From: Setoptus koraiensis
Taxonomy: Eukaryota; Animalia; Arthropoda
Direction of reading: 5' to 3'
NCBI GenBank assembly: GCA_048013815.1
Contig: CM106585.1
Coordinates: forward strand, 13,826,001 to 13,890,000
Length of the DNA stretch: 64,000 nt
A model generated the notes under the pieces. It searched no databases. It saw only the letters and a program-made list of their open reading frames with translations, and was not told where the DNA came from. Made by a program: the position numbers and the translations under genes. This document shows positions 1 to 64,000 of this stretch, in pieces; the first letter of the stretch is position 1; each line of letters begins with the position of its first letter.

Positions 1-431
1 GCTTGACTACGTTTCTTGACTATGGCAACGGAATAATGGCCTCTGTCCAGCTTTCCTGGACCATATTTTTCAATCATGATTGGACTCAAACTATGGTAAC
101 GGCCCGCCACTTCGATCTCTCCCGGATCTAATAGAACGAGATCGGCTCGTTCATCATCTATCATACTCATACATTGATCCTTGTCTATGGCCTGTATGCA
201 GTCTAAATTCAATTCCAGAGGTTCCTGGCCAAATGATGCCTGCTTATTGACATCCTCAATGGCTTTAGACCATTCGTTACATTTCTTTTGTTCATGAGTG
301 CTAACGGTGCACCATGATACTCGTTCACGTCTGTAAGGATTTTCTTGGCAGTGGATGGATTGCAAACAATTGAAAAATAATATAAAGAGACACGAGGTAA
401 TCTTGACCCTAACTGTCATTGTTCTAATCAT
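1..431 (-). CDS. Transferrin/melanotransferrin-family protein, 5' part (signal peptide plus start of N-lobe); continues beyond the left window edge
   Basis: Manual minus-strand translation from ATG 431 (in-frame TAG at 443-441 upstream) is open to base 1: MIRTMTVRVKITSCLFILFFNCLQSIHC-QENPYRRERVSWCTVSTHEQKKCNEWSKAI...LDCIQAIDKDQCMSMIDDERADLVLLDPGEIEVAGRYHSLSPIMIEKYGPGKLDRGHYSVAIVKKRSQ. It has a hydrophobic signal peptide and the transferrin lobe pattern (WC..E..KC; C......C...I....AD...LD.G; Y.VA.VKK). The paralogue cannot be assigned from this fragment. Confidence 0.9.
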   Translation of the reverse strand, partial: MIRTMTVRVKITSCLFILFFNCLQSIHCQENPYRRERVSWCTVSTHEQKKCNEWSKAIEDVNKQASFGQEPLELNLDCIQAIDKDQCMSMIDDERADLVLLDPGEIEVAGRYHSLSPIMIEKYGPGKLDRGHYSVAIVKKRSQ

Positions 432-747
432 ATCTTGAGCCTAAATATGTTTATTTGTACGGTAATATTTTATTCTTTATGTAAACTGACGATATCTTTG
501 ATTTACTTTCTTTGACGCGAAAGTGAGATTTCAGCAAAAGTGCAAGAATCTTAAGGTGTGGCCAAAGACTTTTGTTTCTCTCAGGTACTGTTGTTATTGT
601 AATCTTTAGTGCTGCGGCTGTTGTGCAATCAACTTTCTACTCTAATCAATTTCTTATCTTTTCAATGAATATAGTTACTATCATCAACACAATGATATTA
701 AAATCAGCTTTCTTAGAGTTGCGGTCATCTTTGGATAAGAAGTCGAA

Positions 748-753
748 TTTATT
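748..753 (-). terminator. Candidate polyadenylation signal (AATAAA) of Su(z)12
   Basis: TTTATT on the plus strand ~160 nt downstream of the Su(z)12 stop codon. Confidence 0.4.
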
Positions 754-911
754 CAATAGTTTTAAATCATAGATTCAAACAAAACTATGACGAACTTTAC
801 TTTATCTGATCAAACAATTGATAATTATTTCACCTACTATTATAGTACAATATTGTCAATGGAGAGTATATACTCGAAATTATAAAGAATAGGGCTCTCA
901 TTGGAACCAAT

Positions 912-2015
912 TCAACTATTCTTCATATCAACATGTGTGTAGGAGGAGTACAAGGCTTTTTTAGCTGGCGGCGATAGTTTATCTATGTAGGTTTGGGGTT
1001 CAAGTTTAGTCTTGTTAGAGGATATCTCATTGCGCATCTGATTGATTTTAAGAATGCATCTGTGAACGTCATCAGAACTTAATAATCCATAGTCATAGAG
1101 ATTAGCTAAATGAAGAGTTAAATTTTTGTAAAGTTTTTTAGCTAGAATTTCATGGCCGTAATCCTCGATGAAATGATAGCAAGCCCTGGGTATTTTTAAG
1201 TCACTTTTGTATCTACAATTTTGCATAATATGAAGGTTCCAACGTTTTAGTATTTCTTTTTCGCCCTCATTCACATCTGTAAATTCATCAATCATCAATT
1301 GTGTTCGCTCTCTTAACCAAGCGGGATCATTATCAGCCTCACTGTCTATGTCCACCTCATCTGGTTTAACAGGCAAACAGGTGGACGTGTGATAATATAA
1401 TCGATTGCGTATTGGCGCATTATTACATAGGCCCTCATCGCACATGTGATCATTAACTGAGGAGGTTTCGCTGACGATGGGTTTCTTAGATGGACGAGCG
1501 TAAATAACTTGAGTCTGTGTACCAATCAATATATTTTTGCCTTGCCTCTTGATGGGTCCATCGCGCGGTGTAAATCTAAAGTCTCTATTTACATCATGAC
1601 CGGGATGTTTGTAACCACAATAGGAGCCGTCGTAATTCGAATTGATGCCAATGTTAATATTGTAAATACCATTTGAAGTTGCTAGTTCCGATGTAAATCT
1701 TGAGTGGCAGTACTTGAGATGACCTAATAGACTGTGTATATTGCGTCCAGGAACATAACACCATGGACAAGATAGTGACGAATGTTTTGTTGTCTGGCAT
1801 ACTGAGTCCCCGCAATAAAAGTTGTAATGTATGATGACGGATCCCGGAGTGTTCTCTGCCTCGGAACGGATTTTTTCTGAGCGTAGTTTCATATAGGATA
1901 AATTTCTATGCAGAAATAGGGGCGAATCTTTGTGACGCGAAGCGAGATACCTATAGATTTGGGTGGGTGTTTGAAAGACCTCCATAAACCGTTTAAGTTG
2001 GCCCTGATCACTCAT
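912..2015 (-). CDS. Su(z)12: Polycomb repressive complex 2 subunit Su(z)12/SUZ12, intronless, 367 aa, internally shortened
   Basis: N-terminal ZnB helix (F..PTQIYRYL.SR....PLFLHRNLSYM), C2H2 finger (CPWC...SLLGHLKYCHSRF), YDGSY..GPIKR segment and VEFS box (NRLYYHTSTCLPV...DSE...DPAWLRERTQLMIDEFTDVNEGEKEILKRWNLHIM). ATG lies in a CCACCATG context. Confidence 0.95.
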   Translation of the reverse strand: MSDQGQLKRFMEVFQTPTQIYRYLASRHKDSPLFLHRNLSYMKLRSEKIRSEAENTPGSVIIHYNFYCGDSVCQTTKHSSLSCPWCYVPGRNIHSLLGHLKYCHSRFTSELATSNGIYNINIGINSNYDGSYCGYKHPGHDVNRDFRFTPRDGPIKRQGKNILIGTQTQVIYARPSKKPIVSETSSVNDHMCDEGLCNNAPIRNRLYYHTSTCLPVKPDEVDIDSEADNDPAWLRERTQLMIDEFTDVNEGEKEILKRWNLHIMQNCRYKSDLKIPRACYHFIEDYGHEILAKKLYKNLTLHLANLYDYGLLSSDDVHRCILKINQMRNEISSNKTKLEPQTYIDKLSPPAKKALYSSYTHVDMKNS

Positions 2016-2730
2016 GGTGGTGTTGTGAAGTGCAACAGTGAATTCTTTACCTGGGATAATATATATACAACAAATGTATAAGATAGGATATATACAAATT
2101 GTAAACTATCAGCGACAGTGCGTGGTATGTGATGCTGACGATCATGTGCTATAAGTCAGAAGTTCTATCGGCGGACCGTCTGTCTCGAGGTTCGTCTGAT
2201 TATGTGTGTGTGTGTGTGTGTGCGAAATTCGAAATTTTCGTATTACTGTGCTGGCAGCAAATAAATGCAACAAGAGTGCAGAGTGCATTGTGTGCGCTTT
2301 TTCGAATTGCATTAGTGAGTCTTTTTTCGAGCCGCCAGAAGCGCGCAGAGCGTCCTCGGATGCACACGCAAGCTGGGAGTGTTGCACTGGATGTTTATTT
2401 ATTTTGATTCGATTGAGCCCGCATGCGAGCGCATGCAATTTTGACGCGAGGTGGCGCATCGGCCGTTCACATTATTTCGCGCGGTCCTGCAGATGCGCAC
2501 TCCGCAGCATGAACTGCTACCAGCTCGAACCGTTTAAGATGAATCAAGCGCGCCGCCCTGGCGCAATAAAAGAAAACTAGCGCTGGCCATTGGAAATAGC
2601 GCACCCAGTGCAGTGGCACGGCACACACACACACACACGAGCACAGAATTGCAGTTCAGAGCCAAAATGGCGCTCTATGCGGCCATTTTCACAGCTCACA
2701 CTCTCGCAAACTCACACACACACACACACG

Positions 2731-2775
<45 letters not shown>

Positions 2776-3608
2776 TCCTAGATACACGCACGCACAAAGA
2801 GATAGCATCAGGCAAATGAACACACGCACAGACACACAAACACGGTTCACAGGCCATTTGCCCTATGAGAGGCGCTCTGTGCCTGTATGTGTTAGTGTGT
2901 GAGCATTGAGTGTAGCGAGTTTATATTCAAACAGACGCAGTGCGAAAGCGCAGTGTCCGATTTGCGAAAACCACGAATAGCGAGTGAGTGTGAGCTAACA
3001 AGAGCGGCACCACCAGCAGCAGCAGCAGCCAGTAGCTGTAGCTGTGTAACAAGCGCGCTAAATCAATCGCTGTGCGCCAACTATTTGTGAGTGCGTGTGT
3101 CACTTTGTTGCCGCTCTCGCCTCGGGTGCGTGCGTCAATTTCTGTGTCAATCTAAAAGGTGCACTAACACACGAATTCATAAAAGAAAACATCATCATAT
3201 TTTTGACTGGCCCAATCGTCTCCCTTTCGAATCCGACAACACGTTTATATTTATACACACTGACATTTGCTAGTATTATCATTATTATCCCAATTAATTA
3301 ATTTTGCATGATGTGTCTGGCATTGCGTCCGCTATCATTACCGCTGGCACCACAACCATATTCACCACTGACAGTACCGCCACCACATAAACAACGAATA
3401 ATTATTATTTGGAAAACAACAAACACAACAGGCCTCTTGTAATATAGAATTCGTCATAGGATCACTCAACATTTATCCCCCATCACTAATATTATTATCA
3501 TTATCCCATAGCCAACAACAATTGTATCAATGTTATTAACGCATGATTGAACAATCCTCAGGTAGCATAAGTAACAACCAAACACACAATTTACTTTTGA
3601 AATAGACC
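2016..3608. promoter_or_regulatory. Divergent (head-to-head) promoter/5'UTR interval between Su(z)12 and SMC3
   Basis: Both genes point away from this 1.6-kb interval. It contains (TG)10, a 63-bp (CA/CG)n tract, an inverted AAAATGGC...GCCATTTT pair (2664-2689) and a CTCF-core-like ACGCGAGGTGGCGC (2444-2457). Confidence 0.55.
2713..2775. repeat. (CA)n microsatellite with CG interruptions (continuous alternating purine-pyrimidine tract)
   Basis: Read directly. Confidence 0.95.
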
Positions 3609-6600
3609 ATGTATATTAAACAGGTAAGAATCTCGCGCCCAATCATCTCATATACTTAAAACTCTCCATTCACATTTCACAACAACGTACACCACATCTA
3701 ACAATTCTTTACAATTCTTCCTTGTCTCTCAACAAATAACCAATTCCAGTTAATCATCCAGGGGTTTAGATCCTACCGTGACCAAGTGGCAGTGGAACCA
3801 TTCAGCCCCAAACATAATGTCATAGTTGGACGTAACGGATCAGGAAAGAGCAACTTCTTTTATGCAATACAATTTGTCCTTAGCGATGAATTCTCACATT
3901 TAAGTGCCGAAGAACGTCAACAGCTTCTGCATGAAGGCACCGGTCAAAGGACTATGACTGCGTATGTCGAAATAGTCTTTGATAATAGTGACAATAGACT
4001 GCCAACTGACGAGCCACTCGTACCTCTAAGAAGACAATTCGGTGTTAAAAAAGATGAATATTTTTGGTGCAAGAAGAAGCACACCCGAAGTGAAGTCATG
4101 AACATGTTAGAGACTGCCGGTTTCTCTAGAAGTAATCCCTATTACATTGTTAAGCAAGGTAAAATAAACCAAATGGCCACAGCACCAGATAATCAGCGTC
4201 TCAAGATTCTCAAAGAAGTTGCTGGTATTCGCACCTTCGATGAAAACAAAGATGAATCTCATCAGTTAATTAACGTGTCCAGAGACAAACTAGAGATGGT
4301 CATTGGACTCATAGAATCCATTGAAAAGAAATTAGAGACTTTAGAGGGAGAAAAGGAAGAGCTGAAAGAATATCAGAAGTGGGATAAAATGCGCAGAGCT
4401 GTGGAGTACTCAATATTTAACAACGAGCTCGAAGATAGCCGCAAAAAACAACGAGAGCTTGAAGAAAGGAGAGAAAACTCTACATCCATAACTGAAAAAC
4501 TCAAAGAAAAATTGCAGAAATCTGCTGAAAGAATCAAAGATGCCAACAAAGAAGTCAAAGAAGTCCGAGAACAACTTAGAATCAATCGTGATGAAAAAGA
4601 AACTTTGCAACAAGATTTGGGTACATTCTTGAAGGATAAAACACGATTGGAGTTGCACATTAGGGATCTCATCGATGAAGTAGAAGGCGATGCCAACTCA
4701 AAACATAGAGCCGAGGGTGAGATGGTATCTTTAAGAGAGAAGATTGCTGAACGTCAAGCTGAACTCAACCAGATCAAACCGAAGTATGAAGAAGAAAAAA
4801 GAAGAGAGGAAGAGTGTGCCCGGTTACTAGCTCTAAAACAGCAAAAACGATCTGAGTTATATGCTCGCCAAGGAAGAGGATCTCAATTTACATCAAAATC
4901 AGAAAGAGATACTTGGATACAAAATGAATTGAAATCTTTGCGCAAGAATATAAACGACAAAAAGCAGCAAATTTCTCGTCTTAAAGACGACCTCGCCCGT
5001 GATGCTAGGAGAAAAGGCGAACTTGAAAAAAAGATTGAAGAATTGACCCAAGAATTAGACAATAACAGATCTAGCATCGATACTCAGAATAAGACTTTCT
5101 ATGATATGAAAAAGAAGAAAGACAATCTCCAAAACGAGCGAAATGATTTGTGGCGCCAAGAGAACATGATGCAATCTTCTCTAAATACCCTCAATGAAGA
5201 ACTGGCCAAAAAAGACCATATACTTAGGCGGTTGGTTGGAAAGACCCTCCTTAATGGTCGAGATAGTGTGCAAAAAGTTCTTCAGCATTTTCGAGAACAA
5301 GGAGGTCAGATGGCAAAAATTGCCAATGGTTATTATGGTATGCTCATTGAAAACTTGAATTGTGACAAAGAATTCTATACAGCTGTGGAAATGACTGCGG
5401 GAAATAAATTATTTCATCATGTGGTTGAACGGGACGACGTCGGTACTAAAATTCTCCAAGAGATGAATAAAATGCGTCTTCCTGGAGAGGTCACATTCAT
5501 GCCCTTGAATAGACTACAGGACAGAAAGATTGATTATCCCAACACAAAGGATGCTGTACCATTAATTAACAAAGTTAACTATGAGAAGAAAGTTGATGTA
5601 GTCATGAAATTCATATTCGGTAAGACTTTGATTTGTCGAACACTGGAGGTGGCTACATCCCTTGCAAAGGGTCGAACATTAGATTGCATTACTCTCGATG
5701 GAGATCAAGTATCGCACAAAGGTTCACTGACCGGTGGTTATTTTGACTCATCTAGAGACACAAGATTGAAAATTCATACTGATCATGGAAAGTTAACTAA
5801 GGAAGTCACGGAACAGAAAGCTAAGTTGGCCGAACTACTAAAGACTCTCACTGACATAGAAACTCAAATTAATCAAGTCGTTAGTGAAATGCAAAAATCA
5901 GAGACAAAAAACAGTAAAAACAAAGACACTTATGATAAGATGAAAGCTGACATTAGGCTTCTTAAAGACGAACTATCGACTATCGAACGATCTAAACAAC
6001 CCAAAGAGAGGAGTCTCATGAGTCATGAATCCAGCCTAAAATCAATGGAGTCCTCTCAGGAATCATTCTCTAACGAGATTCAGCAAGATCTCACGAAGGA
6101 GCTTTCTGTGACGGATCAGCAACAGGTGAATGCTCTAGATGAAGAAATCGCGAAATTGAAAGTTGAGAACTCGGGAGCGTTTAGTGCTCGTATGAGCCTC
6201 GAAGCCCAGAAAAATAAATTGGAGAATTTACTGAACAACAATTTATGTCGTAGACGTGATGAACTGGAGGCAGCCCTACATGAAATATCAATCGAAGAGA
6301 GGCAGCAAAAACTCGAAGGGGAGCGACAGGAGCTTGCTACGATAGACCAGCGAATAGATGCGGTGAGCGAGAAGATTCAAAAGTTGGACAAGATTATAGC
6401 CCGCAATCAAGAGAAGCTTCTCAAGGCTCAATCGATTATGGAGGAGGCTAAACGAGAAGAGAATGAAATCATTGAGCGCTTGAACGAAGATGTCAAGGAT
6501 CTGGAAAAGATATCCAGCAAAAAATCTGTCCTAAGTAAAAAAATTGAGGATTGCATGAAAAAGATACGTGAATTAGGTACCCTTCCAAGTGATGCAGAGA

Positions 6601-7466
6601 CGAAGTACTCACGACTCGGCTTGAAACAGCTCTACAAAAAACTCGAGCAGTGTAATCACGAATTGCAAAAGTATAGTCATGTAAATAAGAAAGCACTGGA
6701 TCAATATCTTGAATTCAGTGAAAGAAAGGAGACTCTTCTCGAAAGGAAACAAAAGATTGATGCAGAATACACTGCTATTTCCGACCTCATTAATACATTG
6801 GAACAGAGGAAATACAACGACATACAAACGACATTCAGCTTGGTATCTCAACATTTCAGTGATGTTTTCAAAAAACTTGTGCCCAATGGTAAAGCCAGTC
6901 TTGTCATGAGAACAGCGGACACTAATGATAGTACTGCATCCAGTATTGATTCCATGAATCGAGGAGGACCAGTAGGTATTGAAGCCGTCACAGGTGTAGG
7001 TATAAGGGTGTCTTTTACTGGTTCATTGGCTGAAATGAAGGATATGCAGCAACTTTCAGGAGGACAAAAATCTATCGTAGCCTTAGCATTCATTTTCGGA
7101 ATTCAAAAATGTGATCCTGCCCCTTTTTACCTTTTCGACGAGATCGATCAAGCTCTTGACCCCCAATATAGAAAATCTGTCGCAGAAATGATTCATGAAC
7201 TTGCTAGCACTGCTCAATTTATTACTACCACTTTCCGACCTGAACTTCTTGAAAATGCAGACAAGTTCTATGGAGTCAAATTCAGGGACAGGGTAAGTTT
7301 TAATAAATACGAATCATTTGCGTGTTGCTATCACATGCATCAAACATTGATCTGATCTTTTGCCATTGTTTCTCTTTCACTATCTACTTTACAGGTCAGT
7401 CATATCGAGGTTGTGAGCAAAGAAGAAGCTCAGGATTTCGTGGAAGACGACCAGGCTCATACCTAA
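3609..7466 (+). CDS. SMC3: Cohesin subunit SMC3, join(3609..3623,3750..7292,7395..7466), 1209 aa
   Basis: Exon 1 MYIKQ then CAG|GTAAGA; acceptor TTCCAG at 3749 gives LIIQGFRSYRDQ in frame with the 3786 ORF. Walker A GRNGSGKSN, acetylation-site KK (FGVKKDEYF), hinge (GYYGMLIE; LDGD..KGSLTGGY), signature LSGGQ and Walker B FYLFDEIDQALD are present. Donor AGG|GTAAGT at 7293 and acceptor TTTACAG at 7394 give the last exon VSHIEVVSKEEAQDFVEDDQAHT-stop, matching the SMC3 C-terminus. Confidence 0.97.
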
Positions 7467-7741
7467 TCGTCAACTGATTTTTCAGATTGAACCAATTAAT
7501 CGTATATAGGATTCCATTGGCCCACCTATCAAATTGTTTTCCCAAACTATGTAGAAATTCGATTTATTGGACAATCTCAGTGATCTGACATATGCACGAT
7601 ACAACAAGTTTAGATGAAATACTCACCGTTGCCATGGATACATTTTATTTTGTTCCATCATCATATTTTGAGTCAAAAAGAGTCACAACTCCAAAACTCA
7701 TCCAAAATGATTTAAAAACTTATACATTGATTATTATAAAT

Positions 7742-7747
7742 AATAAA
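7742..7747 (+). terminator. Candidate polyadenylation signal of SMC3
   Basis: AATAAA ~280 nt after the stop codon and ~120 nt before the kinase ATG. Confidence 0.4.
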
Positions 7748-7868
7748 TTCTATCTATAAAAATCGAGTACTATGCCCATTGTTAGTCTATTAATATATCA
7801 CATCATTTTTGATAGCTTGGTTGACGTTGGCTAAGCGTTAATTTCAATATTCAACAAATTCTCCTGTG

Positions 7869-9090
7869 ATGGCTCTATCAATGAATGATTTTGATCAACT
7901 TGGATCTATCGATGTCTCCAATGACAAGACTAGGTACTATGAATTATCGGTGCTTCACCAAGGACGTGACTCAATCGTTTTTCTAGCCACTGACAGAAAA
8001 CCCGAGAATGAAGCTCCGGCCAACGCTAACTCTGACAAGGGAATTTATTATGCAATTAAAAAGATTACTCTGGCAGGGGCATTTTCCGACATTCTATCAA
8101 GATTGACAAATCTTTCTACAGATATTAAAAGAAGATTTCTCTACTGCGAAAGAGAAATTGAGACTTTGAGAACTCTCAGAGGACATCCAAACGTAAGTAG
8201 CGAATTAATGAATTGATTGTTCTGATCTAAACAATACTGTCGTGACGACACGATAAAAATTGAATCTACAACATAGCATTCATTTCAATGTATATTTTGG
8301 TTTGACTTATCAGATTGTTGAGCTGTTGGGAGTGACAAGAACAGATTGCACATTCAATCTTATATTTGTTTATTGCGAGACAACTCTTTGGACACTGATA
8401 CATACAGAGAAGTGGTTCAGATTTAAAGAATCGGAACATGCTGAACAATTTCTCAACTTGGACAAGATTAGACAATGTAGCAGGATGATATTGCAAGGTT
8501 TGGCACATTGTCATGTCCACTCTATAGTGCATCGTGATCTAAAACCGTCTAACATTCTGATGGACCAACAATGTGTCTTTAAGCTGGCCGATTTTGGTCA
8601 GGCGCGCACAATTAGTATGGATAGTAGCGATAATAAAGATAGAGATGGACATGATACATGTGAGGATCAGCGTCAAATGTTGACTGCACTGGTTGGAACA
8701 AGATATTACAAATCACCTGAGCTGTTGTACGGGAGTATCAACTATAACAACTCGGTAGACATGTGGTCATTTGGTTGTGTACTGGCCGAGATATGCCTTG
8801 GTCACATATTGTTTCCTGGCAACAGCGACATTGAACAATTGATGCTGATAGTGGAAGCGATAGGGGAGGCGCCGTCTAGCAATTTCAACGGGTCACAAAT
8901 GGTTGATTACAACAAGATTATAATAGAGAGTGTAAGGTCAAGAGAGGAATCAGTGGAGAATTTAAAGAAGAACATATTGATGCCCATGATTGGCCATAAT
9001 AATTGTGTTGATCTTATAACAAATCTGTGCACTTATGAGAATCGTTTAAATGTTGAGCAAGCTCTAGGTCATGATTTCTTTTCTGAATGA
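7869..9090 (+). CDS. CDK20: Divergent CDK20/CCRK-like CMGC kinase, join(7869..8192,8314..9090), 366 aa
   Basis: YAIKK lysine, REIETLR..HPN|IVELL across a phase-0 GTAAGT...TTATCAG intron (8193-8313), HRDLKPSN, DFGQAR, VGTRYYKSPELLYGS, VDMWSFGCVLAE, LFPGNSDIEQL and DYNKI. The ELLYG, PG..DIEQL and DYNKI motifs are CCRK/CDK20-like. Kinase identity is secure; orthology is less so. Confidence 0.75.
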
Positions 9091-9322
9091 ACGAGACCAG
9101 AATAACCATGGGCATTATCATATGTGCACTGGATGAGATTTGGATGAATGTAAAACAGGGAGAGAGAGATACAGGTAGACACATTGGGGTAGTTGTGCAC
9201 CACATAATGCGATGTGGATGTATAAATGTGTTTTGCTTATTTGTGTGAACATGTTACCTGGATTATGGACAAACGCATACGAGAGACGCACTGAAATTAT
9301 AATAGTAATAGTTGAAAATGAG

Positions 9323-9339
9323 AATAAAAATAAAATAAA
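9323..9339 (+). terminator. Candidate polyadenylation signals (overlapping AATAAA) of the CDK20-like gene
   Basis: AATAAAAATAAAATAAA ~235 nt after the stop codon. Confidence 0.4.
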
Positions 9340-9632
9340 AAGCAGCCAGAGCCACGGCGGCAGCAGCAACATACAGATAGAAAAAGCAGCAGCAGACTGC
9401 ATAAAGTGTGTGGAATCAGAACAAATTAATTCATAGGCATCGGCTCGCACACTCACATATCCTTTTTAATTACTGGCTCTCCACATCAAGCAACATGATT
9501 GATTAGCTGGCTGGATGGGCTGCTTTTGGCTAGTCACAATGTAGTGAGAATGCTGGCGATAACTAGAGTAGCGAAGGAGTGAGCTTCGGCAGCTAGATCG
9601 GCGGCGCATTTTGGCGAGCCAACTGCCTATAC

Positions 9633-9640
9633 TATAAATA
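9633..9640 (+). promoter_or_regulatory. TATA-box-like TATAAATA, possibly for an upstream non-coding exon of omb
   Basis: Consensus match at the compositional transition; a strong acceptor-like T9-CTCTACAG follows at 9811-9827. No transcript evidence. Confidence 0.25.
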
Positions 9641-10420
9641 AGCATGAGAGTGTGAGTATTGTCCATATAGACAAGTCGCTCGCTGGCGGCGGCGGCGGCG
9701 ATGGTGGCAGCTTTAGAGAATCACTTAATCACAACAACAACAACCACCACCAGCAGCACTACCACCACCACCACTTGTTCACATTACATAGCATCGACAC
9801 GGAATAATCTTTTTTTTTTCTCTACAGCTTCAGCGTGCCTACTTGTGAGAGCGCTCTGGCGTAACCATGCCAAGTGGCGATGGTGCTAGTTTTGGCAACT
9901 ACAACTTGAGGCTTTCGCAACACGACTACTAACTACAAACTATTAACTACCACTATTTATTAGTTTCATCATCACCGTTGCCGGGCAACCTCTTGAGCCA
10001 CCTCCACCGTCGCTACCATGGCCAGCGCCATGGCAGTAATCAGTGGTTGTGAGTGGCCGCGCCGAGACGGCCATTATAGACAACAACTTGTGTGTCTGCG
10101 GCAAGCTGTCGGCGGCGGTTACGACCGGCCGTCGCTGGCAAGCTAGACGCGCCGTGACGGGCAGCCGCCCATTGGATACGTGTTGCCGGCGTCGGATGCG
10201 GCTAGCGAACACAGTCGGTCGGACGGGCCAGATATTGTGCATATTTGGTGGGCATCATTATAAAATATTTCATATTTCATAGTGATATTTCGTGAGACAG
10301 AAGCCGGCCGATGGCAAGCTGGCGAGCTTGCAGCAATTTGTATGGTGGCCAAAGTGGTGGCCGATAAAACGCCGATTTGGCCCAAAAACTTTCAGGCCAG
10401 GTCGGGCATCGCGGAGCCGA

Positions 10421-10484
10421 CCAATAGGTGGCGCCAGGCGTCGTTCGGGCCGACGGCCGCGAGCAGAGGTGCGCCAGATGGCGC
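10421..10484 (+). promoter_or_regulatory. Pair of co-oriented CTCF-like motifs
   Basis: CCAATAGGTGGCGC (10421-10434) and GCGCCAGATGGCGC (10471-10484) each match 13/14 positions of the approximate core CCRSYAGRKGGCRS. Confidence 0.4.
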
Positions 10485-10547
10485 GCAAAGGCGCAATTTA
10501 TCACGCTTGTGTCGGTGGGCGCCACAAGCGCCACAAGCGCAACATCA

Positions 10548-10860
10548 GCGCCAGCCGACAACAACTGCAACGCCAACAACGGCAACAACGGCAACGACGG
10601 CAACGACGGCAACGACGGCAACGACAGCAACAACAGCAACAACAGCAACAACAACAACGCCAACAACAACCGCCTAGATGGCTCGCGAAGCGTATCTAGG
10701 CTTGTTTGTTTGTGCCGTCGGTTGTTGGCGTCGGTGGTTGCTGCCGGTTGTTGCTGTTGGCTGTCGGCTGTTGCTGTCGGTGGTTGGCTGTCGGTTGTTG
10801 CTGTCGGCCGTTGCTGTCGGTGGTTGGCTGTCGGTTGTTGCTGTCGGTGGTTGGCGGGCG
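10548..10860. repeat. Imperfect ~300-bp inverted repeat: CAA/CGA-rich arm, GCCTAGAT...ATCTAGGC centre, TTG/TCG-rich arm
   Basis: Perfect 8-bp arms at 10672-10679 and 10694-10701; the flanking degenerate repeats are reverse-complementary in type. Confidence 0.7.
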
Positions 10861-11664
10861 CAGTTGCGAGTTGTTGCACTATAATGGCCAGCGGTTCGCG
10901 CTTGCCAGTATAGAAGTGTCCCTGTTCGCACACTGCAAATTGCCAATGTGTTTGCATTGGCGTCTCTCTATTACATTACTGCGTTGCCAGTGTTGTTGCC
11001 AGTGTTCAGCCAAAGTGTTGTGTGTGTGTGTGTGTGATGCGCGATTGGCACCTTTTCTGTTTGTGCGCACACAGTGAGTATGCGCGTCGAAGCGTTTGTT
11101 CGCACTTTTAGCGTGATAACACACACACACACACACACACACTACACTTGGTGGTTGGCGCATGCGCCCAACCGCTCCGACAAGTACAAAGCGTTTGAGT
11201 GGGCAAGCTTTGTCTAGGCTCTTGTGTCAAATCTATCACTCTCTCATTCGCACTTAAACTTGCAACCAATCAACACCAATCAGTGCATCCATTGCGCACA
11301 CACGCACACACACGCGCCGCAGGTACGTGGCAGAGGTGGCCAATTGCACAGTTACAAGCACCTACAAACAGTTGATTGGAGCACTCGTGAATAGTTGCAA
11401 ACACGGCCAACAGTTGCAAACACGGCCAACAGATACAGTGAACAGTCACAGTGAACAGTTACAGTGAACAGTCGACACAGCGACGCCTATATGACGCGAC
11501 ATGCAATCAGTTTGATCAGTTTACAGTTTGCACTCAGACACTCAACGAGCAGTATAGGCACGCGAATAAATCACGGCCTAATTAAATAACAAGAGCGACA
11601 ACAGCGAACAAGTCGACAGTGCGCACAAGACGCGCGCACGCCCCCGCACAAAAACAAACAATAG

Positions 11665-12696
11665 ATGTCACCTTCGAACGAGTACAGAACAGGTGCACTG
11701 AATCAACAATTACATCATCATCATCATCAGCAACAACAGCAACAACAACAACAACACAAGAGCCTCACGCAAATGGACGAGTCGCCCTCGTTGCTCAACC
11801 AGCACACTCTGGCGGCGCATCAGCACGCGGCTGCGGCCGCCGCCGCGGCCGCCATGCAACGCCAACAGCAGCAGCAGCACCATCAGCACCAGCAAGCGAC
11901 CGGCCCGGCCCCGCCCGGCATGGTCGCCGTTAACCCGTACGCTGCGGCGGCCGCAGCGGGCATGGCGGGCGCAATGCCCGGCGTTGCGCCGCCCGGTCAC
12001 TCGCCCATGGTGGGCGGCATGCCGCTGGCCGGCTTGCTGGGCGCGGGCGCCGGCGGACAACCGTCGCCACTGTTGTCGGCCATAGCCGCGTTGGGTGCCC
12101 ATCATCAGCACGGAGCCATGGCGGCGGCGCACGCTGCCCACGGCGCCGCCAACGGAGCCGCGATGCCCGAGCCCGACGACGACGGCATTGTGGACGACCC
12201 AAAGGTCATTCTGGAGGCCAAACAATTGTGGACCAACTTTCACGCCATAGGCACAGAGATGGTCATCACAAAGTCGGGCCGGCGCATGTTTCCGCCCTTC
12301 AAGGTGCGTATGAGCGGCCTGGACAAGAAGGCCAAATACATCATGCTGATGGACATTGTTGCAGCGGACGATTGCCGCTACAAATTTCACAATTCGCGCT
12401 GGATGATGGCAGGCAAAGCGGATCCCGAAATGACCAAGCGCATGTACATACATCCCGATTCGCCCTCTACTGGCGAGCAGTGGATGCAAAAAATAGTGTC
12501 GTTTCACAAGCTCAAGCTCACAAATAACATCAGCGACAAATTTGGCTTTACAGTGCTGAACAGCATGCACAAGTACCAGCCCCGGTTTCACCTGGTGCGC
12601 GCCAACGACATCAAGCGGCTGCCCTACAGCACGTTCCGGACGTACGTGTTCAAGGAGACCGAGTTCATCGCGGTCACCGCCTACCAGAACGAGAAG
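11665..12696 (+). CDS. omb: optomotor-blind/Tbx2-3 T-box factor, coding exon 1 (polyQ/polyA N-terminus and most of the T-box)
   Basis: [80 protein letters not shown]...[46 protein letters not shown] is diagnostic of the Tbx2/3/omb subfamily. In-frame TAG directly before the ATG; donor AAG|GTGAGT at 12697. Confidence 0.95.
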
Positions 12697-12832
12697 GTGA
12701 GTTGCATAATAGTTACAATGAGATGCACGGCTCCGGCCGACCCCAATAAGCCCAATTTCGCCGATACTGACCCCAATCTCGCCAACAATAACCCCGATTT
12801 CGCCGATAATTTTCGCCCCGAAATTCGACCAG

Positions 12833-12909
12833 GTGACCAAGCTCAAGATTGACAACAACCCCTTCGCCAAGGGCTTCAGGGAAACGGGCGCGGGCAAGCG
12901 CGAAAAGAA
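12833..12909 (+). CDS. omb: omb coding exon 2 (end of T-box, [25 protein letters not shown]), 77 nt
   Basis: Acceptor CCAG at 12832 (phase 0) and donor AA|GTGAGT at 12910 (phase 2). Encodes the conserved [13 protein letters not shown]-box terminus. Confidence 0.93.
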
Positions 12910-13067
12910 GTGAGTATCCCCCGTCATGTCACATCTGACATGTGATATCATGTCACATCTGACATGCGACATTATATCACATGTATGAGTGATGCAATAT
13001 CACGCAATGTGTCACCTAGTCTGCCAATACCCATAACTAACCGCCCCCCCTTTTGTCTGCTCGCCAG

Positions 13068-14770
13068 GGCACTGCCCATGAGCTCACCCGAACGCCCCCT
13101 CATGTTCAGCCACAACAGTCACCACCATCAGCACCACCACCAAGACCAGCAGCATCATCATCATCACAGCGCCAGCAGTCACCACAACCAGTCGCACCAC
13201 AACCACAACAACCACCACCATCACCACCACAACCACCAGCAACAGCAGCATCACTATCAGCAGGCCAACCAAACAGGTACGGCGCCAGGTGTAAATAGCA
13301 GCGCCAACAGCAATCTAGTGCAACATCAAACAACCCCATCGCCCCACTTCCATTCGCCCGTGTCGACGGGCGCGCCGGCCTCCTCGAATCACAGTGCCCA
13401 CAACCACCACAACCACCACCAGCACCACAACAGCAACAGCAACAACCAGCATCACAGCAACAACACCAACAACCATCACCACCAGCAACAACAGCAACAG
13501 CGCTCTTCCTCTATGATTGGTGCATCGCACCATCACCACCCGTCGGCGCACCAGGCGCCCCTATTGGGTCACCACAATCACCACAGTCAGCACCATCTTC
13601 ACGCCAACGATATGCTGGCGCCGCATCATTTCTCGGACGCTGTGGCAGCGGCAGCTTTAAACTATAATCAGATGCTGTTAGATCATCACCATCAACAGCA
13701 GCAACAGCAGCAACAACAACAACAGCAACAACAACAGCATCAACATCAGCGCAATAAACTAAAGAAACACATCGATGACGACGACGTCGACGACGACAGA
13801 TTCTACACAAGAGAGCGACGCAACAACGGCGACGACGAAAACAACAACAACAACAATGACAGCGACGACGACAACGAGCACGACGACGACGACGACGACG
13901 ACGTCGAGCTCGAACCGATTGAAATAGATGTTTGCAGCGACGACGACACTGATCGGCGCAACAACCAAAACAACAACAACAACAACAACCACCAGCAACG
14001 CCAACACGCACCGGAAGTGGCCCACGCGAATATGAATGAGCTGGTTAAGGCAAAACGCGAGCAGCGCTGCCCGTCAGCGGCCAGCTCGTCGTCGACTTAT
14101 TCCGACCGGACAAGCGCGGGCAGTCCCGGGCCGGCGCTCACTAGCCAGCACCGGCGGCCTATATCTATCGACACCAGATCGTCGCCGGCATCAAGCGCCA
14201 ACAACAACAACAACAACAACAGCAGCAACAACAACAATGACGATCAAGACACAATGCGATCGCCCGTGATAAGTTCTTCATCATCTGCGGCAATGTTGCT
14301 CGCAACCACGAGCACCACATCAACCACAACAGCGACAACAACAACAACAGCGCCGGCAGCCGCCGCCGGGCCAACCATAAAAGCAGAGCCAGGACAGCAA
14401 CTTCCGGTTGCATCATGCATCAACCAGCGCCAACAGCAGCAGCGGCCCAAATCGAGGGGCTCGTCGTGCGACGGTCACTCTTCTTCGGCCGCCTGTTCGC
14501 CCTGCTCGTCGACCAGCAAGACCACGCTGCCGTTGCTGTCGCCCACCAATTCAGAGCACGGCGTTGCCATTTCAACTAGCCAGCAACAACAGCAACAACA
14601 ACAGCCGACATCAACGCCAAACAACAAGCGGGCCTCGTCTCATTCCATTTCGGCCATTATAGCGTCGCCGCAACGCAAGAGGACGCCCACGCCGACCTCG
14701 TCGTCGTCGGCTCACGGCGCTGCGCTGTCCGACACAAAACAGTCAATCAATCACCCAGCGAAAGGTTTAG
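13068..14770 (+). CDS. omb: omb coding exon 3 (His/Gln/Asn/Asp/Ser-rich low-complexity region)
   Basis: CTAAC branch-like site, pyrimidine tract and GCCAG acceptor at 13067; the phase-2 junction AA|G restores the frame of the 604-aa ORF. Donor TTAG|GTGAGT at 14771 (phase 1). No homology support is visible because the region is low complexity. Confidence 0.8.
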
Positions 14771-15497
14771 GTGAGTAGAGCCCGTTACACTGTCATTTAT
14801 TCATTTATCCGTTTATCCATTTATGTAGTCGCTTGTCCGATATCGACGGCGCGTCGCTCAATATCGCAACCACTTGAACAAAATAAACATAACACAACAC
14901 ATAATTGATAATGCAGCCATCGTGATGCGCATTTAATAATATATATCGAGTTGTTGATGGTACTTTTAAAGTGCTCGCTAATGCGCGCTGTCGTCGTCGG
15001 TCAAGTCGCCGGTCAAATGGTTGCTCGATCCGCTCGCTCAATTTCATCATACTCCGGCCATGCAAATGATGGCAACACTGTGCTGCCATCATTTGCACGT
15101 TCAATAGCACGAGCTGATGCCGTTGCTGACCACTCAATGTTGTTTGTGCAACGGCCAGCGGCCAAAGTCACTCAACTGACCACTCGTTGTGCGCACTCTT
15201 GACTTGGAATTAACTTTGCACTAACATTGACGCTTTAAACTGATTTTTGTTTGTGGCCAGTGATTCGCAATTTGCATAAAACGCTCTCACAGCGCCCAAT
15301 GCGGCCGCCGCCGTCATCATCATCAGTTGTCAGTGGCCAAAACGGTGGCTTAAGTGGCCCAAGTGCTCGTCGAGTGGCACACTGACCGGTGGCTGATGGA
15401 GCGATCGAGTGCAACGCAAACAGAGTGTCAGCAAACTAGAGTGACATGAGTTGATCACTTTGTGTTGTTTGGCCCACTCTGGCTCTGGCAAACACCA

Positions 15498-15556
15498 GTT
15501 GTGAGGGCCGGTTGTGAGCGTTGGTTGTGAGGGCCGGTTGTGAGCGTTGGTTGTGG
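15498..15556. repeat. 13-bp tandem repeat with alternating variants (GTTGTGAGGGCCG/GTTGTGAGCGTTG) x4.5
   Basis: Read directly. Confidence 0.9.
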
Positions 15557-16876
15557 ACACCAGTTTGCGAGCTGTCTGTTGCCGCCTGACCCCGATAGAT
15601 CGTAATGAGAATTGTTGGTGGAGTGGCCGACGCAGTCACTCGAGTCAAGTGTCAATGTCCGGCTCATCTGGCCGATACGAGCCAGATCTGGCCAATTGAG
15701 CCGATGAGTCCGATTGAGGCCCCAAATGACCAATTTTGCATGCATATTGCATATTAGTAAATAGCATATTTATGGCGGATGCGTCATCGGTGGCAATTAT
15801 AATTTATAAAGAGATACAACAATAGCATACAATGATAATAATAGTCCAATCAGACAATTGGTGCGCTCATTCACTCATGAATTTAATCACATTAAATAAA
15901 TAAAAGTAAATTAAACACAAATCAACTCGAAACCTGTCAATCGCTCGCTATGACAGCGCTGTTATAGGTCGCAGGCAATTGTCACATTGTATCGAGTGAA
16001 TGATGTACGCGGCCATTACGTAACAAGTTGCTGCAAGTTCAGGTTGTTGCATTGGATTGACAATGGCCGACGCAACACAAACACAAGCCAGCAGCTAGCA
16101 GCCAAACCAAGATTTATCTGTCAGATACTCATAGACTGCGAATCTGTCTGTGAGTATCACAGTCTGTGATTCGCATCGACAGACCGATTCGAACGCACAG
16201 ACTGGCCATTCACAGAAATATCATGTTGAATATATAGATAGATAATATAGATAGATAATTCATGGATGTTTGAGCGATACATGATGAAGATGATAGATAT
16301 GACGCGAGGCGAGATTATGTTGAGATTATCATGACGCAACATGAATAATGAATGCACTTGCTTGATTAGCATATAGATTGGGCAGCCGACGGTGTGTCGG
16401 CACAGCGAGTTGTGTCAGCGGCGGCCGCCGGCGCGAGGGCGGCTCCGGCGGCTCAAGCGGCTTTGGCGGCTCGAGCGGCTTGAGCGGCGCCCATGCTGGC
16501 GATAAGCGAATGGCCTTTGATCGACGCTTCCTAATTGGCCCATGCGATGGCAATTTATTGTTGCTGTTGCGCAACACACGCAGTTTGCAGCCGCCAGTTG
16601 GCAGCCGCCGGTTCGGAGCCGACAGTTCGGAGCCGACAAGTGGAAAGCGACGACAGGTGAAACAATGCTCGTGTGAGAGCTGTCCGCTGTGGCTGCGTCT
16701 GAGCGGATAATGGACGGCGTAATTCTATTACATTATTATGCCGGCTGACGCAGCCTGTTAGCCGGTCGCAATAATCTGGCCACAACACAACAAGTTGCAT
16801 TGTGTTGCGTAATTGATGATTATACAAATCATGCCAATGCACATTGGCCGGCGAGCGCCCTTTGGCCAGCCGGCGA

Positions 16877-16927
16877 GAGTCTGTTTGAGCGAGTCTGTCT
16901 GAGCGAGTCTGTTTGAGCGAGTCTGTT
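16877..16927. repeat. 14-bp tandem repeat GAGTCTGT(T/C)TGAGC x3.6
   Basis: Read directly. Confidence 0.9.
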
Positions 16928-17244
16928 GGGGGCATCAAACGGAGTCAATCCCATCAAAACAATTGCCCGGCTCGCCGGCACAGAATTATTGGCTGTAACA
17001 TATCCACATACAGCCCATGTAACATGTCCAGATACAACATGTCCAGCAATACAACATGTCCAGCTATTACCTGTCCGGCTCATACCTGTCCACATATTGC
17101 GTAACCAGATGGACACAGGCAATGTCTACAGGTAATGTCTTGTTTGCTGCTGGCAGCTTGTTAATCGCCCGCTCGCAACAACACGCCGGCGGTTGTTGTT
17201 TCGATTATTGTTATTATTGCTATTATTGCTGTCGTTGTTGCTAT

Positions 17245-17276
<32 letters not shown>

Positions 17277-18168
17277 TTGTTGTTGTTGCTGCTGCCACGG
17301 ATGCGGCTATATCTGGCAAGGTTGCATCACATCCATCGAGTCAGTAGTGCACTGGGCACGGAGGCTCGACGGAGGCGCAACAGACACAACCACTGACACA
17401 TGCTAACGAGCATCGTTTGTCAGGCGCTTGTTTAAATGTAGCAAGCGGCCGAGACGCAACAACTGTGGCCAGTTCTTGTATAAACAACATTGCATGCGGC
17501 ATTGGACGACGGCCAGATATTACGCAAGCGAATATATTATTATTATTATCATTATTCAACAAACAATGGCCCGATCGATGGCAATAACATGGCTCTCGGC
17601 TATTATTATCCGCATGAGCAGCTGCTTGATAAGCCCGATAAGCCCGATAAGACCGACAAGACCGACAAGACCGACAAGACATTGCCGTGCAGCCCTACAG
17701 CGCGCCGGCCACAGGTCACCTGTCGGCGGGAGTCCGCTGGCGAGCTTGTCGTCGATGTTGTGCCGTTGTCTTACATAATATATTGCTGCGATGTTTGATT
17801 GCTTGCGCCGCCACTGCGCCGTCATGACCCGCGCCGTGCCCGCTTGTGGGCTGCTAATCTAATTGAGCAACTTTGCCCATTGTTGCCCATCATCCTATCC
17901 AATTGTTATCCTATATCCGCTGCGCCGCGCCGCGCTGCCAATATCCTATTTGCGGCGCCCACACTCGGCCAGGCCCTAAATTGGCCGCGATCGGTTCGGT
18001 CTGAATGGCAAAACTCTGACAGTCTCAACACTCTCGACAGTCTCAGCAGCGCGCCGATTGGCCGACCGCAAACAATACGAACGCATTACGCAATTGATAC
18101 AAACGCACAAATAATATAGAGACGCGCGCACGCTTGCCGAGCCCGGCATGTGGAGCGCATTCCGTTCC

Positions 18169-18204
18169 GAACATGTCCGAACATGTCCAAATATAGACAT
18201 GTCG
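18169..18204. promoter_or_regulatory. p53-family response-element-like sequence in omb intron 3
   Basis: GAACATGTCC GAACATGTCC is two perfect RRRCWWGYYY half-sites with no spacer, followed by a 9/10 half-site AGACATGTCG at 18195. Confidence 0.3.
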
Positions 18205-19379
18205 GCCGCTCGGCGCCTGGCCCGTGCGTGACTGCGCGCCGTCCCGCCGACCGTCGTGTCCGGCCGACCGGGCCGGCCCGCAACCGCACTGGACGGTGCC
18301 GCTAACGAGCGCGACCTATGAAACAATTAATCTAATTATCGGCCCATTACCGCAATTGTTGTTGTTGTTTACAATTGCCGATTGCGGCTCCATTTCGAAG
18401 TTGTGCGGCTGGCCACTGGGCGCACCGCGGGCACCGTCGCGCGCCTTCCACAGCGACAAGTTGCGCTCAGCGACCGGCGACCGGCGGCTGGCCAGCCGCC
18501 GGCCGGAGCGTCGGATGCGCGACTCTGCGTGTCCGAAGCCACGACCGTCGAGCGCCGTCCGCCGGCCGCCGCTCCGACCGTCCGACGGGCAGCCGAACAA
18601 AGGCCGCCTTCGAGCCATTGAGCCATTGAGCCGTTGAGCCACTGGCGCCGCGCCGCGCCATGCTTCATTTGGCGGAGGCATGCGTGCCGGCGACGACAGC
18701 AACATGTTGAGTTGTAAATTCGAGTTCGCACACCAACTCGCCCCGTTCGATTCGAACGATTGGAAGCGCGTCGAGCGTTCGCAGTTCGGCGTTCGCACCG
18801 AATTCTTGGGCGCACTGACAGCGCTGCAAGTTGGAAGCGAGAAGCGAGAATGCAACTCGAACACGACCGACAATTCGGTTTGGCCACAACAAAACACGGC
18901 GCACAAAACGCTGCTCACCATCAATCAGCGCTTGGCGCCGAGACGGGCGCGCTCCCCGCTCCGTCGGTGTCGCCCCCGCCGCCCGTTATTTATTATCTGT
19001 GGCGGTTTGTGTGCTGTCCGATGAGCTGCAGCGAGTGACCACTCAAAAGCGAGTGACCACTCAAAAGCGAGCCTCATTGTTTGTGCGTTAATTGTGTGTC
19101 GGCCGCTCATTATATTGCCCCATTATACAGTGGCTGCCGGCCACTGTGGCGCCTCTGGCGGCCGGCACCACTGCGCACCGCTCGGCACCATCGGCACCAT
19201 CGGCACCACTCGGCACCATCGGCACCACTCGGCACCAGTGAGCACCATTGAGCACCAGTGGGCACCGTTGGGCACAGGCACAATTGCGGGCCGCTGTTGG
19301 CACAATGTCAACTAATCAATTAGCGCAAGTGGCGCAGACGGGCGTGGCCGGCTCACCTGACCGGCCGGCCGGACATGGT

Positions 19380-19405
19380 GCGTGTGTGTGTGTGTGTTTG
19401 AGTGT

Positions 19406-19438
<33 letters not shown>

Positions 19439-19439
19439 C
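19380..19439. repeat. (TG)n microsatellite, ~60 bp, interrupted
   Basis: Read directly. Confidence 0.95.
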
Positions 19440-20768
19440 GACCGGTGCCAACTGAAGCTCGAGACTAATGATGAACGACAACGGCAAAAACAATTGTCGC
19501 CACCTATATAGGCGACGCGCGGCCGCCAGAGGGCCGGTGCGCCCCCTGCAGCCCATATAGGTGACGACAGCGGCCAGGTAGTGGGGCCAATTAACGAGCG
19601 GACGATATAACGAGAGCACAACGCGCCGCAAACAAACAAACGGCTCGACAAACAAACAGGCGAGCAAACAAACAAGCGCACGAGTGATAAACAAACAATG
19701 CTACTGCTCGTGGTCACTCTCAATTGTCGGCCGGTGGTTGTGCTGTCAGTTTGTCGGGGGGCAGGGGGCGGCAGTGCAACAACAATTGTGAGTAAAACAA
19801 TCAAACAATTGAGATCATGAATGAACAACAACAACAACAACAAACAAACAATCGAGCCCCCGTCACGCCCCTGCCGCCACTCTGCTCGCTCGTTGCCAGC
19901 GCCGGGGCGTGTCCGTGGGCACATCACCTGGCGGCGCGCACCGACAACCGGGCGGCGACCGGTGGCTGGCTGCTAATGACGTCGATGACGCCGCTCATCT
20001 GCTGATGATGACGGCAAGCTGCTGATGATGACGGTGCGGACAGTGCGGACAATGCCAGCGGCGCCGACGGGACACACACAAGCGGCCCGAGCAGCTGATG
20101 AGGCGCCCGTCAATTGACAGATGAGCGCACTAGACAATCTCTGTTGCCGTTGTAATTATATGAATAATTATTGGCCGCGTTGCAACACATACGATATTCA
20201 CATGTGGGCGTGCGCCGGGCCGGGCCCCACTTTCGGCTGTCCGGTATAGGCCGCGTCGTGCCGAACAGAGCGGTTTGTTGCTGCTTGTTTGCGCGCCACC
20301 GTCGCTGGCAACTCTCAACAACTCAGCGACTCAGCAACTCAGCAACTCAGCTCGACAGCGAGATTGCCGAGATTCCGCCAATTACAACATGTATAAACAA
20401 CATGTAACAACAAGATATCGTAACTGATACCGGCGAGATATTGACAGGATAAATTATAGATTCGGAGCGCGGCAGCGGGCGCTCGCGTTGCTTTGAATTT
20501 GGCGCCGGCCGGTGCGTGTGGGGCCCTGCCCGGCGAGCGTTATGCGGGCCCACCGATAAACGGTGCGTCAATAAACGCGGCCGGCCGGCCGGCCGGTGGC
20601 TGCTGGGCCCGTCCAAAGAGCGGATAATGGATGTCCACTGGATGATTATGATGGATGGCGGCCGCGCTCGGGTGTGTTGACGGCGCCGGCAGCTCGCGAC
20701 CAGCAACTCGCCACCAGCAACTCGCCACCAGCAGCCCCGCAAAACAAACAATGGCTGCTCATCTCGTT

Positions 20769-20799
20769 CTCAGGTGAGCTCAGGTGAGCTCACCTGAGC
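20769..20799. repeat. CTCAGGTGAG x2 plus an inverted copy, forming the perfect 22-bp palindrome GCTCAGGTGAGCTCACCTGAGC (20778-20799)
   Basis: Read directly. Confidence 0.95.
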
Positions 20800-22694
20800 G
20801 CGGACAACACCCACCTATTTCGGCCGAAATTCTTTTCGGCGCGACTTGCGTCATGCGAGCTTGCGCTTGCATGGGCCCGACTCGCCGTCTCGCTACACCG
20901 GCGATACGGCGGCGATTCGGCGGCGAGCGGATTCCATCGGATCGCGCTCCGACAGCAAATTGTAAATTGTTAATTGTGTGCAAAGTGCTCTAATGGCCGC
21001 CGCCGTTGCTGGCGCTGTCGTGGCCGCTGTCGTTGCTGTTGTTGTTGTTGCCGCTGTCGTTGCTGTTGTTGCTGGCGTCGCTGAGCGAGCGGCGAAAAGT
21101 TGCCTTTCGACTGGGGCAGCGCTTGTTTGTTTGCCGGCGCTGGACGCTATTACTTAATTGGTTGTTGTTGTTGTTAGCCTGCGAACGGCAACAGCGCCAA
21201 CGACGCCATCATTACGACGGCCATGATAACTGATTAGCCCATGCGATGACGGCCGCGCCGTGTAACTAGCAGCGGCAACTAGTTGTTGCCGACACGATAC
21301 AATGCAACAACAGCAACCACGGCAACAGCAACGACGCCAACAGCAACAACAGCAACAACAGCAACAACAGCAATAGCAACAGCAGCAACAACAACCGCGG
21401 CAACAACGTTGCCGAAACATCTGGCTGCTGTTCATTGAAGCAAAAAAGTGATTATAATAAATGAATGGATTTCCGATAAACAACAACAACAGCAACTACC
21501 TGGCGGCCAGCATGCTTGGCCGGGTCGCGCCGTGGACGGCGCTACAAATCCGCCGGCGAGCCATTGTGTTATGCAACTTGCGCTGCCTTGTAATACCGCC
21601 AGGCGAGTTGTATAGGCGTCATATAGGCGCCCCAGTGTGCACAATAATCGGCACACCGATAACTGCTGCACAGCCGTCGGGCCGGATTGGGGCTGGGCCC
21701 GGCGCTGGCGAGCGGCCGGCCGACGCCCGACGCCAGTTGTGATCGCCAGCGGTTGTCTGGTTGTGTGGCGAACGGGCGATAACAACTGGCCAATATAGGC
21801 CACGAAACGAGAGCTAACCAGTTGTGTGTGTGTGTGTCACGTATCCCAGCTGGATATTAATATAATGTATGTGACGCTTATTTATATCCACACGCAACGG
21901 GCCCCGGCGAGCCCGCGAGCTGCCATTGGGGCCCTCGGGTGGCCATTTGTGAGCCGCCAACGCACACACACACACACGCTCTGTTAGCATGGCGGGCCCG
22001 CCGGCAGCGAGCAGGCTCGAGAAAAGGCGCCCCATGGCTGGCTGATGGCACCACGAGGCGCCGTTATAGGCGCCTCTATAGGGCGCGCTAAGCACTCTCG
22101 CCACCAGCTCTGCCGTGGTTGTTGCTGTCGTTGTTGTCGGCTGTTGTTGTTGTTGTTGTTGCTGTTACTGTCGTTGTTGTCGGCTGTTGTTGTTGTTGTT
22201 GTTGCTGTTACTGTCGTTGTTGTTGCTGTTGTTGCTGTTGTTGTCGCTGGGTGGACCCAGATAACGGTCTCGACACAAAGGAAGCCAGCGCTTTATGTGT
22301 TGCCACGGGGCTGCACGAGCCGCCGCGAGCCCTAAGTGAGCTGCATTAATAGCCGCCGCTACTTATATAACTGAACTATATAAAGGCAGCTATATCATAA
22401 CATTAGGCATTACGTTGGCGCGTATAAATAGACACGCACGGCGGCCCCATTCCCGGCAGCGGCGGCGCCCAGTCGCTGGCTGTAGGCGCCTCCGAGTGAC
22501 ATGAAAATGGATTGCCATTCTGATTGGCGGGGCCCCCGCTGGCTGTTACTGGCGCTGCTGCGCCAATTGCACCGACGCACACAGCTGACTGGCTGGCTGG
22601 CTGGCTGGCCATAAAATGATATCATTGCAAACATTTAAACAAGTCTCGCTGATTGATAGCGAGCCGCTCGACGTCGCTCGCCTCGGCCGGCACT

Positions 22695-22735
22695 TGTTAT
22701 TGTCGTTGTTGTTGTTGTTGTCGTTGTCGTTGTCG

Positions 22736-22797
<62 letters not shown>

Positions 22798-22798
22798 G
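22695..22798. repeat. (TTG)n trinucleotide tract with ~21 pure units at its 3' end
   Basis: Read directly. Confidence 0.95.
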
Positions 22799-25199
22799 AC
22801 AACTAATGGCCGCCAGTCGCCATAACAAGCACGTAACAATTGAGCAACGTCGAGCTGTCGCCGTTAGATAACAGCTCGACGCAGCGCGCCCAGACAGCGA
22901 GCGCGCACATTTGTCGCCGCTGGCTCCCCCTAGGCTCCGTCGCAGCAGCGAAGCCTGGCCCACTTCCTGCCCGCTCGCCCCGCTGGCTCGCCCCAGTGGC
23001 TCACACTACCCACGGCAAGCAGTTTCTTGTCCGCGGCGCGGGCTTCTTGCGCCCTCTCGGCGGCAGTGAAAAGCATCGTTTCTGGAGCCTCAGCGCTTCG
23101 AGGCCCCAGAAACGATGACTGGCACGGATATCGCCGTCGAGGCACAGCCATGCGTGCACGTGTCTCGGGCGCGACACCGACCGAGCCGAGGGCCAAGATT
23201 CTCGTTGTTAAGAATCAACAGTGCGCGCCAAAATAGATGAGGCGCCGGTTGTTGTCGTCCGGCGACGGTTGTTGTCGTCCGACGCCGGGGCCAACAAAGG
23301 CCCAAAGACAATGCGAGGCGACGGGCGAGCCCGGCGGCCAGCACGACAAGCGGCCCCGAAATCTTGTTTCGTCTCGAGGCGCGCGCTTGTTAGGCTGCCC
23401 AATCTCTTGTTAACACGCAAACAACTCGCCGAGCCGCCTCTCAAGTCGGTGCCTCTCGAACGCGGCGGGGCCCGCCACTCAGACGAGACACAGCGAGCCG
23501 CGTGCGGGAGCACCAGGCCAACTTGATCACATCATTAGCATTTGATTCCGGACCGACGTCGGCCGGCGCCCCGCCCCGCCGTGTCGCCGTCGTCAGTGTC
23601 GCCGGCGCTAGCGTTGGCCTGTCGGCCGGCCGAAACCGTGCCCATTCACGGGCCTCGCCTCGAGTTGTTTGAGGGGCTCTTTTGGGCTCTTTTGGGTTCT
23701 TTTGGGTTGTGTCGGGCCGCTCGGCCGCTGGCAGCGGCGAAACAAACAGGCGAAAGTGAGACCCGCGGCGTATCGGCGGCGCGCCTCATGAATGAACGGG
23801 CCACTGCGACGCGTGCAAGTGTCATTAGTGACGAGAGCACTTTTTTATTTTTATCTCCATCTTTTTGCTTCCTTTCGCCCTGTCGCGCTGTCGCGATCCG
23901 GCGCCCCGTCGGCGCCGCCGGGCCCCAAACGCGCCGAAACTGTGCATCAGTGCGGCAGCCCGTTCACAGCTCTCGCTGGCCCCCCCCCCCATACGAGGGG
24001 GCCAGCGAGCGAGCGCCGGCCAATCCCTACATATGTATATATAATATAGGTCACGTGAGACGCGAGCACGCTCTCGAGGCTAACAAGTACTTTGCACGTG
24101 CGCCTATCCATTGCATCGCTGTGCCAGTGTCGTGATATGGCACGCGCACAACGCCACTGGCCAAGTTGCTTGCAGCACACGCGCGCGCATATATCACATA
24201 CGTATATCAAATACGTATGGATATCCACACAGTGCAGTGAGGCGCAGTTTCTGTGCACAGCGGCGCAGCGTTTGCGAGCGCGTGCCCGCGTGTGCCTCTG
24301 TGCTGGTGTGTCGCGGCGGGGCACGCTCCTAATTGGATTTCAATCAATGGATTTTGATTAGATTGCTGTTGTTGTTGTTGTTTGTTTTCATTATTACGCA
24401 ACGATAGCGCTGCGTAAGCGCGTGTTTGTTGTTACTTTCAGTGTGTGCATCGCTGTGCAGCAGCGCGAGCAAACAATGTTTGCTGCGCAGCAATTGTTGT
24501 AATTGTCACTGGCGGTGGCCAGAAATATCTGCGGCCTGCGCTGCTGGCAACTGTCACTGACTGTCGCCGGTGACTGGCGCAGTCACCCGAAGTGAAATGT
24601 AAGTGATCCGACGGAGCCCCGAGTGTGCAAATGATCGCGCAGCGACATCTCCGCGGGGGCGCCAATTGGGCCGCCGACCGCTGGCCAAATAATGATATCA
24701 TGTGACTGGCGGCGACTCGCATCGAAAGCGGCCCAGAGCGGCCAAATATAGCAGGCAGTCAAGTGAGTGTTGCGGCCAATATCCAGTGGGGGCCCCAAGC
24801 GCCGCTTTATTATTATTGCTCTCGTTTGTGCTGCGGTTATGCACAACAACAGCAACAACGACAACGGCACCGACAACAACGACGGCAACAACCGCAAGCT
24901 TTATGGCTTCGCCAGCTCGTGACGTCTGGTTAGTTTATCCGCTGCGCGCGGGCCAATGGGGCCCAGTGCGCAGCGCCAATTGCGAGCTAACCGCCGGCTT
25001 AATTGGCGCTAAACTTGATAGAGACATACCGTTTATTGCATATGGCGTGGGCCGGCCGACTGCTGGTGCGCCACACGCGACGTCTATATGCAACCCGCCA
25101 CCGCTAACCGTTATCCAGTGCTCGTTGCGCAATTACAGCGATGATGTCATTATGTGTCCGCCAGAAATGTCAGATGACACAGACCATTTCGGGCCGTCG

Positions 25200-25345
25200 T
25201 TGGTTGGTCGTTGGCTCGGTCGTTGGCTGTTGGCTCGGTTGTTGGCTGTTGGTTTGGCCGTTGGCTGTTGGCTCGGTTGTTGGCTGTTGGTTTGGTCGTT
25301 GGCTGTTGGTTTGGTCGTTGGCGCGGTTGTTGGCGTCGCTGGTGG
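25200..25345. repeat. Degenerate 12-bp minisatellite (GTTGGCTGTTGG-type)
   Basis: Read directly. Confidence 0.85.
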
Positions 25346-26003
25346 CGCGGTTGTTGCCGTTGCAGCGACGCGCCAAATAGCCAAATAGCCAAACAGCCCG
25401 ATGGCCCGACGGCCCAATGGCCCCCATAGCCGAGTAACGGCCCCATGATGTAATGATACGGCCGCCATGATGTAACCATGGCGGCCAGTGCGTGCGTGTG
25501 TGCGCCTGTTTTTGGCAAAGTGACACACACTCACGGGCAGCCGGCCCGACACGAGATGGGGCACGCTCAATTTGTCACCCCTAATGGGGCCCGCTTTGGC
25601 CGGCCCGCGCTAACGCGACGCACATGCTGCTGCACCTTGCCGTGTGTGCCGTGTGTGATGCGCTGCCTTTTAATTGAGTTATGACAACAACTGGCACTAA
25701 TCGGGCCGGCGGGCCCAACGGGTCCCGCCAAATGGACGCACAACAGCGACACGACATAACATAAACGGGCCGCAGTAACAAGGGCCGTTATGTGTCCGCA
25801 CGAGTAACTCGCGTCGGGCCGCGCCAAGGCCGCCGCCCAACTGCCGGCATGCAACGTCTGGCCGTCTAGACGCTCGAATGCGGTCACAACGCCCGGCTCG
25901 CTCGGGCATCTGGGCCACATCGATATAGTGGCCGAATAGCGGCCGAATAGCGGCCATGCAGTCGCCGTGCAGTCGCTATAGGGTGCCCGTCGCCGCTGGC
26001 AAC

Positions 26004-26110
26004 CCGACGAGCGACCCGACGAGCGACCCGACGAGCGACCCGGCGAGCGACCCAACTAACGACACCGACCAACAGCGCCAACTAGCAGCGCCAACTAGCA
26101 GCGCCAACTA
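26004..26110. repeat. Two adjacent tandem arrays: CCGACGAGCGAC (12 bp x4) and CAGCGCCAACTAG (13 bp x3)
   Basis: Read directly. Confidence 0.9.
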
Positions 26111-27957
26111 ACAACACCCGCTCGCAACACCAGCGGCGAGCCTATAATGATGAGGCTCCCCCTTGGGGCTCTCGAAAGGTGCGGATGCGAGCGGCGGGTT
26201 TGTTAGCGCGCTCACAAGACCCGGACGCGCGCCGAGAGGGACTGGCCCGCTCGCCAGTCTCGGGAAAGCCGGGTCCCGAGCGAGCCCGAAATTAAGCCGG
26301 AATGAAGTGGAGCAGAAGAGGCGCAGACTGCAACTAATTAGATGAAATCGAGTAGAAAATTCTGATGGCGTCTGTGCGCGGCCGCGTTGTCGCCGTTGTC
26401 GCCGTTGTCGCCGTTGTCGCCGCTGTCGTGCCAATGGCGACCCCGATCCGGCCCGCACTTACCGCGCGCGCGTTCTCAAGAAACCGGACAATGCCACAAA
26501 CTCATAACTTTCGCTTTGACTTTTACTACTATGGCGCCACCATCAAATCATTGCATTGTGTGCCAACTTGCGCGTTTCCGCTTTTATTGTTCTCAGACCC
26601 TGCTGCAGAGAGTCTGTTGTTGTAACACAAGTCACTCGCGTTGCGTCATAAGTCAGCGGCCACGAGCTGGCATGAGTTCGTAAGTAGTTACATAACATGC
26701 ACACATGATGCACATAATGCACATAATGTGCACGCGCTCGCTCGTTTATTTTCAATCCGATCATTTCAATTAAACTGTAAATGTAACTGCGCCCCATCAT
26801 GTAATATGATAATGGCACACACACACACATTACGTTAGGCGCGCACGGGCGCACAGTTACACGCACACGCACGACGCAAAAGTAAAAATTAGCACACAAC
26901 GCGGCTCACCCCGAGTGACATGTGTCGGCGCGTTGCGACGTCTGCGCCAACTGTTCTGGTCACTTGGCGGCGCGCTGTGCGCCCGTTTTAGGCTCACCAA
27001 TCGCAAATCGCAAGCCAATCGATCGTTGTTACGCAACAATCGGGCCCCACGCTGCCCAATGGTGCCCAATGTTGCGCAATGCCAACGACAACGCGAACAG
27101 CAACAACGCGCAAACGTGCAACGACACGAGCAGTTGGCGACCAGCAATCGACAAATGCAAGTGACACTCACTGTTACATCATCATCCGCCTGCTGTGTGA
27201 CTTTGGTTGCATAATAATGTTGCGCATTAATCGGCGCGAATTGGCACAAGTCGGCCGTGTTGCGGTCGGCACGAGGGGCCCCGACACTGCGCGACACTGC
27301 GCGACACCATGGCAGCCGATGAGGCCCTCGAGTGATGGCCGGCGGCGCAGTTTGATGGCGCAATCTTGCTACAATGTTGGCCACAACAAGTGAGTGATTG
27401 TCGGCGGCTCGGCCGACCGCTCGCCGGAGTGGAGCCGCGCCGCGCCACGCCGACCCGACAAACCCGCATCGGTCAGCGGCGATTGAATTGATGGGGGCGC
27501 CCCACGGACGTTTAATAACAGTTAATAGTGGAACAAGCACAGAGCGGCACAGGTTTCACTATTCAGGTTGCGATCTGTGCGGCGCTGCAATTGGGCCCCA
27601 TTAGCGCTCATGTGCGGCGCACCGTAGAACGTTGTGTGGCAAATGTGCCATGTCCAACATTCGTGCACAACCAATGAATAAATTGCCACTAAATCAACGC
27701 CGCTCAATCAAGCGAATGGCCCGCGGCGGGCCCCATTTCGGCCAATACGTATACGTGTATATATGGGCCCATTACGCAAGTGTCACAGAGGCCGAGTCAA
27801 GTGCACAGTTAGGCGCCCATTAACGGTCACTCAATGGCCAGTCGAACGACAACAAACGCACGCAAACAAAGCTGTCATCGGTAGCCATAGTTCACCAATC
27901 TAACGTAATTATCTCTCTCTTCTCTCACTGCAACGCCGCTCATTGCGCAATCAACAG

Positions 27958-28952
27958 ATGCCCTCCTGCTACAGCCGCTACATGGCGCGGTCTGCGCTTT
28001 GCCCGCAACGTCGCGAATACCCGCACAACAAGCCCCCTATGCCGCACAACAAATGGACACCTCTAGCAATATGCCCATGCCTCACCAGCATCAGCACCAT
28101 CACCAATCCGCCACCGCCAACAACGAGCCCGCCACAACTACCACGCCCGCCAACGTGGGCAACCCGTCAACAAATAGCGCCGGAAACCCACAGTCTCACC
28201 ACGGGCACACTGGTTTGCCCGGCGGAAATGCGCCACCGTCAGCGCTACCCACACAACAGCAGCAGCAAATATCCTCTCACACACCCCCGACGTCAATGGC
28301 GGCCGCCATGAACGCGGTCAACGTCATGAACGCCGCCATGGCCATGAATGCCGCCGGTGTCATCAACGCCCACTCCGCCGCACTCGGAAACAGCGCCGCA
28401 TCGGGCGCCCCAACGGATCAACAGCAGCCCGGTCAGCAGTCGCATCAGCAAGCGAACGGCGCCGGCAGCAGCAGCCAGTCGGCGGCCTCCGTTGCGGCCC
28501 ACATCAACAACCTGTTCCCGTACGGGCTGTCGCCCGCACAACTGATGCCGCACTTGTATGCGGCCAACGCCTCAGCCCTGGCCTCTATGGCGGCCGCTTC
28601 GTCACCCGCGGGCCTGTTGCAGCCGCCGGTGCACAGTAGCGGCGGCGGCGGGCCCACCCCCATGGGCTCTAGCCCCAATGGCTCGATGCCGTCCTCGTCA
28701 ACGCTGGCCGGTATGCCCATGCCCTGCTCGGCAGTGCCCACCGATATGCCCAAGGATTTGTTGAGCGCGGCCCGATTGGCCGCCCTCACACAGGCCACCG
28801 GGGGCTGGCCCGCATCGGGCGCCGGAAACCCGTTCTTCAATCACGCTGCTGCCCTGCAGCAGGCGGCACAATTTGGCAATTTGGTTGCGGCCAGTTCCGC
28901 TTTTGGCGCCGGCCCGCCCAACTTTTTCGGGGTGGGCATGCCGCCGCCCTAA
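27958..28952 (+). CDS. omb: Probable omb terminal coding exon 4 (Ala/Pro/Gly/Ser-rich C-terminus) after a 13.2-kb intron
   Basis: Pyrimidine-rich TAACGTAATTATCTCTCTCTTCTCTC...TCAACAG acceptor at 27957. The phase-1 junction G|AT is exactly in frame with the 317-aa ORF, which reads like a TF C-terminus (AAHINNLFPYGLSPAQLMPHLYAANA...). The joined CDS is 3807 nt, divisible by 3. Linkage to omb is inferred from phase and position. Confidence 0.72.
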
Positions 28953-29406
28953 GCGGGCGACACGGGTACCCATGGCAAAACGTTATACTGAAGCAATTGT
29001 ATGAGGGGCAACCAGCCCAATGGCAAAGGTTTGTTGTGTCGCCCGCAAAAAGAGGCCACTCCGACCAAAACGGGGCCAGGTGATACCGGCGAGCCGCCGG
29101 GCAGCTGATCACAGGTGAGATGCGGGCGGCTCATTAGCGTGCGTTTGCATACATGCAAATTTATATAGGCAAGCGGATTATTGGAATTATTTCACATTGA
29201 GCAGTGCGCGTGACGCAAACGTTAGGAAAAAAGTAAACAAGAATATCCGTCGTCGTCGTCGTCGTTGTTGTTGTTGTTGTCGTTTGGATTTATTTGTAAA
29301 CAGCCAGAGTTTGTCGCGACGACACTGTAATATAAAAATAATATTAATGAATATGAAAAAGTTATCAGCAGCAACAGCGGCAGCAGTTATCAGCCTACGA
29401 TCTAAT

Positions 29407-29514
29407 AATAAAGTGTAAGCTTTCAATTAATGAGCGTGTCAACCGACGGCCACGACCTGTACAAAATCACTGACAATGCCAATTGTCAACAATGGTAATT
29501 GTAATTGTAATAAA
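29407..29514 (+). terminator. Candidate omb polyadenylation signals (AATAAA at 29407 and 29509)
   Basis: First canonical signals after the exon-4 stop, in an AT-rich stretch; implies a ~0.5-kb 3'UTR. Confidence 0.4.
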
Positions 29515-30503
29515 ACAGAATCAATCATCGACGATTAAACGGCGCGCATTCGCATTCGTTTTAACTGGCTCCATTCTTCTCTGATTTATGCCTCGTTTGT
29601 CTGGCGGCCCCATGGTGGCGAGACCGACATTCGCACAATTGCATTCACCATTCGAAATTGACAATGGAAACAGGTGAACGATAATGCCGTTCCAATCGTT
29701 GAAGATTGCGCATCGGAGTTGCCACTTTCGAGCGCCCGATTCACCGGATTCATTCTCTCCGTCTGATTCATTCTTTTCATTGGGCTCGTCGCGTTCGTCG
29801 GATTTGTCTGAATCGTCGGACTCGTCGCAGTCGCTGGAGCGAGCGTCAAGCGGCGGCTAATTGATTATGCATATGCCATTAGTCGTGTGTCAACAACAAC
29901 AGTGGCCATTGTGTTTGAATTATGCGCATTTGTGCCGTCGACGGCGCGCATAACTCACCTTGTCGCACTTGCAACTTGTTAGCTCATCAGCATAACTCAC
30001 CTGGCGGCGGCGATCGCCGCTCGCCATTAGCGGCCAAACGGCTCATTGTTGCTCATTGTCGCCCGTCGTCGCTCGCAAATTGACGAATTGTCAACGTGCT
30101 TGTTTGTCGGCCGGCCGCTGCTCGCCATTTTCGCCAGAGACGCCAGAGACGCCAAACTCAATGTAAGCACAAGTAAACAGCAAAGTGGCCAAACTGGCAG
30201 CCATTTTGGGCGGAAAAACGTCAAAAATCGGAGGCTCGCCAGCAGCGACAAACGAGGCGCACGCCAATAACAGTGGCAATAATAATAGTAATGATGGCGA
30301 TAATAAAAAAGAACGAGAAGAAGCGACTTGTTTGTTGGCGATCGCGGTCTGGTCATTGGGTCGCCAGCGAACTCACGCTCGCTAATGATGTCCGCCCGGC
30401 TGCCCGCCTCACAGGCGCTCACCTGAGCCCGGCGTCTAGCGCCTGTGCGCTGAAGCTGGCCCGAGCGCCCGACCGGCGAAGAAGCGGAGAGACGGGCAAA
30501 CGG

Positions 30504-30590
30504 AGAACCGAAGAACCGAAGAACCGAAGAACCGAAGAACCGAAGCCCGAAGAAACGAAGAAACGAAGAAGCGAAGAAACGAGCAGAAGA
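30504..30590. repeat. Purine-rich 8-bp tandem repeat (AGAACCGA/AGAAACGA)
   Basis: Read directly. Confidence 0.9.
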
Positions 30591-30875
30591 GGAAGGGACG
30601 AAAAAACAAACAATGGCTTGTCGCCGTAATGATGTCATCGGGCGACAACGGCGCTGTTTTGCGCGCCGCAAGCGGCGCGAACCGGCCCGAACCGGCGCAA
30701 ACAGTTTCGACAACAGCGACACTGCAAACACACGGCGGATATTCGCCGAGTGTGTGAGTGGAAACTTTCCAGTCGAAACGCGCCAGATACAGTAAATTAG
30801 AATTGCAATTGAGACACTTCTTCCTATTGTCATTATCGCCACTTGCCACCGGTCATTAGGGCCCCGCCGGCCGCC

Positions 30876-31062
30876 GCCCACTCTGCCCACTCTGCCCACT
30901 CTGCCCACTCTGTCCACTCTGTCCACTCTGCCTACTCTGCCTACTCTGCCTACTCTGCCGCTGTCCCTCTGCTCGCCGTCCGCTGTCCGGCCGTCCGCTG
31001 TCCGGCCGTCCGCTGTCCCGCCGTCCGCTGTCCCGCCGTCCAAACGTCCCGCTGTCCGCTGT
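30876..31062. repeat. Compound minisatellite: 9-bp CTCTG(C/T)C(C/T)A x~9 followed by 15-bp GCCGTCCGCTGTCC(G/C) x~4
   Basis: Read directly. Confidence 0.9.
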
Positions 31063-34000
31063 CAGCGGTCCACGCCCCAACGCGGTCCAGGCCAATGTTT
31101 TGTCGACGGTTTGTAGGCAAAGCAAACTGTCAACTGTCCCGACAAACTGACTTGACCAGTGGACTTGCAGAGTCATTGTCAGAGCGGTGCTGACAGGCGA
31201 TCGTCAACTGGCCGGCCGAGCGGTCATTTATATTGATGCGCACTGGTCACATTGGTGCACATAAACAAGCGGTCATCAATCAGCGGACCCGAGCGGGACG
31301 CTGGCGCAAACACTGGCGCTGCTTGCACTGGTGCAAACAGCTTAATTGTCACTTGCTGCCCGCTGACCGCTCAAGTGGCCCCTGTCACGTTGTTGGCCGG
31401 TTTGCAGCGACCGGCCGCGCACCGGCCAACAACCGGCCAACAACAACATCGGCCCGAAACCGACGCACCGGCCGGCAACGGCGTCGGCCAATTAATGCGG
31501 CCCGCAAGTGCGCCCGATCGGCCAATTGGGTGGCGCCAAAGTCAACACGGCCGGCCCCAAACGTGCACTTAATTATAAGTCTGACAAGTGTTGCTGGTAC
31601 CTGTGGCACCTGTCGAACGTGCGCATTTGCATAACGACGGCCGGCAGCGCCGATGGTGGTCAGCGCCGGCGACACTGGCGCCACTTCTCATCACACGAGC
31701 GCTCGCCAGTCCGCCGATTCGGCGATTCGCTGCATTCGGCGATTCGCTGCGAATTGGATTGCGCAAATCGAATGCGAGTCGGGCGAATCGCGACTCTGGC
31801 GAAGCGCAACAGCGCCGCGTTGAGTCAACAGGGCAAATTTGCGCCATTTACGGCCGGCTCGCCCAAGGTTACGTAACGTCCAGCGCAAGCGACGCCATTG
31901 TTTTAGGCGCAGTTGTTGCGGCGCGAGAGCGGTCACTCCAGTTGCGCTCGCCATTTCGCAGCGACCCGAGCGATAAATGGCCGGCGCGACGGCCCGCGCG
32001 ATGCCCACGCCACAGCCATTAATGGCATCATCGCAGACACATTAGCATCAACACATTTTGGCCGATTGTCCGGCCATTGGCGTCCACTGTCGGCCGTTGT
32101 CCGAAGCAGTGAAATCGAGCGCACAAACAACAGGTTTGCGATTCGCAGTGATTCACATTGGCACGGTCCGAAAATGATTCATTCCGCGAATGGCGCTAGC
32201 CTGCCAACAAAGGCACACATGGGCACGATTTTGCTGGCGCCTCCCATTGCGGCCGCCCGCCGCAAGGGGGAGCCACGGCCCGACGCTGTCGGGCTGACAA
32301 ACGGGCGCCACCAGTGCCCATTCAACACTGTTGATTCAACACTGCCGATTCAACAGGACCTAGCGATTGTATTATCTCACACAATGCGGTGTCGGGCCGG
32401 CACTGCGAGATGCACCCGCTCAAATGGCCTGCCCATAAACAAACACGAGCGCCCGGCCGCTTGGGGGCGCCTCACTCGGGGCGCTAATTAGTTGTGTGTG
32501 TGTGTGCGAGTTTAATGGTTATAATTATACCATGATAGATGATGTTATCCGTGTGTGATAACATTTATTTGCCAACTAACAGCCAGTAAATAAATAAACC
32601 TGTCCGCTTATTTTGTAACACACACACACACACGGCGTGAATTTAATTTCTAATCTATTCCGGCGCGACCAATCATCACCTTGCGCGCTCATTAGCGCCC
32701 GCCGGTCGCCAACGGCCGGCCCGACGACTCGCTCGAGCGGCCCGACGGGCCGACATTTGCCATTTCGACTGAGTCGTCGGCTGTTCATTCGATGCGTCAT
32801 AATCGTCCACTGGTCATTCGAATCGCCGGCTGGTCAGATGTTCGGACGGTCGGATCGTCAACGGTCGCACCGCCGAACGGGCGAACCAGCGAATCGTCAA
32901 AGAATCGCAAAGAGAAGCCAAAGCATCGCCAAAGAGAAGCAACCGAGGGCCACGGGTGCAGGCGCAAAGGCGATAAGCGACACCGACCGAAGGCGCCGTC
33001 ATTGACGGAATCACCTCGGAGGCTCGTGTGAGCCCGTGCGAACGCTCGCACCGCCATTTGATTGGCGCCGGTCAATTCAATTAATTCCACTCATTAAAAT
33101 GGCCGGTGTGTGTTGTCAATTTGAACAGTGAAAATTTGAATTTGTCGCCAGTGGCCACAAATTCAACGAATTATTTATTTTTGTAGATATTTGTTTATTT
33201 TTGTCCGCTTGGGGCGCTTGCATTGTGGCCGACACTGCGGCGTTAGTGTGCGACCACGGCTGGCCACTGCAATAGCTACAGACCAGTCACCTGTATTTGT
33301 GTACATTGTTGCTTGTGTGTGTGTGTGTGTGTTGTGACTTGCGAAAGTAACCAATTACAAGCCAGAGTGACGCAACAGCCACAGTGACACAGCAACGGTG
33401 GCTGTGTGACACAAACAAACAACGCAATCGATTCATCATAATCAGCTGGTCATCGGACAGGTGACAACAACAATGTGACACACAACATATGATTCATATA
33501 ACATATGATATGTTATGTGTCATATTGTTATTGTTGTTGTTGTTGTTGTTGTCGTCGTGTACTGATACCGGCCACCATGAGTCACACACGCATGACGGAT
33601 GACGCAATCGCCGGTATCTAATCACATCTCATATAACAGTTGCGATTGTGATTATTGTCACAACAATATTGTGTGTGCGTCTATCTGTCATAATGAGTGA
33701 GCGCGATGACGCAACTCGATGATGGGCTCTGTCGTGGCCGCACAAAAAGTGTCGCTACTGTTGTCGACAATAAATTGGCACAAATAAAAATAAAAGGTCA
33801 CCTTTGTGGCGCTCTGGCGGCGCAACCCGGCACTAACAACACCTGAGCTTGTTTGGCTTGACCAGGTAATACTGGCAGCGATTCATGCAGAAACATATTT
33901 GTATTTGTATATTTTGTATATTTGCAACATGCGCGAATTGTGTGAGTGCGACCTTGCCCATTGTGTCCGACAATGATTGTCGGACACACAACTTGTTACA

Positions 34001-36821
34001 ACATGAGCCGCTCCAACAACAACAACAACAACAACAACCGACGCAAACAACGGCCGGTGGCGCCCCCAGCGGACAGGTGAGTGAGTTTTGGGAGTGACAC
34101 TCGAAATTGTTGTGTGCCTGCCGCTGGCCATCGGAATGCAGCCGGATTGGTCGGCTAATCCAACCCTCTCTTCAGGCTGGCTGGCTGGCCGCGTCGTCGT
34201 GCTTAACGGCTGACAAGCCGGCGACGCCAATCTAGCTGCCGTACCAGTAAGTGTCGCTGTTGTTGGCCAATTCTCGGCCGATTGCCCGGGCCGAAAAGAA
34301 GCCGAGCGAAGCCAAGGGACGCTGAGGGAATTCAGAGAAGCCCGAGAAGCCCGAGAAGCGAGAGAAGCCAGCGAAGCCCGACAAGCTGGAGAAGCCAGCG
34401 AAGCCGAGAAGTGGCAGCAGCGAGTGACCACAAACGCCAATAGGTGAGAGTTGTTTCGCCGGCGTTGTTGTCGGCTACCGCGTCTGATCGATTGTGGCGC
34501 CGCCATTGACAAGTATTAACATTCTTTATGGCAGCAGCAACTACCGACAGACAACAGCATACTTTTTGCTTCGACACTGACACTGTTTTCGCCGGCCGAC
34601 ACTCGGCGGCGCAAACATTATCTAGATGCTTATCTAGTCCCTTATTTATGGCGATTGTTTTGTCCGGCCCGGCCGCCGCTGCCGTTCGTCTGGGGGCCCA
34701 CGCGAGCCATGCGACTGCGGGCGCGCTCGCCGACCGGCTGCTCGCAGTCTGGCGGTGCCGAGCTGCGCACAACCAGCGTCGTCGAGGCGGGCGTGGCGAG
34801 GCCGGTCAGTCGGGCCAGTTTCGCGAGCGGCGAGGCCGGTCAGTCGGGCCCGTTCCACGGGTGGCGAGGCCGGTCAGTCGGGCCCGTTTCACGGGTGGCG
34901 AGCCGCGCCCGAGGCGGCCGTGACAAGTTTGTCACACGCACACAAACTGGCACCACTGGCACGTGATAAATTGCGCGCTCCCGTTGAGAGCGACCAGGCG
35001 CCAGGTCGCGGCAAAGTGCGACCGGTTGCTCGTGGTGCCCATTGTGCGCGCCGCGAGAACAATTGTGGCGACACTGTCGTCCGCGACACTGTTGGATTCT
35101 TTTCGAATTTCGCTGTCGAATTTGCCGTCGAATTTCGCTTTTCGAATTCGAAGCCTTAGGAGCGCTCGAAGCGCTCGCAGGATTCCGCGCTCGGAGGCAG
35201 TGGGCAGCCTCGAAGGAATCCCGCGACCGACGACGGCGCGCTCGAGCCAAAAAGATTATCCAGCGTCGCCCCTGGTGCCGCCGCACTTTGAATTTGTATC
35301 GGCCGATGATGATATAGTTATAGACGCGCAGCGACAGTGAGAGACGGCGAAATTCTTGCGCCTTCGAGGCGCCAACCCGGGGGGTGGCACTCCCATCGCG
35401 GCCGGCTGGCTGCCCCCTCTCGCGGCCAGGTGAGCGAGCCTGTTGGTGTGCGAGCGACGTGGAGCCGTGACCGGGCTGCCGCTGCAGTGTTGCAGTGGTC
35501 ACTTTGCAATCAGTGACTCAATGCAAATTGTGCACAGGTAAGCTGGCGCTAAAATAATGGCCATTAGCCATTGGCCAGTGTTTGTTGGCCGAGCGCTCAA
35601 ACGCTCAAATGCGCGAGCGCTCGAATGCTCGCACGCTCGAACTGGTGACCGTACCGCGAATCGGCGGCCACTAATCGCCCACCGGCCGCCCGTTCGCCGA
35701 CGGGCCGGCTCGCGGGATCGGGCCGCCCGCGCGGCGCTGTCCAGCGGACAGCGTCGCGATATCGCGCTGCTCCCATGTCAAGAGGCAAAATCAGGGCCGA
35801 AATGGAGCCAGTGGTCAGCGCTCAATTTGGCAGCCAAAGACGGCCAAAAGAGCAGCAGCTCGGGCATGGCGAGCACACATTATAATATATATATATTATA
35901 GCCTGCGCCGCATACTTGGCTGGCGCCTCGCACTGCCCCAGGTGACCGCACGGGGGCGCCACCCCTGGTTAGGCGGCCGCGTGATGATCCGTTTCGCTGG
36001 CTGGCTGGCCGGCCGGTGTCGATGAGATGACGAGCGCCACTTGTTGGCGGCGCCCGTCGCGAGTCGCTTGTGTCGCGGTGCGCGCTTGGGCGCAGCGACC
36101 GAGCGGCCGGCCGGGCCGCAGCGGCCAGTTCGTTTAGCGGCCGTAAAAAAGGCAGCGACACGCCAAAGGAACAGATAAGAGCGGACAGAGTTTGCTGAGC
36201 ATGTTAATTGCTTTTGGCGCTGCGGCCGGCGCTAATCAGACGCCATTATCTGTTTGTTTGTTTTTCGGGTCATCATCAGCTGGCCGGCGCAACGAGATGC
36301 GCCGACCATGATTAAGTGAGAGCGGCCATTAAGCCAATTGAGACTATTGGCAGGCCAGCAAGTGGCAAGTTGTTAATTGATGTTCACACACTCTCTCCGT
36401 CTCTCTCGCTCTCGCACAGTTCACCTGTCGTCTGACGCAGACGGTCAGCTGACGCAGACGGTCAGCGTTGTGTCAGTGTCGTGGCTCGCTATTATGACAC
36501 ACACCTGACTTTGACAATTCAACAGTTTGACAATTCGCGCCGCTCTGACAGTCCGCCGCCTGGCGAGTGTGAGAATGAGCTTTCGAGAAACTGTGTCAGC
36601 TGTGCAGTGTGCGCAAATGCCGTTGGACAACGATGTCAGTCAGATGATCTGACAATCGCCCGGCCCGATTGTCAAATCGCCCGGCCCGATTGTCAAGTCG
36701 CCCGGCACAGCTGTGACACTGCTCAAACAGCTGACAAATATGAATAATCATGCTGCATGTGTCAACTGTCGTCTGTCAAACCAAGCCGATCGGTCACTCG
36801 CGAGCGTTTTGTCGTTGTTGG

Positions 36822-36857
<36 letters not shown>

Positions 36858-37226
36858 TGTCGTTGTTGTCGCTGTCGTCGCTTCTATGGCTGCGAGCGAG
36901 CAGTCGCAGCAAACAAACAAACCGACTAACCAAACAAAACGCAGTTACGTAATTACAACTATCGCTGGCTCATGACACTGCTGACACAGCAACAGCTGAC
37001 CGCGGCCAGCCAACTGGCCAGTCAATTGACACACACACACACGCTCGGCGCAATTTGGCCCAAGCAGGCGCTTGCGCAAGCGTCGTTACGTAACAACAAC
37101 AACAACAACAACAAAGAAATCTTATCTTGTTTTGTCCTTCAGCCAAACGCCATCGCTGCTGTGATTATTGCAGTGAGAGGATCTAATTACATGACAGCGA
37201 ACATGAGAAGAGACACTCGACTGCCA

Positions 37227-37258
<32 letters not shown>

Positions 37259-37544
37259 GTTGTTATTGTTGCTGCTGTTGTCGCTGTTGTTGTTGTTGAT
37301 GTTGTTGCTGTCGTTGTTGCTGCCGCCGCCACAGACAAACTAACAACAGGCTGCTCGCATGAGACCAACGCATGACACAATGCACGCAAGTCACAATAGT
37401 CACATGCAATCGTTCTCAATTTCAATACTCAATTTGAGACGATTTGGCCGGACGGGGCCATGAGAACACACACACACACACAACAGGTGAGAAGAATATA
37501 GAAGCGGCCTATAATTGTTAGGGCCAACAAACTGTCAGTTTATT

Positions 37545-37566
37545 TCTCTCTCTCTCTCTCTCTCTC
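37545..37566. repeat. (TC)11 / GAGA tract
   Basis: Read directly; longest GA tract in the window. Confidence 0.95.
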
Positions 37567-38363
37567 GGGCACCTTTGCCTATATGGCGCCCATTATATAA
37601 TGTGTATGCGACAACAGGTGCACCCAGCCGACTGTTGAGCGGACTTTCGAGCGGTCGCTTGCGAGTCGCAGCTTGCGACTCACAGCTTGCGACTCACAGC
37701 TTGCGAGTGGAGCCGGCAAACGACGATAATGTTACCTGAGATTTGTGTCGTCGTCGTTAATTTGGTTTAATATTTGGTGGTTTGCTAATGCGCGCAGCGA
37801 CTTGACAAAACTTGACAAAATTTGTTTTGTCTCTCTCTCTCTGAGCGGCCGGCACAAGCAAACAAATATACCGAATAACACACTGTGTTTATGTAACTAA
37901 TTGGCAGCAAACATACAATTAGCGCCGTCCGGCATCATTGTGAGAACACCGACCAGGCCGAAGGGTCTCCTCTAAGACCTTTTCAGCGCTGAATCTCGGG
38001 CTCATTTTGCACAGATTTCTGGCAAATTCCGGGCAAATCTCGGGCGAATCTCGGGCGAATCTCGGGCGAATCTACGGCCATCAATCGACGCTGACAGGTT
38101 GCGTAGGTCTCATGTGTCGCACTCCAAAATCACATTAGCCTGCCGCCGAGACAGCTCGCACAAGCCAATAAATACAGTGAGCTTATGCACACAAGGTATA
38201 ATGGCCAGTCTCATGATGTGATGTAATGACATTTAGGCCATCCAGCCGGACATTGGGTCGGACGGGCGCTGCGTGTGTCGGCCCGTCCGCCTGTCTAATG
38301 TGCGCCAGTTAAATGATGTGCGACGCAATAATACCTGTCGTAGTAGTATGAGCTTACCTGGCG

Positions 38364-38410
38364 CACAGGTGAGCACAGGTGAGCACAGGTAGACACAGGT
38401 AAGCACAGGT
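38364..38410. repeat. 10-bp-period array of CACAGGT x5 (followed by GAG, GAG, AGA, AAG, AGT)
   Basis: Read directly; an antisense CTTACCTG precedes it at 38353. Confidence 0.95.
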
Positions 38411-39165
38411 AGTAGGCCACTTGTAAGTGGCAGCAAATTACCTGTGTGTTCTCTAATACTATTAGAGATAGTGTGTGTGTGTGTGTTGCACTTGTTGCTG
38501 TTGTTGTTGTTGTTGTTGTTGTTGTCTAATGTGTATGACGCAATAATAATTAACAACAACTAGCAGCAACAATTAGCAACGCCAGTAGCAGCGACCAGTT
38601 AGGCTAGTTAAATGGGTGCCAATTAAGCTCTGCACCTCGCTGCAAATGTGACTGTTGTTAATTGTTGCCCTTGTGCTTGTTCACTATATTTAGTATAACT
38701 GACTAAATATAAATGCATACACTTGCTCAGCTGACTTGGGCGCCAATGGTCGCCGGCAACGACAATTTGACTGGTCCACTGACATCTAATGTGAGCTATT
38801 ATGGTCACAAAAGCGGATGCACTCTCCAGACGCAAGCCATTACGCAAGCATGATGATACATTGCGTAATGTGTGTTGTATATCATGCATACGTGTATCAC
38901 TACTATTGTCAGAGACTGCGCACTGTTACAGACAACAACAACTCGATGATTGCATCATCACAATAGCTGCACTCGGCTCCTCACCTGTGCGCAGAGCGAC
39001 AGTTTGACTTGTAGTTTGACAACGACAGCGCATTACATACATTGGTAATATTGTATGATGATTGACCAGTGCCAGTATCTATCGAACTCGAACTCGAACT
39101 AGAACCGATCGAATTGGCTGCATCCGATCATATGATTGTCAGTGTTGTCAGCGGCAACCGACACC

Positions 39166-39212
39166 GGTGAGCACAGGTGAGCACAGGTGAGCGCAGGTGA
39201 GCGCAGGTGAGC
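39166..39212. repeat. 10-bp-period array GC(A/G)CAGGTGA x4
   Basis: Read directly. Confidence 0.95.
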
Positions 39213-41119
39213 CAGGCCAGGCTGCTGACAACAGCAAGCGCAGGGGCACCCAAGTGTACGACGCAAACATGTTGTTACGCAACTGCTCGTTTATAGACTT
39301 TGTGTTTGTTTGTGCTGTTTGTGTCCACTTGTTATCGTAACACACACACTTGTTGTTGTTGCGCAAGACGCAAGACACACAAGTCAGTAAACAAACGCCA
39401 CTGGTCAGCGACGGCCGCAACGACGCCGACGACGCCGACGACGACGTCGGCGCCAAGCCAATCGTGACGCCGACGACAGCCATTACGACCATTCGCTTGG
39501 CGCCACGACACGCCCCAGCAGCGGGGCTATTTGTAGCCGCTGCTCACTTACCTATTAGTTGTATGTTGTTTGTATGGGCTCACCTGTGCTATTTGTTTTG
39601 CGCTCACCTGTGCTGTGTGTTGTTGTTGTTGTTGTTGTTGCTGCTGCTGCAGCTCTCAGTGTGTGAGTGCATTACAAATTGTCTAGTTGGTTGGCTGGTC
39701 GCGGCCATTCAAGCCGATGATTAATTTCATCATGCTATTCATTATATAAACGGGCATCTCTCAATCACTTATCGCGCAACAACGGCCAGCAACAACAAGC
39801 AACAACAGCCAACAACAAGCAACAGCATGCCTGTTGTCGTATTATTAGCCAGCGTTTTGACAACAACCGTGCGCATACATTACGCCGGCCGCATTCCCCC
39901 GACGCGCTGCTGGCCGGGCCGGGCCGGGCCGGTCCGGTCTGGCGCTGTTTGGGTCGCTCTGGATGGGGCCATCACGACGGTCGCCGCTGCTCGCCGGCGA
40001 CTCGGCGACGCTCTCGCAAACAGCCGACAAACTGGAGCAAACGAGCATGCGAGCACTGATGGGTGCTCGAGTTGTGGCGTCTCGTTAGTGTCAGCGGTCG
40101 TCTGTTGCTGTCGCTGTTGTTGTTGTTGCTGTTGTTGCTGTCGCTGTTGTTGTTGCTGTCGCTGTTGTTGTTGTTGTTGTTGCTGTCGCTGTTGTTGCTG
40201 TTGCTGCTGTTGTTGTCGTTGGCAACAAATGATGGATGGACGCACAACAACCAGCCAGCCGAGAGTATCAATCGCTGTCAATTGGAACCCGTCACTACGA
40301 CAACATCAGCAACAACAACAGCGGCAACAACAACAACGCCAACAACAACAGCGCCAACAATATCAACGACAGCGGCAACAACAACAACATTGTCTGCTGA
40401 TGGCTCCATCACGGGCGTCAGCTGACGCGAAACTTTAATTGAGCTGTGGCTCATCTCCACCTGGGCTCGCTGCAAGTTGCGCCGTCGGCTGCCGCGCTGG
40501 CCAACGGTGCAATTTGCACCTGATTCAAGCGCCAGATAACTGGCTCGACGGCCAGATAAACAGCAGATAATCTGCCAAACAATCTGCCAAATAATGTTGC
40601 CAAATATGGCCAGCCAACACAACGGGCAAACGGTGTCATTGATGGGCGACGACACGAACAAGCGCCGAAAAGAAGACACTTGTCAGCAGCAGCAGCAGTG
40701 GTGCAGTCACATTCACCTGTTAAAATTGCGCAAACTTTGCACCATTTTACAGGTGTCTCGTCGACTTGTTTGCTTGCTTTGGTCTGAGCTGAGCTGACAA
40801 TTGTGAGTGCCAGCCGGCCAGCCAACGAGTGAGAGATAATCATTAGCGCCAGATAATATATAATGGTGGTGACATAATTTGAGCCATGCTCAAAGTGACG
40901 CCATCAAAACGCCAAGTGAACGCTAATTTTCAGATGGAGCCAGATAATTGATATAGCGACGTGAATACTAAACGGTGAATAGCAAATGCACTAAGTGGAC
41001 CGATAGTGAATAGCATTATTATCATAATGGACACTGGCAGAGAGAAAGCTATTAAATTTATTTTTTATTCCATGCCACCATAATGTGTCAATAAGTGCAC
41101 GCCGTGCCCGCGCCTGATC

Positions 41120-41181
41120 GGCTCACTCACCTGAGCTCACCTGAGCTCGCCTGAGCTCGCCTCGCTCACCTGTCTTACCTG
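41120..41181. repeat. 10-bp-period array CTC(A/G)CCTGAG x4 plus CTCACCTG and CTTACCTG
   Basis: Read directly; GGCTCACTCACCTGAGCTC (41120-41138) is 18/19 identical to the inverted-repeat arm at 59964-59982. Confidence 0.9.
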
Positions 41182-41920
41182 CGTGTCCCGTGCAAGTGCA
41201 AGTTGGTACTGACATTAATTCAATTTATAAATTATAATTAATTCGCCTATTCTAATGAATAAGCTGATCAACGTTGCACTTGCAATATTGAGTGAGACGT
41301 TGAATAATCGGCACTTGTTTTGGGCGCCTTTGGCTGCTTTTGGCGTCCACAACAAGATCATTTGCGCAGCCTCATTGCAGGCTGATGATGGCCTGTCAAA
41401 CAAGATGAACCAAACAGCTGTGACATCAGCTGGTCAACTGTCATACCTGTTTGGTGTGTGTGTCAACTTGATACTCTCACAAGTTGTGTGAGTCACAAGT
41501 TGTCAAGTTGACAGCAGCAACTAGAGCCACTCTAATCATTAGAGTGTAATGGCCAATGCACAAGTCGCATCATATGGCCAGGCCAGGCCAGGCCAGCAGC
41601 GTGACTTAATCGACGTACTCAAATTGACAATTGCAATTAAAATCGCTGACAGCCAATCAATTCTTCAGCAGGCAACCATCACCCGATCAGCTGACTGGTC
41701 GGGGTGCCGGGTACCAGTGAGCGGCTGATTTGGCTGATTGACCAGTGAGCGGCTGATTGGGCTGATTGACCAAGTGACAGCCAGTGGAGTGATGCAATTG
41801 CAAATTTGATTGTGCCCGTGTGTTGAGCTGATAACGATCACGAATGTCAGATGACATGACACGACAAGCCAACATAGTGCGCATTGGCCTTCGCCAATTC
41901 ATTACCCTGTTGCCCATTAA

Positions 41921-42041
41921 ATATCATTATATATATCATTATGTATTGCACTATATATTGCATTATATATCGCATTATATATCGCATTATATGTTGCATT
42001 ATATGTTGCATTATATGTTGCATTATATACTGCATTATATA
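41921..42041. repeat. AT-rich 12-bp minisatellite GCATTATAT(RYY) x~9
   Basis: Read directly. Confidence 0.9.
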
Positions 42042-43015
42042 GACTGCTACGGTATCATGTCAGACCAGAGTATTATATAATACTGTGGTATAATATAATT
42101 GTACAGTATACAGTAGACTGTCGCAATAGTGTCACCTGTTGTTGTTTGCAAACACACCAGACAGCTGTTTGCGACAGGTTGCGTTGGCAGTGTCAACTTG
42201 ACAGGTTATGTCGAATTGTGTGTGTGTCAAGTAGCCAGTGACAAGTGTGTGTGTGTGTGTGTGTCGTTGTTTGTTGGTCGCACAACAACAACGACGTGCC
42301 CTATATCGCACAAGACACACGGCATTATGATAATTTGTTGTCACACACACTTACGCAATATGTTGGCTAATACGCTGGATAATAGGTTGCGTAATGGGTG
42401 CAGCAGGGGCACGTCAGCTGACCAATGTTTGTTTTATGAATGAAATTAGCGCCCACTATTGACAGATGACAGCGACACACAACATGACAGCAGCACCACA
42501 CTTACAAATTGTAACTTACGACTAACGACATGGTGTGGCCTAGTGTTGAGTAGCGAAACTAAAAAGAGCACTCACCACTCATAAGCTCGTGTGCCAATGT
42601 TTGCCAAACTCATTAACTCACACAACAACCGTACAAACAAACAAACAAACAACCGGCCAAACAAACAAGCAACTGCCATTGCTCACCAGGTGAGCCCAGC
42701 TCCGTTTGCCAGGCCCACGCTTGCCGGCCCAGCAAACACGCCGGTGCGACGGCAGCAAAAATAACAAAGTGCAAACACGGGCCTCCAGTGGCCAGTCAAT
42801 TGGATCGGTGTTTGACAGTTTGTTTGTTTAGTTGTTGGCGTCCATGGACCGCACTGACCGCCACCGACCGGCAGCGCCGCTAAACGGGCACCTGTGCAAC
42901 TGGGCCGGGCACCATCGCAGCCATCATGACAGTGCGCGCAACCAATCAGCGGCCAACAGTAACCGCTGGCTTTATAAAAACTGGCTGCAAAAACTGAGCA
43001 GTTACCCGACCGGCA

Positions 43016-43077
43016 CAGTTTGCGGGCACAGTTCGCACAGGGCGCAGTTTGCGGGCACAGTTCGCACAGGGCGCAGT
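43016..43077. repeat. 29-bp tandem duplication CAGTTTGCGGGCACAGTTCGCACAGGGCG x2
   Basis: Read directly. Confidence 0.9.
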
Positions 43078-45068
43078 GCGCAAGTCGCGGGGATATGCAA
43101 ATGCGAGTTGCGCTGACACAACAGCCGCATTAGCGGCATTAGCGCCAGGTAAACACAATTGCTCTGTGTTCCGCTGACAATTGTCAATTGTCAAACGCGG
43201 CGATCGGCCGGTGGCAATCGACTGACAGCTGATTGTCACCCAAAAGCGTTGCGGCTCGCCAGTTGTGACAGCACGCGCAAACACGCGCACCGGCCCACGG
43301 CGCACAATGAGGGGGCGCGAATTGGCGCCTGGCGTCGCATTAATTAGAGCTGTCACGACGGACAACGGACGGCCCGTCACAAGCCAACAGGCGCCGCTGC
43401 GGCAAACAGGTGAACCGCCGCCGCCGCTGATACCTGTTGTTTGTTTTCGCGGCCACACCCGGCCGGCGTGATTTGATTGTTGGTGGCGGCGTGCAAACGC
43501 GGCCGGCGTCGCACCGATAAACGGATAAACAATTTTGAATGAATGAGCGCGCCGCATTATATCGGTGTTGGCCGGAATGGAATGCGCCATACAATTCGAT
43601 TGGAATGGAATGGCTCGTCGATCGGTTTGGCCGGTCGGCACGGCACGACCGCGGGCGCCCGCTGTGGTTGCCGTGCAGCCGACGACAGGCTGGCGACGGG
43701 CCGACATCCGGCGGCCGCGAGCGCAGCGCACTCAAGCGGCTGGCGTCGTTCATTAGCGTGCCGCGCTCGAGTCATTAATCAATGGTATTCACTTGTGTCT
43801 GCACTTGTTTATATTGGCAACTTGCAAATCGCACTGGCTTACGTAACAACCAGCTCTGGCTCACGTAACAACGAGCGCTGGCTTACGTAACAACGAGCGC
43901 GCTGCCAGTGCTGGCTTTTTTGGCCGCCGGCCGGGGCCCCGCACTTGGCCGACCGGCTGCCGGCGCAGAAGCGGCCGCGATTGATTGAATCGACTACCGC
44001 CAATGAGCGCCGGCGCGGCGCGGGCAACACGCACGAGTGGGCCCGCTCACAGTTGGGGCCCGTGAGCCGCCGCGGCCGGCGAGCAAATTGGGGCGCGCAT
44101 AGATCATGTGCCTTTTTTATGCGCGTTTTATGCGCGTTTTGTACGCGTTTTATACGCGTTTGTTTGCTCTGTTTGTGTTTCCATTTGTAGTTGCGGCACA
44201 GTTGCGCGGATTACAAATTGGGCCGCCGCCACTGCACATTACGTAATATATGCCGTTACACAGCGCTCACATTCACGGATGCTGGCGGGCAATATTGTTT
44301 GCACAATGTTGCACTTGTGGCCCGCTGCGAGCCGCTTTTTTGACATTTGTTTGTATCGTGTTTGCATCGCGTTTGTATCGTGTTTGTATCGCGTTTGTAT
44401 CGCGTTCGCGGCGCGTTCGTGGCGCGTTTTTGTCGCGCGTTGTTACGCAATGTTGTCGCGCGGCACTTGTCGCTGTCGTGTTGTTGTCGGCGGCGCTCGC
44501 GTTTCACTGCAACTGATTGAGCTCTGCCAAAAAGCAAACAACTCGCTCACTAATGATCCTCGCGGCGGCCCCCGCGCCGCACACCCGCGCCCGGCCCGAT
44601 CAAGCGCCCCGATCGCCGGTGTGTGTGTGTGCGTGCAACTGGGCTGCGCAACTGGGTGTGTGCGGCGCACAGTTTGCGCCATTACGTAACCGTTGTGTCG
44701 GTTGCAACTGGCAGCATTGATACGACAACAATTGCCAGTGAACCGGCGGTTGAGTTGTTAGCCGCGACTAGTCAAGTGTGAACAGCGCGAGCGCTGCGTG
44801 CCTCGAATCAATCAACTGGCGGCCGCCAGCGCCACTGGCGCCCCTGGTGGCCGTTATGTAACTGGCGCAATTAGGCTAAAAGTTGCGCGGCCCGAGCTCG
44901 GCCACTGCCCGCTACAGGCAAACGCAACGTCTCGGTAGGCCGCCACTCGATCTGGCGGTCAGATGCCGGATCGGCCCGATCGAGCGGCGGCATCGCTAGG
45001 TGCACCGCTAGGCGCCCGGCGACCAATCTGAGCCCTCGCCGGCACGCCGGCCACGGCTCAACCGGACC

Positions 45069-45147
45069 AGCGGCGGCCGACGGGACCGACCAGTGAGCGG
45101 CGGCCGACGAGACCGACCAGTGAGCGGCGGCCGCCAGGACCGACCAG
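45069..45147. repeat. 27-bp tandem repeat x3 (AGCGGCGGCCGACG.GACCGACCAGTG)
   Basis: Read directly. Confidence 0.9.
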
Positions 45148-47280
45148 CGAGAGGCGCCCACGCCGGCACCCACAAGCGGAGCGTGAAAATTGATTGGCGC
45201 CGCTCGGAGCGCATGCGGCGCGGCCGCCCGACAGCGCGAGGGAGTCAAGATGTTGCACTGGTTTTGAATTACTGCTGCTGGCCGGTCCGCGCCGGGCCGG
45301 CCCAAGCGAATCACTGTGCCATGTCGGGTCGTGGCGCCACTCGAGCCGCCTGGTCGCGCCGCAATCGGCGCAACGGCCAACAAATATGCTTGTGGCCACT
45401 CTTGTGACGCTCAGCCAGTGGCGCCCATTAATCATAATCCGGCCGCTGGAGCCCAGTGGCCGGCACCCAAGTGCCAGCCGCACAATGTCGCCACTTTGGC
45501 GCTGCTCCCAATTGATGTGTAAATATTGCTCGTTGTTGTGGTTGCCGTTGTTGTGGTTGCCGTTGTTGTGGTTGTGGTTGTTGTTGTTGTTGTTGTGGTT
45601 GTTGTTGTGGTTGTGGTTGTTGTTGTTGTCGCTGTCGCTGTTGCCGTCGCCGTTGTCGCTGTTGTTGCTGTCGCTGCTGACCGCAACAACAATATTTTTG
45701 CGCGACTCGCAACTATGCTGGTCGCCACTCACTCATTGACCCCTAATTAAAAGGCCATTCTTTTATATTCGTCGTGCATCCCGTCGCACGGTTGCGGGCC
45801 GCACCGACGCCAGCGCCACGCCGCGCCCGGCTCGCGAAGCTTGCCGCGCCGGTCGCCGCGGGGGCGTGCCCCCGACGCGACCGGTTATCTCAATGAATTT
45901 CGTTGAGATGGCCCCCGAACGATAACATGGCAATGCTAATATGACACAGATAACACAACAAACGTTGCTGGTGAGCTCACGCGGCTCACGCGGATCAAGC
46001 GGCTCAAGCGGCCCATGCGGCCCATGCGGATCATACGGATCGGGCGGCCCGCACGGCTGACGCGGCTCGGACGATGCGCGTTCGCACGATGGGAGCCCCA
46101 GCGGCGCGGCGCGGCGCGACTCGACTCCGACAGCGAGCGCCGCTGCGATTCGCGCCGGGCACGCGTTGCCTTGGTCACGGTTGCATGCGCGCCGTGACGA
46201 CCCTTCCGTTTGTTGGCCCGATCGCCACTGTCCGGTCGGGTTCAGTTGGTTTAAAATGCGCCATTAATGCCCAGCAAACTGTCGCCCGCGCGCGCTATCT
46301 GTGAATATCTGTGTGCGTGTGCCGAGTCTATTTGCACAGTCTCTTGATTTCTGGGAGCCTCAGCGCGGGCCTCTCAAGCGTCTGAAACGGTTTTGAATAC
46401 ATGCGACAGTCCGCGCAAATTGCTGCTGCGGCCACCGATTGGCCGCGAATTGTGAACGCGCAACGGTCAGCACTGGTCACTTTTGGTGGGCGCTGTGCCA
46501 CGGATTGTGTTGCGTTGTTGTCGGCCAGTTTGGCCGCCAGGGCGCCCGATGAGCTCAAACAGAGATATAAACTGTCCGCTGGCCACGCTGACAGTGGCCA
46601 CTGTCAATGTTGGCTGGCCGCATCTCTCAGCGACAGCGGGGCCCAGATTTGAGCCACTCGTGGCCTCAAGTGAGAGCTTAAACGGCCAATTTTGGCACAC
46701 TGACCCAGCAGTGAGCCAGTGGCGCCCGACGGACACGCCGGCCGCTAATAAACATTGGCGATTGGTGCTCGTTTTTGGGCAGTTGTCATCGTGTCTGGGA
46801 ATTGGCGTCGTGTTTGGGCGAATTGTCGTTGCCTAGTTGTGTCGGGCCCAGCGAGCGTTGCGCCCGTCGCGCTGCCCAATATTTATTTTGTGTGTAAATT
46901 TGAATTTGATTGCGTCATTACGATCGGCGTGTTTATATTGCGCGTTATGTGATTGCTTCCCATAACGGAACACGACGACGACGACGACAATTGCGCAATG
47001 TCGACAACAATTGCGCAATGCCCACGACACCGGTCGCGCCATCGCCAGGCAACTGGCCTAAAACAAGAGCACGTTCACAGGAATTATGCAATCAACGAGA
47101 GCGCCGCTAATCAAACAGCCACGACCGTGCGCTAATTTAACGCTCATTATCTGCATGTTTGATCTAGTTTGCCCGTTGCGCTGACCGGCCCATGTGACAT
47201 GTCCGGCGCGGCTTGCGATATCAATTATTATTGCATCACGGCGACGTCCATTCGCGTCGCCGTTGTCGCCGTTGTCGCCG

Positions 47281-47312
<32 letters not shown>

Positions 47313-49190
47313 GCCGTTGATTCAGCACGAGCGGCCAAATTAACGGCCAGAGAAGTTCGCCAGACAAGTTCACACGGCTTCGCATGGCTGCAAATTGGCC
47401 CGACTCGCCGACGACCACCGCCAGGCGCCCGCTGACCCAATTGATCTGATTTCAGCTTAAGCCCGCTGCCGCCACATGACATTTGGGCCCAACGTGCGCC
47501 TGTCGGTGCAATTTTAAAGCTCGAAACTCGGCTAACAAGCGAGATGCAGATTGAGTCGCCGGCCACCTAATGATCGCTGCTAATGGTCTGTTCGGGCGCT
47601 CACCGGCGCCCACTTTGGCCCATTTTATCCGCTCGGTGCACCGGTCGCACCGGTGATATCGCTTATATATATCAAGTTATATATCAAGTTATATATCAAG
47701 TGGCACTAGCGGCACAAAAGTAACTGTGCCAAAATGCACGACTATAGGTCGCCCGCGATCAGCTGCGCTCGTTGGCGTGGCCTCACTTGGCCGGCGAGTC
47801 GCTCGGTGTCACGGGCGAAATGGCGCAGCTCTATGGCGAGCCAGCCGTGCTCGTCATAGAGCAGCGCCATGGAGCCAGCCGAGCTGATTGTGCGGCCGGC
47901 GGCCAGACCGCCGCTCGACCGCCGCCGTCCCGACAGCCGGCAGCGGCGGCGGCCACTGTCGGCGGCCGCTGGCTCGGTCGCGCCAGCGGTAAGTGGCAGC
48001 GGCCCAAAACGGAAGTGCGCAACTTGAAATGATGAATAACAGTAAATCAGTATGCGCGCACGCCGGCCAACAATCGCGCGTCATTAGTATTCATGTGTGC
48101 GCCAAAACAACGACAACCGCGCAAGGCCCGCAACGGGTCCCGCCGGCTGGTGCCGGCGCACCGCGAGCACACCGGCGCTAGTGTCACCGTCGGTCGGTCG
48201 GCCGGCCCGTCAATTTGCAAATGACTCTCTCTGGCTCTGGCCCGGCCGCCGCCTGGCGAGACTCCGCCTGCGTCATGGTCGCTCGCGGCGACGCGCCGTG
48301 TCGCTAGGTCCGGATATATCCGGATGTATGTATATTGTTTCGCGGCGGGCTCGCGCAATGCACAGCGGGCCCTGAGCGGCGGGCGCCGGCCAGGTCACGT
48401 TTGTTTGTTTGTTTTTTTTTTGCGCACGACGCCAACAAACGTCTCTATTATCCGGTGATCCGGTGATTATGTCATACTGAGCCGACTGGCCGCCGGTCAT
48501 ATTCATAACGAGTCGGTTGGCGCACGTTGCCACTGGTCGATACAGCTCTGTCCGGAGTGCGGAGTGCGGACAGAGCTGTATTGGGGTCACACAGTTTAAA
48601 CGTGATTATAGTTGTCGCAACGCGCACATTACGCAACAATGATAATGGCAACGACAATGGCAGCGACTCACATGAATGAAATTAGCCACAAGTCATTTGC
48701 TGAGATACGCGGCCCGTGGTCAGTGTCCTCTGTGTCCGGCCACTGACGCAATTCGCTGGCGCAATCTCTCGACTGTTCGCGTGCGATTGTCGGAGCTGTC
48801 GATGCCCGCAGCGTCGACACCCGCACCCGCACCCGGTCGCCGGTCGGCCCGGTCCAGCATTTCACCACCAGGGTCGGAAATGACCCCGGCGCCATTTCGA
48901 ATTTGGCGCGCGCCGCAAGCTTCGCTGCCAACTTCAACTGGCTGTACGTTTTTATTTATCCCTACTCGTATCTATTTGTACTGGCCATGGTAAGCCGATG
49001 TTTTTATACTACATGCCGTGCACATAATGCGCGACACATGCCGCCGTATTTATATGCATCGTCTCGTATATCGTCGTTGTCGCTGCCGGGCCCCCGTTGT
49101 GGCGACGCCACGCCGAGCAGCGATAATTGAGGCGGCCAAGAGGCGCGGCTCGCATCGACGAAGCGCCTCCGTTCGCAGCTCGCCCGCCTC

Positions 49191-49280
49191 GCCGTGTCTC
49201 TTCGAGTCTCTTCGAATCTCTTCGATTCTTTTCGAGTCTCTTCGAGTCTCGCCGTGCCTCGCCGTGTCTCGCCGTGAGCC
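49191..49280. repeat. 10-bp-period compound array: GCCGTGTCTC, TTCGA(G/A/T)TCTC x5, then GCCGTG-type units x3
   Basis: Read directly. Confidence 0.85.
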
Positions 49281-52200
49281 TGGCGAGACATGGCAAGACG
49301 GGCGAGACACGGCGAGGCGCCAATGGCGAGTCGCGCTTGGAGAGACGCCAATGTCGCCAATTTAGCGGGCCAATTTTCACATTGGCGCTAAATGTTGTCG
49401 CAGTTGTTGTTGCTGTTGTTGTCGCTGATTGTTGTTGTTGTGGCAGTTGTTGCTGTTGTTGTGGCAGTTGTTGCTGTTGTTGTCGCTGATTGGCGGCCTG
49501 TGCATTGTTTGCGCTCGTCGCCTATATTACGCAACGCACCAACCACGGGCCAACAGCAACGACGAGGCGACAGCAACAACGAGCCAACAGCAACGACGAG
49601 CCAACAACAACTACAACAACAACGTTTGATGGTTCAATTTGCTTGATTGTGTGCGCGCGTTATCTCTCTATTAGTATTAGTATCAGTTATCTCCGTCGGG
49701 GCGCTTCCTCCAGCCACCAGATAACAACGACAGCTTATAGGGCCCCCCGTTTGCCGCTTGGCTCCCACCAGCAGCCACGCCAACGGCTGTTAATGGGAGT
49801 AACAGCAGCGCCGGCCACATTCCAAATCATGATCCCGCGTTAGCGATCCCGCGTCAGAGGTCCCGCGTTAGAGGCCCCGTGTTAAAGATGATAAATATCA
49901 CTATCTCGTCCGTCGTCTAGTTTGCCGGCCGCTGCTCAACGAAGCATTCACTAAAAATACAACAACGCCCAGTGTTTGTATCAACTGGCGCCGGCAAACT
50001 AACTGACACAACAAACTACTAATACAATATAAAATTATATATTACATAAGCTCGCGTATGTGGCAGCCCTCGTGTTTGCAATATCAAGCCATTGATACTG
50101 CTGAAGTGAACGGCCAGCCAACAACAACAGATAGAACTGATAGCGACCATCAGACCATTGGACCGTCATCGGGCCGGCCCGTGGCGCCGCCTGGTGAGGG
50201 GTCTCGTGGCTGGCCTGTGTGGCTGTGTATGTGGCCGCCAGAGTCGCGACAGTCGCTATAGTCATCGACTCTATGCCAGCCATGTACTGGCAGCCAGTGG
50301 CAATAAAGTAGTATTTGTTTGCAGTGAGCTAGGCGCCTATAATGGCACCTATAGCGGCAATGCATGACGCAAAAGGCGCCATTAATGACGCAATCGGGCC
50401 ACTTAAGATTATATATTATATTATGCCTACTACTGTCGCCGTTGTTGTTGTTGTCGCTGTTGTTGTCGCTGTTGTTGTCGCTGTTGTTGTTGTTGCTGTT
50501 GTCACTGTCGTTGTTGCTGTTGTTGTTGCTGCCGCTTGGATAGTCAGGGCAAGAGAGTTGACTGTGTGTGTTGAGCTGGCAATTGTAGACGACGAGCTAT
50601 CTATTACGATTGCTCGTCGTTATTGTTGTTGTTTGGTTGTGCTGCTGCTGCTGCTGCTTGACAAACCATCTACATCAATTGGCACATCCCATTAACATCG
50701 CCGGCCCCAAGCTGCACGGCACACAACCGAGCCAGTTGTTGTCGCCGTTGTTGTTGTTGTTGCTGCTGTCGCTGTTGTTGCTGTTGCTGTTGTGTCAAGA
50801 GGCCCCGAGCACGCAATGCGACAAACAGGCTCGATCAAGCGTCTGGCCCCAGTTTGGCTGGCTATTGCTGTTTATGGTGGCGTCGTCGTCGTCGTCGTCG
50901 TCTCATATTGCACACAAGCAAACAAACAAACAAATACCACACAAGGACGCCAACCCAGCAGCGGCACACATAACGACTCACCTACGTTACGTAATGGCAA
51001 GAGTGGCCGTTCGAGGGCAGCCTATTGACACAATCAAGTGAGTGTTTGCGTGGCCCAACCAACACACGATACGACGCGACGCGACACGACGCGTCACGAC
51101 ACGACACACACAAACAACAACATTTATTTATCATGGGGGCGCCTTGTCGGCCTATATGCGCGCCCACATGATTGGGGCCCGTGTGTCACTTATAAATGGC
51201 TGCTTGTATCGACACATTTTGTCTCCATCTGGCGGTGAGCGCCAAAGGTGATGGCGCCCAGCCAAATAATAGGTATTTTTGGGCCGTCGTCGTGACGCTC
51301 GCCAGAGAAAATAATAATGATCGCCTTATACATGCTCATATATAGTAACTATTGCGATCACGCGATCGCCGCTGTCCATGTATATCTTGAGTCTGTGTAC
51401 AGCGTTGGATGGCCGAATAGTTGTCGCCGTTAGCCGTTGTTGTTGCCGTTGTTGTTGTTGTTGTTGTGGTTGTTGTTGTTGTTGTTGCTGTTGTTGCTGC
51501 GGTCGCTGATGATGCTGTTGATGTTGCTGCTTGCGGCCGCTCTACGACAACAACATTGCGTAACAAGGAATAGCAGCAATAGCTGTCAGCGGCCCCTCGA
51601 CTGGCATGCAACTCGATACTCATTGATGCAAATGCCCGAATGCAGCGCCAATACATCATCACCCAAACATGAGCCTGCTATCATCAACAATGACATACAC
51701 ACATACACAATCAGCGACAGCATCGTGCGTGCTATAGGTGAACTTCCGGTGGCGCCACAATCGCCGCAAAAACACTGGCGCTGGTGAGCACTCGACAAAA
51801 CAACACAGAGTTGCCGTTGTTTGTTTAATTCACAAACGCACCGCATAGATTAGCGCCCATTAATATGGTCGCTGGCATGTATATATACTATGTGTGCACT
51901 GGCAGTAATGGGGGCAGCTCGGCAATCACAACCAAGCTGGCGAGTTGGCTCAAGTGGCTCCACCTGAGCCCACTGCAACTTATCATTAGGCCGGCATTGC
52001 GCAACACACGCTGATAGTGATACGTTGCTGCTGTTATAAACAAACACGGCCAAACATAATTATTATTGGTGCCACACACGATTAGCCGCGTTGATGAGCG
52101 CATCGCGTGCCACCGTCCGCTCGCCGGATCCCGTCACTTCTGGCCGGCACCCACTCGGCCGCTGAGCCCGCTCGCCTCGTTGCCGGCCGGCCCGCTCGCT

Positions 52201-55200
52201 TGTTACAGATCGCGGATCATAATCCGCTGGCCGGCCCGCAAAACGGCAAACAGACACGCCAAATAGACGGAGCGACGCGCCGGATACAGTGACAGACACA
52301 TCCAGATTCATGTGTGAATCTGTATGAGCGATATTTCGCTGGGCCGAGCCAACAAACAACAATTAATCGTGTGCACAGCACACTTTTGCACAGATCGATA
52401 ACGAGCGCCCCGGGGCCTGACCCGAGCCGCCGGTCTCAGACCGGCGGTCTGGCCATAAAAATTGTTGTGTTTGTTTTAAACATTGCCTTCGTTGTGCTCC
52501 CAACAAACTATAAACTGTGCCAACAAATGAATAAACTGGCTCGCGTTATCTGTGCGCCATCTCTGTCGAGCGCAGCCAATTATTTACTGCCCCATTTACG
52601 TATATTTTTTGTATATTTTTATTTATTTAGTTATCGGCCTCAGTCGTATATGAGTTAGCCGAAGCCCGCAAACGAGTGACCAAACAAGCGCTGCTCGGTC
52701 AATAATAATCACACTAATTGGCTGTCTAGACGCCGGCCATTTTTATGCAAAACGCATGCACTTGTCGGGCGTTTGTTTGTTTGTTTGTGTGTTTGTGTGA
52801 CGTAACAAAATGGGCAACGGGCACTCACTACTACTAGTGATTCGCTAGTAGTGAATCACTAGGCTGCGGACGTGGCTCCCTCTCTCGGTGAGAGGCGCAC
52901 TACATGTGAGGCAGCAATGGTGCCAATATTTGGCGTTTCACACTGCACTTACTTCACTGGTTCACAAGTGGGAGTTGCCTAGCGACGAGAGCGCAAACAA
53001 GTTGATTAGCATGTCCATTTCATGATTTAGTATCGCATCGTTAGACGGATTAAATTAATTATAATGAATTTTTTTTTTGTTGTGACAATCCCCGTCATGC
53101 CATTCTATGGCGATTCCATCGACACTCACGACATATCACAATTACAGATGCCGGTTAATTGCCCAATTTCCGGTATGTATCACGAGCTTATTAGCACTAT
53201 CAAAAGTGTATTACACAATATCAGTGAACAATTTTGTGTGTGATAGTGTTAGTTGGCGACACCGGCCGCTCGGGTTTGGGCGCCCATCGGTCGCACATCC
53301 GTGACGCAACGCATTGCAATTGTACTCGTCATACTTGCATCATATGTTCGTCTTGATACAAATGTATGTAATTTATGTAATATGAGTCACATTGTGTGCA
53401 AGTGAGCACAGTAATTAATGGCAGAAGGTGGTCGGCGGCGAGACTTGGGTGATTTGTTTGTTGCGATTTGCATTTTCCGGATGCGGCCGCTGTGATTGCG
53501 ATCGCAAATGCGAGCAGAATGGTCTTGAGAGTGCGTGCGCTTATTAGGCGCCATTAAAGGCAACTAAAGGCAACTAAATGCAACTAATGGCGGCTCATTA
53601 TTGCATTGTGGCCCGACGAGACACTCACCTGTGCGCTGTGCAACAGGTGGAAAGTGTCGGTTGCCTTGGAAACGGGCGCTGCCAGCAACCGCCGACTGCT
53701 GCCGGCGACTGCCGACGATAGCAGCAACAACAACAACGACGCCAACGACAACAACAGCAACAACATTGAGCTCTCGGCCGGAGCGGCTAAGTGGCCCGGC
53801 GCCCGTCTGGCCGCGCTCTCATGATTCATGGCGAAACTGGCCCGCAAGTGGGCAGCCTACCTGTTCGCAAGGTTCGCAAGGTTCGCGAGGTTCGCAAGGT
53901 TCGCAAGGTGTGCTGCCGAATACCGCTGCCCATGGACACGGTAATATTCAAATCGCTGCCGGCCACCCAGCGACGCCGAGACGCATCACTTGTCGCCTAT
54001 TAGCACGCCACTCGCCAGTTGAAACGGCCAGAATTATAACGAGATCACACACACAAACGAACAAACAAACAAACAAACAAGTTATTATCTGTAATGAGCA
54101 ACAACTTTTATTTTTGCTCGCTCGCTCACTCGCCTGCCCATCCGACTCGTCGGACGGCCGGCTCATTGGACGGCGACTCGTCGGACGGCGGCTCATCGGA
54201 CTCGCCCTCCTGGCCACTTTCTCGGCCGAGCAGCCGCCGCAATCCCACTGCTCGCCGACGGCCCGCCCACCCCCGGCGCAGCCACCAACGAGGCGCCGGC
54301 GCCACTCACCTGGCGACACCGCCGGTCGTGGCTACCAACTGGCCCAGCGGCGCGCAACCGCTGCCCGTTGCCCGAATGGCGCGCCATTATTCCCAATTAT
54401 CATCATCACTTATAATTTATACTTAATTTATAACTAGCGAGTGCCCACTCGGCGCAGTTCCCCCATTTCCAGTTGTGCTGTTGTTGTTGTTGTCGTTGTT
54501 GTTGCTGTTGCTGTTGCTGTTGTTGCTGTTGTTGCTGCTGTTGCATGTCTGGCCGGCTCGTCGGCCGCTCGCCAGGCGCATAATGGTCGTGATAATCGGC
54601 CCGCTCGCTCCGTCGCAGGCCGGCTTGCGTGGGGCGCCGCGCTCGAGGCGCCACCTGTGCCGTGGGCTGCAAATTTTTGGAAATTTTAGGAAATTTTTGG
54701 AAACTTTCGGAAATTTTTGCACTCTTGTCCGAGACGCAAACGCCTGCCGGACGCAACGAGCAAACAAGCAAACGATCCGGCCAAATCGGCACAGATTGCT
54801 GCGGCTCCTATTATATTGCTGCGGCGCAGCAATATAATAGTATCATCTGTCTCATTATCATGATGACCACCATGGCCGGCGTGGCATTGTGTGCCACACA
54901 CAGACACTGACCACCGAAAGTCGAAACAAGTTGGCGTCGCAACTGGAGCAGCCACTTACCTGGCCACTTCTCTGCCTGGCCGCAAGTGGCCTTACCTGCT
55001 CTCATGGCACGCCGCATATCCAGGTAGCCGCCTATAAAGCCAATGCGAGCCGCGCACAAACAAAGCGCCATCATAATCACGACCGGCCGCCATGATTAAC
55101 GTAACGCTCGTCCGCTCAGGTGAGCTCGTCATCATGATGAGCAGCATCTTCCTGTCTGCAGTTGGCCAAACCAGTTTTTTGCTGGCCGGCCGGCGCTGTT

Positions 55201-58026
55201 AGTTGCCCGGTGACTCTAGTCTGCAGACTAACTGTGCTGCCAATTCCAACACAAACAAACAAACAAACAAACAAACGCGCTCGCACGTTATCGCCGCCAC
55301 CGCCGTGCCAATTCAGACTCCGGCCGGTCACTAGCGATCGGCGCTAGTCACGCCCTCCGCGAGCGCTAACGAGCCCGAGCAGCGGCGCCTCACCACCGCC
55401 GACAAGCAATCAAATTGGCGCTTGGCGCGCCGCGACCCAGTCGGCCGGCCCGGCACCAGATGACCGGCGCAACAGCTCGGCGCGGCTCCGCTGCGGCCCG
55501 CAACTCGGTTCGTGCCGCTGGCCTCGCCACATGAACAAACAGTCAAACAGTTTGCACTCCGACGGGCAAACTTCTGGCCAGCGCCCAGCGGTTGCCCGCT
55601 CGCTCGATCGTCGCGGGCTCGGTTCGCGGGCGCCACGCGCAGCCACTCGAGACCCGAACCGGCGCACGGTCGAGCCTGCGGACCCACGACCCTCAAACTG
55701 GCCACTTTGCGAGGGTCCGAATTCGCGAGCGTCCGAACGTTCGAACTGGCGCATTTGCGAACGCTCGGATTGCCCAACAGTCAAGTTTGGAGTGTCCGAA
55801 TTTTTTATTAATGTTGTGGTGACAGCTGCTGCTCGCGGCGCTCTCGTTCGGCTCGTGCAAGCGCCACACGCTGATAGGCGAACGTGGATGCCAACGGGCT
55901 CGCAAAACCGACAACGAGCTTCTAAAACAATCCGCTGTTGGCACGACCGTGACTGACGCACTGGCCAGCGGTCGCGACAACCACAGCGACAGCAACAACA
56001 ACAACAGCGACAACAGCAACAACAACAGCAACAGCAACAGCAACAGCAACAACGACAACGACAACAACACACTGAACGTGGGGCAAACAGCGTCAAACGG
56101 TGAAATGACTGGCAACTCGCAAATCAATTAATCGCGCCCCTCATTCACTGCACTCACTCCGGCAGAGCGTCTCATAGATGGTGGCGCCACCACCTGATGA
56201 ATGCCCGTCCGCTGGCCCCTCGGTATTGGGCCGCGATCTCGCCTGCGGTGTCGCCACGGTCGCCGCTCATTATCACTGGCCGGCCATCACTGGCCGGCGT
56301 GAGCCGGCGCGAAGCCGACAAATCCCATGCACGGTGCGCATTCACTCGAGTGGCTCGAGCCGAGTAGCTCGAGCCGCTCACCTGAGCGAATTGGCCCGCA
56401 GTCGCTCATGATGCGCGCGCTCCATCAATCTATCAGCGGCGAATCGGATGTGCCGACATGCCCACATCAACGCGTCGCAGCGGCTCGTGATGCGAGCGCC
56501 GATCGAGCGACAGCGACGGCCAAACGAGAGCACGGGCCCACCGCAAACCGACCAAACAGAGACATCACCTGGCGCGGGGCCGTTACAACTAATTTATGGC
56601 CGCGATCAGCGGCTGTCAGCGGTTGTTTATTTGGCGAGAGTCGTTTCGCTGGCTGGCTCGTTCAAACTGAATTGAACCATCTCGTTGCGCTCGTCGAGTT
56701 GTTGTTGCCGTGGTTGTTGATGTGGTTGTTGATGTGGTTGTTGGCGTGGTTGTTGGCGTGGTTGTTGCCGCTGTCGCCGTGTTAGTCACCGTTGTCGTTG
56801 TCGCTGTCGTTGAATTAGCACAAACGGTAGTAATTCCAAACTGGCAACTATGCAACGGCGCACAGGTGATAAATTGTGCGCGAGTGTCCGAGGTGGCCCA
56901 CAAGTGGACACCAATTGGCCTTGTTGGCGTCAAACAACGACCCATCGACAACAACTGACCGGCCCAATTTGAGTCAACTGGTCAGCTAATTGCTGCTCGC
57001 TAAATAACTGCGCCAGTGCTGCCAACTGACCAACTCGCCAATGACCACTGCTCACTGTGAGCCGCTTCCTGCCTGGCGCCTGCTGAATGGCGCAATGCAA
57101 TGGCTGAACTGCGCGTTGCGTCATTCATGGCGCGCCATTGTGCGCGCCGTGAGGCGCCGGGCCGGCCAATTGACAAAGGTGTCGACCCATTTGCGGCTGC
57201 CCGACTCGCGCGGACCGACCCGCGGCGGCCCGGCGGGTCGGCAGCCGTGGGTCGGCAGGCGACAGCCAGTGTGGCCACAAAAAGATCGCGACCGAGATTG
57301 GCCAGGGCCACACACTCACAAACGCGCAACCGAGCCGCGTTGTCAGGTATCGGCGGCGAGGGGCGCCCTCCGCGGCGCCCGTCAACAACAAGTGCCGATA
57401 TCAACAACAAACGAGCCGATGCGTCAACAGGTGACTGCCGAAATGGCATGTCGCGCGCATTCTTTGTCGTGTCACAACGGTTGCATTATTGGTGGAGATA
57501 CCTCAAATCGCTCAAATCGCCTGACCATTTGACAAGTCAAAGTGGCCAAAGTGGCCAAAGTGGCCGAAATGGCCAAGCATGCCAAACATGCCAAACACAA
57601 TCATGTGGCTGTCAAATCAGCTGTCAAGTGATCAAAAGTTGCACAGGCCAGTGAGCGCGCGCACCGCCACCTGTCGCTTGTCACCCGACAGTCAGCTGGC
57701 GGTGCGAGCGGAGCCCGAACAGACAACAACAAATGTTGTCAAAAGTGCATCTGCACAGCTGACCGTTATCAGGCGGCCGCTTGCAATGGCCAGCGATGAT
57801 AGATTCCGTCATCGCAATGTCAAGTTCACTGCACAACTCCCACAACTGTCAGCTGTTTGTTTGTGTGACACAACACAAACAACAATCTAACCAGCACATG
57901 ATTTGCTGACAACCTGACAGACGACCACCTATCGACCAGACCCGTCATCATATTTGTTCATGTTTGATACGACACTGTCACAACATGCGCGGCTCACCTG
58001 TTGCGCCCGTGATTGTTTGATTCGGC

Positions 58027-58150
58027 GTTTGCGTTGGTCATTTTGTGTTGGTCATTTTGTGTTTGCGTTGGTCATTTTGTGTTGGTCATTTTGTGTTTGC
58101 GTTGGTCATTTTGTGTTGGTCATTTTGTGTTTGTGTTGGTCATTTTGTGT
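58027..58150. repeat. Higher-order repeat: TTGGTCATTTTGTG x7 with alternating 14/20-bp period (34-bp superunit)
   Basis: TGGTCA at 58035, 58049, 58069, 58083, 58103, 58117, 58137. Confidence 0.95.
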
Positions 58151-59104
58151 CATGTGCAGACTTGCTGTTGCCATTGTGCGGCCGGAGTGGCCGGCCAGCA
58201 TTGCGATATAGGCAGGCGGTGGCCGCAATTGGAGCATGCGGCGATGGTGGCAAAAATTGTAACAACAACAGCGCCGAAACTGGCAACAACAGTCGCTGTT
58301 AGTTGACTTGCGCTGCCATCCAAACTTGACCAGCGACTCAAATTGCCCCCACAGGTCGCCACGACCGACAGTGGACAGTGCACTGGCCAGTTCAACTGAC
58401 CATATCAGTTGGCCGTAGCGCCGGCCGGCGGTCTAAATTGGCTCTAATCACGCAATGACATCTCTTATCAGTCTGTCTAATTATGCAAATAGCGAGTGTC
58501 TCACGTTGTGCAGGCCGCAGCGATTTGCAATTTGTTAGCCGTGTCTGTCTCATTTGTTGTTGTTGTTGTGGTTGTTGCTGTTGCCGCTGTGCCTATAATG
58601 GCCGCCGTGGTGCCCGCAATTCGCGGCCTCGCGTAACCTGACCAACACCAACGCCGACACCAGCGAGCCCTTTGGGCTGTCGAGCGCAACAGGTGCCTAT
58701 ATTGACACAACGCGTTGTTGTGCGTTAACGCCAACCGATGATTGGCTGGCCGCCGCTGGTCGTGAATAATTATTATTGGGCCAGCCATCGAGCGTCGTGA
58801 TTTCGCTCTTTATCCCCCTCGTCGTCGACGTATGATACGAATCACATCCCCTCCCCCCCCCCCGTCGTCGTCGATCATGCCTCGCACAGGCCGCATGAGT
58901 GAGCCCATGCCGACAGGTGAGCTGACCAACAAACAAACCGCACCGAACCGAAATTGACGGCGAGCGACAAGCTCGGGTCAATGGCCACACATGGCTGCGC
59001 AACTAACCTATGCAAATGTGTTATAATCAAATAATCTCGCCACTCGCCTGCCAGCAATAATGGCCCTTTGATGCTGTTGCGCAAGTGCCCGCGCCAGCCA
59101 CTCG

Positions 59105-59155
59105 TTACGCAATAATATCTGTTTACGCAATAATATCTGTTTACGTAATAATATC
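59105..59155. repeat. 18-bp tandem repeat TTACG(C/T)AATAATATCTGT x3
   Basis: TTACGYAA at 59105, 59123, 59141. Confidence 0.95.
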
Positions 59156-59250
59156 CATTTGGTTCTTATGTAATAATGTCTATTCGGTTCGCTCAAATTG
59201 AGTGTTGCCAATAGCGATCGACTGTTTGTGATTTGCATACTTGCTCGCCA

Positions 59251-59303
59251 ACTGACCACTGCCGACTGACCACTGCCGACTGACCACTGCCGACTGACCA
59301 CTG
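59251..59303. repeat. 14-bp tandem repeat ACTGACCACTGCCG x4
   Basis: Read directly. Confidence 0.95.
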
Positions 59304-59958
59304 TCAACTGTCGGCCGGCACGACAACTGTCGAGTCAGACACAAACAACGCCAACAAGGCAAGTGTCACTTGACTGACATATGTCACCGTGTGCGCAGCC
59401 AGTGCAAACGGCCGGCCCGACCAATGGCCAATTTGCGCCAACGGACAAGTGCAACAAGTGGCCGGCAATTGACCAAAGTTGGTGTGATGCGTGAGGCGCC
59501 CCCTAGGCCCACACGCTTGACACTCATAAAAACATTTGAACATTGCACATTTCACGATGCCCACAATAACAACTGTGTCGGGTATGCTGAACAAATAGGA
59601 GCAACCTTGAAATATATTTATTTATCCCGCTCTTAAATGGATTTGAAATGCTGAAAAATTTTGCTCCACTTTGGTTGGCCAATTTTACGACCATTGCGCA
59701 ATGAAATGGCCATTGGTCGTGGCGCGGCCACACACAATCCACGGTCGCTTCTACGGCGTCAAATAACTCACCATGGATGCGTCCGACACACACACACACT
59801 TACCTGTGCGACTTGCCCGCAACTTGCCTGTAACTCACCTGTAAATTGCATTGCAACAGCCCGCAGGTGAGCTACAGGCCACAGGCAAATTTTGGTGTGT
59901 TGCCACTTTTGTCGACCATCATACGCAGTGCTTGTGTGCGTGCCACGGCATTATAAGC

Positions 59959-60143
59959 CGCGCGGCTCGCTCACCTGAGCTCTAGTGAGCTCTAGTGAGC
60001 TCACCTGTGCGCACTGGCCAAACTGACCAATCTCGCAAAACTGACCAATCGCGCAAGACTGAACAATCTCACAAGACTGAACAATCTCACAAAACTGAAC
60101 AATCTGGCAAAACTCAGGTGAGCTCAGGTGAGCGAGCCGCGCG
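59959..60143. mobile_element. MITE/foldback-like element: perfect 24-bp terminal inverted repeats around an internal 18-bp x5 tandem array
   Basis: CGCGCGGCTCGCTCACCTGAGCTC (59959-59982) and GAGCTCAGGTGAGCGAGCCGCGCG (60120-60143) are exact reverse complements. A 13-bp direct repeat ATAAGCCGCGCGG lies at 59953-59965 and 60148-60160. No clean target-site duplication and no ORF. Confidence 0.4.
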
Positions 60144-60299
60144 CCACATAAGCCGCGCGGAGATGAGTGAGAATCAGCGAATCAGTTTACACTTTATAGT
60201 TTGATTAATGCAGATTATGGCGGCTGCAGCAGCAACAGCTGATTCGGGCTGATTACGCAAGAGCGCATGGCTCGCATATCGCGAGCTTTTGCGCGAGCC

Positions 60300-60401
60300 G
60301 TTGCGTAACTATCGCACGCTTGTGAGCGCCAGTTACGCAAGCAATAGTTACGCAAGCGATAGTTACGCAAGCGATAGTTACGCAGGCGATAGTTACGCAA
60401 C
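60300..60401. repeat. 15-bp array GC(G/A)ATAGTTACGCA(A/G) x5 faced by one inverted copy (perfect 16-bp inverted repeat, 60300-60315 / 60386-60401)
   Basis: Read directly. Confidence 0.9.
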
Positions 60402-62274
60402 AGCTTGTTTATGTTTACTCACGTTTGCTCATGCTGACTGGCTAACTTGTAGCATGCTCGAAAAACTCGCATGCTGTCCGACAGCGACAGCAAAAGATTG
60501 TAATTGAGATATCATTGCGCTGACCACACAATGGCCGGTTCGTTGGTGGCGCCGGCGTCGGGTTCAAGTCGCTCGAGTTTGCAGTCGCGAGTCGCTTGTT
60601 TGTGTCACAGGCACAATGCCCACCAACTATTACATAACTATTACAACTGCCAACATAAACACGACGATGCTCACACACACAGATAAAGCGGCCAACAAAC
60701 ACAATTACAAGCTGCCTCACAGCAGCAACAACAACTACAATTTTACTGTCCAACATTCATGATGACGCAATTATCCGTTCGGCTCACCTGAGGCCACTCG
60801 CATTGGCGAATTTCGCCAATGCGAGTGGTCAGCTGGCCGAACTGCTGCCACTGACATGGCCAAATGGGCAACAAGTGGTGCTAGTGAATACTCACCTGTG
60901 AATATCAGTATGGATATCAAATCAACAACAACAACAACGACAACAACAACACTAGCAACAGCAACAACAGCGGCAACAACGTGAGTGCACGTGAGACTCG
61001 CCAACGTTGTTAATGTGAATCGCCGACGTAAGTCGTAAAGTGGCGGCCATTACGTAACTAGCAGCAACTCGTTGCATGCAAATATGTTGCGGCAATCACG
61101 CAATTGCCACGCAACACTGCATGCCAATCGCTGCCGGCCCCAGTGGCCACACTGCGGCCACACTGGTCGCACTGGTCAAGCCAGAGCGGCCAGCTCACGT
61201 CAATGGCATCTCGCCGCAACGCGTGTGGTCCCATTGCGCGCCTGTGCGCCGGTTGCCTCACCTGTCCGCCAGTTGCTCGCCTCAAGCTGCCGGCCACTGG
61301 CCACTTGTGGGCTCAGTGTCTTGCGCAATAGCGCGCAAGGGCAAACAAGTTGTAAGTGTCTGTTTGTATAGCTTGACCGCACACTGGCCAAATAGACTTG
61401 AGCCATCCGTATGTGCGCTTGCTACTGCGCACTTGCCACTAATTGACCGTACACAATTGAATTACGCAACAACCACCTTGTCTGCTCAGCGTGCCACGGC
61501 TGCCGCCTCTGTGCGCGCATCAATGTGTGCCCATTAATGTGCCTGTCAATGTGCGTAACTCGGAACAGGAGCAGCGCGACTGCAATTATCACATACTAGA
61601 CAGTAGAGTGTTGTCGTTATGTTGATCATTACAATGACAATTGATCATTATTTGCGTCATCACACTCGCTCGCACATCCGGCACACGGCACAGACGAATG
61701 ATTGCACAGATTCTGTCGTACAGATTCTGTAGTACAGAGGCGAGCTGGCACAGAGGCGAGCTGGCACAGGCGCGAGTTGGCACGTTTGAGCGGGCCGGGG
61801 GAACCAAGCGCGTTGCAGAGTTGAACTGGAGTTTCGCCACCGTAGGCGCGAGTCATGCTAGAGTTATGGACGCCAACACAAACACAGGAAACAGCTATTA
61901 TCCGGCGAGGGGCCAGCTGGCCCGGCGCTCGAGCGGCGCCCGGCAATGAAGGGAGGCGCCTAACTGGCGCAAAAGCAAGCAGATGGCGGATTTGTAGGGA
62001 GCCAGTGGTCTCAAATGGCTCTATAATGGCCACAGAGAGGTAAATAATCGGGCAATTGAATTGTGAGAGCGATCAAAGTGTGAGAGCGGTGGCGCCGGGT
62101 CCCGGCGGGCCCGAGCAAGGGCCTATAGTGGCGGTTGCGTTATAGTTGTGTGAGTCGTGACGGTGCGCGAGCAGCAGATGTTGTTGTTTGCGACGAGTGA
62201 GTGGCGAGAGATTGTTGCGAGATAAACAAGCGTCGCTGTCATGTCCGACAACGGCCGGCGACAAATGTGACAGC

Positions 62275-62342
62275 ACAACAACAACAACAACAACAGCCGA
62301 CAACAACGACAGCAACAACAACAGCAAAAGCCGACAACGACG

Positions 62343-62401
<59 letters not shown>

Positions 62402-62430
62402 GACGACGGCGACAGCGACGACGACAGCGA
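62275..62430. repeat. (CAA/CGA)n trinucleotide tract
   Basis: Read directly. Confidence 0.95.
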
Positions 62431-62828
62431 CGAGCGCGGTCGCACGCCGCTAGAGGCCCATGCCGCTAATTTCGGTGGCGCTGCCGGCAGCACTAATGCG
62501 ATGATTTGATAACCGAAATGACTGAGAATATAGGCGTGCCAGCGGCAACAACGGCAGCGTTTGGCGGCCGGCCCAGCGCCCGCTAAATGGGCCGGCAAAG
62601 AGGCCAATTTGCATACACATGAGCTGGCGCGTCACTGGGGCTTCCTCTGGGCCCGCGTTCGGATCGAATCTGGCCCCTGGTTGCGGGTTAGATCGCGGGC
62701 CGGCGAGGTATCGAGTTCAGTGGTTGTTTGATTGTTTGTTTGTGTTGCGCCCTAATTGTGATCGTCGCTGCCTGATGGAGCGTGGCTTGTTGGCGTCTGC
62801 AACTTGAGCAACTCGCGACGGCGACATT

Positions 62829-62898
62829 GTCAGCGTCGACGGTCAGCGTCGACGGTCAGCGTCGACGGTCAGCGTCGACGGTCAGCGTCGACGGTCAG
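62829..62898. repeat. 13-bp tandem repeat GTCAGCGTCGACG x5; each unit carries the palindrome CGTCGACG
   Basis: Read directly. Confidence 0.95.
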
Positions 62899-64000
62899 TG
62901 TCTACTGTCAGTGTCGGCTGGCCGTGTCCATTGGCCGTCAGCGGCCAGTCAGCGGCCAGTCAGCGGCCGGTCGACAATGCAAGTGGCCGGTCGAGGCCGA
63001 CAATTGAGCGGGCATCGAGCGGACAATGTTTGTCCGGCGCTGTGGTCGCTGTCGGGCTAATGATGCGAGTTTGCGATTGGCGTCGGTCGCAGCAGCGATG
63101 ATATATTGTCAATACATATTATTGTCAATTATTTCCATCTCAGGTATGTCGCGTTGTGCGCGCATCCACAAGCGGCCCCTCTAACGGGCCACTCGAGTGG
63201 AAGCGGGCGTCTCTAATGGCGCCACTAATGGGCCACATACATAAACACACTGTCGATATACACTGTCCATACACTGTCCATACACTGTTTGCAAACTGAC
63301 AGCGCACTATGACACGGTATGTCACCGGCCACATCTCACATATGATGTATGGCCAGGTATATCGCTGCATAAGTGCCCGTCATGTGGCTTAAGACGGCCC
63401 CAAAAAGACGTGGCGCCCGTTTGACAGTTGGCCAGGGGCACGGTTGCGCCAGTGACGGTCGAGATAACGAGTATAAATATTGCCATTAAATATTTAGTCA
63501 CGCGTGCTCTCTCGCGTCGTTGTTGGCCCGTCGTTGTTGGCCTGTCGCTGTTGGCCCGTCGTTGTTGTCGGCAACAACAGCTACTTATTCTCTTATCTGT
63601 TGCAACAAATCAAATTACCGATGATTCAACCGGACCGGCGCGCATTGTTTGGCGCGCCGATAGGGCCCAAACGCAAACAATGCTGCCCACTCGGCGGCGC
63701 AAATCCGTGCCCATTGTGTGCCCACTGGCTGCTCGCGGGCCCGCTCACAGAATCACGGGCCCATGGGCTCACAGAATCACGGGCTCACTATAATAAGTTT
63801 AATCTGTCGTATAATGACATGGATAACATGTCAACTGGTCAGCCGGTCGGCCGGTCGACTGGTCGGCGGCGGCTCGCGATCGGCGGCGGCTCGCGATCGG
63901 CAGCCGGGCCGGCGGCCCGGCGCCCAATGGCCGACGGCCGACGGCCGAACCTATATATACATGCCCGATATATGCCCCGTCGGCATCTATCGGGCATGTT

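What the first reader, a model, noticed from the sequence alone, without database searches (positions are those of the whole stretch)
912..2015. Miniaturised Su(z)12 lacking the C2 domain and WD40-binding segments: a possible stripped-down PRC2
Seen: only ~17 residues (K43-S59) separate the ZnB helix ending RNLSYM from the strand preceding the zinc finger (VIIHYNFY...CQT...CPWC), inside one uninterrupted ORF, so no hidden exon can fit. Established: human SUZ12 has >300 aa here (WDB1, C2, WDB2), which wrap RBBP4/Nurf55 and bind AEBP2 and PCL proteins; ZnB-Zn binds JARID2-type partners and VEFS supports catalysis. Inference: this PRC2 keeps the catalytic and JARID2-type interfaces but has lost most Nurf55, PCL and AEBP2/Jing docking, implying a different recruitment logic.
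Basis: partly seen in the sequence, partly recalled or inferred. Interest (0 to 1): 0.7.

Follow-up and report, generated by a model that had tools for sequence, protein, structure and literature searches.

The report
Mite Su(z)12 without its C2 domain
This mite, and about forty relatives in the eriophyoid (gall and rust mite) lineage, carry a half-size but well-conserved version of the Polycomb scaffold protein Su(z)12 that has lost one whole domain, the C2 hub where helper proteins normally dock, so it is a natural test of what that domain is for.

Summary
Window 912-2015 (-) is one uninterrupted 367-aa ORF. It matches human SUZ12 84-125 and then 421-692, with 17 residues where human has about 295.

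The published domain order is ZnB-WDB1-C2-Zn-WDB2-VEFS. WDB2 therefore lies after the zinc finger and is kept, and the 'RNLSYM' stretch is part of the conserved RBBP4/Nurf55-binding epitope (FLxRx[VL]) of WDB1. What is missing is the C2 domain, plus the WDB1 tail in this species.

It is not an artefact. Three independent assemblies span the junction with no differences. dN/dS against a 96%-identical orthologue is 0.044.

It is not a one-off. About 42 proteins of 310-495 aa share the loss. They form one clade on a long stem, lie head-to-head with SMC3 as here, and belong to the eriophyoid lineage (SMC3 nearest to Aceria tosichella). An oribatid, chiggers, ticks, spiders and insects keep C2.

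The likely result is a PRC2 that keeps its catalytic core, Caf1-55 contacts and the JARID2-type platform, but lacks canonical PCL docking and C2-mediated dimerisation.

Not shown: absence of a full-length paralogue in the whole genome, and expression. An earlier scan note reports a mini-JARID2 in this genome. I found no paper describing the loss.

The parts
912..2015 (-). Single-exon gene for a 367-aa Su(z)12 orthologue without a C2 domain (stop codon at 912-914)
   Evidence: ORF. Pfam Zn_SUZ12 and VEFS-Box. E 1.5e-65 to human SUZ12. dN/dS 0.044 against the L001 orthologue.
1926..1994 (-). ZnB helix, residues 8-30, matching human 84-106. It includes the AEBP2-binding helix equivalent (human 95-106).
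   Evidence: phmmer alignment. AF2 helix at 4-30, which fits together with the Zn domain onto 5WAI_B, 6NQ3_B and 9XZI_A residues 79-496 at Z 14. Human boundaries come from bioRxiv 10.1101/2023.04.30.538846 and PMC6049511.
1890..1925 (-). Start of WDB1, residues 31-42 (SPLFLHRNLSYM). This is the conserved RBBP4/Nurf55-binding epitope FLxRx[VL].
   Evidence: Aligns to human 107-118. The motif is defined in PMC9253717. P32, L35, R37, L39, S40 and Y41 are at least 90% conserved in the short clade.
1839..1889 (-). 17-residue linker (K43-S59) standing where the WDB1 tail, the C2 domain and the C2-Zn linker lie in canonical SUZ12 (human 126-420)
   Evidence: The position is poorly conserved and variable in length across the clade, with ZnB-to-CPWC spacing of 57-148 aa against 329-352 in canonical proteins. 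Spanned without differences by independent assemblies.
1638..1838 (-). Zn domain (SUZ12-type C2H2 finger), residues 60-126
   Evidence: Pfam PF23320. pLDDT about 90. C83, W85, C86, H99 and H104 are invariant.
1413..1637 (-). WDB2-equivalent region and variable spacer, residues 127-201. The block 127-160 (DGSY.G[FY]K[YH]PGHD..DF.F) is conserved.
   Evidence: Aligns to human about 493-560. D129, Y132, G134, K136, P138, G139, H140, D145 and F148 are invariant in the clade. pLDDT is low, as expected for a segment that folds on a partner.
1011..1412 (-). VEFS box, residues 202-335, the E(z)/Esc-binding catalytic-lobe part. It includes the conserved DSE site (S225).
   Evidence: Pfam PF09733, E 2.2e-40. 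Fits human 586-693 at Z 15.4, rmsd 1.8 A. Most conserved region of the protein (0.81).
942..974 (-). Clade-specific C-terminal motif (SPPAKKALYSS here; consensus SPPAKRALLNS). It is absent from canonical Su(z)12.
   Evidence: Alignments A1 and A2. Its function is unknown. A nuclear-localisation or partner-binding role is only my inference.
2016..3785 (.). Intergenic region shared with the divergently transcribed SMC3 gene. It holds (GT)n tracts and a dispersed repeat at about 2360-2500.
   Evidence: depth rises to 428 against 120. The head-to-head arrangement is conserved in L002 and in L004/L005.
3786..7355 (+). SMC3 (cohesin) gene, a conserved head-to-head neighbour. Used here to place the organism.
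   Evidence: The best named hit is Aceria tosichella at 77%. SMC3 tree.

Best explanation
This is most likely the lineage's own working Su(z)12 gene, not a decayed or stray copy, in a mite on a deep branch of the eriophyoid lineage.

On the stem of that lineage the C2 domain was removed from the middle of the protein, leaving ZnB, the start of WDB1, Zn, WDB2 and VEFS in one intronless ORF. In this species the leftover linker has shrunk to 17 residues.

Shown:
- Gene structure and which domains are present or missing.
- Strong purifying selection.
- The loss is shared across the clade, and gene order next to SMC3 is conserved.
- C2 is kept in other mites.
- The ZnB-Zn unit and the VEFS fold are predicted to be preserved.

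Inferred:
- The protein still assembles the catalytic lobe with E(z) and Esc through VEFS.
- It still holds Caf1-55/Nurf55 through the FLxRxL epitope and WDB2.
- It still offers the ZnB-Zn surface to a JARID2-type partner. An earlier scan note reports a stand-alone mini-JARID2 in this genome.
- It cannot dock Polycomblike through C2 strand beta-8.
- It cannot form the C2-swapped PRC2 dimer.
- It cannot plug the H3K4 pocket of Caf1-55 with the C2 basic loop.
- It can offer AEBP2/Jing only the ZnB helix contact.
For: - Domain content.
- No C2: an HMM with positive controls finds none in the short-clade proteins, the window (which includes this ORF) or the related loci.
- Junction confirmed in three independent assemblies.
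- dN/dS 0.044 at dS 0.48, low in every segment including the linker.
- 42 short homologues with ZnB-to-Zn spacing of 57-148 aa.
- They form one clade (SH-aLRT 100) on a stem of 1.4-1.7 substitutions per site. No long form nests inside it.
- The same head-to-head SMC3 neighbour is seen in three further species. The SMC3 tree mirrors the Su(z)12 tree and includes Aceria tosichella.
- A profile search of 1.84 billion representatives shows a gap between the short clade (E <= 4e-101) and canonical proteins (E >= 8e-95). In the motif scan of the new representatives, every one in which both the ZnB and CPWC motifs were recognised has a spacing of at least 266 aa, and the hits already seen split the same way; many rows are fragments that could not be scored.
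- Oppia nitens, Leptotrombidium and Dinothrombium keep C2.
- The structure model fits human ZnB+Zn at Z 14 and VEFS at Z 15.4.
- Roles of the lost and kept parts: PMC9255955, PMC6049511, PMC7000746, PMC9253717 and bioRxiv 10.1101/2023.04.30.538846.
Against: - I could not search the whole genome, so a second, full-length copy or a separate C2-only gene elsewhere is not excluded.
- Expression is not shown. The only hint is a 154-nt contig in a run merely guessed to be RNA.
- No partner protein (E(z), Esc, Caf1-55, Pcl, Jing) was examined.
- Whether 17 residues are enough for the WDB1 epitope to reach Caf1-55 while ZnB packs on Zn was not modelled.
- The long stem branch means partner interfaces may have changed in ways that sequence comparison cannot reveal.
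- The placement of the short clade beside the other acariform sequences is unresolved in the tree.
Confidence: 0.75

Rival explanations
1. It is an extra copy, such as a retrogene made from an exon-skipped transcript, that coexists with a normal full-length Su(z)12 elsewhere in the genome. In that case it acts as a specialised or competing isoform rather than the only scaffold.
For: - The gene is intronless.
- The clade sits on a very long stem, as fast-evolving duplicates often do.
- The 5' edge of the loss lies near an intron position kept in Leptotrombidium and Dinothrombium, at about residue 122.
- The whole genome could not be searched.
Against: - Neighbouring genes are intronless too (SMC3 is a single ORF of 1189 aa), so lack of introns says little.
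- The locus keeps the same SMC3 neighbour across the clade, and the Su(z)12 tree matches the SMC3 tree, as expected for an orthologue.
- No long-form protein groups with the short clade in a word search, a C2-region search or the exhaustive profile search.
- The two JGI metagenomes that carry the relative's locus on 30-75 kb contigs gave no C2-encoding contig. That scan is pattern-based, so this is weak.
- Eriophyoid genomes are strongly reduced (PMC7738191).
Confidence: 0.12
2. The C2 domain was not lost but split off. It would survive as a separate gene whose product rejoins the complex non-covalently.
For: Nothing direct. Only 64 kb of this genome and about 100 kb of related loci could be scanned.
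Against: - No C2-like ORF in the window or in the eriophoid-lineage loci, while the same HMM finds the positive controls at E 2e-50 and 9e-69.
- No such contig in the metagenome scan from the samples that hold the relative.
Confidence: 0.05
3. It is an assembly or annotation artefact, or a decaying remnant with no function.
For: None found.
Against: - Three independent assemblies are identical across the junction.
- The ORF is intact, with dN/dS 0.044 at dS 0.48.
- More than 40 species keep the same architecture, with invariant zinc ligands and an invariant VEFS core.
Confidence: 0.02

Closest known systems
Canonical animal SUZ12 / Su(z)12 (human SUZ12, PDB 5WAI, 6C23, 6NQ3; chelicerate orthologues such as Leptotrombidium, Oppia, Tachypleus)
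   Same: ZnB helix, the FLxRxL RBBP4/Nurf55 epitope, the C2H2 Zn domain, the WDB2 region and the VEFS box are all present and in the same order. The aligned parts are 38-45% identical. The predicted folds superpose at Z 14-15.
   Different: The whole C2 domain is missing (human 153-365), along with its flanks (126-152 and 366-420). The protein is 367 aa against 600-900. There is a clade-specific C-terminal SPPAKRALL-type motif and a distinctive GFKYPGHD block in WDB2.
C. elegans MES-3, a highly divergent SUZ12 orthologue (PMC9253717)
   Same: Another animal lineage in which the PRC2 scaffold was heavily remodelled while PRC2 stayed in use.
   Different: MES-3 is remodelled in the opposite way. 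Its recognisable similarity covers part of ZnB, WDB1 and the C2 domain, and its VEFS is barely detectable. The mite protein has an easily recognised Zn and VEFS but no C2.
Mammalian SUZ12-S, the exon-4-skipped isoform (bioRxiv 10.1101/2023.04.30.538846)
   Same: A natural change in the segment between ZnB and C2 that alters which accessory subunits bind.
   Different: SUZ12-S loses only 23 residues (129-152), keeps C2, and favours PRC2.1 and dimerisation. The mite protein lacks C2 altogether and is the genomic form, not a splice variant.
Engineered SUZ12 separation-of-function constructs: VEFS-only, and the PHF1mut 338-353 / ABHmut 95-106 mutants (PMC6049511)
   Same: Removing the C2 strand beta-8 abolishes PCL binding without disturbing core assembly. 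The mite protein resembles a natural C2-deleted version that keeps ZnB, Zn and VEFS.
   Different: Those are laboratory mutants of the human protein. In cells they lower chromatin binding. The mite form has been kept by selection across a whole lineage.

Membership tests
SUZ12 / Su(z)12 family (PRC2 scaffold subunit) | C-terminal VEFS box | tested here: met
   Pfam PF09733, 138 bits against a cut-off of 23. Fits human 586-693 at Z 15.4, rmsd 1.8 A.
SUZ12 / Su(z)12 family (PRC2 scaffold subunit) | SUZ12-type C2H2 zinc-finger domain | tested here: met
   Pfam PF23320, 46 bits against a cut-off of 28. The Cys and His ligands are invariant. pLDDT is about 90.
SUZ12 / Su(z)12 family (PRC2 scaffold subunit) | N-terminal ZnB helix that packs on the Zn domain | tested here: met
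   Aligns to human 84-106. In the model, residues 3-129 fit human 79-496 as one rigid unit at Z 14, rmsd 2.6-3.2 A. This is a prediction, not a solved structure.
SUZ12 / Su(z)12 family (PRC2 scaffold subunit) | WDB1 with the RBBP4/Nurf55-binding epitope FLxRx[VL] | tested here: met
   FLHRNL at residues 34-39 aligns to human 110-115. The motif is defined in PMC9253717. The WDB1 tail (human 126-145) is absent in this species but present in many clade members.
SUZ12 / Su(z)12 family (PRC2 scaffold subunit) | Physical assembly with E(z), Esc and Caf1-55, and support of H3K27 methylation | not testable with these tools
   No genome-wide access and no complex prediction. Inferred only from the conserved interfaces.
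Canonical animal SUZ12 architecture (ZnB-WDB1-C2-Zn-WDB2-VEFS) | C2 domain between WDB1 and Zn | tested here: not met
   17 residues stand in its place. The C2 HMM finds nothing in the window, which includes this ORF, or in any short-clade protein, while the positive controls score E 2e-50 and 9e-69.
Canonical animal SUZ12 architecture (ZnB-WDB1-C2-Zn-WDB2-VEFS) | WDB2 between Zn and VEFS | tested here: inconclusive
   The region aligns to human about 493-560 and has a conserved block, but that block is clade-specific in sequence. Binding to Caf1-55 was not tested.
Retrogene / processed paralogue | A parent gene elsewhere, a new genomic location and no conserved neighbours | tested here: not met
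   The head-to-head SMC3 neighbour is conserved across the clade. No long-form relative groups with the clade. The parent-gene part could not be tested on the whole genome.

The most novel reading that the evidence does not exclude
The whole eriophyoid mite lineage may run a stripped-down PRC2. Its scaffold has no C2 hub, so there would be no Polycomblike docking, no C2-swap dimer and no C2 plug in the Caf1-55 histone pocket. Targeting would rest on the ZnB-Zn platform bound by a stand-alone mini-JARID2, which an earlier scan note reports in this genome. That would be a natural PRC2.2-like-only system in an animal, evolved together with extreme genome and body-plan reduction.
Probability: 0.4. 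Interest if true: 0.75.

Novelty: new variant of a known kind. Interest (0 to 1): 0.6.

Why it matters
[quoted passage not shown] C2 is the switch point that decides between PRC2.1 (PCL) and PRC2.2 (AEBP2/JARID2), and it mediates PRC2 dimerisation (PMC9255955).

A lineage that has lived without C2 for a long time, under strong purifying selection on the rest of the protein, is a natural separation-of-function experiment. It can show which PRC2 activities need C2 and how targeting works without Polycomblike docking. It also bears on whether loss of accessory-subunit interfaces goes along with genome streamlining.

The shared deletion and the Su(z)12-SMC3 gene pair are also rare genomic changes. 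They may help to place Eriophyoidea and this mite's lineage, whose position is disputed.

Tried and rejected
- Assembly collapse at 1840-1890: rejected. Three independent assemblies are identical there.
- Pseudogene: rejected (dN/dS 0.044).
- Hidden exon or upstream extension: rejected. The ORF is continuous, and the homologues start at the same point.
- WDB2 in the gap: rejected from the published domain order.
- Deletion common in arthropods: rejected. Oppia, Leptotrombidium, Dinothrombium, ticks, spiders, horseshoe crab, insects and crustaceans keep C2.
- C2 remnant in the longer linkers of relatives: none found by HMM.
- C2-like ORF near the gene: none.
- Word search with the Leptotrombidium C2 region: it found only Dinothrombium and scattered distant taxa, too insensitive to settle the paralogue question.
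- Metagenome scan for C2 patterns: the first alignment was too diverse (error). The second gave 10 loci, none from the samples holding the relative. This is weak negative evidence.
- RNA evidence: no run on record as RNA holds the gene. There is one 154-nt contig in a run guessed to be RNA, and a 1.5-kb Logan contig of a relative has no poly(A) tail. Inconclusive.
- Species name: a two-contig, 49.1-Mb broad-mite genome (PMC11233664) fits the number of scanned windows. The SMC3 and Su(z)12 trees, however, put the window beside Eriophyoidea, so I leave the species open.
- Chen et al. 2018 (PMC5912153) is not held. Domain boundaries were taken from papers that cite it.
- Scan notes searched for 'zeste' and 'H3K27': nothing.

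Full report
**1. The observation**

Window 912-2015 on the minus strand is one open reading frame of 367 codons that starts with ATG. Read directly, residues 8-42 run KRFMEVFQTPTQIYRYLASRHKDSPLFLHRNLSYM. Residues 43-59 (17 residues, window 1839-1889) follow, and then VIIHYNFYC...CPWC.

Pfam finds Zn_SUZ12 at 62-126 and the VEFS box at 202-322. Against PDB sequences, residues 8-49 align to human SUZ12 84-125 and residues 54-335 to 421-692, with E 1.5e-65. About 295 human residues therefore have no counterpart.

**2. It is real DNA and a working gene**

Contigs from independent public runs cover the junction without a single difference:
- X2: a 15.7-kb contig at depth 120, covering 500-2616.
- X3: covering 1294-2192.
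- X7: covering 994-1969.

This removes the assembly-collapse objection.

The closest relative is P0001, on Logan contig L001, which is 96% identical in protein. Comparing the two genes codon by codon gives dS 0.48, dN 0.022 and dN/dS 0.044. The ratio is low in every segment, including the short linker. The gene is under strong purifying selection.

Expression could not be shown. No holder of the sequence is on record as RNA. The only hint is a 154-nt contig in a run merely guessed to be RNA.

**3. What exactly is missing**

The published domain order of SUZ12 is ZnB, WDB1, C2, Zn, WDB2, VEFS (PMC9253717 and PMC7000746). The human boundaries are ZnB 79-106, WDB1 110-145, C2 153-365 and Zn 426-492 (bioRxiv 10.1101/2023.04.30.538846). 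VEFS starts at 561 (PMC6049511).

Mapped through the alignment, the mite protein keeps:
- all of ZnB;
- Zn;
- the WDB2 region;
- VEFS.

It lacks the WDB1 tail, the hinge, the whole C2 domain and the C2-Zn linker.

Both points are wrong, and they matter, because the two linear Nurf55-binding elements are retained rather than lost.

Within the clade the epitope segment (residues 31-42) and the WDB2 block (127-160) are well conserved. Their mean top-residue frequencies are 0.73 and 0.71, against 0.35 for the linker.

**4. Structure**

An AlphaFold2 model built on the 43-sequence alignment has confident Zn (pLDDT about 90) and VEFS parts. Two fits to human SUZ12 stand out:
- Residues 3-129 (ZnB helix plus Zn) superpose as one unit on human SUZ12 79-496 in 5WAI, 6NQ3 and 9XZI, at Z 14 and rmsd 2.6-3.2 A over 108-113 residues.
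- Residues 228-336 superpose on human 586-693 at Z 15.4 and rmsd 1.8 A.

The JARID2/EPOP-binding platform and the catalytic-lobe part are thus predicted to survive the deletion.

**5. It is a lineage trait, not a one-off**

The word-index protein search returned about 42 proteins of 310-495 aa with the same architecture. Their spacing from the ZnB motif to CPWC is 57-148 aa, against 329-352 aa in canonical proteins. None of them hits a C2-region HMM that scores the positive controls strongly.

In trees of the Zn-to-VEFS region they form one clade with SH-aLRT 100, on a stem of 1.4-1.7 substitutions per site. The window and P0001 are the first branch. No long-form protein nests inside the clade.

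The gene lies head-to-head with SMC3 in the window, in L002 and in L004/L005. Matching contig lengths suggest, without confirmation, that two more short forms (P0008, P0044) also share a contig with SMC3.

**6. Who carries it**

The neighbouring SMC3 is 77% identical to that of Aceria tosichella (Eriophyoidea). It is 66-69% identical to Dinothrombium, Leptotrombidium, Blomia, Tyrophagus and Dermatophagoides.

The organism is therefore a mite on a deep branch of the eriophyoid lineage. I leave the species open.

By contrast, several other groups keep C2:
- the oribatid Oppia nitens (711 aa);
- the chiggers and velvet mites Leptotrombidium and Dinothrombium;
- ticks, spiders and the horseshoe crab;
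- insects and crustaceans.

The loss maps to the stem of the eriophyoid lineage.

**7. Is there a second, full-length copy?**

I could not search the genome itself. The indirect evidence is negative:
- A profile of the short clade was searched against 1.84 billion representative proteins. It gives five short-clade representatives (E <= 4e-101) and then a gap to canonical proteins (E >= 8e-95).
- In that search's new representatives, every protein in which my motif scan recognised both the ZnB and the CPWC motif has a spacing of at least 266 aa. Many rows are fragments or lack one motif and could not be scored.
- Unnamed long forms group with ticks, spiders, insects or outgroups, never with the short clade.
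- No C2-like ORF lies in the 64-kb window or in the related loci.
- A pattern scan of metagenome contigs found ten C2-encoding loci. None came from the two JGI samples that carry the relative's locus on 30-75 kb contigs.

These results lower the paralogue and split-gene rivals but do not exclude them.

**8. How it most likely works**

C2 has four known roles:
- It is the docking site of the PCL reversed-chromo domain. Mutating 338-353 abolishes PHF1 and PHF19 binding while core assembly stays intact (PMC6049511).
- It binds the AEBP2 C2-binding domain.
- It mediates the domain-swapped PRC2 dimer.
- It inserts a basic loop (R196) into the acidic pocket of RBBP4 (PMC9255955, PMC7000746).

A C2-less scaffold that keeps VEFS, the Nurf55 epitope, WDB2 and the ZnB-Zn platform should behave as follows:
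- It should still build an active four-subunit core and bind a JARID2-type partner.
- It should lack canonical Polycomblike docking and C2-driven dimerisation.
- It could leave the Caf1-55 histone pocket unplugged.
- AEBP2/Jing could at most use the ZnB helix contact (human 95-106).

That fits a PRC2 built around the JARID2 route. All of this is inference from conserved interfaces. No partner was examined.

**9. Origin of the deletion**

In Leptotrombidium and Dinothrombium an intron lies at about residue 122, just before C2. C2, Zn and WDB2 then share one large exon. Many short-clade members keep the WDB1 tail and then a low-complexity linker.

The original event therefore removed C2 rather precisely, with its 5' edge near an old intron position. 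This species later trimmed the linker further. Whether an exon-skipped transcript was copied back during intron loss is speculation.

**10. Novelty and verdict**

Full-text searches found no paper that links SUZ12 with eriophyoid or other acariform mites. The Aculops lycopersici genome paper mentions neither Polycomb nor chromatin. [quoted passage not shown]

I rate this as a new variant of a known kind: a clade-wide, selected, C2-less Su(z)12.

Noticed in passing
window 942-974 (-), and the C-termini of P0002, P0006-P0039: A short C-terminal motif (consensus SPPAKRALLNS; SPPAKKALYSS here) is conserved across the short Su(z)12 clade and absent from canonical Su(z)12. It may be a nuclear-localisation or partner motif gained after the C2 loss.
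   Followed up: partly
window 1799-1888, run X2 record 3: A low-depth contig (2.2 against 120) matches both sides at about 90% identity but has 73 letters in place of 88. The same sample seems to hold a diverged relative or strain whose linker is five codons shorter.
   Followed up: no
window 2200-2860 and 2360-2500: The Su(z)12-SMC3 intergenic region holds long (GT)n/(CA)n tracts. It also holds a dispersed repeat whose contig depth rises three- to four-fold, with many loose ends leading to other loci.
   Followed up: no
window 1-8000 against 8001-64000: G+C rises from 0.40 in the first 8 kb to 0.51-0.57 in the rest of the window. The high-GC part has few long ORFs with Pfam matches.
   Followed up: no
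window 11665-12852 (+) and 11710-12972 (-): A T-box transcription-factor ORF (Pfam T-box, E 1e-69) is overlapped by a 420-aa antisense ORF with no Pfam match. The antisense ORF is probably a by-product of the high G+C.
   Followed up: partly
window 1-400 (-); L001 2604-5165: A transferrin gene lies downstream of Su(z)12. Its start is cut by the window edge, and the relative's locus L001 has the full 853-aa gene in the same position.
   Followed up: partly
L010 1390-1440; L002 8231-8665; L004 11495-12025: In several relatives the Su(z)12 ORF ends early next to a GT, and a small unannotated ORF follows directly. These species may keep a C-terminal intron, so the Logan single-ORF protein calls may be truncated.
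   Followed up: no
window 8260-9090 (+): An ORF with a protein-kinase domain (Pfam Pkinase, E 1.9e-39). The match starts at profile position 59, so an upstream exon is likely.
   Followed up: no
SMC3 and Su(z)12 trees: The shared C2 deletion and the Su(z)12-SMC3 head-to-head pair are rare genomic changes. They tie the window's mite to the clade that contains Aceria tosichella, and could help with the disputed placement of Eriophyoidea.
   Followed up: partly
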